DNA from: Eledone cirrhosa
Lineage: Eukaryota
Length of the DNA stretch: 64,000 bases
NCBI GenBank assembly: GCA_964016885.1
Contig: OZ024742.1
Coordinates: 128,340,001-128,404,000, forward strand
Reading direction: 5' to 3'
The position numbers were made by a program, and so were the translations under genes. Positions 1 to 64,000 of the stretch are shown here, piece by piece. The notes below the pieces were generated by a model. The model did not search any database and had not been told where the DNA came from. It worked only from the letters and a program-made list of their open reading frames with translations. Each line of letters begins with the position of its first letter. Position 1 is the stretch's first letter.

Positions 1-160
1 ACAGGCACAGTCCATCTGAGGGGTTCCAAACAGTTTCCATCTACCTAATTTCACTCAAAATGCATGGGTCCACTCGAGGCTATTGTAAATAACACTTGCC
101 CCAAATTCCACACAGTGAGATTGAACCTGGAACCTAATGATGATGAAGTGAACTTCTTAC
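1..160 (-). mobile_element. Degraded tRNA-derived SINE fragment
   Basis: Reverse complement contains a B-box-like ggttcaatct and ggcaagtgtt, resembling other SINE heads in the window. Confidence 0.5.
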
Positions 161-1539
161 CCATTTGGTCATGCTGCATCCACCTAAGTTTCGATAAAAA
201 AATAAAAGCCATTGGCACAATCCCTTTCTCCAGATCAAATCCTTTCATTAGCCCTTTGAATACCAAATTGCCTAAAACCATCTTTGGGTTTTGTAATATA
301 ACTTTCTCATTATGAAGCTGATGCTTGGAACATAACTTAGCAAAGGCTTTTTAAAATATACAGTTTTGCCTCATTGAATCAAGGCTAGTTTCAATCGGTT
401 GTATTAAAAGGGCTAAAGTAGTGGAAAAACCCCATTTCATAATACATTATACTGTTTGATAAAAGTGAAAAAGAAGAAAACACAAGATGGTTGTTGTCCT
501 TTGCCTGATTAAGATCAGCTTCCAAGGCCCACCATGAGGAGGGTGATAAACGTGGTCTACAAACTTGTCAGCAACATTTTATAACTTCTTCATGCGTATA
601 AGTTGGTCTTGACATTGTATAACTGACAAATGTTATTTCAGCTTGAAATGATTTGTGAGTTCTACTATACGTGACTCTCTTTCTTTAGAAGAAATCAGCT
701 ATCTTCCAACTTGGAGAAGCATGATTTCTGACAGGTTTTAAATGTTGATGACATACCAGATGTCAGGAAACTGCTCCTATGACTTCATTAAGAGTTAAGG
801 GATCTTTATTCATATTCTTTTACCATAATATGACAAGGACGTGATTCTATTAAATTAAAAATGTAATAGTAGTGTACAGATTTCTGGCCTTCTAACAGTG
901 TATAAAGTCTTGAAGGAATATAGTAGAATAACTAACATTTTTTCATTATTCCTTTTTTGTTTGGGACATAACTTAACAAACATTCTTACATAAAATTATG
1001 ATGGAAGGTTTATAGATAAATATAAACACTTTAAGAGAACAGCTAGCTATACCCACTGAGGTGGAATGACTGATACAGCAGCAGGTATTGCTAGCTTTCA
1101 CTGTCTTGTCCATGGAATGCAGCTGAGATGTAAAATTTGCCCAATCCCTTTCCCACATACCCTTTTTTGTTTAACTTTTCTTTCTCCCACTCATTATCTT
1201 TTTCTCTTTTTTCTCTCTTCCTGCTTATCATTTATATTTTTTCTAAATACTTTCGTTAGTGTATACCATAAATATGAAAATATTAAATTCATTCAATTTG
1301 ATTTAACTTACCTGATTTTCTGTAAACCGTAAAGCTTGAAAAATTAGCTGTTAAACCATCTGAGCTATTCAGTTGGATGTCATAGATGCCTAGTGAAAAA
1401 ATATTGATATTTGTCATATTTCTGTTAATGGGTTAAATATAAATGTATTAAAAACAACTCCATCATTGTGGCTACAGTCAAACATTCCTGACAAAATCTC
1501 CCAACAATTCACAATTTTCCATTGCTCCTGAGAGTTGAT

Positions 1540-1900
1540 TGATGAAGGTTCAGGCAGGTCTTCCTCTACTGCATCTCCGAAGAGTTGGTTCCTACAATAG
1601 TAGCTTTTGTTTTACTTCCTGCTTACCTCTCCAGCAACATCTGGAAAATTGTAACCATCTTTGAGCAATTGTAATTGTTATCTTGGGCAAGTTTCCGTAT
1701 AAACTTCCATTTGTAATACATTAACGCCAGTTTGTTTTGTACAACTCTAAGCATTTTAGTATATACACCGTCTACTTTCTTCTCAAGTGCTTGTGTCAGA
1801 GTCCATCTACCTGATCCATACAACAACACTGACTGAATTGCTTGTGTCAGGGTCCATGTACCTAATCCATACAACAACACTGACTCAACAGATATTCTGA
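1540..1900 (-). mobile_element. Degraded RTE-like LINE 3' fragment with an internal ~60-bp tandem duplication
   Basis: SVLLYGSGRWTLTQALEKKVDGVYTKMLR matches the RTE post-RT LLYGxExW region. Confidence 0.65.
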
Positions 1901-1960
1901 AGAATTAAAAACAACAAATATATAACTGTTTTCAGTTTCAAAATGTGGTGTTCTTTTGTT

Positions 1961-2010
1961 TTAGACATTATATATCACTGAATTTTGGCAATCTCTAGCA
2001 TTCTCCATAC
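1961..2010 (-). CDS. Possible next or terminal exon of the host gene
   Basis: Long polypyrimidine tract + cttag; phase-1 read gives (G)MENARDCQNSVIYNV*. No independent support. Confidence 0.25.
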
Positions 2011-2999
2011 CTAAGCAGGTAAAAAAATACAACAAAAAAACAAAAATATCATAACATGTATAAGACATTTTGAATTTCCATATATGAAATTTCTGCTGAA
2101 ATGTGGAAAAGAGATAAAATGATGACCATGCATGTTGTGATATTTCCTTTTCTTTGTGCATCTTAGAGCATTAGATTAAATGCCTTGGTATGCTCTCAGT
2201 TCAAATCTCAAAGGTCAACTTTGCTTTTCTTCCTTTTGAGGTCGATAAATAAAGTATCAGTTCAGTATCGTGGTAGGTTTTTCTTCCATTCCTCTTTCTC
2301 ACTTTCTTTCACTCTTCCTCCTTTTCTCTGGAAGAAATTCAGATCTGAAGAGAGATGGGTTCCAGGTTTAAAATGTCCAACACATACCTTGATTCCAGGA
2401 GTTAAGAGTCCTTTACTTTCCTTCCATGCATATTGAAATATTTTCTTTTCTTTTATTAATAGATCAATCAGAATTGACACAGATCAATCAAATACTGTTC
2501 ATTTTCCTTTTATTGCCCTATTGCCTTCATTTTCATTCTATTCATTAATTTTATTATTTTTATCTCCTTATTATGTACAGCAATTTCCAGAGAGTGTTGA
2601 GAATTTTTGATATGTAATAGGGACAATATAAAAGAACATCAAAATGTTAGTTTATTTTATTTCATATTTCATCTCATTTCGTTTTTTTTTCTTTTTTCTT
2701 TTTTTTTCGTAGGTTTTCTGAGCCGCTGTCAAGATTTATGTTTGAATTTGCATTTCTTACTGGACATGAATTTCCCATTAAGTAGCAAACATTGAAAATA
2801 GATGGAAACTGTGGAATCAGTAGACCAAAGAAGACATGGGACAAAGTTATAAAGAATGACCTGAAAAGACTGAATGGACCGCATGAAGATGACACAGGAC
2901 TGAGTGGACATGCAATATGCCATAATCGAAAAGACCTGTGCTCCAGTACAAGCACTGTGACACCATGAAATGTAAATGTCTTGAGTTACTGGAGGCTAC

Positions 3000-3860
3000 A
3001 GTGTTTAGTGATTGAACAGAAACAATATATATGCTGCTCATTATCTCATCCCAGTTTTTATCTATTTGGTGGTCTGGACCAAACCAGACCCTGAGCAGTT
3101 TAACCGGTCTGCTCCTTCAGCACCTGACAATGCTGTTGGACAGCATAGACTTGCCACTTCTGGTGCCGAGCTGCAAGCCCATCGACTTTTACTGGTTAAT
3201 TTGTGTTCCTGATTTTGCTTTGTATTCCTGGAGAGCAGTGCCAATCAACTCAGTATGATTGCTGCTCGACATCACTACAGTCATGTCATTGACATTTGCT
3301 GACACGGATCTTCCACATCTTAGTTTGTGTGGGATGCCTCTCAACATCAATTTATGAAGTAGTGGCTTGAGAATCAATACATACAAGAGAGATGAGAGGG
3401 GACAACCTTGGCAAACTGAGTGCATGATGTTGAATGGTTCAGATAGGTAGCCATTCACTCTAATCACTGAACAAATGTTGCTATGCATTGTAGCAATCTA
3501 ACCTCTGAATACAGATCCAAAGCCCGTTGCCTTGAGGATAGTTACCAGGTACTGATGGGTGACCCTATTGAAAGCTTTTGACTGATCTAAGTTGATCAGG
3601 GCATCACCTGTGCCAGGTTTCTTAGCTACTCTCTCTATGAAGTATTGCATAAGATGGAAGTTGTTGTGAATGGATCTATCTGGAATGGCACATGTTTGTG
3701 CCTCTTCTACCAGACCACCAACAACAAGCGCCAACCTCATCGCTAACATCTTGGGCCAAAATTTTAAACTATGTTTTTAGCAGAGTTATGGGCCTAAAAT
3801 TATCTATGTAGTCCCCTCTGTTCAGGCCCTTTCTCAGTAGCACCACCACACCTCATATCA
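3000..3860 (-). mobile_element. L1/Tx1-type LINE reverse transcriptase fragment
   Basis: DQSKAFNRV, QGCPLSSLLY, RSIHNN motifs; frameshifted. Confidence 0.85.
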
Positions 3861-3884
3861 CAGGACTGGGAATAATAATAATGG

Positions 3885-4070
3885 TTTCTGACTTAGGCAA
3901 GGCCTACAATTTTGGGGAAGGGGAAAGTTGATTAAATCGACACCAGTGCATTTGGTCAGCAATTGATCTCAGTGCTTAAATGGTACTTTGCCTTTCATCC
4001 TTCCAAGGTTAATAAAATAAAGTTGACTTTGGTGGGATTTGAACTCAGAACATAAAGAGCTGTAAACAAT
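3885..4070 (-). mobile_element. Short tRNA-derived SINE (family 2), degraded
   Basis: gggatttgaactcag B-box; similar to 31820-32005. Confidence 0.7.
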
Positions 4071-4274
4071 GTCAGAGGGCCTTTGGTTTGTTTTCCCAAG
4101 AACAGAGACATATATGAAAGCAAGCATATACAATGTTTATTATACATAAACATATTTTATATGCTTTCATATATGTTTCTGTTGGGGATCGCGGTGTGTT
4201 AGTGCTATTGCTAATTCTCTCTAGTATTTTTGCCTTGAAAGGCACATAAAAATGAAGAAGTGAACAATTCTTAC

Positions 4275-4395
4275 CTTTAGTTAAGTTGACAGATACTTTA
4301 AGATAGGTTGAATTTTCAATGACATATGAAGTAATTACATTGATTTTTAAGTGCATGTTGTTGTCTATTGATCCAGCCACATTAATATAAAGCGT
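4275..4395 (-). CDS. Host gene exon 5 (beta-rich, IPT/TIG-like)
   Basis: ttttttcaag acceptor, AG|GTAAG donor; phase 0 to 1; TLYINVAGSIDNNMHLKINVITSYVIENSTYLKVSVNLTK(G). The domain name is inference. Confidence 0.75.
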
Positions 4396-4589
4396 CTTGA
4401 AAAAAGAAACAAAAAATAAATCATAAACCTCGATGTATTAATCCAAAATTCGAGGATATTAATTGCTTTAATTACTTTTATATATAAACTAATGGAGCCA
4501 TGCTGTCAATAATGATATTAATAGTTATGAACACTCAGAGTTTTCCAACAAAATGTATACACACTTCAGGAAAAGATATATATATATAG

Positions 4590-4958
4590 AGCATTGGCCT
4601 TGCAATCGAAAGGTTGTGAGTTCAATTCTCAGACTGGGTGATGTGTTGTTTCCTTGAGCAAGACACTTTATTTCACATTGCTCCAGTTTACTCAGCTGTA
4701 GAAATGAGATGATAGGGACTGGGGTCCATATCATTCCACTGTAGAGTGGTCGTGGAGGTGCCACGGCAAAAAAGCACCCAGCCCACACTGTAAAGTGGAC
4801 GTTTAGGCGCCACGGAAAAAAGCACCCAGCACTCACTGTAAATGAGGTTGGTGTTAGGAAGGGCATCCAGCTGTAGAAATCAAGCCAGAATCAGTTCCCG
4901 TCCCACCCTTGCAAGCAGGGAAAAGCGGATGTAAAATGAAATGATGAAAATGATGATG
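4590..4958 (+). mobile_element. tRNA-derived SINE (family 1) with RTE-derived tail
   Basis: gagttcaattc B-box; last ~40 nt match the RTE 3' end, then (ATG)n. Copies at 33860, 50565, 55393. Confidence 0.85.
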
Positions 4959-4971
4959 ATATATATATATA

Positions 4972-7900
4972 TCATCATCATCAACATCATCATCATTTTA
5001 CGTCCGCTTTTCCCTGCTTGCAAGGGTGGGACGGGTCTTATTCAGCACAGCATCTCTCCGCTCGTCACGATCCTTCGTCATCGCCACCGTGAGCTTCAAT
5101 GATCTGAGGTCTGTTCTCACCACCTCCGCCCATGTTTTTTGTGGTCTACCTCTACCACGTCTTCCTTCAACTGGCAATTCCTGGCACTTTTTCACCCATC
5201 GGTCATCCTCCATGCGCATCACATGTCCATACCACCTCAGTCTCCTCTCCCGTACACTACATTCTATCCCTCTCAGACACAGTTTCTCTCTCAACACATT
5301 TATGCTGGGTCGTTCACGCACATTTACAATGCACATCCAACGGAGCATGCTTGCCTCATTTCTCTCCAGCCATCGCATATCATCTGCAGTTGCTGCCCAT
5401 GTCTCACTACCATGCAGCATCGCGCTCCTCACACAGGCATCATACAACCGGCCTTTCGTACGCAGGGAGAAACCCTTCTTCATCAACAGAGGAAGCAGCT
5501 CCCTAAACTTATTCCAACCCGTCCTTATTCTAGATACTATGGCCTCGGAACACCCTTCTCCCATGCTAATCTGATCTCCTAGGTACCGGAAGCTATCCAC
5601 CACTTCTATAGCGCCCTCCTGCATTTGAAAAATGTGTCTATCAATGCGACTTCTACTGTCTAATTTCCCTGTACATCAACTGCATACATATTTCTCCCTA
5701 CCTGTTAGTTTGCCTGCTATCCCGCTACATCTCTTGTGTACCCAGGTCCGCATTGTGTGCATTTTATAGAATTTATGCCAGTTCCTTCTGCATATCGAAC
5801 ATGGCCATTTCCCTGACGGAATCAGGGTTTTGTCCTCTTTTCTACTCATCAACACTTTTGTCTTAGCTAGATTCACTCTCAGTCCTCTTGCTTCCAACTG
5901 CTGTTTCCATAGCCAGAATTTATTCTCTAGCTCCTCTACTGATTCTGCTATAAGAACCAGATCGTCAGCATAGAGAAGTTCCCATGGACAGCCAGTCTTA
6001 AACTCCTGTTATGGCTTGGAGGACTATAATGAACAAGAGCGGGCTGAGGACCGAACCCTGATGTACTCCTACTTGTATCTGGAATTCCTCACTAAACTCC
6101 ATTCCTACCCTGACTTTACTGAGAGTACCTCTGTACAAAGTTTGCACTGTCCTCACAAGCCATTCCTCAACACCCAGCTTCCTTAGGGACCACCAGATGA
6201 CAGATCGGGGTACCCTATCAAAGGCCTTCTCTAGGTCAACAAAGGCTAAGTATAGTGGCTTATTCTTCTCTAAGAACCTCTCTTGCAATTGTCTCACCAA
6301 GAAGAGGGCATCTGTTGTACTCTTCCCAGGCACAAAACCAAACTGCATCTCATCTAGTTTGACCCTTTCTCTAATTAGTTGTGCTAAAATCCTTTCTGCC
6401 ACTTTCATAACCTGATCTATCAGTTTTATACCCCTATAATTGCTCCTCTCCAAAGCATCCTCTTTACCTTTGTAGCAATTTATGAGAATACTGCTGCACC
6501 AGTCTTTGGGTATGACACCACCATATATAGCCTGATTGATGATGCGTGCAACCAGTTTAGTGCCTACGTCCCCTGATGCCTTCAGCATCTCAGCAACTAT
6601 TCCCGATGGTCCAGCAGCCTTACCATTTTTCATTTCACTAATCGCCTCTTGGACCCTATATTCGTCAATCTCAATAGCTGGTCCCTCTGTCGGATCTACT
6701 AAGGGTAATTTCTCTCTCTCCCATTCGTTCTCCACATTCATCAGTCTCTCATAATGACATTTCCAGGCCTCCTTTTTCTGATCATTCGTGACACTAAGTA
6801 CACCGGCATCATCCCGGACACATTTATCTCCAACAACATCCTGATTTGCATTGACACACTGCCTTGCAATGTGGAACACCGCACGCCTCTGATCTTCCCA
6901 TCGCAGAACATTGGCAAACCTCCTACTCTCTGCCTCCCTGTGTGCTAAGTATACCTGACGTCTAGCTTCTTTCTTAGCGGCTGTATATTCTTCCCTACTC
7001 CCACCCTTTTTCCAAGCCTTCCATGCTAGTCTTTTGTCTCTAATAGCCTTATCTACTGTGCTGTTCCACCACTAGGTCACTCTCTGTCTGGTTGGAGTTC
7101 TGCTCCAGCCACAAGTTTCATCAGTAGCCTGCAGCAAGTTGTCACGTAAGAAATTCCAGTTATTATCTATGTCATACGTCTCTAAATCGTCTTCTTTTTC
7201 GTCATATACATCTTGAAGGGCTTTCCTAAATTTGTATTTTAGTGAAAGGTCTTTTAGCTTCCAGACCTTTCTTCTCCACACCTTCCTATATGTCTCATTC
7301 CATCTCTTGCTTACTGAGATATCACTAACAACTAACCTATGCTGTGGGGTACATTCTTCCCCAGGGTATGCCTTGGTATTAGACACTATCTGCCTGTCCC
7401 GCTGCCTAACTAGTAAGAAGTCAATCTGGCTTATGTGCTCACCAGATTTGTAGGTTATTAGGTGATTGGCAGGTTTCTGGAAGTTTGTGTTGCAAATAGT
7501 CAATGTACCTGCATCACAAAATTCAAGAAGTCTCACTCCTTCATTTCTTGAACCGTAACCGTGCCCACCATGTACCCCAGTGTAATCATCCTGGAGCTGT
7601 CCAACATGACCATTGAAGTCTCCTGCTAGCATAACGATGTCTCCGTCTTCTGTCATTGCGGTTGTTTGCAAAAGTTGCTCATAAAAGCAGTTTTTCTCAT
7701 CTTTGCCTAGGCCTGCTTGGGGAGCATAGGCCGAGATGATTGTCAGTAGTCTCCTACCTACAACTAATCTAAGCTTAATTATTCGATTACTAACTCGAAC
7801 TACCTCTATTGTCTTATTGATCCATTTCTCAGCCAGGAAAATGCCTACTCCCCCTAACCCATCATCCTTACCTACCCAGAATAGCTTATAGCTAAGACGT

Positions 7901-8250
7901 TTGCCTACGACTAGTCTCGCAGAGGCACCTCTCCATTTCACCTCTTGCACGCAGCACACATCCACCTGCCTTCTCTCCAGCATCTCCGCTATTTCAGCAG
8001 ATCTACCTCTGAGAGTGCCAACATTAAGTGTTGCAACTCTGAGATGCGACGTCTTCATATTTTGTTGTTGTTCCTATTTGTTGCTGTTCTGATAAGCGTT
8101 TTGGCATTGATACACTGGTTGGATGCCCTTCCTAACACCAGCGCCACTTTACAGCATGGACTGGGTGCTTTTATTTGTGCCACCAGCACTAGAGAGGATG
8201 TCTTACTAGACTCAAGGGCCCTCTCTACCCCTCCATTTTACAGCATGGTC
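4972..8250 (-). mobile_element. Near full-length RTE-clade LINE (APE endonuclease + RT), disrupted
   Basis: ATLNVGTL, GDFNGHVG, FVDLEKAFDRV, QGSVLSP, YADD, LRWYGHVMRM; stops and frameshifts; (ATG)n tail. Confidence 0.95.
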
Positions 8251-8411
8251 ATTAAAAAAAAACCCAAAAAACAAAATCCTTATTGACACGACGCACACAC
8301 ACACACTCACACACTCACACACCAACACTCATGCATACAAACCACAAACACACACACGCCACTCACATACCAACACTCATTCATGCATACAAACACACAC
8401 ACCACTCACAA

Positions 8412-8445
<34 letters not shown>

Positions 8446-8564
8446 TACCGGCAGTACTGATACAAATACAAAATCCACATCATGTCAACTGTTGACTTTT
8501 CCCAGTCCAGTTCAGCTTGTATATAATAATAATAATAATAATTGTTTGCTTTACGCTGGTAATG

Positions 8565-8895
8565 GCGGTGGTGGTGGTGGATGGTGTCAGTGTAGTGGTG
8601 GTGTGTGGTGCTAGTGTGGTGGTGGTGGATGGTCAGTGATGGTGGTAGCAGTTGTTGGTGCTGTAGTTGTTATTGTAGTTGCTGCTGCTGTTGCTGTTGT
8701 TGTCGTTGTTGCTGCCGTCGCTGTTGTTGTTGTTGTTGTTGTTGTTGTCGTTGTTGCTGCCGTCGCTGCTGCTGTTGCTGCAGACAATAGTGTTGATGCT
8801 GTTATTGCTGTCGCATATATACAAATACACACACATTCAACACAGACAACGGTGTTGTTGCTGTTGTTGTTGTTGTTGCAGTTGTTGCTGTGTTG
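8565..8895. repeat. (GGT)n/(GTT)n/(GCT)n trinucleotide tract
   Basis: Direct inspection; paralogous tract at 46910-47640. Confidence 0.9.
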
Positions 8896-9419
8896 AAATC
8901 TGGTCGCATCCACTGAGATACACATATACACACACATATATATATGTATATACACATACATACATCAAAAGAGTCAGCAGTATGTCAACAGGGAACAGGG
9001 AACAGGTCAGCGACCTTAGATAGTGTAATGAGTACTGTGGTGATGATGGGGAGCGAGTGTAGACGTTATTGTTATTGTGGTGGTGGGGGTCAGTGAGATG
9101 TACAAGTTCATAGTTCACTTGTTCCTTTTTCCTCTCTTTTCAAAATTTGAATGCATGGCCATCTGCAATGGCGGACAAGTATATATAATACAAGAAGCAA
9201 AGAAAAGAAAATTTCAATGATAAGAAAGATCTCCTGGTAGAAATTCAGGTGTATTCAGTGTTGGTATCCAGTTTCGGGGTATCCAATTAGAAAATCCAAC
9301 GAATTTTTGAGAGGTCCACGCAAGCATTGATATATATATGTATATGTATGTAAAATGTAAGCATAAATAACGACACATATACCAATGAACATGCCCCCAC
9401 ATATATATATATAGCGCTG

Positions 9420-10659
9420 AGTTCAGATACATAAGGAACGAACTAACATGTATCCGGAACAAATGCACCGATGCAAGAGACCGAGACACACACCACACAT
9501 TTCCTGGAAGTACTTAATCTGAACGGATACCCGACATCCACCGCGAACCATGCCAGAAACAACAGAGGACACCACACCTGAGACACTAACACCTGTTTCC
9601 TGAAGCTCCCACACTTCAGTGACGAAACAACAACAGCCATCAGCAGAGCTATCAGACGAGAGGGACTAGATATCCAACTAGCCTACTCAGGACCTTCTCT
9701 ACGCGGACAGCTAACCAAAAGACACTCCACCAGACATGACAGCCGCTGCAGGCTAGCCACTGCCCATCAACGACACAGACCTATGCCACCAGGCTTACGT
9801 CATATACAGATTAGAGTGCGACAAATGCAGCAATTTCTACATAGGTAGCACCACCAGACCACTTCACAAGAATAAAAGAACACCTCAATACTAATGCTTC
9901 CTCATTTAAGAAACACCTAGTGAAATGCAAAAACACCGACAAAAACATAATATTTAGGATAGAAGCTACTAAGGATAGAAACCTCGGCAATCTTAGAATT
10001 AAAGAAGCACTGATTATAGACAAAACGAAACCACCAATCAATAACAGACTAGAACTCAACACCCAATTTTTAACATGATAGAGCACCTAGCCCCACAAAT
10101 ACACCCCCACGTACCCTCTCTCTCACACACACGCACACACACACACGCTTACACCTCCACTTATTCTCTCTCACACACATACACACACAAAGACCAGTTT
10201 TAACATGATAGAGCATCTAGCCCCCACATTTACATATCCTCTCACACTCACACACACATACACACACACACACGCGCATGCTTACACCTTCACGTATTCT
10301 CCCACACACACTTAAACATACATGTCCAAACCCTTTTTTAAAGGGAGACAACTCTTTATCCATCTAACCTTCACTCTTTGACATTAGAAATAGAATGGAA
10401 TTTCTATACCATTTCCTGTCAGCATGACTTGGCAAGCTAATTAGAACACTGGATTAACCCCTTTACTTCCCTCTGAAGAAGAGATATTATCTTGAAAATT
10501 AAGGATATTCAAATAAATTTAAGGTAAAAGACTAATTGTCAGCAATATCTTTTGCATTTGTATTTATATTCTATATCCATACCTGCATTGTTTTGGCCTT
10601 CTAACTCCAAACGTTTATACGTCATTACGCAATGCTTCAAGTAAACTACAATTTCCTCC

Positions 10660-10660
<1 letters not shown>
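9420..10660 (+). mobile_element. Penelope-like element 3' part (GIY-YIG endonuclease + 3' region)
   Basis: YVIYRLECDKCSNFYIGSTTRPLH/RIKEH...IKEALII..PPINNR, frameshifted; hammerhead at 10473. Confidence 0.85.
10467..10506 (+). ncRNA. Minimal hammerhead downstream of a Penelope endonuclease
   Basis: cct-CTGAAGA-gagat/atctt-GAAA-AATT palindrome-A-agg; stem I only 3 bp. Confidence 0.5.
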
Positions 10661-10716
<56 letters not shown>

Positions 10717-10941
10717 CATATACATATATATATATTTAAGGAACGATCGAATTTCGTCAAATCGGACCGAGGGAACAATGTTTCCGTTGGTCTTTCCAAT
10801 TGCTAATACTATCTATAGGTCGCAACTCCAGATAGAAGGAGCAATGTGAAATAAAGTGTCTTGCTCAAGGACATAACACATCGAACTCACAACCTTACGA
10901 TTGCGAATCCAATTCTCTAACCACTCAGCCACACGCCTTCA

Positions 10942-11020
<79 letters not shown>

Positions 11021-11022
<2 letters not shown>

Positions 11023-12060
11023 TCATCATCATCATCATCATCATCATTTTACGTCCGCTTTTCCCTGCTTGCAAGGGTGGGACGGGTCTTATTCAGCACA
11101 GCATCTCTCCACTCGTCACGGTCCCTCGTCATCTCCACCGTGAGCTTCAATGATCTGCGGTCTGTTCTCACCACCTCCGCCCATGTTTTTCGTGGTCTAC
11201 CTCTACCACGTCTTCCTTCAACTGGCAATTCCTGGCACTTCTTCAGCCATTGGTCATCCTCCATGCGCATCACATGTCCATACCACCTCAGTCTCCTCTC
11301 CCGTACACTACATTCTATCCCTCTCAGACACAGTTTCTCTCTCAACACATTTATCATCTGCAGTTGCTGCCCGTGTCTCACTACCATGCAGCATCGCGCT
11401 CCTCACACAGGCATCATACAACCGGCCTTTCGTACGCAGGGAGAAACCCTTCTTCATCAACAGAGGAAGCAGCTCCCTAAACTTCTTCCAACCCGTCCTT
11501 ATTCTAGATACTATGGCCTCGGAACACCCTTCTCCCATGCTAATCTGATCTCCTAGGTACCGGAAGCTATCCACCACTTCTATAGCGCCCTCCTGCATTT
11601 GAAAAATGTGTCTATCAATGCGACTTCTACTGTCTAATTTCCCTGTACATCAACTGCATACATATTTCTCCCTACCTGTTAGTTTGCCTGCTATCCCGCT
11701 ACATCTCTTGTGTACCCAGGATCCGCATTGTGTGCATTTTATAGAATTTATGCCAGTTCCTTCTGCATATCGAACATGGCCATTTCCCTGACGGAATCAG
11801 GGTTTTGTCCTCTTTTCTACTCATCAACACTTTTGTCTTAGCTAGATTCACTCTCAGTCCTCTTGCTTCCAACTGCTGTTTCCATAGCCAGAATTTATTC
11901 TCTAGCTCCTCTACTGATTCTGCTATAAGAACCAGATCGTCAGCATAGAGAAGTTCCCATGGACAGCCAGTCTTAAACTCCTCTGTTATGGCTTGGAGGA
12001 CTATAATGAACAAGAGCGGGCTGAGGACCGAACCCTGATGTACTCCTACTTGTATCTGGA
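11021..12060 (-). mobile_element. 5'-truncated RTE LINE copy with internal deletion
   Basis: Near-identical to 4972-6084; (ATG)n tail abuts (TA)n. Confidence 0.95.
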
Positions 12061-12133
12061 ATATATATTCAATTACTTAACTACATTTCTTGCATCAAGA
12101 TATCTCAAAATGGTAATTCATCTTTTGTGTGTG

Positions 12134-12471
12134 TACAGTTCTCCCCCTGGTATCTGCAGGGTTTACATTCCTAGAGCACCCGTGAAGAGTGACAAACCAC
12201 GAATATTGGATGTGGTCCATAAAACTGCCTATAAATGTCAAAATATGACGTAAAATATAATAAAAAAAAGTCTTATGCAAAGGTGCTTCTAATACGGTAT
12301 ATTGTTATTAATAATTTAGCATTAAAAAAAATATATATTGCTTCGAAAACAGCCATAAAAAATCAGAGAAGATATTTATGATTCCGTAAATATGCATTGG
12401 TTTCCATGAACAATTCCACGAATAACCAGAACCACAAATGTTGGGACTGCAAATGCCGGGGTACACTGTAT
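12134..12471. mobile_element. Tigger/pogo-like MITE
   Basis: TA-flanked imperfect TIRs cagttctccccctggtatctgcag / ctgcaaatgccggggtacactg. Confidence 0.55.
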
Positions 12472-12744
12472 ATATATATATAAAGTTGTAGTTCCTGTTT
12501 GTTTGTTTTTTTGTATATTCTGAAACTACATTGCCCAGGGTACTTGGATAAGTATATTTCATTTTAATCAAAGTGTTTCCTGGAGGCACAAACGCTCACT
12601 GAAAACCCCCGCTGAAAATGTTTTCTCTTCGATTTATATGAAATTTAAACGATAGGTAAATGACAAGATGCGATGCCTATTCACAAAATTTCAGCAAATT
12701 TCAATAATATTAAGACACCCTAATGGGAGTTAAACCCCTTATAG

Positions 12745-13470
12745 TGAAAATTGTGGCCAATAAATGGAACAAGATGTGTTGTAATAAGATTGCATGAGAA
12801 CTTGATTGAAGCAACCATTATATTTGGGGCTTTCAAAGGTCAAGCTCTTCTCATTCCAAGGATTCCACTTATACCAAGTAATAGCGAGTTGCCTTTTACA
12901 TTTAAGAAGCTGCAGTTTCCAGTGAGGCCATGCTTTGTCACGAGCATCAATAAGAGTCAAGGTCAAACTTTCAAAACTATTGGTATAGATCTGACAAACC
13001 CATGTTTCAGTCATGGCATGTTTTATGTGGCTGTTTCAAGGACTGGAACTTTAAAAAATCTCTACATTTTAGCCAATCAAAGAAAGACAAGAAATGTTGT
13101 TTACCCTGAAGTTCTTCATTAGGACAAAGTATGAAATATATTTTCATGTATTTATTATGTTAAAAAATAAATAATTAAACTTTGAATTTCTAATTTGAAA
13201 ATAATGCTTTACACTAAAATGAAATGATCAAGTTTTGAATTGATATTTAAAAAAAAATTATTTACAAGAAACAAAATAAGAATAAGATTTAATAATGTAA
13301 TTTTGATTTGATATATTACAAAAAATAATGTTTTCCAATTTTTCATGCATTACATTTTACATTTAGTAATATTGACATGTAGAGTTTTTCTCCATAAATT
13401 ATATCACTGATTTAAAATCAATCATTTTCTTACAAAAAAAATGTGTGAAATGCAGCATAGCATGGGTAGT
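12745..13470 (+). mobile_element. Helitron 3' fragment (PIF1-like helicase C-terminus)
   Basis: NGTR, LIPRIPL, QFPVRPCFVTSINKSQGQT, FSHGMFYVAVSR, TRNVVYPEVL. Confidence 0.9.
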
Positions 13471-14073
13471 ATATATATATATATATGCAAGTTAAATATT
13501 TATACAAGTTTTTCTCTTCCTAAAGTGTATATACATTTATACATTTTTCCATATATACCAAGATTACCAGATATATGAATAGTCATACTAGGAAATTTGT
13601 ATTTCTGTGAGAAACCTTACTGACACATGGAAGTGATTAAAGATATGAATATTTTAATGTTTTATTTCTAGCATATAATTACATAAATAACATACAAGAT
13701 TAAATGTATGAGTAATTTTGGAAAAATAACTATTTATAGGGACAACTGTAAGAATTAGAACCCAGGAGCTTGAGGCTAGAAAGAGAATTTCTTGTTACAA
13801 CATGACTGAGATAAGAAATGCATTGTGTGTAAATTTTAAAGAGTTACAGACAGAGGTATAAATAAGTATACAAACACACAGATGACACATTATTTTATTA
13901 TATATTAGATCTAAGATAAATTATAAGACATTTTTATTATGCTCTCCGTACACAGAAAACAAGATATTGTCTTTACATGCTTCACAGATAGCTGTTTTTT
14001 GTTTTGTATTTGACCCAACCTTTACTAGCAGAGAAAGCAGACATTAAAATGATGATGATGATGAGTCCCTTAC

Positions 14074-14176
14074 CTTTTCCACATTTTCTGGAACTATATT
14101 TGGTTTCAGTTCAATAATTTTAAAACAGCTTGTACCGTTGCCACCACAAATTCCACATTGATCGGGAACTGTTGTT
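14074..14176 (-). CDS. Host gene exon 4
   Basis: AAG acceptor, AG|GTAAG donor; phase 2 to 0; TTVPDQCGICGGNGTSCFKIIELKPNIVPENVEK continues the DxCGxCGG repeat in frame. Confidence 0.9.
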
Positions 14177-15124
14177 CTTTCAATGAAAAATGTATTGAAA
14201 ACTTTAACATATGGTAAAGAAAAGTGTAGATATAAACAAACTGACTGACATTTTGTTGTCTCTCAAGCAGCTATCACTTTTTATAATAGCCTGCCCCCCA
14301 AACCACATATACTCTATGATACTGCTCCACCCCAAAACCTCTCTCGTTTTATGAAACAAAGCAACCCATTTTAAAAGATTTCTATTTAAATCAAGACCTT
14401 CCAATACAATTTTACATTTGTTAAATTATATTACAAATAACAAATTTTGTCAATCGATTGACAAGATCCCAGACACCCTAAGTGGGGTGGAACTCATCAA
14501 ATTGGACCGAAGAACAATTCTTCTATTGGTCTTTCCAATACGGATACTATCTACCAGCCACAACTCTACCCAGATCTGTGTCCCTCTCTCTCTCTGGATG
14601 ACTATCTCTCTATCTGGATGTGCCTCCGCTCAGTATACAGTGTATTTCATTAGAAATACAGTAATGAAAGGTTAAATCTAAATGACACCAGCATTTATTT
14701 TAAGGAAATTTTAGAACTGCACAAATATTAGAGGCAGGTGTCCAATGTTTGATATTCTCTGAGTCTGAGAAGCATTTGTAATGGTTATTTTTAACATTTT
14801 ATGAGAGTTTTAAGACTTTTTAACCATCATGTACCATGGGAGCACATGTAGTATATGATATAAAATGTAAACTTACTGCATAAAATTAGATTTAGAACTA
14901 CAACAAGCAGGGATCGTGCTGAAGAAAAATATTTGCCATATTTTTCAGGATATAAAATGCAACCTTATTTTAGAAAAAAAAAAAAGGTAGTGTAATATTT
15001 AACAGATTTTTTATTGAAAGAGAATAATTCTAGAATCAAATAGCTCAAAACAGTTGCCATATTTAAAAAATGTTATGAGTGTTTTATGTGTTTTAAACCA
15101 TAATTTACCATGGAAACACATGAA

Positions 15125-15345
15125 GGGTGGGACGGGAATTGATTCTGGCTTGATTTCTACAGCTGAATGCCCTTCCTAACACCAACCTCATTTACAGTGA
15201 GTGCTGGGTGCTTTTTTTTTCTGTGGCACCTACACATCCACTTTACAGTGTGGGCTGGGTGCTTTTTTACCATGGCACCTCCACGAGCACTTTGCAGTGG
15301 AATGATAGGGACCCCAGTCCAATCACCTCATTTCTACAGCTGAGG
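15125..15345 (-). mobile_element. SINE family 1 fragment
   Basis: Matches 4690-4910. Confidence 0.8.
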
Positions 15346-15464
15346 AAACAACACATCTGAGAATTACTATGGTAAATAACTTTTACCCAAGATGCCCTGC
15401 AGTGAGATTGATCCCTAAACTTAATGATTACAAAACAAACTCCTTAACCATTCAGCCATGTTGC

Positions 15465-15518
<54 letters not shown>

Positions 15519-16604
15519 CTCTCTCTCTTTTACACACACACACACACATTCATCTTCACTCTTACCATCCAACTTCCAGTATGGTTAATCTTTACATGTG
15601 ATATACTACAGCCTTAATATAATAGATTTAGTAATATAACTAACTTTCACATTATTAAGTCAGTGTTTGGAAAGTAACTTAACAAAAGTTCTCATATAAA
15701 TTATATTGGAAGGTTTTTAGATAAATATAAACATTTTAAAACAAACAGTCATATATCGTAGAACATCGGTGATTTCAAGTGACTTGGCTTGAAAAGGGTT
15801 AAACTCAATTTAAAAACATTCTGGAAAACATTTGTAGTTTTTCAAGTAAAATTAAGTAGAATATAATTCCAAATAAAAGTTGATATAAAGATATGTGTTT
15901 ATTGATTCAAATGTTTATAGTATCTTTACTGTTTGCCAGATTGTGAAAATTTGATTTGCAGTAAATTAAAATAAGGACTTTAACCCTTTAGCATTTAAAC
16001 CGGCCATATCCGGCCAGAATTCTCTCCTCTCTTTCTGCACAAACCAACCGTAACTGGCCACTTATATTGATGTTAAGGTATTGTTCTCAAAATAGAAAAC
16101 ATCAAAATCTCGTAGATTCAATATTATGTGAGATATTATGTAAGGTAAAGCCTTTACACTGAAAATACAATAGTATATATAGAGTAATGTAAATGCTAAA
16201 GGGTTAATGTCTAATGTAATGCAGTCATAGTGCTGTATTGTAGTTTTAAAGAATGACTTGTTAATTCAGTCTCATTTGGTAGAGAATATTAAGGGTTAAA
16301 ATCCTGTAATGATTTACCACAAAATATCTAAAAATAGGTTTGTTAATTAAAATGTTTATAATATTTTTATGAGAAGCCAGATTGTTGTGAAAACTAGCAG
16401 TAAACTAAAAATAAAGACTTTAATCTTTAATGTGATGGTCATAGTGCTGTTTTCAAGAAACCCCTGCCTATATGGTTCGATGCAGTACATGACATTAAGA
16501 CTTATAACCTGATATCTAAGCAAAAGAAGTATACTACTATTCCAATAATCTTTTACATATGCACTTTTATTCAAATAATGAATATGATTTTTTTTTTTAC
16601 ATAC

Positions 16605-16755
16605 CCATTAATTATGCCAGCACAATCACTACAAGTAGAGTTATTACCAGAGCACACACCACAGGAGTCTTTCAAATGGCTCGGTAGAGTTTCATTCCAA
16701 ATTAGACATTCACCACAAGTATAGGAGTTACTATAGGCGTTGTATGTTGTTTGTC
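16605..16755 (-). CDS. Host gene exon 3 (Cys-rich repeats)
   Basis: ttgcag acceptor, GTATGT donor; phase 1 to 2; QTTYNAYSNSYTCGECLIWNETLPSHLKDSCGVCSGNNSTCSDCAGIIN(G). Confidence 0.9.
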
Positions 16756-17069
16756 CTGCAATAGTTGCAATAAAATATTAAAAACAAACACAAATAGAAA
16801 CAGAAATTAGGAAATATAATAAAACTGGTGGATCTTTGCTGTCAATAATAATTTCTACTATAAGCACAAGGCCAGCAATTTGGGGAAAGGGGAAAGTCGA
16901 TTAAATCGACCCCAGTATATTATTTTATCGACCTCGTAAGGATGAAAGGCAAAACTAACCTCGGCGGGATTTGAACTCAGAATTTTTGGGAAATAATTAT
17001 TCATAGGAACAAATGTAGGGTGAGAACCCTACTTGTGATATTGAAAAGGAACATAGCAGAGGTGTGTAA

Positions 17070-17712
17070 AACTGGCTGTCCATGGGAACTTTTCTATGCA
17101 GATGATTTGGTCCTTATAGCCGAATCCATAAAAGAACTAGAAAATAAGTTCTGACTGTGAAAACGGAATTTGGAATCGAAGTGACTGAAGGTAAACTTAC
17201 CCAAAACTAAAGTGCTAGTGAGTAGGAAAGAAGATAAGACCCTGATCCCTTCTGGGAAGTGGCCTTGCTCAATATGTCACAAGAGAGTAGACATAAACTC
17301 CATACAGAGCACACAATGTAAATCTTGGGTACACAAGAGATGTAGACTAACAGGAAAGGAAGACTTTGTATGTAAAAGATGCTCAGGAGTAATTGAGGAA
17401 AAGAGCGTCAATGATATAAACCTCTTCAAGTAACAGGAAGGGTCTATAGAAGTGGTTGATAGCTTCTGCTATCTAGGTGACTTAATCAGCAATGGGAGGT
17501 ATTCTGAGAGCATAATAACTAAAATAAGCATAGGGTGGAAGAAGTTTAGCGAGCTACTTCCACTGTTGACAACAAAAAGCTGACCTTAAATCACTGAGAC
17601 GCAATGAGGAGGTCATGAAGAAACATGGCGAGTGGAGAGATGCTGTGTTGAGAAGGACCCGTCCAACCCATGCAAGCGTGGAAAAACAGATTTAACGATG
17701 ATGATGATGATG
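17070..17712 (+). mobile_element. Degraded RTE LINE fragment
   Basis: GCPWELFYADDL, PSGKWPCSIC; (ATG)n tail. Confidence 0.9.
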
Positions 17713-18305
17713 AGAGAGAGAGAAAGAGAGATACATATACATATGTATGTAACTATACATGTATGTATGCATGTATTTATGAATATATGTATGTATGAAG
17801 GTATGTATGTGTGTAAGAATGTATGTATGTTTAAAAAAAACTTTTTTTTGTGGAATGAGAGACTCCTAGTCTTCATTAAGACATCTCTCTAGGAGCAAGT
17901 CACTCTGATATAAAACCTGCAACTCCATTTGCATCCACTGATGTAGACCAGTTCTTCTTTTTGAGCAAATGCATTCGATGTTCAGAGAGTGGGATTGGCC
18001 CCATGCATGTATGTAAGTATGTATATATGTCAGGTCACAAGTTGGAGCTACTGGTAACATGTATCCCAGTACAACCTGTCTCATGGTCGGGTCGTTGGCG
18101 ACTAAACTGGCAACCTCACCAAGGTTTCTTGGTGAGGAGGGTGACTTTGGACATCCTGCAGGACTAAAAACAAAACCTGTCAAAGGGCAAAGGAGCTCTT
18201 AAGAGTCAATGGCCATCCAAAATCACCGGGAGAGATGACCCCTTAGCCTTTGTCAAGGCAGAATTCTAGGAGAAGGAAAATCTGATGTAACACCTGCAAC
18301 CCTGA

Positions 18306-19062
18306 TGGTATCCAATGATGTTGACTTGTTCTTCTTTTTGGTAAATATCATCTTGGTTAAGAGAGTGGGACTGGCTTTGTACAGTGCCTTTGCTCACTAT
18401 AAAAGCTTCACGGCACAGGCATTGCTTTATATCTGGAGATCTCTCTGCACTTGTCGTTACATGGTACCATGGGCCCAGCACTATGTGTCAATAATTGTCA
18501 CAAGTGTAGTGTTTGTACCAGAGTTTTCAAGTCGCTGGCTGGACTAAAAAGTCACACTCGTTCAGCGCATTGGTAGGGGTTCTCCTACATGGATATAAAG
18601 TAGTGGTCGTACTCGAAAACGAGTTGGCAGCCACCATGTATGTATATATGGATGGTGCTGACATGCAGCGTCTGCGCGAGACTCTGCCTAAGCAAAGCTG
18701 GACTCGAAAGTCATCTTCGCAGTCATAAAGTAAGACCAGTGGTTGACTACCAGGCTGCTGTTGGAGATGCTACTCATCATGCTTGCCAAACATGTGGTAG
18801 AGAATGTAAATCAGCAGGAGGGCTCAAGCGACATGCAAAAATACATGAACTCCAACCACAGCCGGCTATTCCCAGTGAATGTTTTGGTTGCCGACTCTGT
18901 GCAAGACATTTTAGATCATTGGCTGGGCTAAAAAGCCACATTCGATCGCAGCGTTGTTAGTTGCTATCGTGTGTGTATAGATATGTTTATGTGTGTGTGC
19001 GTGTGTATATATATATATGTATATGTATATTATTATTGTTGTTGTTGTCGTTATTATTATTG

Positions 19063-19106
<44 letters not shown>

Positions 19107-19460
19107 ATATATGTGTGTATATATATATATATGTGTATATATATATATATGTATGTATGTATGTGTGTGTATATATATATATATATATATAATATATAAG
19201 ATCAAAAGATGGTTAAAAGAGTTCCATGTATTTTATTATGCGCATTTCAAAAACAAATATCATCATGCAATAACATTTGCGTTTTCGTCAGATAAAATAG
19301 GGAGACATGATATGAAGGTTAAAAAACACTTGTGAATAGTGCAGTTTTAAATCAACATATCAACATATATATATATATATATTTTTTTTTTTATCTCGTG
19401 CAATGGCCATACTTGATAACGAGGGGGCAGCCATCATGTATGTATGTATGTATGTATGTA
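18306..19460 (+). mobile_element. Two adjacent 3' ends of zinc-finger-bearing RTE elements
   Basis: Three C2H2 fingers (CSVC..HLRSH, CQTC..HAKIH, CRLC..HIRS); (ATGT)n tails; inverse copies at 34275-35168. Confidence 0.85.
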
Positions 19461-19724
19461 TACCTGGAGCATGGCATGTTCCATTGCAATCCCTGTACTT
19501 GCTGTTATTCGTCTTTTCGCCACTAACACAGTATGCACAGTTGTCAATATATGAGGAACCATTACATACATTAGCACAGTCTAAGCCATAATCGCCTGTT
19601 TTATTTGTTGTACCTCCAACACAGTGAAGACATAAGTTGTAGAAAGCATTACCATTGCAGGTCCCTGGAACAGAAATTGAGAGATAATTAATGAGAAAAT
19701 AACTTAATTTTGTTAATTATTATT

Positions 19725-20311
19725 GTGTATGTGTATTTGTGTGTGTGTGGGACTGTGTGTGTGTATTTGTGTGTGTGGGGGTGTGTGTTTGTGTGGGTGT
19801 GTGTTTGTATGTGCGTGTTTATATGTGTGTGTGTGTGTGTTTGCGTGTGTGTGTTTCTATGTGTGTGTTTGCGTGTGTGCTTGTGTGTGTGTGTCTGCGT
19901 TTGTGTGTGTGTGTTTGTTTGTGTGTGTGTGGGACTGTGTGTGTGTGTGTTTCTGTGTGTGGGGGGACTGTGTGTGTGTGTATGGGTGTGTGTTTGTATG
20001 TGCGTGTTTATATATGTGTGTGTGTGTGTGTGTTTGCGTGTGTGTGTTTCTATGTGTGTGTTTGCGTGTGTGCTTGTGTGTGTGTGTCTGCGTTTGTGTG
20101 TGTGTTTGTTTGTGTGTGTGTGTGTGTGTGTGTTTGTGTGTGTGTGGGACTGTGTGTATGTGTGTTTGTGTGTGTGGGGGGACTGTGTGTGGGTGTATGT
20201 TTGTATGTGCGTGTTTATATGTGTGTGTGTGTGTGTTTTCGTGTGTGTGTTTCTATGTGTGTGTTTGTGTGTGTGCTTGTGTGTGTGTGTCTGCGTTTGT
20301 GTGTGTGTGTT

Positions 20312-20347
<36 letters not shown>

Positions 20348-21090
20348 TGTGTGTGGGACTGTGTGCGTGTGTTTGTGTGTGTGGGGGGACTGTGTGTGTG
20401 TGTGTGGGTGTGTGTTTGTATGTGCGTGTTTATATGTGTGTGTGTGTGTGTGTGTTTGCGTGTGTGTGTTTCTATGTGTGTGTTTGCGTGTGTGCTTGTG
20501 TGTCTGCATTTGTGTGTGTGTTTGTTTGTGTGTGTGTGTTTGTGTGTGTGTGGGACTGTGTGTGTGTGTTTGTGTGTGTGGGGGGACTGTGTGTGTGTGT
20601 GTGTGGGTGTGTGTTTGTATGTGCGTGTTTATATATGTGTGTGTGTGTTTGCGTGTGTGTGTTTCTATGTGTGTGTTTGCGTGTGTGCTTGTGTGTGTGT
20701 GTCTGCGTTTGTGTGTGTGTGTGTGTTTGTTTGTGTGTGTGTGTGTTTGTGTGTGTGTGGGACTGTGTGTATGTGTGTTTGTGTGTGTAGGGGGACTGTG
20801 TGTGTGGGTGTGTGTTTGCATGTGCGTGTTTATATGTGTGTGTGTTTCTATGTGTGTGTTTGTGTGTGTGCTTGTGTGTGTGTGTGTCTGCGTTTGTGTG
20901 TGTGTGTTTGTTTGTGTGTGTGTGTGTGGGGGGGGGGACTGTGTGCGTGTGTTTGTGTGTGTGGGGGGACTGTGTGTGTGTGGGGGTGTGTGTTTGTATG
21001 TGCGTGTTTATATGTGTGTGTGTGTGTGTGTGTGTTTGCGTGTGTGTGTTTCTATGTGTGTGTTTGCGTGTGTGCTTGTGTGTCTGCGTT

Positions 21091-21131
<41 letters not shown>

Positions 21132-21132
21132 T

Positions 21133-21178
<46 letters not shown>

Positions 21179-21445
21179 TGTGTGTGTGGGACTGTGTGTG
21201 TGTGTTTGTATGTGTGGGGGGACTGTGTGTGTGTGGGGGTCTGTGTTTGTATGTGCGTGTTTATATGTGTGTGTCTGCGTTTGTGTGTGTGTGTTTGTTT
21301 GTGTGTGTATGTGTGTGTTTGTTTGTGTGTGTGTGTTCGTTTGTGTGTGTGTGTGTGTTTGTGTGTGTGTGGGACTGTGTGTGTGTGTTTGTGTGTGTGG
21401 GGTGACTGTGTGTGTGTGTGGGTGGGTGTGTATGTGTGTGTGTGT
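19725..21445. repeat. Complex (GT)-based satellite with a higher-order unit of roughly 170-200 bp
   Basis: Markers gggact, ggggggact, tttgtatgtgcgtgtttatat, tttctat, ctgcgttt recur in fixed order about 9 times. Confidence 0.9.
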
Positions 21446-21510
21446 AAAAGGAAGGAAGGGGTGGTGTAAAAACTATAGCAAAACAGCAGTTGGCGTTACA
21501 TTTGCTACGC

Positions 21511-22520
21511 TGTGTGTGAGTGTATGTGTATGTGTGTGTGAGTGTATATGAATGTATATGTGAGTGTATGTGTATGTATGAGTGTGTGTCTGTGTGAATG
21601 TATGTGTCTGTTTGTGTAAATGTATGTATGAGTGTGTGTGTGTGAATGTATGTGTGGGCTTGTGTGAATGTATGTGTGTGTTTGTGTAAATGTATGTGTG
21701 TGCGTGTGTTTGTATGAATGTATGTGTGTTTTTGTGTAAATGTATGTGTGTGTGTTTGTGTGAATGTATGTGTGTTTTTGTGTAAATGTATGTGTGTGTG
21801 TTTGTGTGAATGTATGTGTGTTTTTGCATGAATGTATGTGTGTTTGTGTAAATGTATGTGTGTGCATGTGTTTGTATGAATATATGTGTGTGTTTGTGTA
21901 AATGTATGTATGTGTGTGTGTGTCTGTGTGAATGTATGTGTGTGTTTGTGTGAATGTATGTGTGTGTTTGTGTAAATGTATGTATGTGTGAGTGGTTGTG
22001 TGAATGTATGTGTGTGTGTGTGTGTGTGTGTGTGCGTATGTGTGTGTGTCAATGTATGTGCATGTTTGTGTGAGTGTATGTGTGTTTGTGTAAATGTATG
22101 TGTGTGTGTATGTGTGAATGTATGTGCATGTTTGTGTGAATGTATGTGTGTGTTTGTGTGAGTGTATGTGTGTGTTTGTGTGAGTGTATGTGTGTGTTTG
22201 TGTGAGTGTATGTGTGTGTTTGTGTGAATGTATATGTGTATTTGTGTGAATGTATGTGTGTATTTGTGTGAATGTATGTGTGTGTGTGTGTGAGTGTATG
22301 TGTCTGTTTGTGTAAATGTATGTATGAGTGTGTGTGTGTGAATGTATGTGTGGGCTTGTGTGGACAAGCCCACACATACATGTGTGTATTTGTGTGCATG
22401 TGTGTATTTGTGTGAATGTATGTGTGTATTTGTGTGTATTTTTGTAAGTGTGTCTCTGTTTGCGTGTTTATATTTATGTACTCATACATATAAATGTATG
22501 CATATGCACATACACACATA
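21511..22520. repeat. Minisatellite, ~20-bp unit tgtgtgaatgtatgtgtgtgtt
   Basis: Direct inspection. Confidence 0.9.
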
Positions 22521-22879
22521 TATACACATATACGCATAAAAATGGTAATTCTTTTTTAATTCATGTGGTGAGACACTGACGCGTGTTGAAAAAAATTCTA
22601 CTCTTGTAAAATACAAACTGCTGATGGCATTCCTTTACTGCAGACTTGTTGTTGAACTAGTCAGGAGAAAACAAACTTCTGGTGAGGCAGGGAATAGGAT
22701 CTGGACTTTTTCTTATGTTTGTCAATATTTGTCATCCAATTAATAACAATACAACAAATCACAGTTTGTTGTTATTTTGTATATAGTTTAACTAAAGTTA
22801 TACTTCAGTATTTATTCCAGTTGGCTGCACACTTCTCTGCAAAAATGATTATAAAAAATGGCTTGAAGATTACAATAAG

Positions 22880-23565
22880 CAATGCACATTGGGGAACTGC
22901 CTCAGCCAAAACATGGACATGACAAGTGCTTACAGCTTTTCCTGGTTTACTGTATCTACTGCACCAAATGCTGTGTATTTTACATTGGCAACACTAGAAG
23001 ACCACTCTACACAACCATATCAAAGAACACCTTATTACACAAGAAAAACATAAGTGCAAAAACATAAATAAAGGTATAAAAGTCACTATCATAGCCTGAG
23101 ATATGAATACTGGCAATCTCAGAATATAAGAATTTATAATTGTTTCTACTTTTGGCACAAGGCCAGCAATTACTCAGTGTATTACTGGTACTTTATTTTA
23201 TCAACCCCATAAGGATGAAAGGCAAAGTTAACCTCGGCGGGATTTGAACTCAGAATGGAATATAAGAATTTATAATAATAGCCAAACTCAACAGAATTCA
23301 ACACCCAGGAGGGGGGGGGGGGTTTATACAATCATACACAGTACAACACTTGATTACATTTCAAAAATGATACAACAATAGCTTAGATCAGAGCATAGCT
23401 TAGATCACATACCATGTGATCCATTGACCACTTCCAGCAATGGAAAAAAGCTATCAATTTCAAATTTCAAAACATGGCAGCTTAAGAACAACAACAAATA
23501 TACAACTCTGAACTAGTTTCTTCTATTAATCGTTTGATGAAGGGATGTTTTCCTGAAATATAAGG
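22880..23565 (+). mobile_element. Degraded Penelope GIY-YIG fragment, interrupted by a SINE, with decayed hammerhead
   Basis: VYCIYCTKCCVFYIGNTRRPL; TTGATGA-agg..cct-GAAATATA at 23534-23562. Confidence 0.6.
23140..23258 (-). mobile_element. Truncated SINE family 2 with target-site duplication
   Basis: Flanked on both sides by gaatataagaatttataat. Confidence 0.85.
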
Positions 23566-24676
23566 ACCTATAAAGTAACACCCAAACATCATTGTTATCA
23601 TATTTGTAACAGGTCCAATTCACACTGTGATAGCTTTCAAACAAAACACTATTTTACTCTCTCTCTCACACACACACACATGTGCACACGCACACACACA
23701 CACATGTGCACACACACATAAATACACCCACACACACATATCATCATCATTTTTACGTTCACTTTTCCATGGTGGCATGAACTAGACAGGATGTTTTGAG
23801 ACAATGTTTTACAACCAGATGCCCATCCTGGTGCCAACCCTTTTATCACTTTCTATGACATGCTGAGACTTATATCTATCTATCTATTTATCTATCTATA
23901 TACTACTAAAACTATGTGATTGTGTGCTTGTCTGTAATTTAATACAGCCAAAGTGGTGCATAATAGGAAAATACTTTGAAAGGAAGTTGCCCCTGAAATG
24001 GGAATACAAATGGAATAAAACAAATTTCCACATAAACACAAAAATGTTCATGTGTATCTTTTGCCAATGTATATCAACAAAAGTATGTAAACCTGGCAAA
24101 ATTGGTGTTTTACGAAACGGGATCCCTCAATATAGTTGTTCTGCACTGAGTTACAAACATTCCCTTGCCAATTTCATCATTAGAAATGCAGTGACTGAGT
24201 GAATGTTCTTTTGGAAACCCATAACCAACAACTGCCATATAAAATCAATCAATAATTATATAAATAGATCGGTAAATAAAGAAACCAGCCAATGACCCCT
24301 AGATAAGTACAAGCCAAGGTTAACTGAGAATAAAGATGCAAAGAAGTTGACTTTATGAATTCATATTTGCAACATTAAGTAAATTAAACTCTTATCATTA
24401 AACCATTAATTCGTATTAAACCTTTAGCATAAAAAAGTTGGATTTTCTTTGCTCACGGTATGAAGAAGAGACTGACTAATACATAGTTACAATTGCAAGG
24501 AAATCGGTCTGACGTAACGCCTAAAAAACCCCCTAAAAAGCTGAAAAAACGCAGTTTTTCACCTAATGCGGACCCTAGGGATCAAAAAGTGGAATTGTTT
24601 TTATGTGCATAACACTCCCTGAAACATAAGTAATACACATGTAAAGTTTGAAAAAAATCGGTTGGGTATTTCTCGG

Positions 24677-24762
<86 letters not shown>

Positions 24763-25275
24763 TCCTTCCTCAGTTTTATATATATACATATATAGATTAA
24801 AATAACAGATTAAAGTTTAAGCAAAGAATCGTTGCTTTCACCCTTAATGGGATCTTCTGAAACTAAACACATCAATCTGTGAACGCAGAAGTAAATATTT
24901 CGAAAAACGTTGCAACCGAAGGAAAAGTGGGGAAGACGATACTTTGGTTCGTGAAGACGTTCCCTTGCAATGAAAGGATAATAGCGAACATAATACGTCA
25001 TCAATGTTCGCCAGAATGTCGTAATTCAGACAGCCAGGCATACAGACAGATATTATAAGAGCGCGACGGAGATCGATAACCGGCGCCTAACACCCCTTTA
25101 ACAACAGAAAATTGAAAAATAAAAGCTGCAGTTAATATCTTTAGACCGCAAGGAATATACAAATTCAAATTTGAAGTCAACCGGAGTAGAAATGTGGATT
25201 TGTATAGACTTTGCAAAAACGAGGACACACACACACACACACACACACAGACAACAACAGTTTTATATATATAGA

Positions 25276-25460
25276 TGGTGAATTGGTAGTATCGGTAGAG
25301 GGTCGGACGCCATGCTTTCCAGCATAGTTATGTCCCTTTACGGTCTGAGTTCAAATACCGTCGAGGTTAACTTTGCCTTTCATCCTTACGGGGTCGATAA
25401 AATAAAGTACCAGTAATACACTGCGATAATTGCTGGCCTTGTGCCAAAAGTAGAAACAAT
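25276..25460 (+). mobile_element. SINE family 2, full length
   Basis: Head ggtgaattggtagtatcgg, B-box gagttcaaat, tail agtagaaacaat. Confidence 0.85.
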
Positions 25461-25554
25461 TATATATTATTATAATGTCTCTGCCACTTTGCCACCTTTT
25501 TCAATAGTATTAACCCTTTTGATACCATATTTTTAATGAAAGACTGCCTATAAT

Positions 25555-25830
25555 TTAGAGGGATTGAGGAGGCCAAACTCTCCAAGTACCAGTCGCTCTC
25601 TGACAGGTTCGCGGTCGTGCCATTGGCAGTGGAGACTTCTGGTGTCCTTGGCCCTAGGGCTACCTCTCTATTCACCACCATAGGCGCTGAGCTGGCCAGC
25701 CGCAGGTGTAAGCCTCACAAGCTGGAATGGCTCTTCCAGCGCAGCTCCCTTACCATCCTCTGGGGAAACGCCTTCTCCATCCTGTCTGCTGGGGCTGTGG
25801 GAAGGCCAGCATGTGGGACCCAATTTGCTT
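25555..25830 (+). mobile_element. CRE-like RLE non-LTR retrotransposon 3' end
   Basis: KYQSL..VPLAVETSGVLG...LFQRSSLTILWGNA, typical of the CRE C-terminus. Confidence 0.7.
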
Positions 25831-26493
25831 ACCATACGGATTAATAGACAAAGTTATAAACTATCGTAAATAAACCTAGTTATATACCTAACTAACTTCT
25901 TATTAATCTGGTATTTGCAATGTTACTTAACAAAGTATCTTACATAGAATTATAAGGAAGGTTTTTAGATAAATATAAACACAGAACCAGAACTAGGGCA
26001 TCTTCAGTTATTTTGATATAAAAAGGGTTAATGACATATGCATGCATGGTCTCATAACTCTTGAGGGTGTCGTAGAGGTACCATATTGACATACAGCGTT
26101 TCCAGGGCATTTTAAAAACCTCTCTGAGTCCAATCCTCTGCAGGTCTGAATACAGAAAATTTCTTCCAGAGAAGGATAAAGAGTGAAAGAATGGAAGTAA
26201 GTAAGAGATATAGAAGAAGAACTAGACTGGTATTAGACTGGTACTTTTTTATCGACCTTGAATGGATGAAAGACAAAGTTAACCTTAGTGGGATTTGAAC
26301 TCAGAAAGTAGAGAGCTGAAATACAGCAAAGCATTCTATCCAACGTTCTTACAGCTCTTCCAATTCCCTGCCTAATGACATAAATAAATAAAAATAACCT
26401 CAACTGATGATTGAACCCATATTGATATCATGATTTTTGTTGTGATTTATACAAATTCTGAGCTTATAATTAACAACAATGACATAGACTTAC

Positions 26494-26544
26494 CTGCACA
26501 GTCAGTAAAATTACATTCTTCCTTCTCGGTGGTTATATAGCTCA
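26494..26544 (-). CDS. Host gene exon 2
   Basis: Strong acceptor (ttcttcttcttccag) and G|GTAAGT donor; phase 1 to 1; (V)SYITTEKEECNFTDCA(G). Confidence 0.85.
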
Positions 26545-27063
26545 CTGGAAGAAGAAGAAGAAGAAAAAAGTGTCAAACATAAGAATGCACCATGTCTGTA
26601 TATTTATTTATGTATATCAGTCTGTGACTCTTTAAAACTGACACAAACAAACACACAACTTTGTATCTAAGTATAAGCATTTTTCTCTACTGAAGGGTGT
26701 CTTTACCTTTTTATATATAATAAATGATAATACAATGAAGGATTTAGGGAGAATTATACCATTTTAATAGTTTTATGTGTGTTTCACCAAATATCGAAAA
26801 TATCAACAGATATAGGGGTGATTTAAACATTTTAAAATTGTTTTAGTAAGATACCAGTGTATGGAATTAAATCCAAATACAAATAACCATAAAAAAATGG
26901 AAGGAAAAGTATTAAATAAAATAATAGAAATGAAAATATCCCTACATGTATTAATCTGCGGCTTTAGTAGAAGACAGTTGTCCAAAGTACAGAATACTAG
27001 GACTCAACTGAAAATTAGATGGGTCTGAACCAAACTCCTTAACCACACAACCAAGTCTGCCTC

Positions 27064-27129
<66 letters not shown>

Positions 27130-27298
27130 ATTTGTAGGTTCCCAAGTTGGTGGGTAACCACAATTAAAGAAGGTACTCAATAGTGCAGGCATCTTTATTA
27201 TAGAATTGACTTCTACAGGACTAGAACTGTTTCATTCTTATGAAATTATCAGAAATGATGATTTCATACGAATGATATATATATACATACATATATAT

Positions 27299-27360
<62 letters not shown>

Positions 27361-27499
27361 CTTGGAATTACTGTAGGTTCACCCAGGTGAGCACTCAATG
27401 TTTAGGTTCACTTCAATGTCGAGGTGTAGAGCTATACAGAGTGTATTATAGTTAAATAAGATAACAAGGATGATTGGTTACTTCTTCACTACATTTATT

Positions 27500-27590
27500 G
27501 GTTCGTGACGCGTGTTTCGCCACTGATCAGCTCAAGGTTTGATCTGTATCGATCTGACCTGACTCTGTAATCCGCGGCTCGTCAGACCCC
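27500..27590 (-). ncRNA. Hammerhead core with long stem II insert
   Basis: CTGACGA-gcc...ggc-GAAAcacgcGTC; stem I weak. Confidence 0.55.
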
Positions 27591-27617
27591 TTGTAATGTT
27601 AATGGAAGATTATATAT

Positions 27618-28800
27618 ATGGCCATGCTCAGTGTGTAGGAAAGGCGTAGGTAGAAACTCCATTTTATGTCCCAAATGCAAAGTATGGGTGCATAAAAGAT
27701 GTAGTGGGATCACAGGTAAGCTAACTAAGAACATAGATTTTACATGTGGCCGGTGCTCTGGTGCAATAAGTAGCAGCAAGTGCCCACAAAATACTAGCTC
27801 TTTCAATTGTGCAGAGGGTTCTATAGAAATAGTGGACACCTTCCGTTACCTGGGTGACAAAATCAGCAGTGGGGGAGGGTGCTCTGAAAGTACAGTAGCT
27901 AGAGTCAGAACTGGATGGAAAAAGTTCAGAGAGCTTATATCACTATTAGCCGCTAAAGGGTTCTCCCTAAAAATGAAAGGCAGGTTGTATGATGCCTGCA
28001 TACGAACAGCAATGTTGCATGGCAGTGAGACCTGGGCATTGTGTGCAGAGGATATATGCAGACTAGAGAGGAACGAAGCTTGCATGCTCCGCTGGATGTG
28101 TAATAGTAATATACGTGAACGGCAAAGCATAAACGAACTAAGGGAAAAATTAGAAATAAGAGGGATCAGATGTTGTTTACTTGAGAGAAGGCTACGTTGG
28201 TATGGTCACGTGATGCGCATGAAAGACGACAGCTGTATAAAAAAGTGCAGGGCAATAAAGATAGACGGTAGCCACGGAGTAGGCAGACCCAGAAAAACCT
28301 GGGACGACCTGATAAATTCCGACCTCACACACTTACACCTCTCCAAGACAATGTCACTGGACCGAGATCTTTGGCGGTACTCAGTAATAGAGAAGACCCG
28401 CCTTGCCTAAATACAAAGTAAACCTACTACAGTCAGTAGGCATCTCTAACAAAATACGCCCCCGTCACACCACCCCCACCCTATTCACACCGCCCCTTTC
28501 AATGTAAAGTTACGTTGGTGCCACAACATCCAGGCCGAAACAAATGAGATCGTGTACGACAAAAAAACACACAGTCCACGCTGTAATGTGGCCGTGTAGG
28601 CAACACGGTAAAAACCTCCCAGTCCCACACTGTAAATGTGGTTGGTGTTAGGAAGGGCATCCAGTTGTAGAAAACCCGTCAGACAGTCCTATACGAGCAA
28701 GACAACCACTCTTGCCTCAAGTGGGAAAACTCCCGTCCAAACCCATGCAAGCGTGGAACATGGACGTTAAACGATGATGATGATGATGATGATGATGATG
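27618..28800 (+). mobile_element. 5'-truncated RTE LINE (second subfamily) with long 3' UTR
   Basis: CxxC linker, FRYLGD, LHGSETW, LRWYGHVMRM; (ATG)n tail. Confidence 0.92.
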
Positions 28801-28969
28801 TAATATGTATGATGCCGATGTAACTCGGGAAGCAACTACTGTCAAAAAAGGTACTCAATACGTTAGTAGAGTATTGATATATTCATTTTATTATAGAATG
28901 ACTATTACAGGACTAGAACTGGTTCATTTGTAAGAAATCATCAGGAAATTCCGAATATATATATATATA

Positions 28970-29002
<33 letters not shown>

Positions 29003-29004
<2 letters not shown>

Positions 29005-29255
29005 TCATCATCATCATTTTACGTCCGCTTTTCTCTGCTTGCAAGGGTTGGACGGGTCCTATTCAGCACAGCATCTCTCCACTTGTCACGGTCCTTTGTC
29101 ATCTCCTCGGTGAGTTTCAGCGATCTGAGGTCTGCTCTCACCACCTCCGCCCATGTTTTCGTAGTCTACCTCTACTGCGTCTTCCTTCTACTGGGATTTC
29201 TTGGCACTTCTTTACCCAGCGGTCATCCTCCATGCGCATCACATGTCCATACCAT
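29003..29255 (-). mobile_element. RTE LINE 3' stub
   Basis: Matches 4990-5235. Confidence 0.9.
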
Positions 29256-30899
29256 CTATATATGTGTGTGCGTGTGTGTATGGGTCTATAAATTACACGA
29301 ATCATTATTTATAGAAGATATCCCCCCCCCCCCCATTTTATTGAAAAGGTGAAAAAGTTAAGACAAACTATAATAATGCAATATTTAATAAAACATGCTG
29401 ATGAAAGCTATGGAAAATATTAATCAGCTTAAAATGCTTATTAGGTTGTCTTTGTAACAGGCTCATTCTTTTGAAGTAGCATTAGTTTGAAGACAATGGT
29501 AAATACTGTCACTTAATTAGTTTTGCAAATTGTAAATTGAATGCAGTTATTAGATCTTTGTTAAATGTTTATTATATCACCAAAACCCTCCCCCAATGTT
29601 CTTTCCTTGGCATTAATTGTCTATTTATTGTATGTAGTAAATGAGCTGAGTCATTAGTCGATAAGATTAAATAGTGCCTCAATATTTGTTCTGACACAAG
29701 ATGAATTTGGTAGTCATTAGAATGTTGGATAGAGTGCTTTGCAGTATTCGTCCTTATCTAGCAAACCTTAAATCAAAGGCATTCCAGTTGTGATTATCTA
29801 AATTTTTTTTTTTTATCTAAGACTATATTATTCAATGTGTCCTTATTTAAAACATTGGGGTGGGATGAGGGAGATTTGGCTGCTACTTCTAGCAGGTAGA
29901 ACAACCATGTAACGACTCTTTTGTTGGCTTATTTGAACATTCCTATATTGTGGAAGGTGGCGAATTAATGCTGGATAGAGTGCTTTGCACTATTTGTTCT
30001 GGTTCTCTGCTATCTCAGTTCAAATCCAGTGATTTCAACTTTGTCTTTCATTCTTTCAAGGTCGATAAACAAAAGTACCAGTTTTGTATCGGGGTTGATT
30101 CTTCCTCTATACCCCCTTCTCATTTCCTTTTTCTCACTTTCTATCCTTCTCTGGAAGAAATCTGCTGTATTCAGACCTGGAGATGGATGGACTCCACCAG
30201 GTTTAAAAAGTCCAAGAAATGCTGCATGTCAATATGACGCAACTACAATTCCTTTGTGAATTATAGAACTATATCATACCATACTAAAATAAAATACCAG
30301 CTCAGTACTTGGGCCAATACTCCCCCTCTTTCCCACCTCTCTCACTTTCTTTCTTTGCTAAATTTAAAATGCCTAAGATGGCTTCCCAAAACGGTACCCT
30401 TATGTTATGTGTTGTAAGCAATGAAACCAAAATGTCAAGAAATCTAATATCCAAATGCTTCATAATGGTTGTTGTTGTTCTTTAGCCTGAAGTGAATGAT
30501 TGATCCTCCATTAATTTCAACAATGGGTATCCAGTTGTTCAATCGTCTGAACATCTACCATGTCAATTAATGTATGAGTGGTTGAGTATTCCAGAGATGT
30601 GTACCGTTAACATATTTTCCAAGTGCCCAATCAATGTGACACAATATATGATAAAATGCCCCCTTGAAATATAGTTACATTCCATTTAACGGGCTTCCAT
30701 GTAGTTTCTGTCTACCCAGCTAGCAAGGCTAGGGTCAATCCGAAACTATGGTAAAAAAATGTTTCCATGATGCCTCACAACAAGACCAAATTTGATGGAG
30801 TCCATTCCTTTCCATTCTACTGACCCTGGAAAGATGAAATACATTTGAACTCAGAACATGAAATATAACTAAATTTTGCAAAGAATTTACTCAACTATC

Positions 30900-31370
30900 T
30901 ATTTTAGTAAAGCTGAAAAAGGAGGTAGATGTAAAAGCCAAACTTTCTATCTTCAATTGTTCATGCCTACCCTTAACTATGATCATAAATCTTGGGTTAT
31001 AACAGAAAGAATATGATCGCAAATACTAGTGGCAAAAATGGGGTTCCTTTGAAGGGACTTTGCAGTAACATTACTCAAAAGGGTGAACCATTAATTCTCT
31101 ACATTGAGAAATCACAGCTCCACTATTACAGACATGTAGTTAGAATGCCTAAAGAAACAAATCCAGTGGACAGATTTTACAGGCAAAGCCAATCAGCAGG
31201 AGACCCAGAGGTAAACCACAAGCAAGATGGTTGGTTAACATGCATGAGCTCAGTTGGTCTCGCTTGGGGATCCAGCTAGATCAATTGGAGAAAATGTTTT
31301 CTGATAGGACTCTCAGAAGGCATGTCTGAGGACTCTGCTCCCATGACCCTTCAATAAATAGGTGGGTGAA
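30900..31370 (+). mobile_element. Highly degraded RTE-like 3' fragment
   Basis: IEKSQLHYYRHVVRM resembles the IE..QLRWxGHVxRM motif. Confidence 0.5.
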
Positions 31371-31819
31371 AAAGAAGAAGAAGAACAAAATGAAAAGCAA
31401 AAATGATTCCTGAATGTAGAAGCACTTCAATAATAACAATCATAATTTTCAACATGGCATGGAATCATCACTAGGATATAGGAAGAGGAATATAGATAGT
31501 TGACTAAATCTATCATAGTATATCACTAATATGTAGTTTATCCTCATTCTTCAATGGGATCCCAGGAAATAAAGGGATGTAATCCATTATTACAAAGCAT
31601 TCGTCCTTCATTATTGCTTTTGGTATTGGAAACAAGATGTCACAACATCAAAACTTTCTCAGAGAATATTTAATGGTGTGTGGGTAGAGAGGTGAACCAA
31701 AATTCTTTGGAGTACAAAACCTGAAACTGGAAGGGGTGGGAGGGACAAATTAATATTTAATTAAATCTTTCATGACTACATTTTAAATGAAATAAATACA
31801 CTGTATATGAATTAATTAA

Positions 31820-32005
31820 TTGTTTCTACTTTAGGCACAAGGCCAGCAATTACCCAGTGCATTACTGGTACTTTATTTTATCGACCCCGTAAGGATGAAA
31901 GGCAAAGTCAACCTCGGCGGGATTTGAACTCAGATCGTAAAGGGACGTAACTATGCTGGAAAGCATGGCGTCCGACGCTTCACCGATACTGCCAATCCAC
32001 CGCCC
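31820..32005 (-). mobile_element. SINE family 2, full length
   Basis: Near-identical to 56608-56792. Confidence 0.9.
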
Positions 32006-32389
32006 TGGAGGATTTTACTGAAATTATTAATTATTCCATTAAGAGCTGTTTAAACAGAACGGTTGCCGGCCCAGCAAATATTACTAATTAGTACTGGTGC
32101 TCTGAAATAGCGATGTATATATGAATGTATGTATAGTATATTTGATAATATACTGTTTGTTTATTTCAAAGCATTTTGTAGACCATCCACTGTTTAAACA
32201 GCTCTTAAACATAACTGGAATTCTATAAGACTCCAGAAGCAAAGGGGTATGTAGTCTTGACAACCGCTTATGGGCAAGAAACGGGACCACTAATTACTTC
32301 CCTTCGCTATTGCCGAGACTAGGTATGTGACGTAGTAACTACTTTAAAATTCATAGCGAATGGTCTTCAAAATGTTTTAAAATAAACAT

Positions 32390-33822
32390 ACAAGCCATGT
32401 ATAAGGGAGCAGTCAGCAAAGTTAGGATTAGCAATGAGTATAGCGAGGAATTTAGCGTACAGGTTGGTGTCCACCAGGGCTCTGTTCTTAGCCTTCTCCT
32501 GTTCATCATAGTCCTGCAGGCAATAACGGAGGAGTTTAAGACCGGATACCCATGGGAACTCCTGTATGCTGATGACCACGCACTTATAGCTGAATCTATG
32601 GTAGAACTAGAGAAGAAATTCCAAACTTGGAAGCAGGGACTAGAAAGAAAGGGTCTGAAAGACAACATGGCAAAGACTAAGGTCCTTGTAAGTAGACGAG
32701 AAAACAGAACCCAGATCCCCTCAGGGAAATGGCCTTGCTCAGTATGTAGGAAAGGTGTAGGTAGGAACTCCATTCTCTGCCCCAAAAGCAAACAATGGGT
32801 ACACAAGAGATGTAGCGGGATCTCAGGAAGCTTAATTAAGAATGTAGGCTTCACATGCAGCAGCTGTACTGGGACAGCAAGCAGCAAACAGCCACAGGAA
32901 ACAAGTACCACCAATCTCTGGGAGGGTTCTGTAGAGACAGTAGACAGCTTCTGCTACCTAGGTGACCGAATTAGCAGCGGAGGTGGGTGTTCAGAAAGTA
33001 CAATAACTAGGGTAAGAACGGGATGGAAGAAGTTCAGGGTACTACTGCCACTGCTAGCTGCAAAAGGCTTCTCCCTCAAAATGAAAGGCAGACTGTATGA
33101 TGCGTGTATCCGAACAGCAATGTTACATGGTAGTGAGACCTGGGCACTGAAGGTGGAAGACTTACGTAGATTAGAGAGAAACGAAGCCTGCATGCTCCTA
33201 TGGATGTGTAATAGTAATATACGCGACCGACAAAGCATAAATGAATTGAGAGAGAGACTGAGCATAAGAGGAATCAAATGCTGTGTGCAGGAGAGGCGGT
33301 TGCGTTGGTATGGACATGTGATGCGTATGAAGGATGACAGCTGCATAAAAAGGTGCACTCGAAGTCGATGGAAACCACGGAGTGGGGAGACCCAAGATGA
33401 CCTGGGATGAGGTGATAAAAGCCGACCTTACCCAATTACACCTCAAAGGCGATGACACATGACCGTGACCTCTGGCGTCACGCAGTAATACAGAGTACCC
33501 GACCTCCCATGGGTACAAGCTGAAGCATATAGACAATATGCCCCCACATCCTCCCACTGCAAGGTGGTCGTGGAGGTGCCACGGCAAAAAAGCACCCAGC
33601 CCACACTGTAAAGTGGACGTGTAGGCGCCACGAAAAAGCACCCAGTACTCACTGTAAATGAGGTTGGTGTTAGGAAGGGCATCCAGTTGTAGAAATCAAG
33701 CCAAATCAGTTCCTGTATGAGCAAGGCATGGCTAGCCGACCAGAAACTGCCCACAACAGGACAACCCGTCTAACCCATGCTAGCGTGGAAGAACGGACGT
33801 AAAACGGTGATGATGATGATGA
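32390..33822 (+). mobile_element. 5'-truncated RTE LINE
   Basis: QGSVLS, LLYADD, LHGSETW; its 3' UTR equals the SINE family 1 body and tail. Confidence 0.93.
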
Positions 33823-33859
33823 CAGTATATTATCAAATATACTATACGTACATTCATAT

Positions 33860-34256
33860 CATCATCATCATCATCATCATCATCATTTTACGTCCGCTTT
33901 TCCCTGCTTGCAAGGGTGAGACGGGAACTGAGTCTGGCCTGATTTCTACAGCTGGATGCCCTTCCTAACACCAACCTCATTTACAGTGAATGCTGGAGGC
34001 TTTTTTTCTGTGGCGCCTACACGTCCACTTTACAGTGTGAGCTGATGGCTTTTTTGCCGTGGCACCTCTACGACCACTTTGCAGTGGAGTGATAGGGACC
34101 CCAGTCCTATCATCTCATTTCTACAGCTGAGTAAACTGGATCAATGTGAAATAAAGTGTCTTGCTCTAGGAAACAACGCATCACCCGGTCTGAGAATTGA
34201 ACTTACAACCTTTCGATTGCAAGGCCAATGCTCTAACCACTAAGCCATGTGCCTCC
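33860..34256 (-). mobile_element. SINE family 1, full length
   Basis: Head ggaggcacatggcttagtggttagagc (A-box), B-box, RTE tail. Confidence 0.9.
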
Positions 34257-34274
34257 ATATATACATACATACAT

Positions 34275-34603
34275 GGTGGCTGCCAACTCGTTTTCGAGTA
34301 CGGCCACTACTTTATATCCATGTAGGAGAACCCCTACCGATGAGCTGAACGAATGTGACTTTTTAGTCCAGCCAGCGACTTGAAAACTCTGGTACAAACA
34401 CTACACTTGTGACAATTATTGACACATAGTGCTGGGCCCATGGTACCATGTGACGACAAGTGCAGAGAGATCTCCAGATATAAAGCAATGCCTGTGCCGT
34501 GAAGCTTTTATAGTGAGCAAAGGCACTGCACAAAGCCAGTCCCACTCTCTTAACCAAGATGATATTTACCAAAAAGAAGAACAAGTCAACATCATTGGAT
34601 ACC
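34275..34603 (-). mobile_element. RTE-related 3' module with (ATGT)n tail
   Basis: Inverse near-identical copy of 18306-18640. Confidence 0.8.
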
Positions 34604-34683
34604 ATAATACATACATACATACCTACATACATACATACATACATACATACATACATACATACATACATACATACATACATACA

Positions 34684-34793
34684 TGATGGCTGCCCCCTCG
34701 TTATCGAGTATGGCCATTGCACGAGAAAAACAAATATTAATAACAATAATAATAATAACAAGAATAATAATAACGACAACAACAATAATAATA

Positions 34794-34826
<33 letters not shown>

Positions 34827-37820
34827 AACACATCTATATACACACACACACACGATAGCAACTAACAGCGCTGCGATCGAATGTGGCTTTTTAGCCCAGC
34901 CAATGATCTAAAATGTCTTGCACAGAGTCGGCAACCAAAACATTTACTGGGAATAGCCGGCTGTGGTTGGAGTTCATGTACTTTTGCATGTCGCTTGAGC
35001 CCTCCTGCTGATTTACATTCTCTACCACATGCTTGGCAAGCATGATGAGTAGCATCTCCAACAGCAGCCTGGTAGTCAACCACCGGTCTTACTTTATGAC
35101 TGCGAAGATGACTTTCGAGTCCAGCTTTGCTTAGGCAGAGTCTCGCACAGACGCTGCATGTCAGCACCATAGGAGGACCCTCGCCGTCTGGAAGTGCAAC
35201 AGCAATGCCCTACCTCACATCCCGCTTTACTTTCTCGTATGCGATTCGAGATGCCTCAAAGGCAACTTTTCCCTCATATACAGTCTTTCTCCATTTATTA
35301 CGATCAGCAGCAATATTTTCCCATGTATCAGCAGAGATGTTAGCGTCTTTCAAAGAGGCTTTCAAGGAATCCTTATACCTCTTTTTTGGTTTATGTGGCG
35401 GTCGTTTTCCTTTAACTAACTCTCCATAAAAGAGTTGTTTTGGTATTCTAGAATCCTTCATCTGGCAAGGTGACCACTCCAACGGAGTCGTTGCTTAAGC
35501 ACAAGAGCTTCTATACTGTCACACATAGAGCTTTCCAAAATCTCGACATCACTGATGTGGTCCCTCCAGTGAACGCCATGGATCCGTCTGAGACACATCT
35601 GATGGAAACGCTCCAATTGCTTAAAGGGGGTCGATATGTGACCCAGGTCTCGCAGGCACAAAGAAGAGAAGAGAGTACAGATGCCTTGTACACCTTTACT
35701 TTTGTCTTCTTGCATATGTCTCGCCGACCACAGAGTCGCCTTTCTAGCTTTCCGAAAGCATCACTTGATTTCACTATCAAGGTTGCTGTATCGATTGACA
35801 GTGCTTCCCAGGTAGACAAACTGATCAACCACCCCAAGTCGTTTACCATACACATAGATATTTGGTTCACTGTACTGCTTACCAGGGGCAGGTTGGTACA
35901 TGACGACGGTTTTCTTGAGACTGACAGTCAAGCCTAGGGCGATGTAAGCGTCAGAAAATGCATTCAAAATGTGCTGCATATCACTCTCTGCGTGCGTTAC
36001 AAGATCGCAATCATCTGCATACAAGAGGTCGCTTATGATTGATGTAAATACATTTGTCTTTGCAGCAAAGCGCCTGATGTTAAATATGCTGCCTGAGATT
36101 CGATATCGGATGTAAACACCATGCTCGCAATTCCTGAATGCAATACAGCAAACCATTGCAAAGTATATGGCAAACAGGGTCGGTGCTGGAATATCCCCCT
36201 GTTTCACTCCATATTTTACTGAGATAGGCTCCGACATGTTACCCCCGACATTAACCCAAGCCTTCATGTCGTCATGGAAAGACCTAACTAAAGCAAGGAA
36301 ATTATCAGGGAAACCAAGTTTCTGGAGAACCTTCCATAATGCATTTCTGTTAACAGTATCGAAAGCTTTTGACAGATCGACAAAAACATGATACAGATCC
36401 AAACCTTGTTCCATGCACTTCTCCTGGAGCTGTCTAGCCGAGAAGATCATATCAGTAGTGCCGCGTCCAGCACGAAAACCAGATTGACTTTCAGGAAGAA
36501 CACAATCTGCAATGTGTGTCAGCAGACGGTCCAGAAGCACCCTACATAAAACGTTCCCTACGACAGAAAGCAATGATATACCTCTGTAGTTCCCACAATC
36601 ATTCCTGTTACCCTTTCCCCTGTACAAGACCACCATTACTGCATCTCTCCAGTTCTCAGGTACGGATTCATTAGCCCTTATCCTGCCAAACAAAGAGTGA
36701 AGATATTGCAGGAGTCTCTCACCACCATATTGTAGGAGCTCAGCATGTATGCCATCCATACCTGGAGACCTTCCACTGTTCAGCTTTGAGATAGCCACTG
36801 CAACCTCCACAAGCGTCGGAGGTTGTGCGAGAGCTACTTTCACATGACTTTCTGGAATGAGACTGAGGAAATCTTCATTGACGACAGACGGCTGATTCAA
36901 AAGATCATTAAAGTGCTCTCGCTACCTTCGTAGAATTCCTTGTGAGTCACGAAGAAGTTCTTTGCCATCCTTGCTGCGAAGCGGTGTCACCAGAGAAGAA
37001 GACGGTCCATAAACTTCACGCAAGAGACTGTACAACAGCTTTGTGTTATTGGAATCTGACGCAGTTTGTATCTCATCAGCCTTCTCACTCCACCACTGAT
37101 CCTTCATCTGAGAAAGACTCCGCCTAACACGTGATGTTACATCCCTGAGTTCCTCATGCAACGTATTCCTCTCCTGTGGTTTTGCCGTCAAGTAGCGTGA
37201 CAGAGCACGCCTCTTATCAGCAACAAGTCTTCTATATGTACATCATTCTCATTAAACCAGTCCTGATGTTTTCTCTGCACCAATCCCAGAACACGCCTGC
37301 TTACATCATAAACCGACTTTTTAAGGGTCGGCCAATCCTCACCAAGATCTGCAACCTGCATCTCTTCTTGCAATGTCCTCTTCACATATTTATCCTTAAG
37401 ACGAGCAGCATTCAATCTTTTGGGCAGGGCAACACCAGGAGCCCGGATTTTACGTTTAGTGATTAGTTTCACTTTTGCGCGTACCAGGCGGTGGTCCGTC
37501 CAGCACTCAGCTCCACGAAGAGCACGAACACACTGCACATCCTGTCTGTCACGCATCCTGACTAGGATGTTGTCCAAAAGATGCCATTCCTTAGATGCAG
37601 GATGCATCCATGTGGTCTTGAATTTGTTCTTTTGTTGGAGCATGGTGTTGGTAAACACACAGATCCAGCTCCTCACACATCTGCAGCAGGAGCACCATTG
37701 TTGTTACACTTTCCCACCCCATGCCTTCCGATTACATTACATTTGTTAAAATCCCTACCCACTCTAGCATTAAAGTCACCAAGCACGATGACTTTGTCTG
37801 CCTGAGGGATATTTCTTAAA
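34684..37820 (-). mobile_element. RTE-BovB-like LINE with C-terminal C2H2 fingers, disrupted
   Basis: LGDFNARVG, WMHPASKEWHLLD, FVDLSKAFDTV, LYADD, RIPKQLFYGEL, three zinc fingers. Confidence 0.92.
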
Positions 37821-37860
37821 AATACATACATACATACATACATACATACATACATACATA

Positions 37861-39195
37861 GACGATAGACGAAATCCGAGCAGTTGATGTTGGAACTCGA
37901 AAAATACTGAACAACACCGGAAACTTCCACATCAACAGTGACATAGACCGCCTTTACTTGAAACGTAGGCAGGGAGGCAGAGGCCTAACATCAGTCCAGA
38001 CAACATTTGAATGTCGCATCATATCTCTCCGACAACATCTGCGATTTGGGAAGGAACTCCTTGAGAGATATTCCCTGTTTGATAATCAAAAACTCACACC
38101 CAGGGATGTCGCTCAGCAGTATCGCAGTGAATCCATGGATGAAAAACTGCATGCCTATCAGCAAAAAATCATGCATGGATATGTTGCCAGGAAGCTCCAG
38201 AGTGAGAATAATATAGATAAGGAAAGTAGTCTATCTTGGACCAACAACCGCTATATTGGCTCCCACTTTGAAGGATACGCTTTTGCAATCCAAGAACAGG
38301 AGATTAGCACGAAATACCTGATTCACAAAAGAGATAGGGATGCAGGCAAAACACCTAGATGTGATAACAAGTGCAGACTCTGCAGAACTAACATCGAGGA
38401 TATCACCCATGTCATCAGCAGCTTCCCAAAGATGTCATCGCGGTACTATCTACCTATGAGGCATGATGTAGTGGCCAAAACACTGTACAATGCAGTTCGT
38501 AAAAAAGATAGCCTCGATGATAAACACATTAAAAGCTACAACAATGTGGAAGACATCCATGTACATAATATGAAAGAGTACTGGTGGAATGTTCCAGTAA
38601 AAACCCCAATAAAATGCAGGCATAACAGACCAGATATTATGATATGGGACAGGGAGAAGAAAACATGCACAGTAGCGGAAATTAGCTGCCCAGCAGATGC
38701 CAATATAATATCAAAGATTAGTGAAAAGGAGAATATTTATGCAGAACTGATGAGAAATCTGCAGATACTCCACCCTGATTACATCTTCAGATTTATGCCT
38801 GTGATTATTGGGGCACTGGGATATGTTAGTAACTGCCTCAATACAAATCTTGAGAAGCTAGGCTTCACAGGAACAGAAAGAACACAACTAGTTAGGAAAT
38901 TACAAGTACAATCCATTAATGGAACAGTAAAAATATGTAAAACATTACAAAAATTTTGCATCTAATAACTGCATATACACATGTACAGATACAAAGCATA
39001 TACACATGCACACATACAACTCAAAACATCCACATCCACACATACAATAACATCCATATCTACACATGCATGCATGCAGACATACATACATATCTACCTA
39101 GTTGATGTGTAAATTCCAATGAGAGAGTCTTGTGTCTATGTTAGAAACCGACTCTCTCTCTATTGGTAAAACTTTGTGAAATTATAAAACCAGAA
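37861..39195 (+). mobile_element. RLE-type (R4/NeSL/HERO-like) non-LTR element, 3' third
   Basis: DRLYLKRRQGGRGL, IQEQ, CRLC..H, RHD, NRPD, K..Y; flanked by (TACA)n on both sides. Confidence 0.88.
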
Positions 39196-39217
39196 GAACA
39201 TACATACATACATACAT

Positions 39218-39310
<93 letters not shown>

Positions 39311-39479
39311 CATATATATGTGTAGGTATGTATATTTCCTCTGATAGTTTGTAAAATTTTTACATAGATCTATATGATATACATACCAACACACACATAT
39401 ATATCCTAGAAACGATCGTAAATGATGAATTTTTTAATATAACGAACTGTTTCTTTGTTTTTATTCATTCTTTTTATTA

Positions 39480-39529
<50 letters not shown>

Positions 39530-39665
39530 AAGAGTTAAACAAAATTCAATGAGTATATCAAAGAATGAGTTTTACACTAGATTGGAAGCACTCTACGAGA
39601 AATAATTATCCGGAGTTATTAATATTAGAATATAAATATTAATAAAATAGATGTTCTTTTGATCA

Positions 39666-39728
39666 ATTACATTTTATTATACATATTTCGGATATACAAC
39701 AGTACCTCCTCATCAGACAAAATATAAT
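39666..39728 (-). ncRNA. Minimal type I hammerhead ribozyme (Penelope pLTR type)
   Basis: 12-bp stem I attatattttgt/ataaaatgtaat, CTGATGA, stem II gga..tcc, GAAA, quasi-palindromic stem III ATATGTAT, AUA site. Confidence 0.8.
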
Positions 39729-40634
39729 GATACATGACATACCCTGAGATGTTAAATGGTTAAGATTTAATCAAGGTAGTGAATAACCTAAGAGAAAATT
39801 TAACATGTATACCCTAATAATGAGAAAATGCGAAAACGTAATAAATTCAATAGAGAATGTGTGAGTAAGAAAAACGTTGCTTAATGTACCAGTTATCGAG
39901 ATTTTAATATGGATGATACTCAATTTATCTAGGAAAGCATTTCATGAATTATAACAGTCAGTGAGAGAGGGGGGTGGGGGAGATGAGCGGGGTAATATAT
40001 GCAGAAGGAGATTTTTTCCCCGAAAGTTAAACGGTTAAGTTTGAAAATATTTAATTTATGTTATCTTAGGGTGAAGAATCAATATTTTAGTTTTTCTTTT
40101 TTAAATTGGTGGTTATTTATATATTAATTTTGTAAATCTTATAAGTGTGTTAACATTTCTAAGCTTCTGAATTGTTTGATGATAAGCTTTAAAGGGTTTA
40201 GCTGGCCATTATTAAGGAAAGTTTACACTGTTGAATATTTTCCTAAATGTAATCTTTAATGAAGTTAGTCATTGTCAACGTATTAGGTATATAAAGCTTT
40301 TGAAGTACTTGTTGTTATACAAATTTAAATAACGGTTATGTATATAGATATATATTAATTAATGAGCCAGTATATTTTAGGTAAATAATAATGAAAATAA
40401 AATAAAAATAAAATAATAGATTAAGGCATGTTAAAACTAAATGTATACCCATATATAACCGTGTGTACATGTATTAATTATTCCTAGCTCAAAGTAAAAA
40501 CAATCAAAAAATTTAGAAGTTAACTGAAAATTATGTATAGAAAGATACAGGGAGTTATATATGGATATATCTCATATTATGTATTAGTGATACAGTATAC
40601 TTTAGGTAAATGATAATGGTTATAATTTTATATA

Positions 40635-40893
40635 ATAAAGGTCATTAAAAGAGAAGAATTTAAAATACTCCATTCTTTGGGCAAAACTTCGGAACTGTGG
40701 AGTTCACCACAACTCTAGTATATCAAATAACTGCACACTCTGTACAATGGAGACCCTGTTGATTATTAATAACTACGAGACCCTAATTAACAAAAAAAGT
40801 GAATTATTCTCTAGTTGCCTCCATAAAGCTACATCCACATTCTTAGCCTCCCACAAAACGAGAAAAAAAGAGAGAGAAACATTAAACCATTAA
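40635..40893 (+). mobile_element. Penelope GIY-YIG endonuclease C-terminal fragment (not in ORF track)
   Basis: LKEKNLKYSILW...CTLCTMETLLII...LINKKSELFSSCLHK. Confidence 0.8.
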
Positions 40894-41348
40894 AAACTTG
40901 GTTGTCAGACGTATAAAATCAACAGGGAAAAACTTTAGTGGCCTTTAATATTGCATTATCTTATAACTATCTATAGAAGAAATAACGCTCGAATGAAAGA
41001 CACTTGTTCAATAACATGCCGGAACATTGATACACATAACATTATTCTGTTAACTTTGATCCATACCATTATTTCTTTATTTCTCTATCCTTATCTTCCT
41101 ACTTAAGTTTTAAATCTGAGTTTTATATCCAACCCTTGCATCTTTACTGAACTTATTTATAACTGAAAATTTTTCATGCATTTCTGATCTCTTATTTATA
41201 ATATGTTTGTAATTATATTTTCTATGTTTTTAAATATACCTACCGCATTCTTATATCCATGATTCAAATATAGAGCAAATATCCAAATTACAAATTATTA
41301 TAAACATTATTTTGAACTATGAATTATCCATGCATTTATTATTGTTTT

Positions 41349-41397
<49 letters not shown>

Positions 41398-41634
41398 TTT
41401 AACTTTAACACGTAGAACTTTATTATATAAAATTATAACCGTTATCATTTACCTAAAGTATACTGTATCACTAATACCTAATATAAGATATATCCATATA
41501 TAACTCCCAGTATCTTTCTATATATAATTTTCAGTTAACTTCTAAATTTTTTGATTGTTTTTACTTTGAGCTAGGAATAATTAATACATGTACACACCGT
41601 TATATATGGGTACATATTTAGTTTTAACATGCCT

Positions 41635-43015
41635 CAATCTATATCCACTTCGAGCAAGAGCTTCATTGTAATAAGTGGAATGGTCGTTGAAAATACGCTC
41701 GTTGGTGGAAAGACGGGAAAGCCTCAACGAAACGTTTCGTACCAGGTTCTTGGTTATGCTGGCAGGATGGTTGGAATGCTTACTTATGTAATTAAGCGTA
41801 TCATTCGGCTTTCTATACGGGTAATACAACCCATTCAATAAATTGAGGGTAACGTCGAGGTAATTAACGACCGAGAGATTGGCCTCAACCTGTATAGAGA
41901 GGTTGAAGCCTTTAAAGAAGGCTGTGAGTTCTTTTCTGAACCTGTCGCAAGCACGAGGTCCGCATTTAGTCATGGTCAAAAGACCATCGTCACGGTACAA
42001 ACCACCGCCAGCGTTGGGGAATTCGTCCTTGATAGAGAAAAGAAGGAAAAGGTCAATAAGATCAGTAACCTCCGCAGAATCACTGGCGCCCATACTCACG
42101 TCGAATGGGGTACTATTGGATTTTTTAATCCAAATAGAGTCGTCGAAATTAATCACCGACTTTCGGGCATTGAGGATGACATCAACTTCGAAATCCTTAA
42201 CCACTGTGAGTGTTTTAGCGAAATTGATAGCTCTAAGGAGAAGTGGTAAAGTGATGGAGGAGTAGTAATTGTTGATGTCGAATTGGATAACACGGCAATG
42301 TTCCTTGTTACATATGCCGTTGAACCAATCAATCACCGCGAAAGAATTGTTCCACAGTGCAAGAGGGGCCAAACTTCTAATTTCAGGTATAATTCTATCA
42401 AGAATCGTTTTACTAAGTCTACCTAAAACGGAGTTCGTAGGGTTAATAAGCCGAATAGAGGGGTCGTTCGGAAAATTGGATTTGTGATCCTTCAGGGTAA
42501 AGTGGGGAGAAATAGGGTCCAGAGGTTCGGTCCGGTCCAGGATGTTGAGATCAGATGTGATTTAAAACCCAGCATCGTTGATTTCATTGATGATGCACCG
42601 ATTAGTTTTACGGTAATCCTTAGTTACAGCATTATGTAGTAGTTGATGATAAGTACTGCGCTCCACTTGATATAGGTTGCCAGTTTTGTCGGAATGGACG
42701 TGCACGGCATTAGAACCCTTAATAGAACGAATTCTATTCTTCAGGTCTTGCTGGAAGGAATTGCTGCTATTCCGAAATTTGATACTCCGAATGAGTTCCA
42801 AGACATCATTTTCGAAGGGTAGCAATGCTGGGTTCCACGGGGGTTTATTATAGGTTTTAAATCCAAATTTATCCTGTTTGTTGTCTGCTTTTCGCGGATT
42901 ATCGAAATAAAAGGCACGCCAACGCATCCTTTTAATGAACGCGTCTGTTTTCTGTATCAGGAGTTTTAGGTATGTTTTCCTGCTTGGTACGGGTATGTTC
43001 TTTGTAGAAATATTC
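41635..43015 (-). mobile_element. Penelope-like reverse transcriptase (probably Naiad clade) with one in-frame TAA
   Basis: YSTKNIP, MRWRA, SDKT, TLKDHK.NF..RLINP, FDI..YY, MGA.DSAE, LYRDDGL, YLDVTL, SNHP. The clade name is from recalled motifs. Confidence 0.9.
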
Positions 43016-43063
43016 AGATGTTGTTTCTACATATATATACATATATATATACATATATATATA

Positions 43064-46000
43064 TCATCATCATCATCATCATCATCATCATTTTACGTCC
43101 GCTTTTCCCTGCTTGCAAGGGTGGGACGAGTCTTATTCAGCAAACCATCTCTCCACTTGTCACAGTCCTTCGTCATCTCCACCGTGAGCTTCAATGATCT
43201 GAGATCTGTTCTCACCACCCCCGCCCAAGTTTTTCGTGATCTACCTCTACCACGTCTTCCTTCAACTGGCATTTCCTGGCACTTCTTCACCCATCGGTCA
43301 TCCCCCATGCGCATCACATGTCCATACCACCTCAGTCGCCTCTCTCGCACACTACATTCTATCCCTCTCAGACACAGTTTCTCTCTCAACACATTCATGC
43401 TGGGTCGTTCACGCACATTGACATTGAACATCCAACGGAACATGCTTCCTTCATTTCTCTCCACCCGTCGCATATCATCTGCAGTTGCTGCCCATGTCTC
43501 ACTACCATGCAGCATCGTGCTCCTCACACAGGCATCATATAACCGGCTTTCTTACACAGGGAGAAACCCTTCTTCGTCAGCAGAGGAAGCAGCTCCCTAA
43601 ACTTCTTCTAGCCCGTCCTTATTCTAGGTACTATGACCTCGGACCTCCCCCCCCTGCCAATCTGATCTCCTAGGTACCGGAAACTATCCACCACTTCTAT
43701 AGCACCCCCCTGCATTTGAAAAATGTGTCTATCAATGCGACTTCTACTGTCTAATTTCCCTGTACATCAACTGCATACATATTTCTCCCTACCTGTTAGT
43801 TTGCCTGCTATCCCGCTACATCTCTTATGTATCCAGGATCTGCATTGTGTGCATTTTATAGAATTTATGCCAGTTCCTTTTCTGCATATCAAACATGGCC
43901 ATTTCCCTGACGGAATCAGAGTTTTGTCCTCTTTTCTACTCATCAACACTTTTGTCTTAGCTAGGTTCACTCTCAGTCCTCTTGCTTCCAACTGCTGTTT
44001 CCATAGCCAGAATTTATTCTCTGGCTCCTCTACTGATTCTGCTATAAGAACCAAATCGTCAGCATAGAGAAGTTCCCATGGACAACCAGTCTTAAACTCC
44101 TCTGGTATGGCTTGGAGGACTATAATGAACAAGAGCGGACTGAGGACCGAACCCTGATGTACTCCTACTTGTATCTGGAATTCCTCACTAAACTCCATTC
44201 CTACCCTCACTTTACTGACAGCACCTCTGTACAAAGTTTGCAATGTCCTCACAAGCCATTCCTCAACACCTAGTTTCTTTAGGGACCACCAAATGACAGA
44301 TCGGGGTACCCTATCAAAGGCCTTCTCTAGGTCAACAAAGCCTAAGTATAGTGGCTTATTTTTCTCTAAGAACCTCTCTTGCAATTGTCTCACTAAGAAG
44401 AGGGCATCTGTTGTACTCTTCCTAGACACAAAACCAAACTGCATCTCATCTAGTTTGACCCTTTCTCTAATTAGTTGTGCTAATATCCTTTCTACCACTT
44501 TCATAACCTGATCCATCAGTTTTATACCCCTATAATTGCTCCTCTCCAGAGCATCCCCTTTACGTTTGTAGCAATTTATGAGAATACTGCTGCACCAGTC
44601 TTTGGGTATGACACCACCATATATAGCCTGATTGATGATGCGTGCAACCAGTTTAGTGCCTACGTCCCCTGATGCCTTCAGCATCTCAGCAACTATCCCC
44701 GATGGTCCAGCAGCCTTACCATTTTTCATTTCCTTAATCGCCTCTTGGACCCTATATTCGTCAATCTCAATAGCTGGTCCCTCTGTCGGATCTACTGAGA
44801 GTAATTTCTATCTCTCTCCCATTCGTTCTCCACATTCATCAGTCTCTCATAATGACATTTCCAGGCCTCCTTTTTCTGATCATTCGTGACACTAAGTACA
44901 CCGGCATCATTCCGGACACATTTATTTCCAACAACATCCTGAATTGCATTGACACACTGTCTTGCAATGTGGAACACCACACGCCTCTGATCTTCCCGTC
45001 GCAGAACATTGGCAAACCTCCTACTCTCAGCCTCCCTGCGTGCTAAGTACACCTGATGTCTAGCTTCTCTCTTAGCGGCTGTATATCCTTCTCTACTCCC
45101 ACCCTTTTTCCAAGCCTTCCATGCTAGTCTTTTGTCTCTAATGGCCTTATCTACTGTGCTGTTCCACCACCAGGTCCCTCTCTGTCTGGTTGGAGCTTTG
45201 ATCAGCCACAAGTTTCATCAGTAGCCTGCAGTAGGTTGTCATGTAAGAAATTCCAGTTATTATCTATGTCATACGTCTCTAAATCGTCTTCTTTTTCGTC
45301 ATGCACATCTTGAAGGGCTTTCCTAAATTTGTATTTTAGTGAAAGGTCTTTTAGCTTCCAGACCTTTCTTCTCCACACCTTCCTGTATGTCTCATTCCAT
45401 TTCTTGTTTACTGAAATATCACTAACGACTAACCAATGCTGTGGGGTACATTCTTCCCCAGGGTACGCCTTGGTATTAGACACTATCTGCCTGTCCCACT
45501 GCCTAACTAGTAAGAAGTCAATCTGGCTTATGGGCTCGCCAGATTTGTAGGTTATTAGGTGGTTGGCAGGTTTCTGGAAGTTTGTGTTGCAAATAGTTAG
45601 TGTACTTGTATCACAAAATTCAAGAAGTCTCACTCCTTCTTCCTTTCTTGAGCCGTAACCGTGCCCACCATGTACCTCAGTGTAACCATCATGGAGCTGT
45701 CCAACATGACCATTGAAGTCGCCTGCAAGCATAACGATGTCTCCGTCCTCTGTCATTGCGGTTGTTTGTAAAAGTCGCTCGTAAAAGCAGTCTTTCTCAT
45801 CTTTGCCTAGGCCTGCTTGGGGAGCATAGGAAGAGATGATTGTCAGTAGTCTCCTGCCTACAACTAATCTAAGCTTAATTATTCGATTACTAACTCGAAC
45901 TATCTCTATTGTCTTATTGATCCATCTCTCAGCCAGGAAAATGCCTACTCCCCCTAACCCATCATCCTTACCTACCCAGAAAAGCTTATAGCTAAGATGT

Positions 46001-46352
46001 TTGTCTACGACTAGTCTCGCAGAGGCACCTCTCCATTTCACCTCTTGCACGCAGCACACATCCACATGCCTTCTCTCCAGCATCTCCGCTATTTCAGCAG
46101 ATCTACTTCTGAGAGTGCCAACATTAAGTGTTGCAACTCTGAGATGCGACGTCTTCATATTTTGTTGTTCCTATATACTTGTTGCTGTGCTAATAATCGT
46201 TTTGGCATTGATACACTGGTTGGATGCCCTTCCTAACACCAGCGCCACTTTACAGCATGGACTGGGTGCTTTTATTTGTGCCGCCAGCACTAGAGAGGAT
46301 GTCTTACTAGACTCAAGGGCCCTCTCTACCCCTCCATTTTACAGCATGGTCA
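43064..46352 (-). mobile_element. Near full-length RTE LINE, sister of 4972-8250
   Basis: Same APE/RT motifs; frameshifts. Confidence 0.95.
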
Positions 46353-46489
46353 TAAGAAAAAAAACCCCACTTATTGACACTCACTGCACACAGACACACA
46401 CTCACTCACACACCAACACTCATGCTTGCAAACTACAAACACACACGCCACTCACACACCAACACTCATGTATACAAACACACACACCA

Positions 46490-46588
<99 letters not shown>

Positions 46589-46697
46589 CCGTCAGTACTG
46601 ATACAAAATCAAAATCATGTCAACTGTTTACTTTTCCAGCAATGCGCTGGGACAATCGCTGCCCGGTGCCAAGAACAGAATAGTTATTTAGTATTAT

Positions 46698-46880
46698 TGT
46701 GAATTGGCAGTATCGGTAGCGGGTTGGAGGCCATGCTTTCTAGCATAGTTACGTCCCTTTACGGTCTGAGTTCAAATCCCGCCGAGGTTAACTTTGCCTT
46801 TCATCCTTACAGGGGTCGATAAAATAAAATACCAGTAATGTACTGGGTTATTGCTGGCTGTGTGCCAAAAGTAGACAAAT
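46698..46880 (+). mobile_element. SINE family 2
   Basis: B-box gagttcaaatcc; matches 25276-25460. Confidence 0.85.
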
Positions 46881-46909
46881 GATTATAGTTGTTTTTAAGG
46901 CCTAATCGC

Positions 46910-47640
46910 TGGTGATGGTGGTGGTGGTGGATGGTGTCAATGATGGTGATAGTGGTGGTGGTGGATGATGTCAATGATGGTGGTGTTGGTGGTGAATGGT
47001 GGTGGTGATGGTGAAGGTGGTGGCGGTGGATGCTGTCAGTGATGGTGGTGATGGTGGTGGTGGTAGTGACGGTGGTGAAGGTGGTGGATGGTGTCAGTGA
47101 TGGTCATGGTGGTGGTAGTGGTGATGGTGAAGGTGGTGGATCGTGTCAGTGATGGTCATGGTGGTGGATGGTGGTAATTGTGGTGGTGGTGAAGCTGGTG
47201 GATCGTGTCAGTGATGGTGATGGTGGTGAAGGTGGGGGATGGTGTCAGTGATGGTCATGGTGGTGGATGGTGGTGATTGTGGTGGTGGTGAAGCTGGTGG
47301 ATGGTGTCAGTGATGATGATGGTGGTGGTGGTGGATGTGTCAGTGATGGTGCTGGCAGTTGTTGTTGTCGTTGTTGTTGCTGCTACTGCCGTTGTTGTTC
47401 ATTTCACTGATGCTGCTGCTGCAGACAATGGTGTTGTTGCTGTTGCTGTTGTTGTAGTCGCTGGGTTGAAATTTTGAAATTTGTTCGTTTCGTGTGTGTG
47501 ATATATACACATACATATATATACATACACATATATATATATACATACATACACACACATTCAACACAGACAATGGTGTTGTTACTGTTGTTGTTGCTGT
47601 CGCTGTTGTTGTAGTTGCTGTTGTTGTTGTAGTTGTTTGC
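46910..47640. repeat. (GGT)-rich minisatellite with recurring gatggtgtcagtga, followed by (GTT)n
   Basis: Expanded paralog of 8565-8895. Confidence 0.85.
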
Positions 47641-48094
47641 TGTGTTGAAATCTGGTCGCATCCACTAAGATATATATATACACACATACATATATATATA
47701 CACACACATTCAACAAAGGAGTTAGCAGTTCGTCAACAGGTCAGCCACCTCAGTGTAGATAGGGTAATGACTTATGTGGTGGTGGGGAGCGAGTGTAGAC
47801 GTTTTTGTGATGGCGAGGGCAGTGAGATATAACAAGTTCATAGTTCACTTGTCCCTTTTCCTATCTTTTCAAAATTTGAATTTATGGCCATTTTGTAAGC
47901 GTAAAATGTAAAATTTTTAAATAGAGATTGCTCTGGAGAAATATATGGAATATTTCTGTAGGTTCCACAGCTTTTGTCAGAACATTTCCCCGGCGTCCAA
48001 TGAGCAAAATTGTTGTTGTATTTTGGTCTTTTAGAATACGAAAATTAGTAAAAACTTACCCCCACGGAAAACAGTGTGTTGTCCTATACGTGTA

Positions 48095-48340
48095 GGTGTC
48101 TCAAACAAAACACACACAGTCCACGCTGTAATGTGGTTCTGTAGGTAACACGGTAAAAAGTTCCCAGTCCACACTGTAAATGTGGTTGGTATTAGGAAGG
48201 GCATCCAGCCGTAGAAACCCTGCCAGATAGTCCTATACGAGCGAGACACGGTCACCCGACCAATCTTGCCTCAAGTGGGACAACTCCCGTCTAACCCATG
48301 CTAGCGTGGAAGATAGACGTTAAACGATGATGATGATGAT
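48095..48340 (+). mobile_element. RTE 3' UTR stub
   Basis: Matches 28560-28800. Confidence 0.8.
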
Positions 48341-48355
48341 ATATATATATATATA

Positions 48356-48471
48356 TATAGAAGGAGCTTCTACAGGACTAGTACTGTTTCATTCAGATGA
48401 AATCTTCAGGAAGCTTCCTGAAGATTTCATCTGAATGAAACAGTACTAGTCCTGTAGAAGCTCCTTCTATA
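48356..48471. repeat. Perfect 116-bp palindrome
   Basis: Axis in aagctt (48413/48414). Confidence 0.95.
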
Positions 48472-48663
48472 AAATAAAAAAAAAATTTTACTCTGCCATG
48501 TATTGAGTACCTTACTTACTGTGGTTATCCCCGACTCAACCCGGGACCTACGTATATATATATATATATATATATAGTTCGGAATACAAAAAAACAGACA
48601 ACGCAAGAGTACATGTTATAAATAGTATTAGTTTCACGCTTAGTGAGAGTGGAGTGTGTGGGC

Positions 48664-48700
48664 GCGATGTTTCAGGCATAAGCCTTTCATCAGGAGAGTG
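48664..48700 (-). ncRNA. Hammerhead core, partial
   Basis: CTGATGA-a-aggc-ttat-gcct-GAAAC; stems I and III not recognisable. Confidence 0.4.
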
Positions 48701-49397
48701 GGGGGAGGAACTCCGAGAAGGAGTGAGGGGGGAGTTAGCGAGAAAAAGGAGATAAAGATAAAACATGAAGTGGAAAATAAAAGTTATAAAAAGGTGAGAG
48801 GGGTGTACAGATTGGGGAGGCCATGGGTGTGGTGGTTCATGAGGGGGTGGGTGGATGGTGAGAGAGGGGGGAGCAGGAACAATGGAGTCAGAGTGGGGAT
48901 GGCGGAAGGTGAGGTGTGTGTGTGTGTGTGTAAATATATGTGTGTCTGTGTATGTGTGAGAGTCTGGGGAAGAGTAAGGGCACGTGCTTGTGGGTTTTGA
49001 AACACCATTGTGTATGTTGGAGTGGAGTGTATGTCTGTGTGTGTATAGTCCCTGTATAGGTGTAGGTGTGTGTGGATGGAAAGGGGTCGGATGGGTGGGG
49101 GAGATCGTGTGGTATCTGGAGGCAGTGTGGGTCTGTAGGAATGGTGAGGAGGAAGTGGAATGTTATGGGGCGTGCGCAACAGGAAGTGGTCAAGATGGTC
49201 AAGTCACAGGGTGGTGGGGAGAGTGGCGAGGGTGAAGATGGCAGGGCAATCTGTGAGAGGGAGGGGAGGAGGTGGAGCCGGTAGAATATATATATATACA
49301 GATGCATATGTAAAAGGTAAACAGAAATAAAAAAGCAAACAACACAGTACATTGAAGAAATATATTAGTTTAATGCTTGAAATAGCAGGAAAAGCGT

Positions 49398-49435
49398 CTG
49401 AATGTTTCGGACACTAGTCTTTCATCAGATGATAG
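49398..49435 (-). ncRNA. Hammerhead core, degenerate
   Basis: CTGATGA-aa-gac-tagt-gtc-c-GAAAC-aTTC. Confidence 0.4.
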
Positions 49436-50564
49436 AGTTAGAAATAGAAGATAAAATAGAAACATTAAGGGTGAGAAGAGGAAGGAACAGGTTAAAAATG
49501 AGAAGAAAAAAATGGGGTGTGTAGGGGGGAACACACGTGCATATTCAGTCAGAGTGTGTATCTAATTTAAACAGGAGCCATTTAAATTAGGTGGTTTTAT
49601 TTAATAGAACCAGAAGTTTTGGGTAGGTTGGTATCAAAAGGGTTGATGAATGAAGTTTTCTCATGCAAACTTTCACAGTAAAGAAAAGATGCAATAAGAC
49701 CTAAATGCATAAAGAAAAATACATAAGAAATTATGATCTCTTAATGTTTGTTGTCCCTAATCTAGATGCATATAACAGAAAAAAAAACAAAAAAAAAACA
49801 AATATATATAATAAATAATAAATAAAACTCGTACGCAATTATCTACAACATCATATTAAGTACATTTAGTCTTTTACTGTTGCCAAAGCTGCCTGCACAT
49901 CAAACTAATAACAGCTAAATAAGTAATAAACTTAATTTTAACTAGTGGACCCAAGCGGTCAATAATAACAACAACCCGTGTCGTCAATAATAACAGCGGT
50001 AGTAGTGAATGTATTTGATTTTTATAGTCCATGATTGGTATGACATGTATACCAGAATTACCAGATATATGAACAATTATACAAACTGAGAAATTTGTCT
50101 TTTGATAGATTAATGGTTAGCATAAGAGAAACCATATAGTGTATGATTATTACTGTTTGAGGAAAAATGACATTTTAATATATAGAGAAATATACACAGT
50201 TATAAAGTAGGCTTTGTTTATATAATCAGCGAAGATTTGAAAAATAGCTAGTGAATAGTGCTTACGCCATATTTGACTAAGATTGAAAAAAAAGGATGAG
50301 CATGATATAATTACTTAAAAGTTCAGCATATATGTTCAAACGACATTCAGGATTAATTATATGAGTAACATTGGAGAAATAATTATTCATAGGGACAAAT
50401 GTAAAGTAAAAATTCAGGACCTTGTGACTGGAAAGCGAACTTCTTATTGCAGCAAAATGACTTTAATTCAAAAAGCAATGTATGTGTATGCGTTTGTGTG
50501 TGTGTGTGTGTGTGTGTAAATTTTAAAGAGTTAAAAACACACTACACACATGTATATATATATA

Positions 50565-50976
50565 TTGGGCTTGCAATCGAAAGGTTGTGAGTTCAATTCT
50601 CGGACCGGGTAATGTGTTGTTTCCTTGAGCAAGACACTTTATTTCACATTGCTCCAGTTTACTCAGCTGTAGAAATGAGATGATAGCACTGGGGTCCCTA
50701 TCATTCCACTGCAAAGTGGTCCTGGAGGTGTCATGGCAAAAAAGCACCCAGCACTCACTGTAAAGTGGACGTGTAGGCGCCACGGAAAAAAAAACACCCA
50801 GCTCTCACTGTAAATGAGGTTGGTGTTAGGAAGGGCATCCAGATGTAGAAATCAAGCCAGAATCAGTTCCCGTATGAGCAAGGCATAGTCAGCCGACCGG
50901 CTACTGCCCACAACAGGACAACCTGTCTAACCCATGCTAGCGTAGAAGAAAGGTCGTAAAGGGATGATGATGATGA
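50565..50976 (+). mobile_element. SINE family 1
   Basis: Matches 4590-4900. Confidence 0.9.
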
Positions 50977-51181
50977 TTATATATATATATATGTACATAA
51001 CTACATAAACGGAGAAAGCTATTAGCAATACTCCGATCAATTTCCAACTCACTCAACAAACATTAGGAAATACCGGAGTATATTCCCAATTAAACGTTTG
51101 GAGTGCTAACTCTCATATATATATATATATATGATAATAATGGAGCTGCGGCGCTGCAAATGGGTTACATATGAAAAAGTT

Positions 51182-51284
51182 TGTCCTCATCAGTGGCCTT
51201 CCAACCGTCGTAGGCATTTCGTCGCATTAAAGGCCATATACCTCAGGTTGGTGCGAGCAACGGCTAAAAAAAGTCGTTGGGACA
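51182..51284 (-). ncRNA. Hammerhead-like motif with reversed strand order, copy B
   Basis: Near-identical inverted copy of copy A. Confidence 0.65.
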
Positions 51285-51835
51285 CGTAAATAAGAGGGAC
51301 GCTAGGGTAAACAAACAAAATGGTTTAAGCAACAGAAAGTGATGAAGAAGAAAGAAACAAGTCCCAGATTTCTATGAATATAAATTCGGTGGAATCGTGA
51401 ACGAGAGAATAAAGACCATCAAACCTGGTTGAAATGTGAGCAAGGAAGGAATTTCGCACAGGTCTAACCTCTTCCTCACCTTTCACTCACTCACTCTCTG
51501 TCACTACCTCTCCTCCTCCCCCCTTCTTCCCGTTTGACCTTTTCTCGCGGCACTTGGCCAAGCCGGTATGAATTTTTTTTCTCTCTCTCTCGTCTGCGAC
51601 TTCACAGAACTTATGTTTACCGAATTCGCAGACCAGACCCCTTCTTCCTCCCGTTAGACCTGTGCGAAATTCCTTCCTTGCTCACATTTCAACCAGGTTT
51701 GATGGTCTTTATTCTCTCGTTCACGATTCCACCGAATTTATATTCATAGAAATCTGGGACTTGTTTCTTTCTTCTTCATCACTTTCTGTTGCTTAAACCA
51801 TTTTGTTTGTTTACCCTAGCGTCCCCCTTGTTTCG

Positions 51836-51938
51836 TGTCCCAACGACTTTTTTTAGCCGTTGCTCGCACCAACCTGAGGTATATGGCCTTTAATGCGACG
51901 AAATGCCTCCGACGGTTGGAAGGCCACTGATGAGGACA
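51836..51938 (+). ncRNA. Hammerhead-like motif with reversed strand order, copy A
   Basis: gaggta-TA-tggcctt (51876-90), GAAA-tgcctc (51900-09), aaggcca-CTGATGA-ggaca (51920-38). Confidence 0.65.
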
Positions 51939-52303
51939 AACTTTTTCATATATATATATATATATATATACATATACACAGCAGTCGAACCTCTTGACAT
52001 ATTAATCAACTCAACAAATAAGGAGCAGTAATATTATTATTACATTCAAAGTAAAGGATGTCATGAATAATACAAAAACAAACATATGTCTTGTCTCAAA
52101 AAACAGCTCAAGATAGAATTCAGAGAATAAAATCAAGCCTTAAGTTTTGATGTATTGTAATACAGACTTATGTGTGTATGGATATATTTCATTCACATTT
52201 TCTATAATGATTAAGGCGCGCAACGTATACATAAACACAGTGATGGACAAAATCAAAAACAAAAAGATAAAAAAATTACATAAGAAGGGTAAATAGAAGT
52301 ATA

Positions 52304-52351
<48 letters not shown>

Positions 52352-52502
52352 TACAGGCTCACGCAAACACGCATATAAATATACACTCACGTATACATAC
52401 ATATGTATATATACATACATACCTATAAACGCATATTTATATACGTACAAGGACATACATACAAACATACGCACACATATATATATACATATATATGTAT
52501 AC

Positions 52503-52544
<42 letters not shown>

Positions 52545-52599
52545 AGTATGGGGAGAAGAATACTGCATGGTTGCACATGGATTACATATTATAAAATTA

Positions 52600-52700
52600 G
52601 TCCCTCATCAGTGATTTCATCGATCATTGGTATTTCATCGCATTAAAAATCAGATACCTCAGGTTGGTGCGAACAATAACTAAAATAAGCTATTGGGACA
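52600..52700 (-). ncRNA. Hammerhead-like motif with reversed strand order, copy C
   Basis: Minus strand: ggta-TC-tgatttt, GAAA-tacc, gaaatca-CTGATGA-gggac; compensatory changes relative to copy A. Confidence 0.65.
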
Positions 52701-53047
52701 AGTGAAACGCATTAAAGCGAGTGAGACAAGTAAACAACAAGAAGGAAAAGCTAACCGAAGATGGGAAGAAAAACAAGCAACATGGTTATTCGGTCAGCAT
52801 AAGCTGGGTGAATACATGAGCGCTTAGCAAACAGACCTTTCGCTGTGAATGAGATGTAAGAAAGAAGGAATCCGACTCCTAGCGAACGGGATGAAGTGAG
52901 AAGGGGAGAAACAGAGAGTGAGTGAGTGGAAGTGCGAGGAAGAGGTCAGTCGAGAGAAAGTGTTAACTGACAGAGGGGACGAAAGAAGGTAAGAGAAACA
53001 GAGAGAACGAGGGAGCAGTAAGAGAGAAAGAGAGAAACAGAAAATCG

Positions 53048-53982
<935 letters not shown>

Positions 53983-54008
53983 TATATATATACATATATA
54001 TATATACA

Positions 54009-54130
<122 letters not shown>

Positions 54131-54301
54131 TATACACACACACACATATAAAAGGCACATTGTTGTTGTTGTGTGTGTGTGTGTGTGCTTGTTCCATGTT
54201 TATACATTTGCACAATTTCAAACCGATTCGACTCAAAGTCTGTGAGAATGTTGTAAATGGTCTTACTTAGGTCGACGACTATTTATTTCATTTAAACTCA
54301 C

Positions 54302-54338
54302 CCACAATTACGGAAATAATCGATAAAACTAAATACAT
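54302..54338 (-). CDS. Host gene exon 1 (start codon + signal peptide) of a secreted/membrane Cys-rich protein
   Basis: Minus strand reads ATG...MYLVLSIISVIV then G|GTGAGT donor (phase 1). Joined to exon 2 it gives the hydrophobic leader MYLVLSIISVIVVSYITT. Confidence 0.7.
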
Positions 54339-54677
54339 GACGCTTTACTCCTCTAATACAATCAGAAATTCCTCTCTCTACTCCCCTTAAAATTCGATAA
54401 AACTATATACATGCTGCAACTTTCTCTTATATACGATTAAACTTACAAACTTTAAGAGAGTGAGAAAGAGAGAACGTTTGCTTTTGAGTGTGGAACGGTC
54501 AAACATTTATTTACTTCAATGACAAAGAGAACTTATTACATTTCATACGAAACAACAATTATTCAAAAGCAACAGATAAATTTATTCAACGACAAAAAAA
54601 ATAGCGATAATCTTTTTTAAAGCATCTATCAACGAACGTGGAAGAAAGAAGTATCAGTTCATGTACTATACACAATA

Positions 54678-54853
54678 ATATCCTCTATGAGGTCACTAAA
54701 CCTGCTAGAAACAGCAGCTAACTCTCCCCCATATCACACCCCTCCCTACTGTCTTAAATTTAGAAAAACACATATCCTCTATGAGGTCACTAAACCTGCT
54801 AGAAACAGCAGCTAACTCTCCTCCATATCACACCCCTCCCTACTGTCTTAAAT
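54678..54853. repeat. ~94-bp tandem duplication upstream of exon 1
   Basis: atatcctctatgaggtcactaaacctgctagaaacagcagc... occurs twice. Confidence 0.9.
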
Positions 54854-55205
54854 AAAAAAAAACACACATTAGACAACCATGCAGAACAACTCCATCGCAG
54901 CTCTGTTGTTCGGTTGGCATCGTCTACACGCGTGTTGCGCAAGTTCCGTGAAACAATAAATTTCAACACTTCTTTGCACAGAGATAATATCCATAGGCGA
55001 AACTACAATTGTCATTGCTGGCGCAGCTCCTGCTTCGGCAGTCCAGGTCTGCAATTCATTCACACAGTGCCTGGCAGACAAAAAAGTGGTGCCATAAAAT
55101 GGGTGGTGCAACCTAACTTTGGTAACTTACTGACCCCGAGCAACGCCGGGCTTTAATGCTAGTATTATAGAAATTGTTTTAGCGAGAAGCCAACAGTATT
55201 CTATA

Positions 55206-55370
<165 letters not shown>

Positions 55371-55392
55371 CATACATATATATATATATATA

Positions 55393-55722
55393 TGGCTTAG
55401 TGGTTAGAGTATTGGGCTTGCAATTGAAATGTTGTGAGTTCAATTCTCAGACCGGGTGATGTGAGCAAGACACTTTATTTCACATTGCTCCAGTTTACTC
55501 AGCTGTAGAAATGAGATGATAGAGACTGGGGCCTCTATCATTCCACTGTAAAGTTGGCGTGTAGGGGCCACGGCAAAAAAGCACCCAGCACTCACTGTAA
55601 ATGAGGTTGGTGTTAGGAAGGGCATCCAGCTGTAGAAATCAAGCCAGAACCAGTTCCCGTCCCACCCTTGCAAGCAGGGAAAAAACGGACGTAAAATGTT
55701 GATGATGATGATGATGATGATG
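55393..55722 (+). mobile_element. SINE family 1
   Basis: tggcttagtggttagag head; RTE tail. Confidence 0.9.
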
Positions 55723-56276
55723 ATATATATATATACATACATATATATGCACTCACACAAGTATACACATATATACATACACATATACATACAATTGTAT
55801 ATACTCACATATACATACAATTGTATATACATACATATACATACCTACAAATATATATATATATATGTGTGTGTATTCTTCCATTTTATATGTATATGTG
55901 TGTGAATGTATGTGTGTATATATATATTTGTGTATGTATATATATATATATATATATACATACACAAATATATATACACACACATACATACACATACATT
56001 CACACACATATACATATAAAATGGAAGAATACACACACACGCATACATATGTAAACAAAAACATACACCCATATATATGTATATATATACGCATGCCTAA
56101 ACATGTAGAAACTTACACACGTACATATGACTAACCATATACATTTACACAAAATATGCAAGAATACACAGGCAATTATAACTAAATACATACAAAAGTG
56201 CATACATACATAAACATACATTCATACATATCTATGAATATAGAAAGATAGAAATAGGGTTCCCATAAATAAAATA

Positions 56277-56792
56277 ATTGTTTCTGCTTTTGGCACAAGG
56301 CCAGCAAATTCCCCGTGCATTACTGGTTCTTTATTTTATCTACCCCGTAAGGATGAAAGGCAAAGTAAACCTCGGCGGGATTTGAACTCTGTAAGTAATA
56401 AATAATTGTTTCTACTTTTGGCACAAGGCCAGCAAAAACCCCGTGCATTACTGGTACTTTATTTTATCTACCCCGTAAGGATGAAAGGCAAAGTTAACCT
56501 CGGCAGGATTTGAACTCAGAATGGTAAGGGCCGTAACTCTGTGCGTCAAAGCATGGCGTCCGACCCTCTACCGATACTGCCAATCCACCGATCCCATAAA
56601 TAAAATAATTGTTTCTACTTTAGGCACAAGGCCAGCAAATTACCCAGTGCATTACTGGTACTTTATTTTATCGACCCCGTAAGGATGAAAGGCAAAGTCA
56701 ACCTCGGCGGGATTTGAACTCAGATCATAAAGGGACGTAACTATGCTGGAAAGCATGGCGTCCGACCCTCTACCGATACTGCCAATCCACCA
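56277..56792 (-). mobile_element. Three head-to-tail SINE family 2 copies
   Basis: Units at about 56277-56390, 56405-56590 and 56608-56792. Confidence 0.92.
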
Positions 56793-57390
56793 CCCATAAA
56801 TAAAATAATGAAATGTAAGGGTGTATGTAGAAAGAGTATAATTAATAGGTAGAAAGAAAAAGGGATAAGGGTAGTGAGAGGGTATGATAAAGGATATGTG
56901 AATAAAGTGAATATGTGAGTGTTATTTGTTGTAGATAAAGTTAAAGTTGAAGTTTAAAAAAGGGGAGAAGTGTTCAGGGTCTCTCAAAGGTTAAGAAGGG
57001 TGCAAACAAGCCTCAATTTTATAGCGATGTCAGTAGAATGAACACTTCATTCTTGCTATAAAATTGGGCTTGTTTGCATAATTGCAAACGAATCGAATGT
57101 TATTATTAATATTCGAAAAACTCAGATTACATTTATTGTATTCAGTCATGTAGAGCAACAATTTTCTTTTTTATTTGAATTTGGCAAAGACGGCCATTTA
57201 TCGCTTGTATACAGGAAACTGACTGGCCAGTCTGCTGATATGCAAATCTGGCTGATCAGTGGATCTGCTAATATGCAGATCTCACTGATCGGTGAGTTTG
57301 TTAATATGCAAATCAGGCCGATCGGTCAGTGTGTATTTTTGAAAATAGCATATATTTTCACTAGCTCTGAGAGTTTGGCAGGTGAATAGT

Positions 57391-57440
57391 GAGCTGTACT
57401 GATGAAGGGTGATACCCAGAAAAATTAGTGTCTGCAGTTC
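57391..57440 (+). ncRNA. Type I hammerhead ribozyme (stem III slightly decayed)
   Basis: Stem I gagctgta/tgcagttc, CTGATGA, gggt/accc, GAAA, GTC at 57430-32. Confidence 0.75.
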
Positions 57441-59279
57441 TGTTTACATGCCAACACAAGAGCAAGAATGAAGGGTTCATTCTACTGACATGGCTATAAA
57501 ATTGAGGCTTGTTTGCATAATTGCAAACGAATCGAATGTTATTATTAATATTCGAAAAACTCAGATTATATTTATTATATGTATATATATATATATATAA
57601 ACGGAAAAAATGAAACGAAATTTCATTTCTCACTCTTAGTACGGCTGTTACTTAAATATAATGTGTACAGTAGTATGTATATATATACATACATGCACAC
57701 ATATATATATGTACGTATGGATTCACCGAACATTTATTATAATGCTCGATGTGTTTGTAAACAAACATCCCGAATTAAGCCGTACAGTGTTTAGCAACCA
57801 TCGTTGCCCATTTTGTTCAACACTGACAAAGGAACGCTGTACTAGTTTCAAGCTTATTAGCTATCGTCACGTACTTATACTTACTTATATTTAAGTAACA
57901 GCCGTACTAAGAGTGAGAAATGAAATTTCGTTTCATTTTTTCCGTTTATCGTTTTCGGTGCGCCCGGCCGATTAACTCACTCGATATGCAAATTAGGCTG
58001 CTCAGCCGTTAATATGCATAAGGAAAGTATATACTTTCAGACGTTCAATCATCTGGCAGGAAGGTATACGGTGCAGACGATAGCTAATAAGCTACAGGAG
58101 CAATTTTGATGTTCTCTGGGTATTTTCTTATTGAGGATATAAGATTTTATAGAGGGACCGCAGGAGTAGCTGATTATGACAGTTTCTATTGAAGATCTTA
58201 TACGTGCTTTTGTATGTATGTGTTTTTGTCTGTACGTATATATATATATATATATGTGTGTACGAACTTCTGTATGTTTTCTACTTTTTATTTATTTTTT
58301 CTAGTGTTACTTTATAATTGATAACCCCTCCCTCTTACTTTCTCTTTGACTTAATTTTTATTATATATTATTTCATTTTCATATTTTATATTTTTATATC
58401 TGTATCGACCTTCAGTCTGACTCTGCTTTGACTGATACACTCCCTTCCCTGTATATATCACATACATGTATGTGGTTGCGCGTGTGTGTATGTTTATACG
58501 CGTGCGTCCTTTCATCCTTGTATGTGTATATATTTCAATCCTTAGTCCCTAAATCTGTATAATTCAGTCCCTGAGTCTCTATTATCTTACAATTTCTTTT
58601 TTCAACATATATTATATACGTATTTGTGGTCACACATACACTTATATGCTTGCCCTCATGTATGTACTTACACACACATTTTTTCACTATACACATGCAT
58701 TTGTACATACACACATATGTACAGTTGTAGGTGCATATACACACATTTATACACATACCCTTACTATATTTCCTTATTTTATTTTTTTATATATCTCTTG
58801 CATTACTTTTATTTATATATTTTTTTTGCCCGTTAATCTATTGCCTTTCTTGAGGAGATTTTGCAAAGATTTCTTATCTGAAAACGTGTGTTGAAACAGA
58901 TATTGTTATAGTTTGGGAGGGTCATGCTGCCAATAAAAACACGCGAACCTGCTGGTTTTCACTTCAGTTTATTGTAAATTTCCGGTTGGCTGGTTCAATA
59001 ACTGGATTGTTATTTATATATTGTCAAAGCCCTTTCGTCACACATTCTGTGACCTCCGCAGTGACTGATTTCTTACATTGTATCTCTCTTTTGTTCTGTT
59101 CACACAGAATATGTGACGAAAGAGCTTTGATAACCATCTGATTATTGAACCAACCAACGAGAAATCTATAATAGTGAAAACCAACGGGTGTGTGTGTGTT
59201 TTTATTGGCAGCATGACTCTCCCAAAGTATAACAATATATTTATATATATGTATATATATCGAAAAACATATATATATA

Positions 59280-59552
59280 TACTTCAATGAAAATAGGCCA
59301 GAATCCAAATATTCCTTTAATGGAGTTCGCAACCGATTGTCACCAAACTTGACACATGGGCTACGTATGTCCTACAAATGAATTTGAATACTCAGAATTG
59401 GCATATATTGAGTAGGGGACCTCAGGAGAAAGGAACCCCCCTTTAAAAAAAAAGCCAATGATTTTGTACAAGTATAGTTTTCGAAGCAGCACTGAAGTAT
59501 GGACATGAATGCTATACATGATTGCTATTTAATACGCCGGGTACCTCTGCTA

Positions 59553-59555
<3 letters not shown>
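59280..59555 (+). mobile_element. Possible non-autonomous Helitron
   Basis: Ends acgccgggtacctctgCTAGT; a similar end cccgagcaacgccggg..gCTAGT lies at 55135-55163. Confidence 0.45.
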
Positions 59556-59626
<71 letters not shown>

Positions 59627-59631
<5 letters not shown>

Positions 59632-59749
59632 AACCAGTAAGACCCCGACGGCTAAGCTCAAACCGTTTCGAAGGGTAATTCTGGACTCAGTCCAGAATTA
59701 ACCGTCGAAACGGCTTGAGCTCAGCCGTCGGGGTCTTACTGGTTCCTAT
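59627..59749. repeat. 123-bp near-perfect palindrome
   Basis: Axis at 59688; 4 mismatched pairs. Confidence 0.95.
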
Positions 59750-59825
59750 TACCCACTCTACTACCGTAAGTATTGAGTACTTTGGTGCGTTACGGTCCAC
59801 CTGGTTCCTTACCACATTTCCTTCG

Positions 59826-60214
<389 letters not shown>

Positions 60215-60299
60215 AACCTACTCCAGAAACTGTTGAGTGCTTTTATATCAGTTATAAAATATTTACTTGTTGTAACCCAACAATCTTAAATAAAACTTT

Positions 60300-60342
<43 letters not shown>

Positions 60343-60367
60343 TAGCTAGTATATACATATATATACT

Positions 60368-60435
60368 AAGCGGTAGATATCTTGTCTTTAAAGCGTGGAA
60401 ATATCTGAGACCCCCAGTAGACAACTGGTGAAGAA
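60368..60435 (+). ncRNA. Hammerhead-like motif with reversed strand order, copy D (5'-truncated, core CTGGTGA)
   Basis: tagata-TC-ttgtct, GAAA-tatctg, agacaa-CTGGTGA. Confidence 0.55.
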
Positions 60436-60909
60436 CCCCCTCCCCTGGTTCTTGCTTTCTTCTTATTCTCACTCCATTTTAAGCTACCTTAACTACCAAC
60501 TACACAGCCAATCCTATGCTCCATATATTTTATCATGTTTCGCTCTGACCAGTCTTCTCTCTTCTTCTACCTACCTATTTCGTTACTATCTACTCTTACC
60601 CCTCTTTCTTCCTCTCCCTTTCTCCCTCTCACTTTCACTCATCCTCTCTTTGCTAGCCTCCTCATTGTTTCCCTCGTCTGACCCTCTAGCATTTCCTTTT
60701 CTCACTTACACTCGCTGGCGTCAGACGTGTCTTTTCGCTCGCCCACACGCTCTTGAACTTAAATTCTCTTATCGCTTGGATTTTTTTACCTTAAGTTGTT
60801 CGCACATTGCTCGCACATTGCTCGCACATTGCTCGGTTTGTTGTTTTTTCTCGTTGTTTTCTCTTTTCTTCCCTTTTCCCTTCTATTTTCCTTCCCTCCC
60901 TCCTCTGTT

Positions 60910-61016
60910 TTCCCAATAACTTACCCAGTTATTGAACACTCTGGGCGGTAGATATATTGTCTTTAAAGCGTGGAAATATCCGAACCCCCCCCCCCCCATA
61001 GACAACTGATGAGGAC
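60910..61016 (+). ncRNA. Hammerhead-like motif with reversed strand order, copy E
   Basis: caataact/agttattg hairpin; gata-TA-ttgtct, GAAA-tatc, agacaa-CTGATGA-ggac. Confidence 0.62.
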
Positions 61017-61052
61017 CCCCCTCCCGTTTCTTATTCTCACTCCATTTTAAGC

Positions 61053-61113
<61 letters not shown>

Positions 61114-61210
61114 GTCTGTCTCTCTTCTTTCTATGCCGGTCTCTACATAGTTACACCTATGTAACAAGACACATACGTGAGAAGTAAGATAATGAGTTCA
61201 TACTGGTATG

Positions 61211-61261
<51 letters not shown>

Positions 61262-61458
61262 CGAGAGAGAGAGAGAGGGAGGGAGAGGGAGAGAGAGAGA
61301 GAAATATATATATACATGTTTGTATACACCAAAATCCATAGTAAAGTTATATATATAAAGTATATAAGTCTAGAGTAAATATTTATTATGTGAACAGTTC
61401 AGAATCATGGGTTTCACCATTTCAATCGATCTTGAATATATATATTTCGATTTACACC

Positions 61459-63232
<1,774 letters not shown>

Positions 63233-63246
63233 TGAAATTATATTTA

Positions 63247-63297
<51 letters not shown>

Positions 63298-63678
63298 GGC
63301 GACCTACGTAGTAAATCGTATCATCGTGAGCTCCGCAAAGGTTTGTTATTTCCGTTTGTTAAAAATTGCCATTTATGGAAAATTTTATTGTTAACTGTTT
63401 ATAAGCACACATACATTGTTTTCCGAAAAGGACACCCCAAAAAATTGGGGCCTTGTGCCCAAAATTTTAACTTTTATTATTATCAAAAAATTTCTTTGAA
63501 AAAAAAATGGCTAATTCACCTCTGCAACAAGCAGCTGAAAGCCTTCCTCATAAATTAACACCTCACACCGACACCACCATTGTAAATGTTACTACGTTTG
63601 CCAACACAAAAAAAAAATATAAGCAGTAGCAATATTATAAATTTGTCTCAGGCAGACATTCATTTCCCGCCATTACCA

Positions 63679-64000
63679 ATGACTGCAGGTGTTAAAGCCT
63701 CCACCACCACCACCACCACCGCGACAACCACCACCACCACCACCACCGCGACAACAGAAACAAAAGAAGAAAAAAATAAATTAACTCGTGATGTCGAAAT
63801 GAAATCAAGCAAAATGGACTCTTCCCCACCAAAGACGACTGACGTCACCACCACCACAACTGAAACTAAAATTAATATTAACGATAGCAACAACAACAAC
63901 AATGACATTATAAAACCGACCCTCAGTTTCGCCAGAGTAGCAAAACAATTCGAAGCTTGTACGGTAACTCAGGAGGATTTAGAAAATGCCAAACAAATGG
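63679..64000 (+). CDS. Open reading frame running off the window, possibly a LINE ORF1 N-terminus
   Basis: MTAGVKASTTTT...PTLSFARVAKQF, open to the window end; begins about 380 nt after a (TAT)n tract. Confidence 0.35.
   Translation, partial: MTAGVKASTTTTTTATTTTTTTTATTETKEEKNKLTRDVEMKSSKMDSSPPKTTDVTTTTTETKININDSNNNNNDIIKPTLSFARVAKQFEACTVTQEDLENAKQM

Follow-up and report, generated by a model that had tools for sequence, protein, structure and literature searches.

Eckert et al. 2023 (PMC10085705) split the hammerhead ribozyme into three blocks, S, G and C, and reported types SGC and CSG. According to the accessible text of that paper, type SGC comprises 583 sequences, occurs only in metatranscriptomes and cleaves in vitro at 0.007-0.19 per min; its forms were analysed as acting in cis, and co-transcriptional cleavage is reported for them. 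The alignment of type CSG consists of two soil-DNA sequences, and the CSG and GCS descriptors require stem II directly behind the core. Non-circular hammerheads are described there only from unassigned metatranscriptome and soil contigs, with unbroken blocks assumed. The accessible part of PMC13725137 only cites this work. A 2026 preprint on animal non-LTR retrozymes (bioRxiv 10.64898/2026.07.22.740005), in its accessible text, searches with type I models alone and does not mention an SGC form.

A second system relevant here is the Naiad group of Penelope-like elements (PLEs), described by Craig et al. 2021 (PMC8557442) as occurring in partial tandems and as inverted 5'-truncated copies, with a tail at one end and (TA)n targets. 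No canonical hammerhead is reported for Naiads in the accessible text, which carries only the annotations "HHR_core" or "HHR_half_core" and mentions eight cases with the second core half 35-50 nt away on either side.

The ribozyme motif in the window

The DNA analysed here, called the window below, is a stretch of 64,000 nucleotides of the Eledone cirrhosa genome (contig OZ024742.1). A descriptor that requires only CUGANGA, GAAA, a UH site and stems I and III gave four S-G-C sites in the window (51879-51933 and 60952-61012 on the plus strand, 51241-51187 and 52657-52605 on the minus strand) and no match in 50 shuffles of it. The original prediction, made from the letters of the window, had described a hammerhead with its strands in the reverse cyclic order S1-S3-S2; this order is correct, and the strands quoted for it are all present at the positions given. 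It had also been thought possibly undescribed, which does not hold, as S1-S3-S2 is the published type SGC (PMC10085705), known to cleave in vitro. The canonical type I, II and III orders (CGS, GSC and SCG) are not found at the motif, and the descriptor for type CSG had no match in the window. An Rfam scan of the window region at E up to 10 gave no hammerhead, bearing out the expectation that type I-III models would miss the motif.

A fifth, partial copy was found by profile search, so that the five copies originally counted are all there; of these, none but the two family-A twins is intact. The inverted twin has the majority sequence of the family. In the family B copy, which had been proposed for an in vitro test, a deletion has removed most of helix I and left 2 bp. 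Coordinates of all copies and of the parts of the family A motif are given in Table 1. An assembly artefact as the origin of the motif is ruled out by 754 exact copies on many contigs.

Table 1. Positions in the window of the ribozyme copies, the parts of the family A motif and the carrier units
Feature	Position	Strand	Remarks
Candidate four-way-junction type-SGC hammerhead, family A copy	51836..51938	+	strands, core and upstream stem II checked
P1 5' strand	51836..51840	+	partner 51934-51938, directly behind CUGAUGA; open-ended helix
P2 hairpin	51841..51862	+	second added arm of four-way junction
Stem II 5' strand	51864..51868	+	partner 51894-51898; displaced upstream of cleavage block
Helix I 5' strand	51869..51874	+	partner 51914-51919; ties far ends of stems I and II
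Predicted kink-turn, non-bulged strand (3n, 2n, 1n)	51875..51877	+	bulged strand 51908-51913
Block S	51878..51889	+	stem III 5' strand, U16.1-A17, stem I 5' strand; predicted cut after 51883
Block G	51894..51907	+	stem II 3' strand, N11.1, GAAA, stem III 3' strand
Block C	51920..51933	+	stem I 3' strand, then CUGAUGA
Inverted family A twin	51131..51468	-	has ~50-nt tail; ribozyme 51284-51182; predicted cut after 51237
Family A unit, 5'-truncated, tail-less	51465..51949	+	ends in (AT)n
Family B ribozyme copy	52596..52703	-	AUC site, predicted cut after 52653; unit end 52539 in (TA)n
Family E ribozyme copy	60908..61017	+	degenerate: poly-C expansion, shortened P1
Partial upstream family E copy	60366..60439	+	575 nt before next site; core mutated

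Fold and covariation

The fold is organised around a four-way junction of P1, the hairpin P2, stem II and the core, most families having an extra 10.1-11.1 position in between. The unbroken block C of type SGC, in which CUGAnGA is followed by the stem II strand, is absent. A classical stem II reaches only 0-1 bp in 15 of 16 cases, and in 16 of 16 the partner strand of stem II lies upstream. The earlier statement that there is no ordinary stem II is thus half right: the helix seen just before GAAA is itself stem II, whose partner strand has been displaced to an upstream position. A helix that had been missed, helix I, pairs 51869-74 with 51914-19; it is placed after the 5' strand of stem II and before the 3' strand of stem I and ties the far ends of both, while the linker 51890-93 joins stem I to stem II. 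Stem III has 5 bp instead of the 7 bp first proposed, as the longer form needs a private change at 51909 that occurs in one of 55 family-A copies, the common bulge being kept in 52 of them. The pairing map as read from the sequence would be that of type SGC opened inside block C.

The helices were examined in an alignment of 18 genomic rows spanning families A, B, E and F and a few singletons, taken from a larger pool of first-look candidates (1613 for family A, 2375 for B, 1388 for E and 3408 for F, with 40 scored per family). Over the five helices, 96.1% of 557 cells are paired, compared with 29-45% in slid controls, and two-sided changes are found in 20 of the 31 pairs; none of 500 shuffles reached these values. 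This bears out the covarying helices of the original prediction; as the rows are related, the covariation within this one genome rests on about eight related subfamilies. By helix, such changes occur in five of eight pairs of P2, three of five of stem II, five of six of helix I, five of seven of stem I and two of five of stem III; one row is 5'-truncated, and its hairpin columns consist of TA repeat and give no evidence there. P1 has at least 4 bp in 107 of 135 copies, its letters differing among families A/B, F and E. The core CUGANGA, GAAA and the UH site are invariant or nearly so in the 18 rows, and at H17 all but two of 137 copies have A or C (135). Energy minimisation of family A yields as its best fold a rival structure in which the 3' strand of P2 takes up the strand of helix I (-29.0 kcal/mol, against -19.1 kcal/mol for the model's nested pairs, with two crossing helices still to be added; z -0.89); the rival is similar in strength to the model.

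The hinge between helix I and stem III

Kink-turns follow the rule of a 3-nt bulge and then G.A and A.G pairs (PMC5061560), and the loop between helix I and stem III fits it. Each of A1n, G1b and A2b is retained by 134 of the 137 copies, the 3-nt bulge varying by family; G2n is present in 104 of 137, and U stands at 2n in all 23 family-E copies. We take the hinges of families B and F to read like box C/D turns. By published rules (PMC4382518), the family A hinge (3b = C) would be expected to fold with ions alone, and the U.U hinges of families B and F to depend on a protein. The family E hinge has A.U at 2b.2n, as does Kt-23 of Thermus thermophilus (PMC2790904). A natural hammerhead with a kink-turn hinge was not found among the papers listed in our literature search.

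In known hammerheads stem III stacks on stem II (PMC10085705); helix I can therefore contact the two of them only by bending back. By a rough distance estimate, a kink of 50 degrees would let the monomer close, and the hinge would favour a monomer for the family in this genome.

Carrier repeats and other elements in the window

The motif is carried near the 3' end of non-coding Penelope-like repeats of 530-620 nt that are inserted in (TA)n. Tandem units are present, with periods of 621, 532, 551 and 575 nt; no coding frame was recognised in the units, whose 3' end takes one of two fixed positions, ~70 or 120 nt past the motif. Insertions have lost their 5' part and end in (TA)n; many are tandem, and in many cases an inverted copy missing the final 50 nt stands in front. 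An inverted/direct pair of this kind occupies 51131-51949 of the window. Family A copies are 96-99% alike, and the family is young. Of its copies, 754 read through the site and five begin at the predicted cut, and insertion 5' ends are not enriched there (five junctions, against five at a control TATA). This test of 5' ends gives no direct support for cleavage. No remnant of a Naiad reverse transcriptase (RT) was found adjoining the ribozyme loci.

Several other mobile elements are seen in the window. A fragment of a young Penelope-like element with a C-terminal endonuclease lies at 41620-43030 on the minus strand; the family counts 44,048 candidates, with intact frames of 713 aa at other places. 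By eye, its repeat end contains a sequence resembling a hammerhead in canonical order, with CAGAAGA as its core, and such a sequence also occurs near 24770-24850 on the minus strand. This element was tried as the source of the S-G-C motif and rejected, since 30 of its loci lack the motif. Long perfect inverted repeats at 48360-48466 and 59950-60215 contain hammerhead-like cores in canonical order, as is typical of PLE ends of the fold-back kind. Frames for RT, endonuclease and restriction-like endonuclease at 61540-62470 (-), 31670-32750 (+), 35760-37700 (-), 6000-8070 (-) and 43150-46170 (-) are presumably fragments of other non-LTR retrotransposons.

Ribozymes behind the RT gene of Naiads

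The accessible set of 54 published Naiad consensi was read by eye from CUGANGA matches, so that motifs split by line ends would escape. The four-way SGC fold is seen in nine of the 54 (three from Acropora, two from Octopus and four placed by file position) and probably in two more; a further two have an SGC motif with another stem II, and six nematode consensi carry type CSG. The remaining consensi had no match, or one that could not be assigned to a fold. At the ends of four bivalve consensi and one fish consensus in this set no core was seen by eye. As a separate observation, other motifs are conserved on the 5' and on the 3' side among bivalve, hemichordate and fish consensi.

A decayed Naiad of this genome, found by its DKA motif, was used as query for relatives. 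A word-indexed protein search gave none, and the full HMMER search gave elements with N-terminal GIY-YIG, CxC, DKA and C-terminal RT; the best 80 of 318 loci form the metagenomic set, in which 70 of 80 have a sense 3' flank of at least 150 nt. A strict scan of the 3' flanks behind the RT of these 80 loci gave eight SGC, three CSG and no canonical orders, with no antisense hit and about 0.1 hits per order in shuffles. Inspection by eye added four SGC, one CSG and one partial CSG, bringing the four-way fold to 12 of the best 80. Each of the 12 has a stem II of 5-6 Watson-Crick pairs with an upstream strand, a P1 of 4-9 and a helix I of 6-11 pairs; a hairpin stands between P1 and stem II in 11 of them, classical stem II has 0-1 bp in 11, and the layout was matched by none of 200 shuffles in each of the 12 cases. 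On a quick, midpoint-rooted RT tree, with two genomic rows on long branches, CSG lies in one clade, four-way SGC in two groups, and a clade of 44 rows has no core; ribozyme type appears to follow the RT tree.

Type CSG behind Naiad RT genes was noticed at five loci of one RT clade (L294, L306, L326, L333 and L321). By eye, the two published soil CSG sequences, as far as they are accessible, share the layout of these Naiad motifs and may come from animal Naiads. Two Naiads, L277 and L288, have no hammerhead core and carry a twister-P5-like motif in the 3' flank; the one in the sister Naiad L277 (3014-3073) has E 1e-4 in a scan of 121 nt and that in L288 (995-1053) has E 8.3, both from small scans and below the Rfam gathering score. 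In 20 Naiad loci, Rfam models gave no match with E up to 0.05. Structured 3' flanks are seen in L269, L285 and L286, and L265, L268, L269 and L278 have a 5' leader motif in common that looks structured and stands ahead of the Naiad frame.

The decayed Naiad of this genome (L211, L125, L137 and relatives) also has an S-G-C motif in its 3' UTR, further 3' than a first stretch in which no ribozyme was found. Its stem III is paired in 51 of 60 cells and its stem I in 63 of 69, the UUGAUAA core amounts to a U3-A8 pair with both letters changed in compensation, and between blocks S and G lies a stem II of hairpin type, as in one of the accessible published Naiad consensi. Owing to this core and this stem II, it is not the direct parent of the window families. 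The Naiad RT matches listed for this genome (150 of 3220 candidates scored) are short or broken, and no autonomous element with the exact four-way form was found in it. The motif of the Octopus Naiad consensus had no matches in this genome, and that of a coral Naiad had 42 in viral contigs, none with a core behind it. The fold of the carriers recurs in other Naiads; at the DNA level, no match between the carriers and a Naiad of this genome was found.

Proposed mechanism and alternatives

We consider it probable that the motif is a self-cleaving, non-circularly permuted hammerhead that serves as the 3' ribozyme of one Naiad branch and is carried here on non-coding derivatives. In the proposed model the blocks follow each other as S-G-C, with block C cut such that CUGAUGA leads into the open helix P1 and the stem II strand is found 5' of the predicted cut. 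The junction is the meeting point of P1, P2, stem II and the core, the far ends of stems I and II would be clamped by helix I and the 3-4 nt linker, and the kink-turn would fold helix I back along stem III, so that a single molecule could fold. By analogy with known hammerheads, the cut is expected after the AUA ending at 51883. Tandem or read-through transcripts would thus be cut to RNAs of unit length (621, 532, 551 or 575 nt), which a Penelope-type RT may copy, primed at (TA)n ~120 nt past the cut and proceeding backwards across a site that is either uncut or re-joined in a circle. The 754 read-through copies, set against five that start at the site, indicate that the template usually has its site intact, either joined in a circle or uncut.

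The same helices and the same chemistry could also operate in a dimer, in which the loop of one copy, with its stem I and stem II strands, pairs with the flanks of another, for example the next tandem unit, and helix I and stem III form a straight spacer. Minimal PLE hammerheads cleave as dimers, the carrier units occur in tandem, and covariation is blind to pairing in cis or in trans; moreover, in some of the accessible published Naiad consensi helix I and stem III look, by eye, like one almost continuous rod, interrupted on one side by a bulge of 1-7 nt, which would be hard for a monomer. Against this stand the kink-turn signature kept at the hinge in this genome, the bulge, internal loop or inserted hairpin that the metagenomic cases keep there (by eye), and the co-transcriptional cleavage of the SGC forms that the accessible text of PMC10085705 analyses as cis; we regard the dimer as unlikely. 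It appears more doubtful still that the motif is a real, selected 3'-end structure of Naiads whose copies here cut slowly or not at all, acting mainly as an RT docking site or silenced by the rival fold. The read-through of 754 copies, the lack of enrichment of 5' ends at the site, the strength of the rival fold in family A and the 44-row Naiad clade that thrives without a detectable core would all agree with such a role, but the catalytic letters and H17 are fixed while the helices change, and the unrelated twister-like motif in the 3' flank of the sister element points to cutting as the selected job.

A third alternative concerns the mover and leaves the ribozyme active: the carriers may now be mobilised by the young C-terminal-endonuclease Penelope clade, without a Naiad RT. 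The copies of family A are 96-99% alike, those matches to a Naiad RT that were found are broken, and the C-terminal-endonuclease family, with its intact 713-aa frames and 44,048 candidates, follows (TA)n. On the other side, its loci L091-L120 contain no S-G-C motif, and an intact, distant Naiad may have escaped a search made with one decayed query and 150 of 3220 candidates scored. We see this as a possible but rather unlikely course of events. Returning to the Naiad ribozyme proposed above, a wider reading, which taken as a whole we consider about as likely as not, is that the connectivity is an active one outside the six block permutations, a long-missed ribozyme of a Naiad branch in several animal phyla with CSG and twister replacing it elsewhere, and that the monomer forms through a box C/D-like kink-turn at which an L7Ae-family protein (Snu13) could gate cleavage and hence the processing of retrotransposon RNA.

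If the fold cleaves, non-circular hammerheads would be abundant in animal genomes, surveys of ribozymes would be systematically blind to such forms, and part of the Naiad tree would have maintained a self-cleaving RNA at the 3' end while exchanging one form of it for another. The motif would join two open ends in the accessible literature, namely non-circular hammerheads without a source (PMC10085705) and Naiads reported without a canonical hammerhead (PMC8557442), and it offers a compact natural test of how a catalytic core is rewired by a four-way junction and a kink-turn.

Comparison with known systems

The S-G-C order is already known and shown to cleave (PMC10085705), the one paper in which our search met the term "Type-SGC". 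The split stem II with its four-way junction, the kink-turn-like hinge, the occurrence in an animal genome and the link to Naiads were not found in print; the search, with subscription journals mostly outside its scope, gave no paper linking SGC or CSG hammerheads with Naiads or with animal genomes, and none describing the junction.

The closest described system is type SGC (HRIMA-1 and its variant, PMC10085705), with which the motif shares the S-G-C order, the full core, a short linker between stems I and II and an extra helix that ties these two stems, here helix I, which is connected differently. In the published SGC forms, as far as they are accessible, stem II lies between blocks G and C and nothing stands upstream of S, whereas here block C is split and P1, P2, the four-way junction and the kink-turn-like hinge are added, and the motif is found in an animal genome and in DNA retroelements. 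It would, by analogy, work like a type-SGC hammerhead but lacks the unbroken blocks of that type. Type CSG (PMC10085705) belongs to the same reverse cyclic class and differs in its order, C-S-G, and its ordinary stem II. Compared with known kink-turns (PMC5061560, PMC4382518, PMC2790904), the motif here is placed inside a hammerhead as a hinge.

The carriers resemble Naiads (PMC8557442) in their tandem and inverted truncated insertions, the tail at one end and the (TA)n target, and differ from them in encoding no protein and in a tail of ~50 nt instead of 30-40 bp. With the non-LTR retrozymes (bioRxiv 10.64898/2026.07.22.740005) they share non-coding tandem units, one hammerhead per unit and a proposed derivation from PLEs; the retrozymes, however, are defined in the accessible text by type I hammerheads, and the hammerhead described here is not of type I.

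Follow-up and report, generated by a model that had tools for sequence, protein, structure and literature searches.

Hammerhead ribozymes of the order S-G-C, retrozymes and non-autonomous Penelope-like elements (PLEs) are each already known, and the comparisons made here refer to the available parts of the articles cited by identifier. The non-circularly permuted hammerhead named type SGC by Eckert et al. (2023) cleaves in cis in assays, and its G block was assumed to be uninterruptible (PMC10085705). A natural hammerhead with a stem II of only one base pair was described as active in 2011 (PMC3088659). Metazoan non-LTR retrozymes contain type I hammerheads in tandem repeats of 150–450 bp that extend up to long arrays (PMC7229834; Li et al., bioRxiv 10.64898/2026.07.22.740005), and Cervera and de la Pena (2020, PMC7229834) describe circles formed from these repeats in coral, mussel and axolotl. 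PLE insertions are recognised by partial tandems, 5'-truncated copies in inverted orientation and, optionally, a tail of 30–40 bp (PMC8557442), which arises because reverse transcription starts at two sites (PMC11167929). In vitro, a lizard PLE was able to insert without hammerhead cleavage, and reads ending at the cut site were absent (PMC11167929). Naiads, a PLE clade encoding an N-terminal GIY-YIG domain plus a reverse transcriptase (RT), were stated by Craig et al. (2021) to "lack canonical hammerhead ribozyme motifs", yet eight cases were flagged as "HHR_half_core", among them Naiad_Ovul, Naiad_Esco and Naiad_Smim; the cephalopod Naiads were described as remnants (PMC8557442).

The insertion investigated here lies in a window of 64 kb from the Eledone cirrhosa genome (the whole stretch of DNA that was analysed). 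Judged by truncation, pseudo-LTR, inverted copies, two end positions and TA target, it is best explained as a decayed copy of a non-autonomous PLE whose master RNA carries an S-G-C hammerhead with a stem II that opens into a four-way junction, a reading to which we give a probability of about 0.72. The parts of the insertion and its surroundings are as follows, the ribozyme strands X, P, Y and Z being placed further below.

60303..60365, no strand: (TA)n tract 5' of the insertion, target
60370..61054, + strand: whole insertion, a 5'-truncated partial tandem (1.18 units) of the non-coding family A, from repeat comparison and family search
60370..60486, + strand: upstream repeat (pseudo-LTR), with the 3' half of the ribozyme and the tail, without X, P, Y and Z
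60487..60906, + strand: pyrimidine-rich non-coding body, 76% C+T
60630..60641, + strand: short motif CACTTYCACTCA, common to sister families whose bodies are mostly unalignable
60796..60835, + strand: copy-specific 11-bp tandem expansion of 3.6 copies, from a tandem-repeat scan
60907..61015, + strand: downstream ribozyme footprint, complete but eroded, a predicted S-G-C hammerhead with split stem II
61016..61054, + strand: 3' tail ending in one of the two end zones of family A, into (TA)n
61053..61111, no strand: (TA)n tract on the 3' side, target

The two copies of the direct repeat (60370–60484 and 60945–61054) share 76% identity over 123 columns (E 2e-23) and fall into three ungapped blocks with identities of 91%, 85% and 100% and spacings of 575, 581 and 568 nt. 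A distance of 575 nt separates the predicted cleavage bases, 60381 and 60956, as the initial annotation had proposed from the letters of this stretch; the value is specific to this copy, the local 11-bp tandem at 60796–60835 being counted in it. The repeat recognised by that annotation is real, with homology starting at 60370 rather than 60368 and ending at 60486 and 61054, and its description of a unit between (TA)n tracts with a pyrimidine-rich body and no credible open reading frame (ORF) agrees with what was found: the longest ATG ORF of the body has 48 aa, and one stop-free frame of 175 codons has no useful ATG. In the upstream repeat, the predicted site lies after 60381 and GAAA at 60398–60401; the core is mutated, with CTGGTGA at 60425–60431, already noticed as possibly dead, and then AGA where GGA is expected. 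X, P, Y and Z are missing from this motif because the insertion is 5'-truncated there, starting at 60370, 12 nt before the site. As the upstream motif is both incomplete and mutated, the repeat at this locus is therefore best regarded as a PLE pseudo-LTR (partial tandem), and the idea of a monomer bounded by two working ribozymes had to be given up for this locus. The motif was also found to be longer than the repeat; the earlier annotation had overlooked the ribozyme's 5' half as well as the splitting of stem II. With an upstream motif unable to fold and an eroded downstream motif, this copy is probably inert, and the proposed 575-nt circle would not be expected from this locus. Folding of the 575-nt unit was unremarkable (z −1.77), and the downstream motif of this copy folded no better than shuffles (z −0.21). 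The 12-nt motif CACTTYCACTCA was matched twice in the 64-kb window (60630–60641 and 52923–52934), compared with 0.03 matches expected, and its similar position in the bodies of sister families would be compatible with a possible promoter or protein-binding element.

A search of the 3.0-Gb genome with the unit gave 2146 candidates, of which 40 were scored, and the best 29 other loci were 80–87% identical. An exact motif pattern, sister families included, was matched 3424 times genome-wide and a pattern specific to family A 563 times, with 0 matches in reversed controls in both cases. At least five families carry the motif, and their bodies are mostly unalignable between families. Site spacings in family A were 518–583 nt plus one of 329 nt, for a unit length of about 550–570 nt. 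In families B and B2, which align with each other at 71%, spacings were 445–532 nt (mostly 525–532 nt in B); families C and G gave 619–624 and 505–532 nt, respectively. Contigs from three sequencing runs of one sample contained the repeat family and tandem-type joints, data in which ends, strand and circles are not resolvable. Matches to the motif pattern in metagenome contigs (32 loci) and viral contigs (one locus) were rejected as chance matches, stems I and III being present in 0/33. Three further motif copies, at 51237, 51883 and 52653, were located in the window and belong to two sister families.

51166..51954, no strand: sister family C, an inverted pair with an intact motif in each copy and arms 98–99% complementary, sites after 51883 (+) and 51237 (−)
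52595..52960, − strand: sister family B copy with the motif, site at 52653, 5' extent approximate

Among the 30 best family A loci, a terminal direct repeat was found in 29, an inverted piece in 12 and two complete ribozyme footprints in 6, and the longest locus had at most 1.67 units; this sample favours long copies because it was ranked by score to a query that itself contains the repeat. The 5' ends of family A varied among loci. Of 51 3' ends, 16 fell at unit positions 94–101, all followed by TA, 30 at positions 129–148 (22 followed by TA) and five elsewhere; 46 of the 51 thus lie in two zones approximately 35–45 nt apart, and 38 of these 46 continue into TA. The fixed ends of family A sit 3' of the ribozyme and not at the cleavage site. 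The cleavage junction is crossed once in most copies and two times in several; among the fetched loci, runs of consecutive motifs reached three at most, in sister families. The family matches the PLE signature (PMC8557442), and the direct repeat is therefore assigned as a pseudo-LTR with fixed ends 3' of the ribozyme. Of the remaining proposals of the initial annotation, a multi-copy rather than single-copy segment, other copies with the terminal direct repeat (29/30 best loci, as ranked above) and PLE-type mobilisation (partial tandems, inverted pieces, two 3'-end zones and (TA)n targets across family A loci) were all supported. A retrozyme-like family with an atypical ribozyme was supported as regards copy number, terminal repeat and a hammerhead of reversed order, and was not supported as regards a two-ribozyme monomer at this locus.

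These observations suggest a mechanism in which masters with two complete motifs are likely to be transcribed and to self-cleave after AUH. The released monomers would then be ligated into circles by analogy with retrozymes, a step to which we give even odds. Very probably, a PLE protein with RT and GIY-YIG domains would nick (TA)n and, 3' of the ribozyme, prime reverse transcription at two positions, and copying through the cleavage junction would, with the same high confidence, give rise to insertions of 1–1.7 units that are 5'-truncated and inverted.

A substantial though less probable alternative is that the ribozyme is active and the element is mobilised without a circular intermediate, in which case uncut tandem transcripts would be the template and cleavage would only trim or limit the RNA; by this route the family would therefore be a short non-autonomous PLE and not a retrozyme. 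That PLEs form partial tandems whether or not they have canonical hammerheads (PMC8557442), that cleavage is dispensable in vitro for the lizard PLE (PMC11167929), and that only 6/30 loci have two complete footprints and fetched loci have at most three motifs in a row are all consistent with uncut templates. However, a circle simply explains a junction crossed once in most copies and twice in several, the unit lengths of sister families are tight (619–624 nt in C, mostly 525–532 nt in B), and metazoan retrozyme repeats do give circles in the coral, mussel and axolotl (PMC7229834).

The predicted ribozyme has the block order cleavage site (AUH), GAAA, CUGAUGA, i.e. S-G-C, and begins approximately 50 nt 5' of the site, where the segments X, hairpin P, Y and Z follow one another. 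The partner of X is the strand that follows the core and that of Y the strand preceding GAAA; Z lengthens stem III. In the downstream footprint of this copy these elements are located as follows.

60907..60913, + strand: strand X, forming 7 bp in the family with the strand that follows CUGAUGA; in this copy only 60911–60913 pair, with 61013–61015
60914..60934, + strand: hairpin P, 7 bp
60936..60940, + strand: strand Y, partner 60967–60971 just before GAAA, one mismatch in this copy
60942..60945, + strand: strand Z, the stem III extension, partner 60995–60998, shortened here with the poly-C expanded
60951..60962, + strand: block S, with stem III strand 60951–60955, predicted cleavage after 60956 (AUA) and stem I strand 60957–60962
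60973..60980, + strand: block G, with GAAA 60973–60976 and a stem III strand
61000..61012, + strand: block C, with stem I strand 61000–61005 and CTGATGA 61006–61012

The fold was evaluated in an alignment of 19 representatives (A1) drawn from 130 pattern matches, comprising 12 of 13 cluster medoids, two further subfamily members and 5 of 34 singletons; the 29 singletons left out were 5'-truncated or decayed copies, single variants of represented families and two chance matches. The columns of UH, GAAA and CUGAnGA were conserved in full or to at least 90%. P, Y, Z, III and I together comprise 28 pairs, which were 92.8% paired compared to 81.1% after shuffling and 27.5–47.9% in slid registers. 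Both-sided changes were seen in 20 of the 28 pairs, and 0/500 shuffles reached this result; such shuffle counts overstate significance and are not probabilities, because the aligned sequences are related. Stem I was 97.4% paired with both-sided change in 5/6 pairs, stem III 98.9% with both-sided change in 2/5 pairs, and the outer pair of helix Y was unpaired in 8/19 rows. Helix X was paired at 85.7% in 9 rows and at 78.0% in 10 rows, the rows of alignments A2 and A3 having been picked by hand according to whether an extra base follows the core, with A3 including L056, probably in the wrong register, and L101, truncated within X. There is hardly any variation in the first three X pairs, the only ones retained in many copies of family A, this one included. 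For all six helices, cognate strands paired better than strands swapped between representatives, least clearly for X. Covariation of the six predicted helices (I, III, Z, Y, P and X) extends over families whose bodies largely fail to align. Energy folding of four representatives, which is blind to pseudoknots, recovered X in 4/4, P in 3/4 and Z plus III in 2/4. A compensatory Y change was sought in single copies with an altered Y' strand and none was found; on their sequences, these are copy-level mutations in a subfamily that itself holds a compensated pair.

For the canonical stem II, cognate strands were no better than swapped ones, and a canonical SGC stem II of 5 bp was rejected (34.7% paired, 201/500 shuffles). 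A single pair at 10.1–11.1 is possible in 14/19 representatives; it is present in 50/52 copies with the extra base after the core and in 44/78 copies without it. In family A copies without the extra base it is present in 16/45, and the position is often G-G or A-G. The simplest reading of these data is that stem II would consist of one, often non-canonical, pair opening on a four-way junction of II, X, P and Y. It is moderately likely that helix Y would tie stem I to the strand with GAAA, and that helix X would close the molecule, in place of the usual contact between loop I and loop II. An alternative core with the CAAU after strand X as G block was rejected on sequence, hairpin P taking up the CAAU bases and GAAA being invariant.

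A scan requiring only stems I and III plus the core, run on 232 loci (991,592 nt, mostly fetched via the motif), gave 94 distinct S-G-C matches and 0 in reversed or complement controls, and the distance from cleavage base to GAAA was 17 nt in 90/94. One match, at 2576 on the minus strand of locus L010, lies outside all families and has the six helices in new sequence (X, P of 8 bp, Y of 5 bp, Z of 6 bp, III of 7 bp and I of 6 bp), a pyrimidine-rich body and an end in (TA)n; its X-P-Y-Z order was reached in 0/3000 shuffles, with thresholds chosen after viewing the sequence. A tandem array with a unit of approximately 51 nt (L010 ~2950–3670) adjoins this divergent ribozyme family.

It is unlikely that the motif is a hammerhead-derived, non-catalytic structure kept as a recognition site for a PLE protein. 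Such a role would accommodate the missing canonical stem II, the frequent G-G or A-G at 10.1–11.1 in family A and the spider Naiad Sdum, which by eye keeps its helices with a degenerate core (PMC8557442), but it leaves unexplained why UH, GAAA and CUGAnGA are invariant or nearly so while bodies and helix sequences differ between families, and why the distance of 17 nt recurs in 90/94 matches; moreover, activity is described for the natural hammerhead whose stem II has a single pair (PMC3088659). That the helices form between two molecules or tandem units, as in minimal PLE hammerheads, is very improbable: the single-strand fold does need three crossing helix layers, and dimer cleavage has been described for axolotl retrozymes (PMC7229834) and in a title cited by Eckert et al. 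(PMC10085705), but the stem III loop is not palindromic, all strands lie within ~110 nt with fixed short linkers, and S-G-C ribozymes cleave in cis in the assays of Eckert et al. (PMC10085705).

When compared to described hammerheads, the motif lies outside the circularly permuted types I, II and III, having the order S-G-C and no Rfam match. Among 88 Rfam matches at E up to 5 in window positions 54000–64000 there was no hammerhead, and six related loci gave 0 matches at gathering score. It shares with type SGC the order cleavage site, GAAA, CUGAnGA, the crossed stems I and III, the full core and the short linker that joins stem I with the strand preceding GAAA (PMC10085705). It differs in that the strands of stem II pair with separate upstream strands joined by hairpin P, and the uninterrupted G block, the covarying stem II and the helix "I" joining stems I and II of type SGC are absent here (PMC10085705). 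Furthermore, the copies found here are chromosomal and number thousands in an animal genome, in contrast to the SGC ribozymes from metatranscriptome and metagenome searches, and the text of one supplementary file of that study contains none of the words "Octopus", "Metazoa" and "Eukaryota" (PMC10085705). The hammerhead with a one-pair stem II likewise has a minimal stem II stabilised by outside helices, but it is of circularly permuted type II order and no four-way junction is described in the available part of that article, unlike the S-G-C order plus junction here (PMC3088659). No tested precedent for a break or junction next to G12 was met in the available parts of the papers cited, and a search of open PMC papers and bioRxiv, and of the text of Eckert et al., returned no description of a split stem II or of an S-G-C hammerhead from any animal genome, an earlier mention being possible.

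As in metazoan non-LTR retrozymes, the element is non-coding and multi-copy with one hammerhead per unit, a GC content below 50%, dimers and trimers and a proposed dependence on PLEs (PMC7229834; bioRxiv 10.64898/2026.07.22.740005); the type I hammerhead of retrozymes is lacking. Unlike retrozymes, the units measure 445–625 bp, occur mostly as dispersed partial tandems and carry an S-G-C ribozyme, their circles being putative.

Likeness to the Naiad clade was seen in the (TA)n targets, pseudo-LTRs, inverted truncated copies and tail of 30–40 bp (PMC8557442). Unlike the coding Naiads, the element here is non-coding. Naiad ends were parsed by eye in the consensus file of Craig et al. (PMC8557442). 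The 3' ends of Naiad_Ovul and Naiad_Obim were found to contain X as TCC/GGA, P with the loop of family B, Y as ACACC/GGTGT and Z, followed by III of 5 bp, GUA, I as CTGCCC/GGGCAG, GAAA and CTGATGA (PMC8557442). In Naiad_Esco, I, III and Z are perfect, with the same TTAA linker and spacing, and Y and X are weak (PMC8557442). The spider Naiad_Smim shows S-G-C order with a stem III of 11 bp and a stem I of 8 bp, where an ordinary stem II of 3 bp is possible, and in its relative Sdum stems I and III persist beside a degenerate core (PMC8557442). Read by eye, the six-helix fold is thus matched in octopus and partly in squid, and the S-G-C order is matched in spider. An S-G-C parse of the ostracod Naiad half-cores was sought by eye in the same file and none was obtained (PMC8557442). 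The nematode Naiads before Naiad-3_Nbra and Naiad_Hpol, as viewed by eye, have CTGAnGA ... GAAA with a long stem II in type I-like order (PMC8557442). Naiad ribozymes may come in several topologies. In the available part of Craig et al., no ribozyme fold was recognised in Naiad ends (PMC8557442), and no earlier report reading the Naiad half-cores as an S-G-C ribozyme was found in open PMC papers and bioRxiv.

On this comparison, the ends of Naiad-clade PLEs are the likelier source of the ribozyme, and its present mobiliser may be another (TA)n-targeting PLE. A broader proposal, which we advance tentatively and at slightly less than an even chance, is that an active animal hammerhead, non-circularly permuted and with its GAAA/stem II block split into a four-way junction, would be the ribozyme of Naiads (the "half-cores", at least in cephalopods and spiders), captured by several non-coding families, spread to thousands of copies as circular RNAs and outliving its Naiad parent via the machinery of other PLEs.

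An intact coding partner carrying the motif was not found in this genome. Four Naiad-derived patterns gave 0, 11 (at chance level, control 3), 0 and 1 matches genome-wide, and the sole Naiad-like find was a short broken remnant (L263 ~1190–1530) that by eye resembles the RT region of published cephalopod Naiads, which agrees with the description of those Naiads as remnants (PMC8557442). Several PLE families with a C-terminal GIY-YIG occur in the genome, two of them young, with copies 94–99% identical and ends in (TA)n or (AT)n. The top 30 GIY-YIG loci, and likewise the frames of 14 further loci, appear to encode C-terminal endonucleases, and among the fetched PLE copies none had the motif attached directly to a PLE frame. 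In this partner search, Pfam returned a sub-threshold GIY-YIG match for one fragment only and nothing for the full frame.

One of the young families comprises high-copy fragments with RT plus GIY-YIG at the C-terminus (window 41581–43026(−) and L173–L201, copies 94–97% identical); CUGAnGA was absent from its long 3' tail in the copies read. The window copy at 41581–43026 was considered as a Naiad and rejected: its GIY-YIG is C-terminal and its tail lacks the motif. The other (L094 6506–8070, L168 and L108–L137), which is putatively Neptune-like by a motif, has frames of up to 1261 codons and copies 96–99% identical, bears a type I hammerhead in its tail and ends in (AT)n, with a tail fragment at window 58860–58937. 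A Neptune-like frame beside the motif in L049/L094 was rejected as partner, being separated from it by a (TA)n tract and having its own type I hammerhead, and the PLE frame in L244 was rejected as likewise separated. The element has no DNA-level similarity to the one Neptune-like element compared.

If the proposed fold and origin are right, non-circularly permuted hammerheads would extend from environmental RNA to animal chromosomes, with a topology that the published six-permutation scheme rules out by assumption, and the Naiad puzzle of missing canonical motifs and present half-cores would gain a testable answer. Surveys using type I–III descriptors would then overlook whole ribozyme or retrozyme families (3424 exact matches, and none by Rfam in the tested loci). 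The present copy is a decayed witness only, and the many natural variants with built-in compensatory changes are suited to work on cleavage and structure.

Several other features were observed in the window. Three canonical-order motifs resembling type I hammerheads lie on the minus strand at 39716, 48693 and 49428, the first two with tails running into (TA)n. A perfect inverted repeat of 129 nt at 59935–60214 has a CTGAGGA motif in each arm, like the type I hammerhead at 39716(−), and is probably an inverted pair of another PLE-type tail. At 59627–59749, an inverted repeat of 61 nt lies between (TA)n tracts, with related sequence in the TA tracts of L202, and a degenerate (TG)n tract of 2.6 kb spans 19724–22352.
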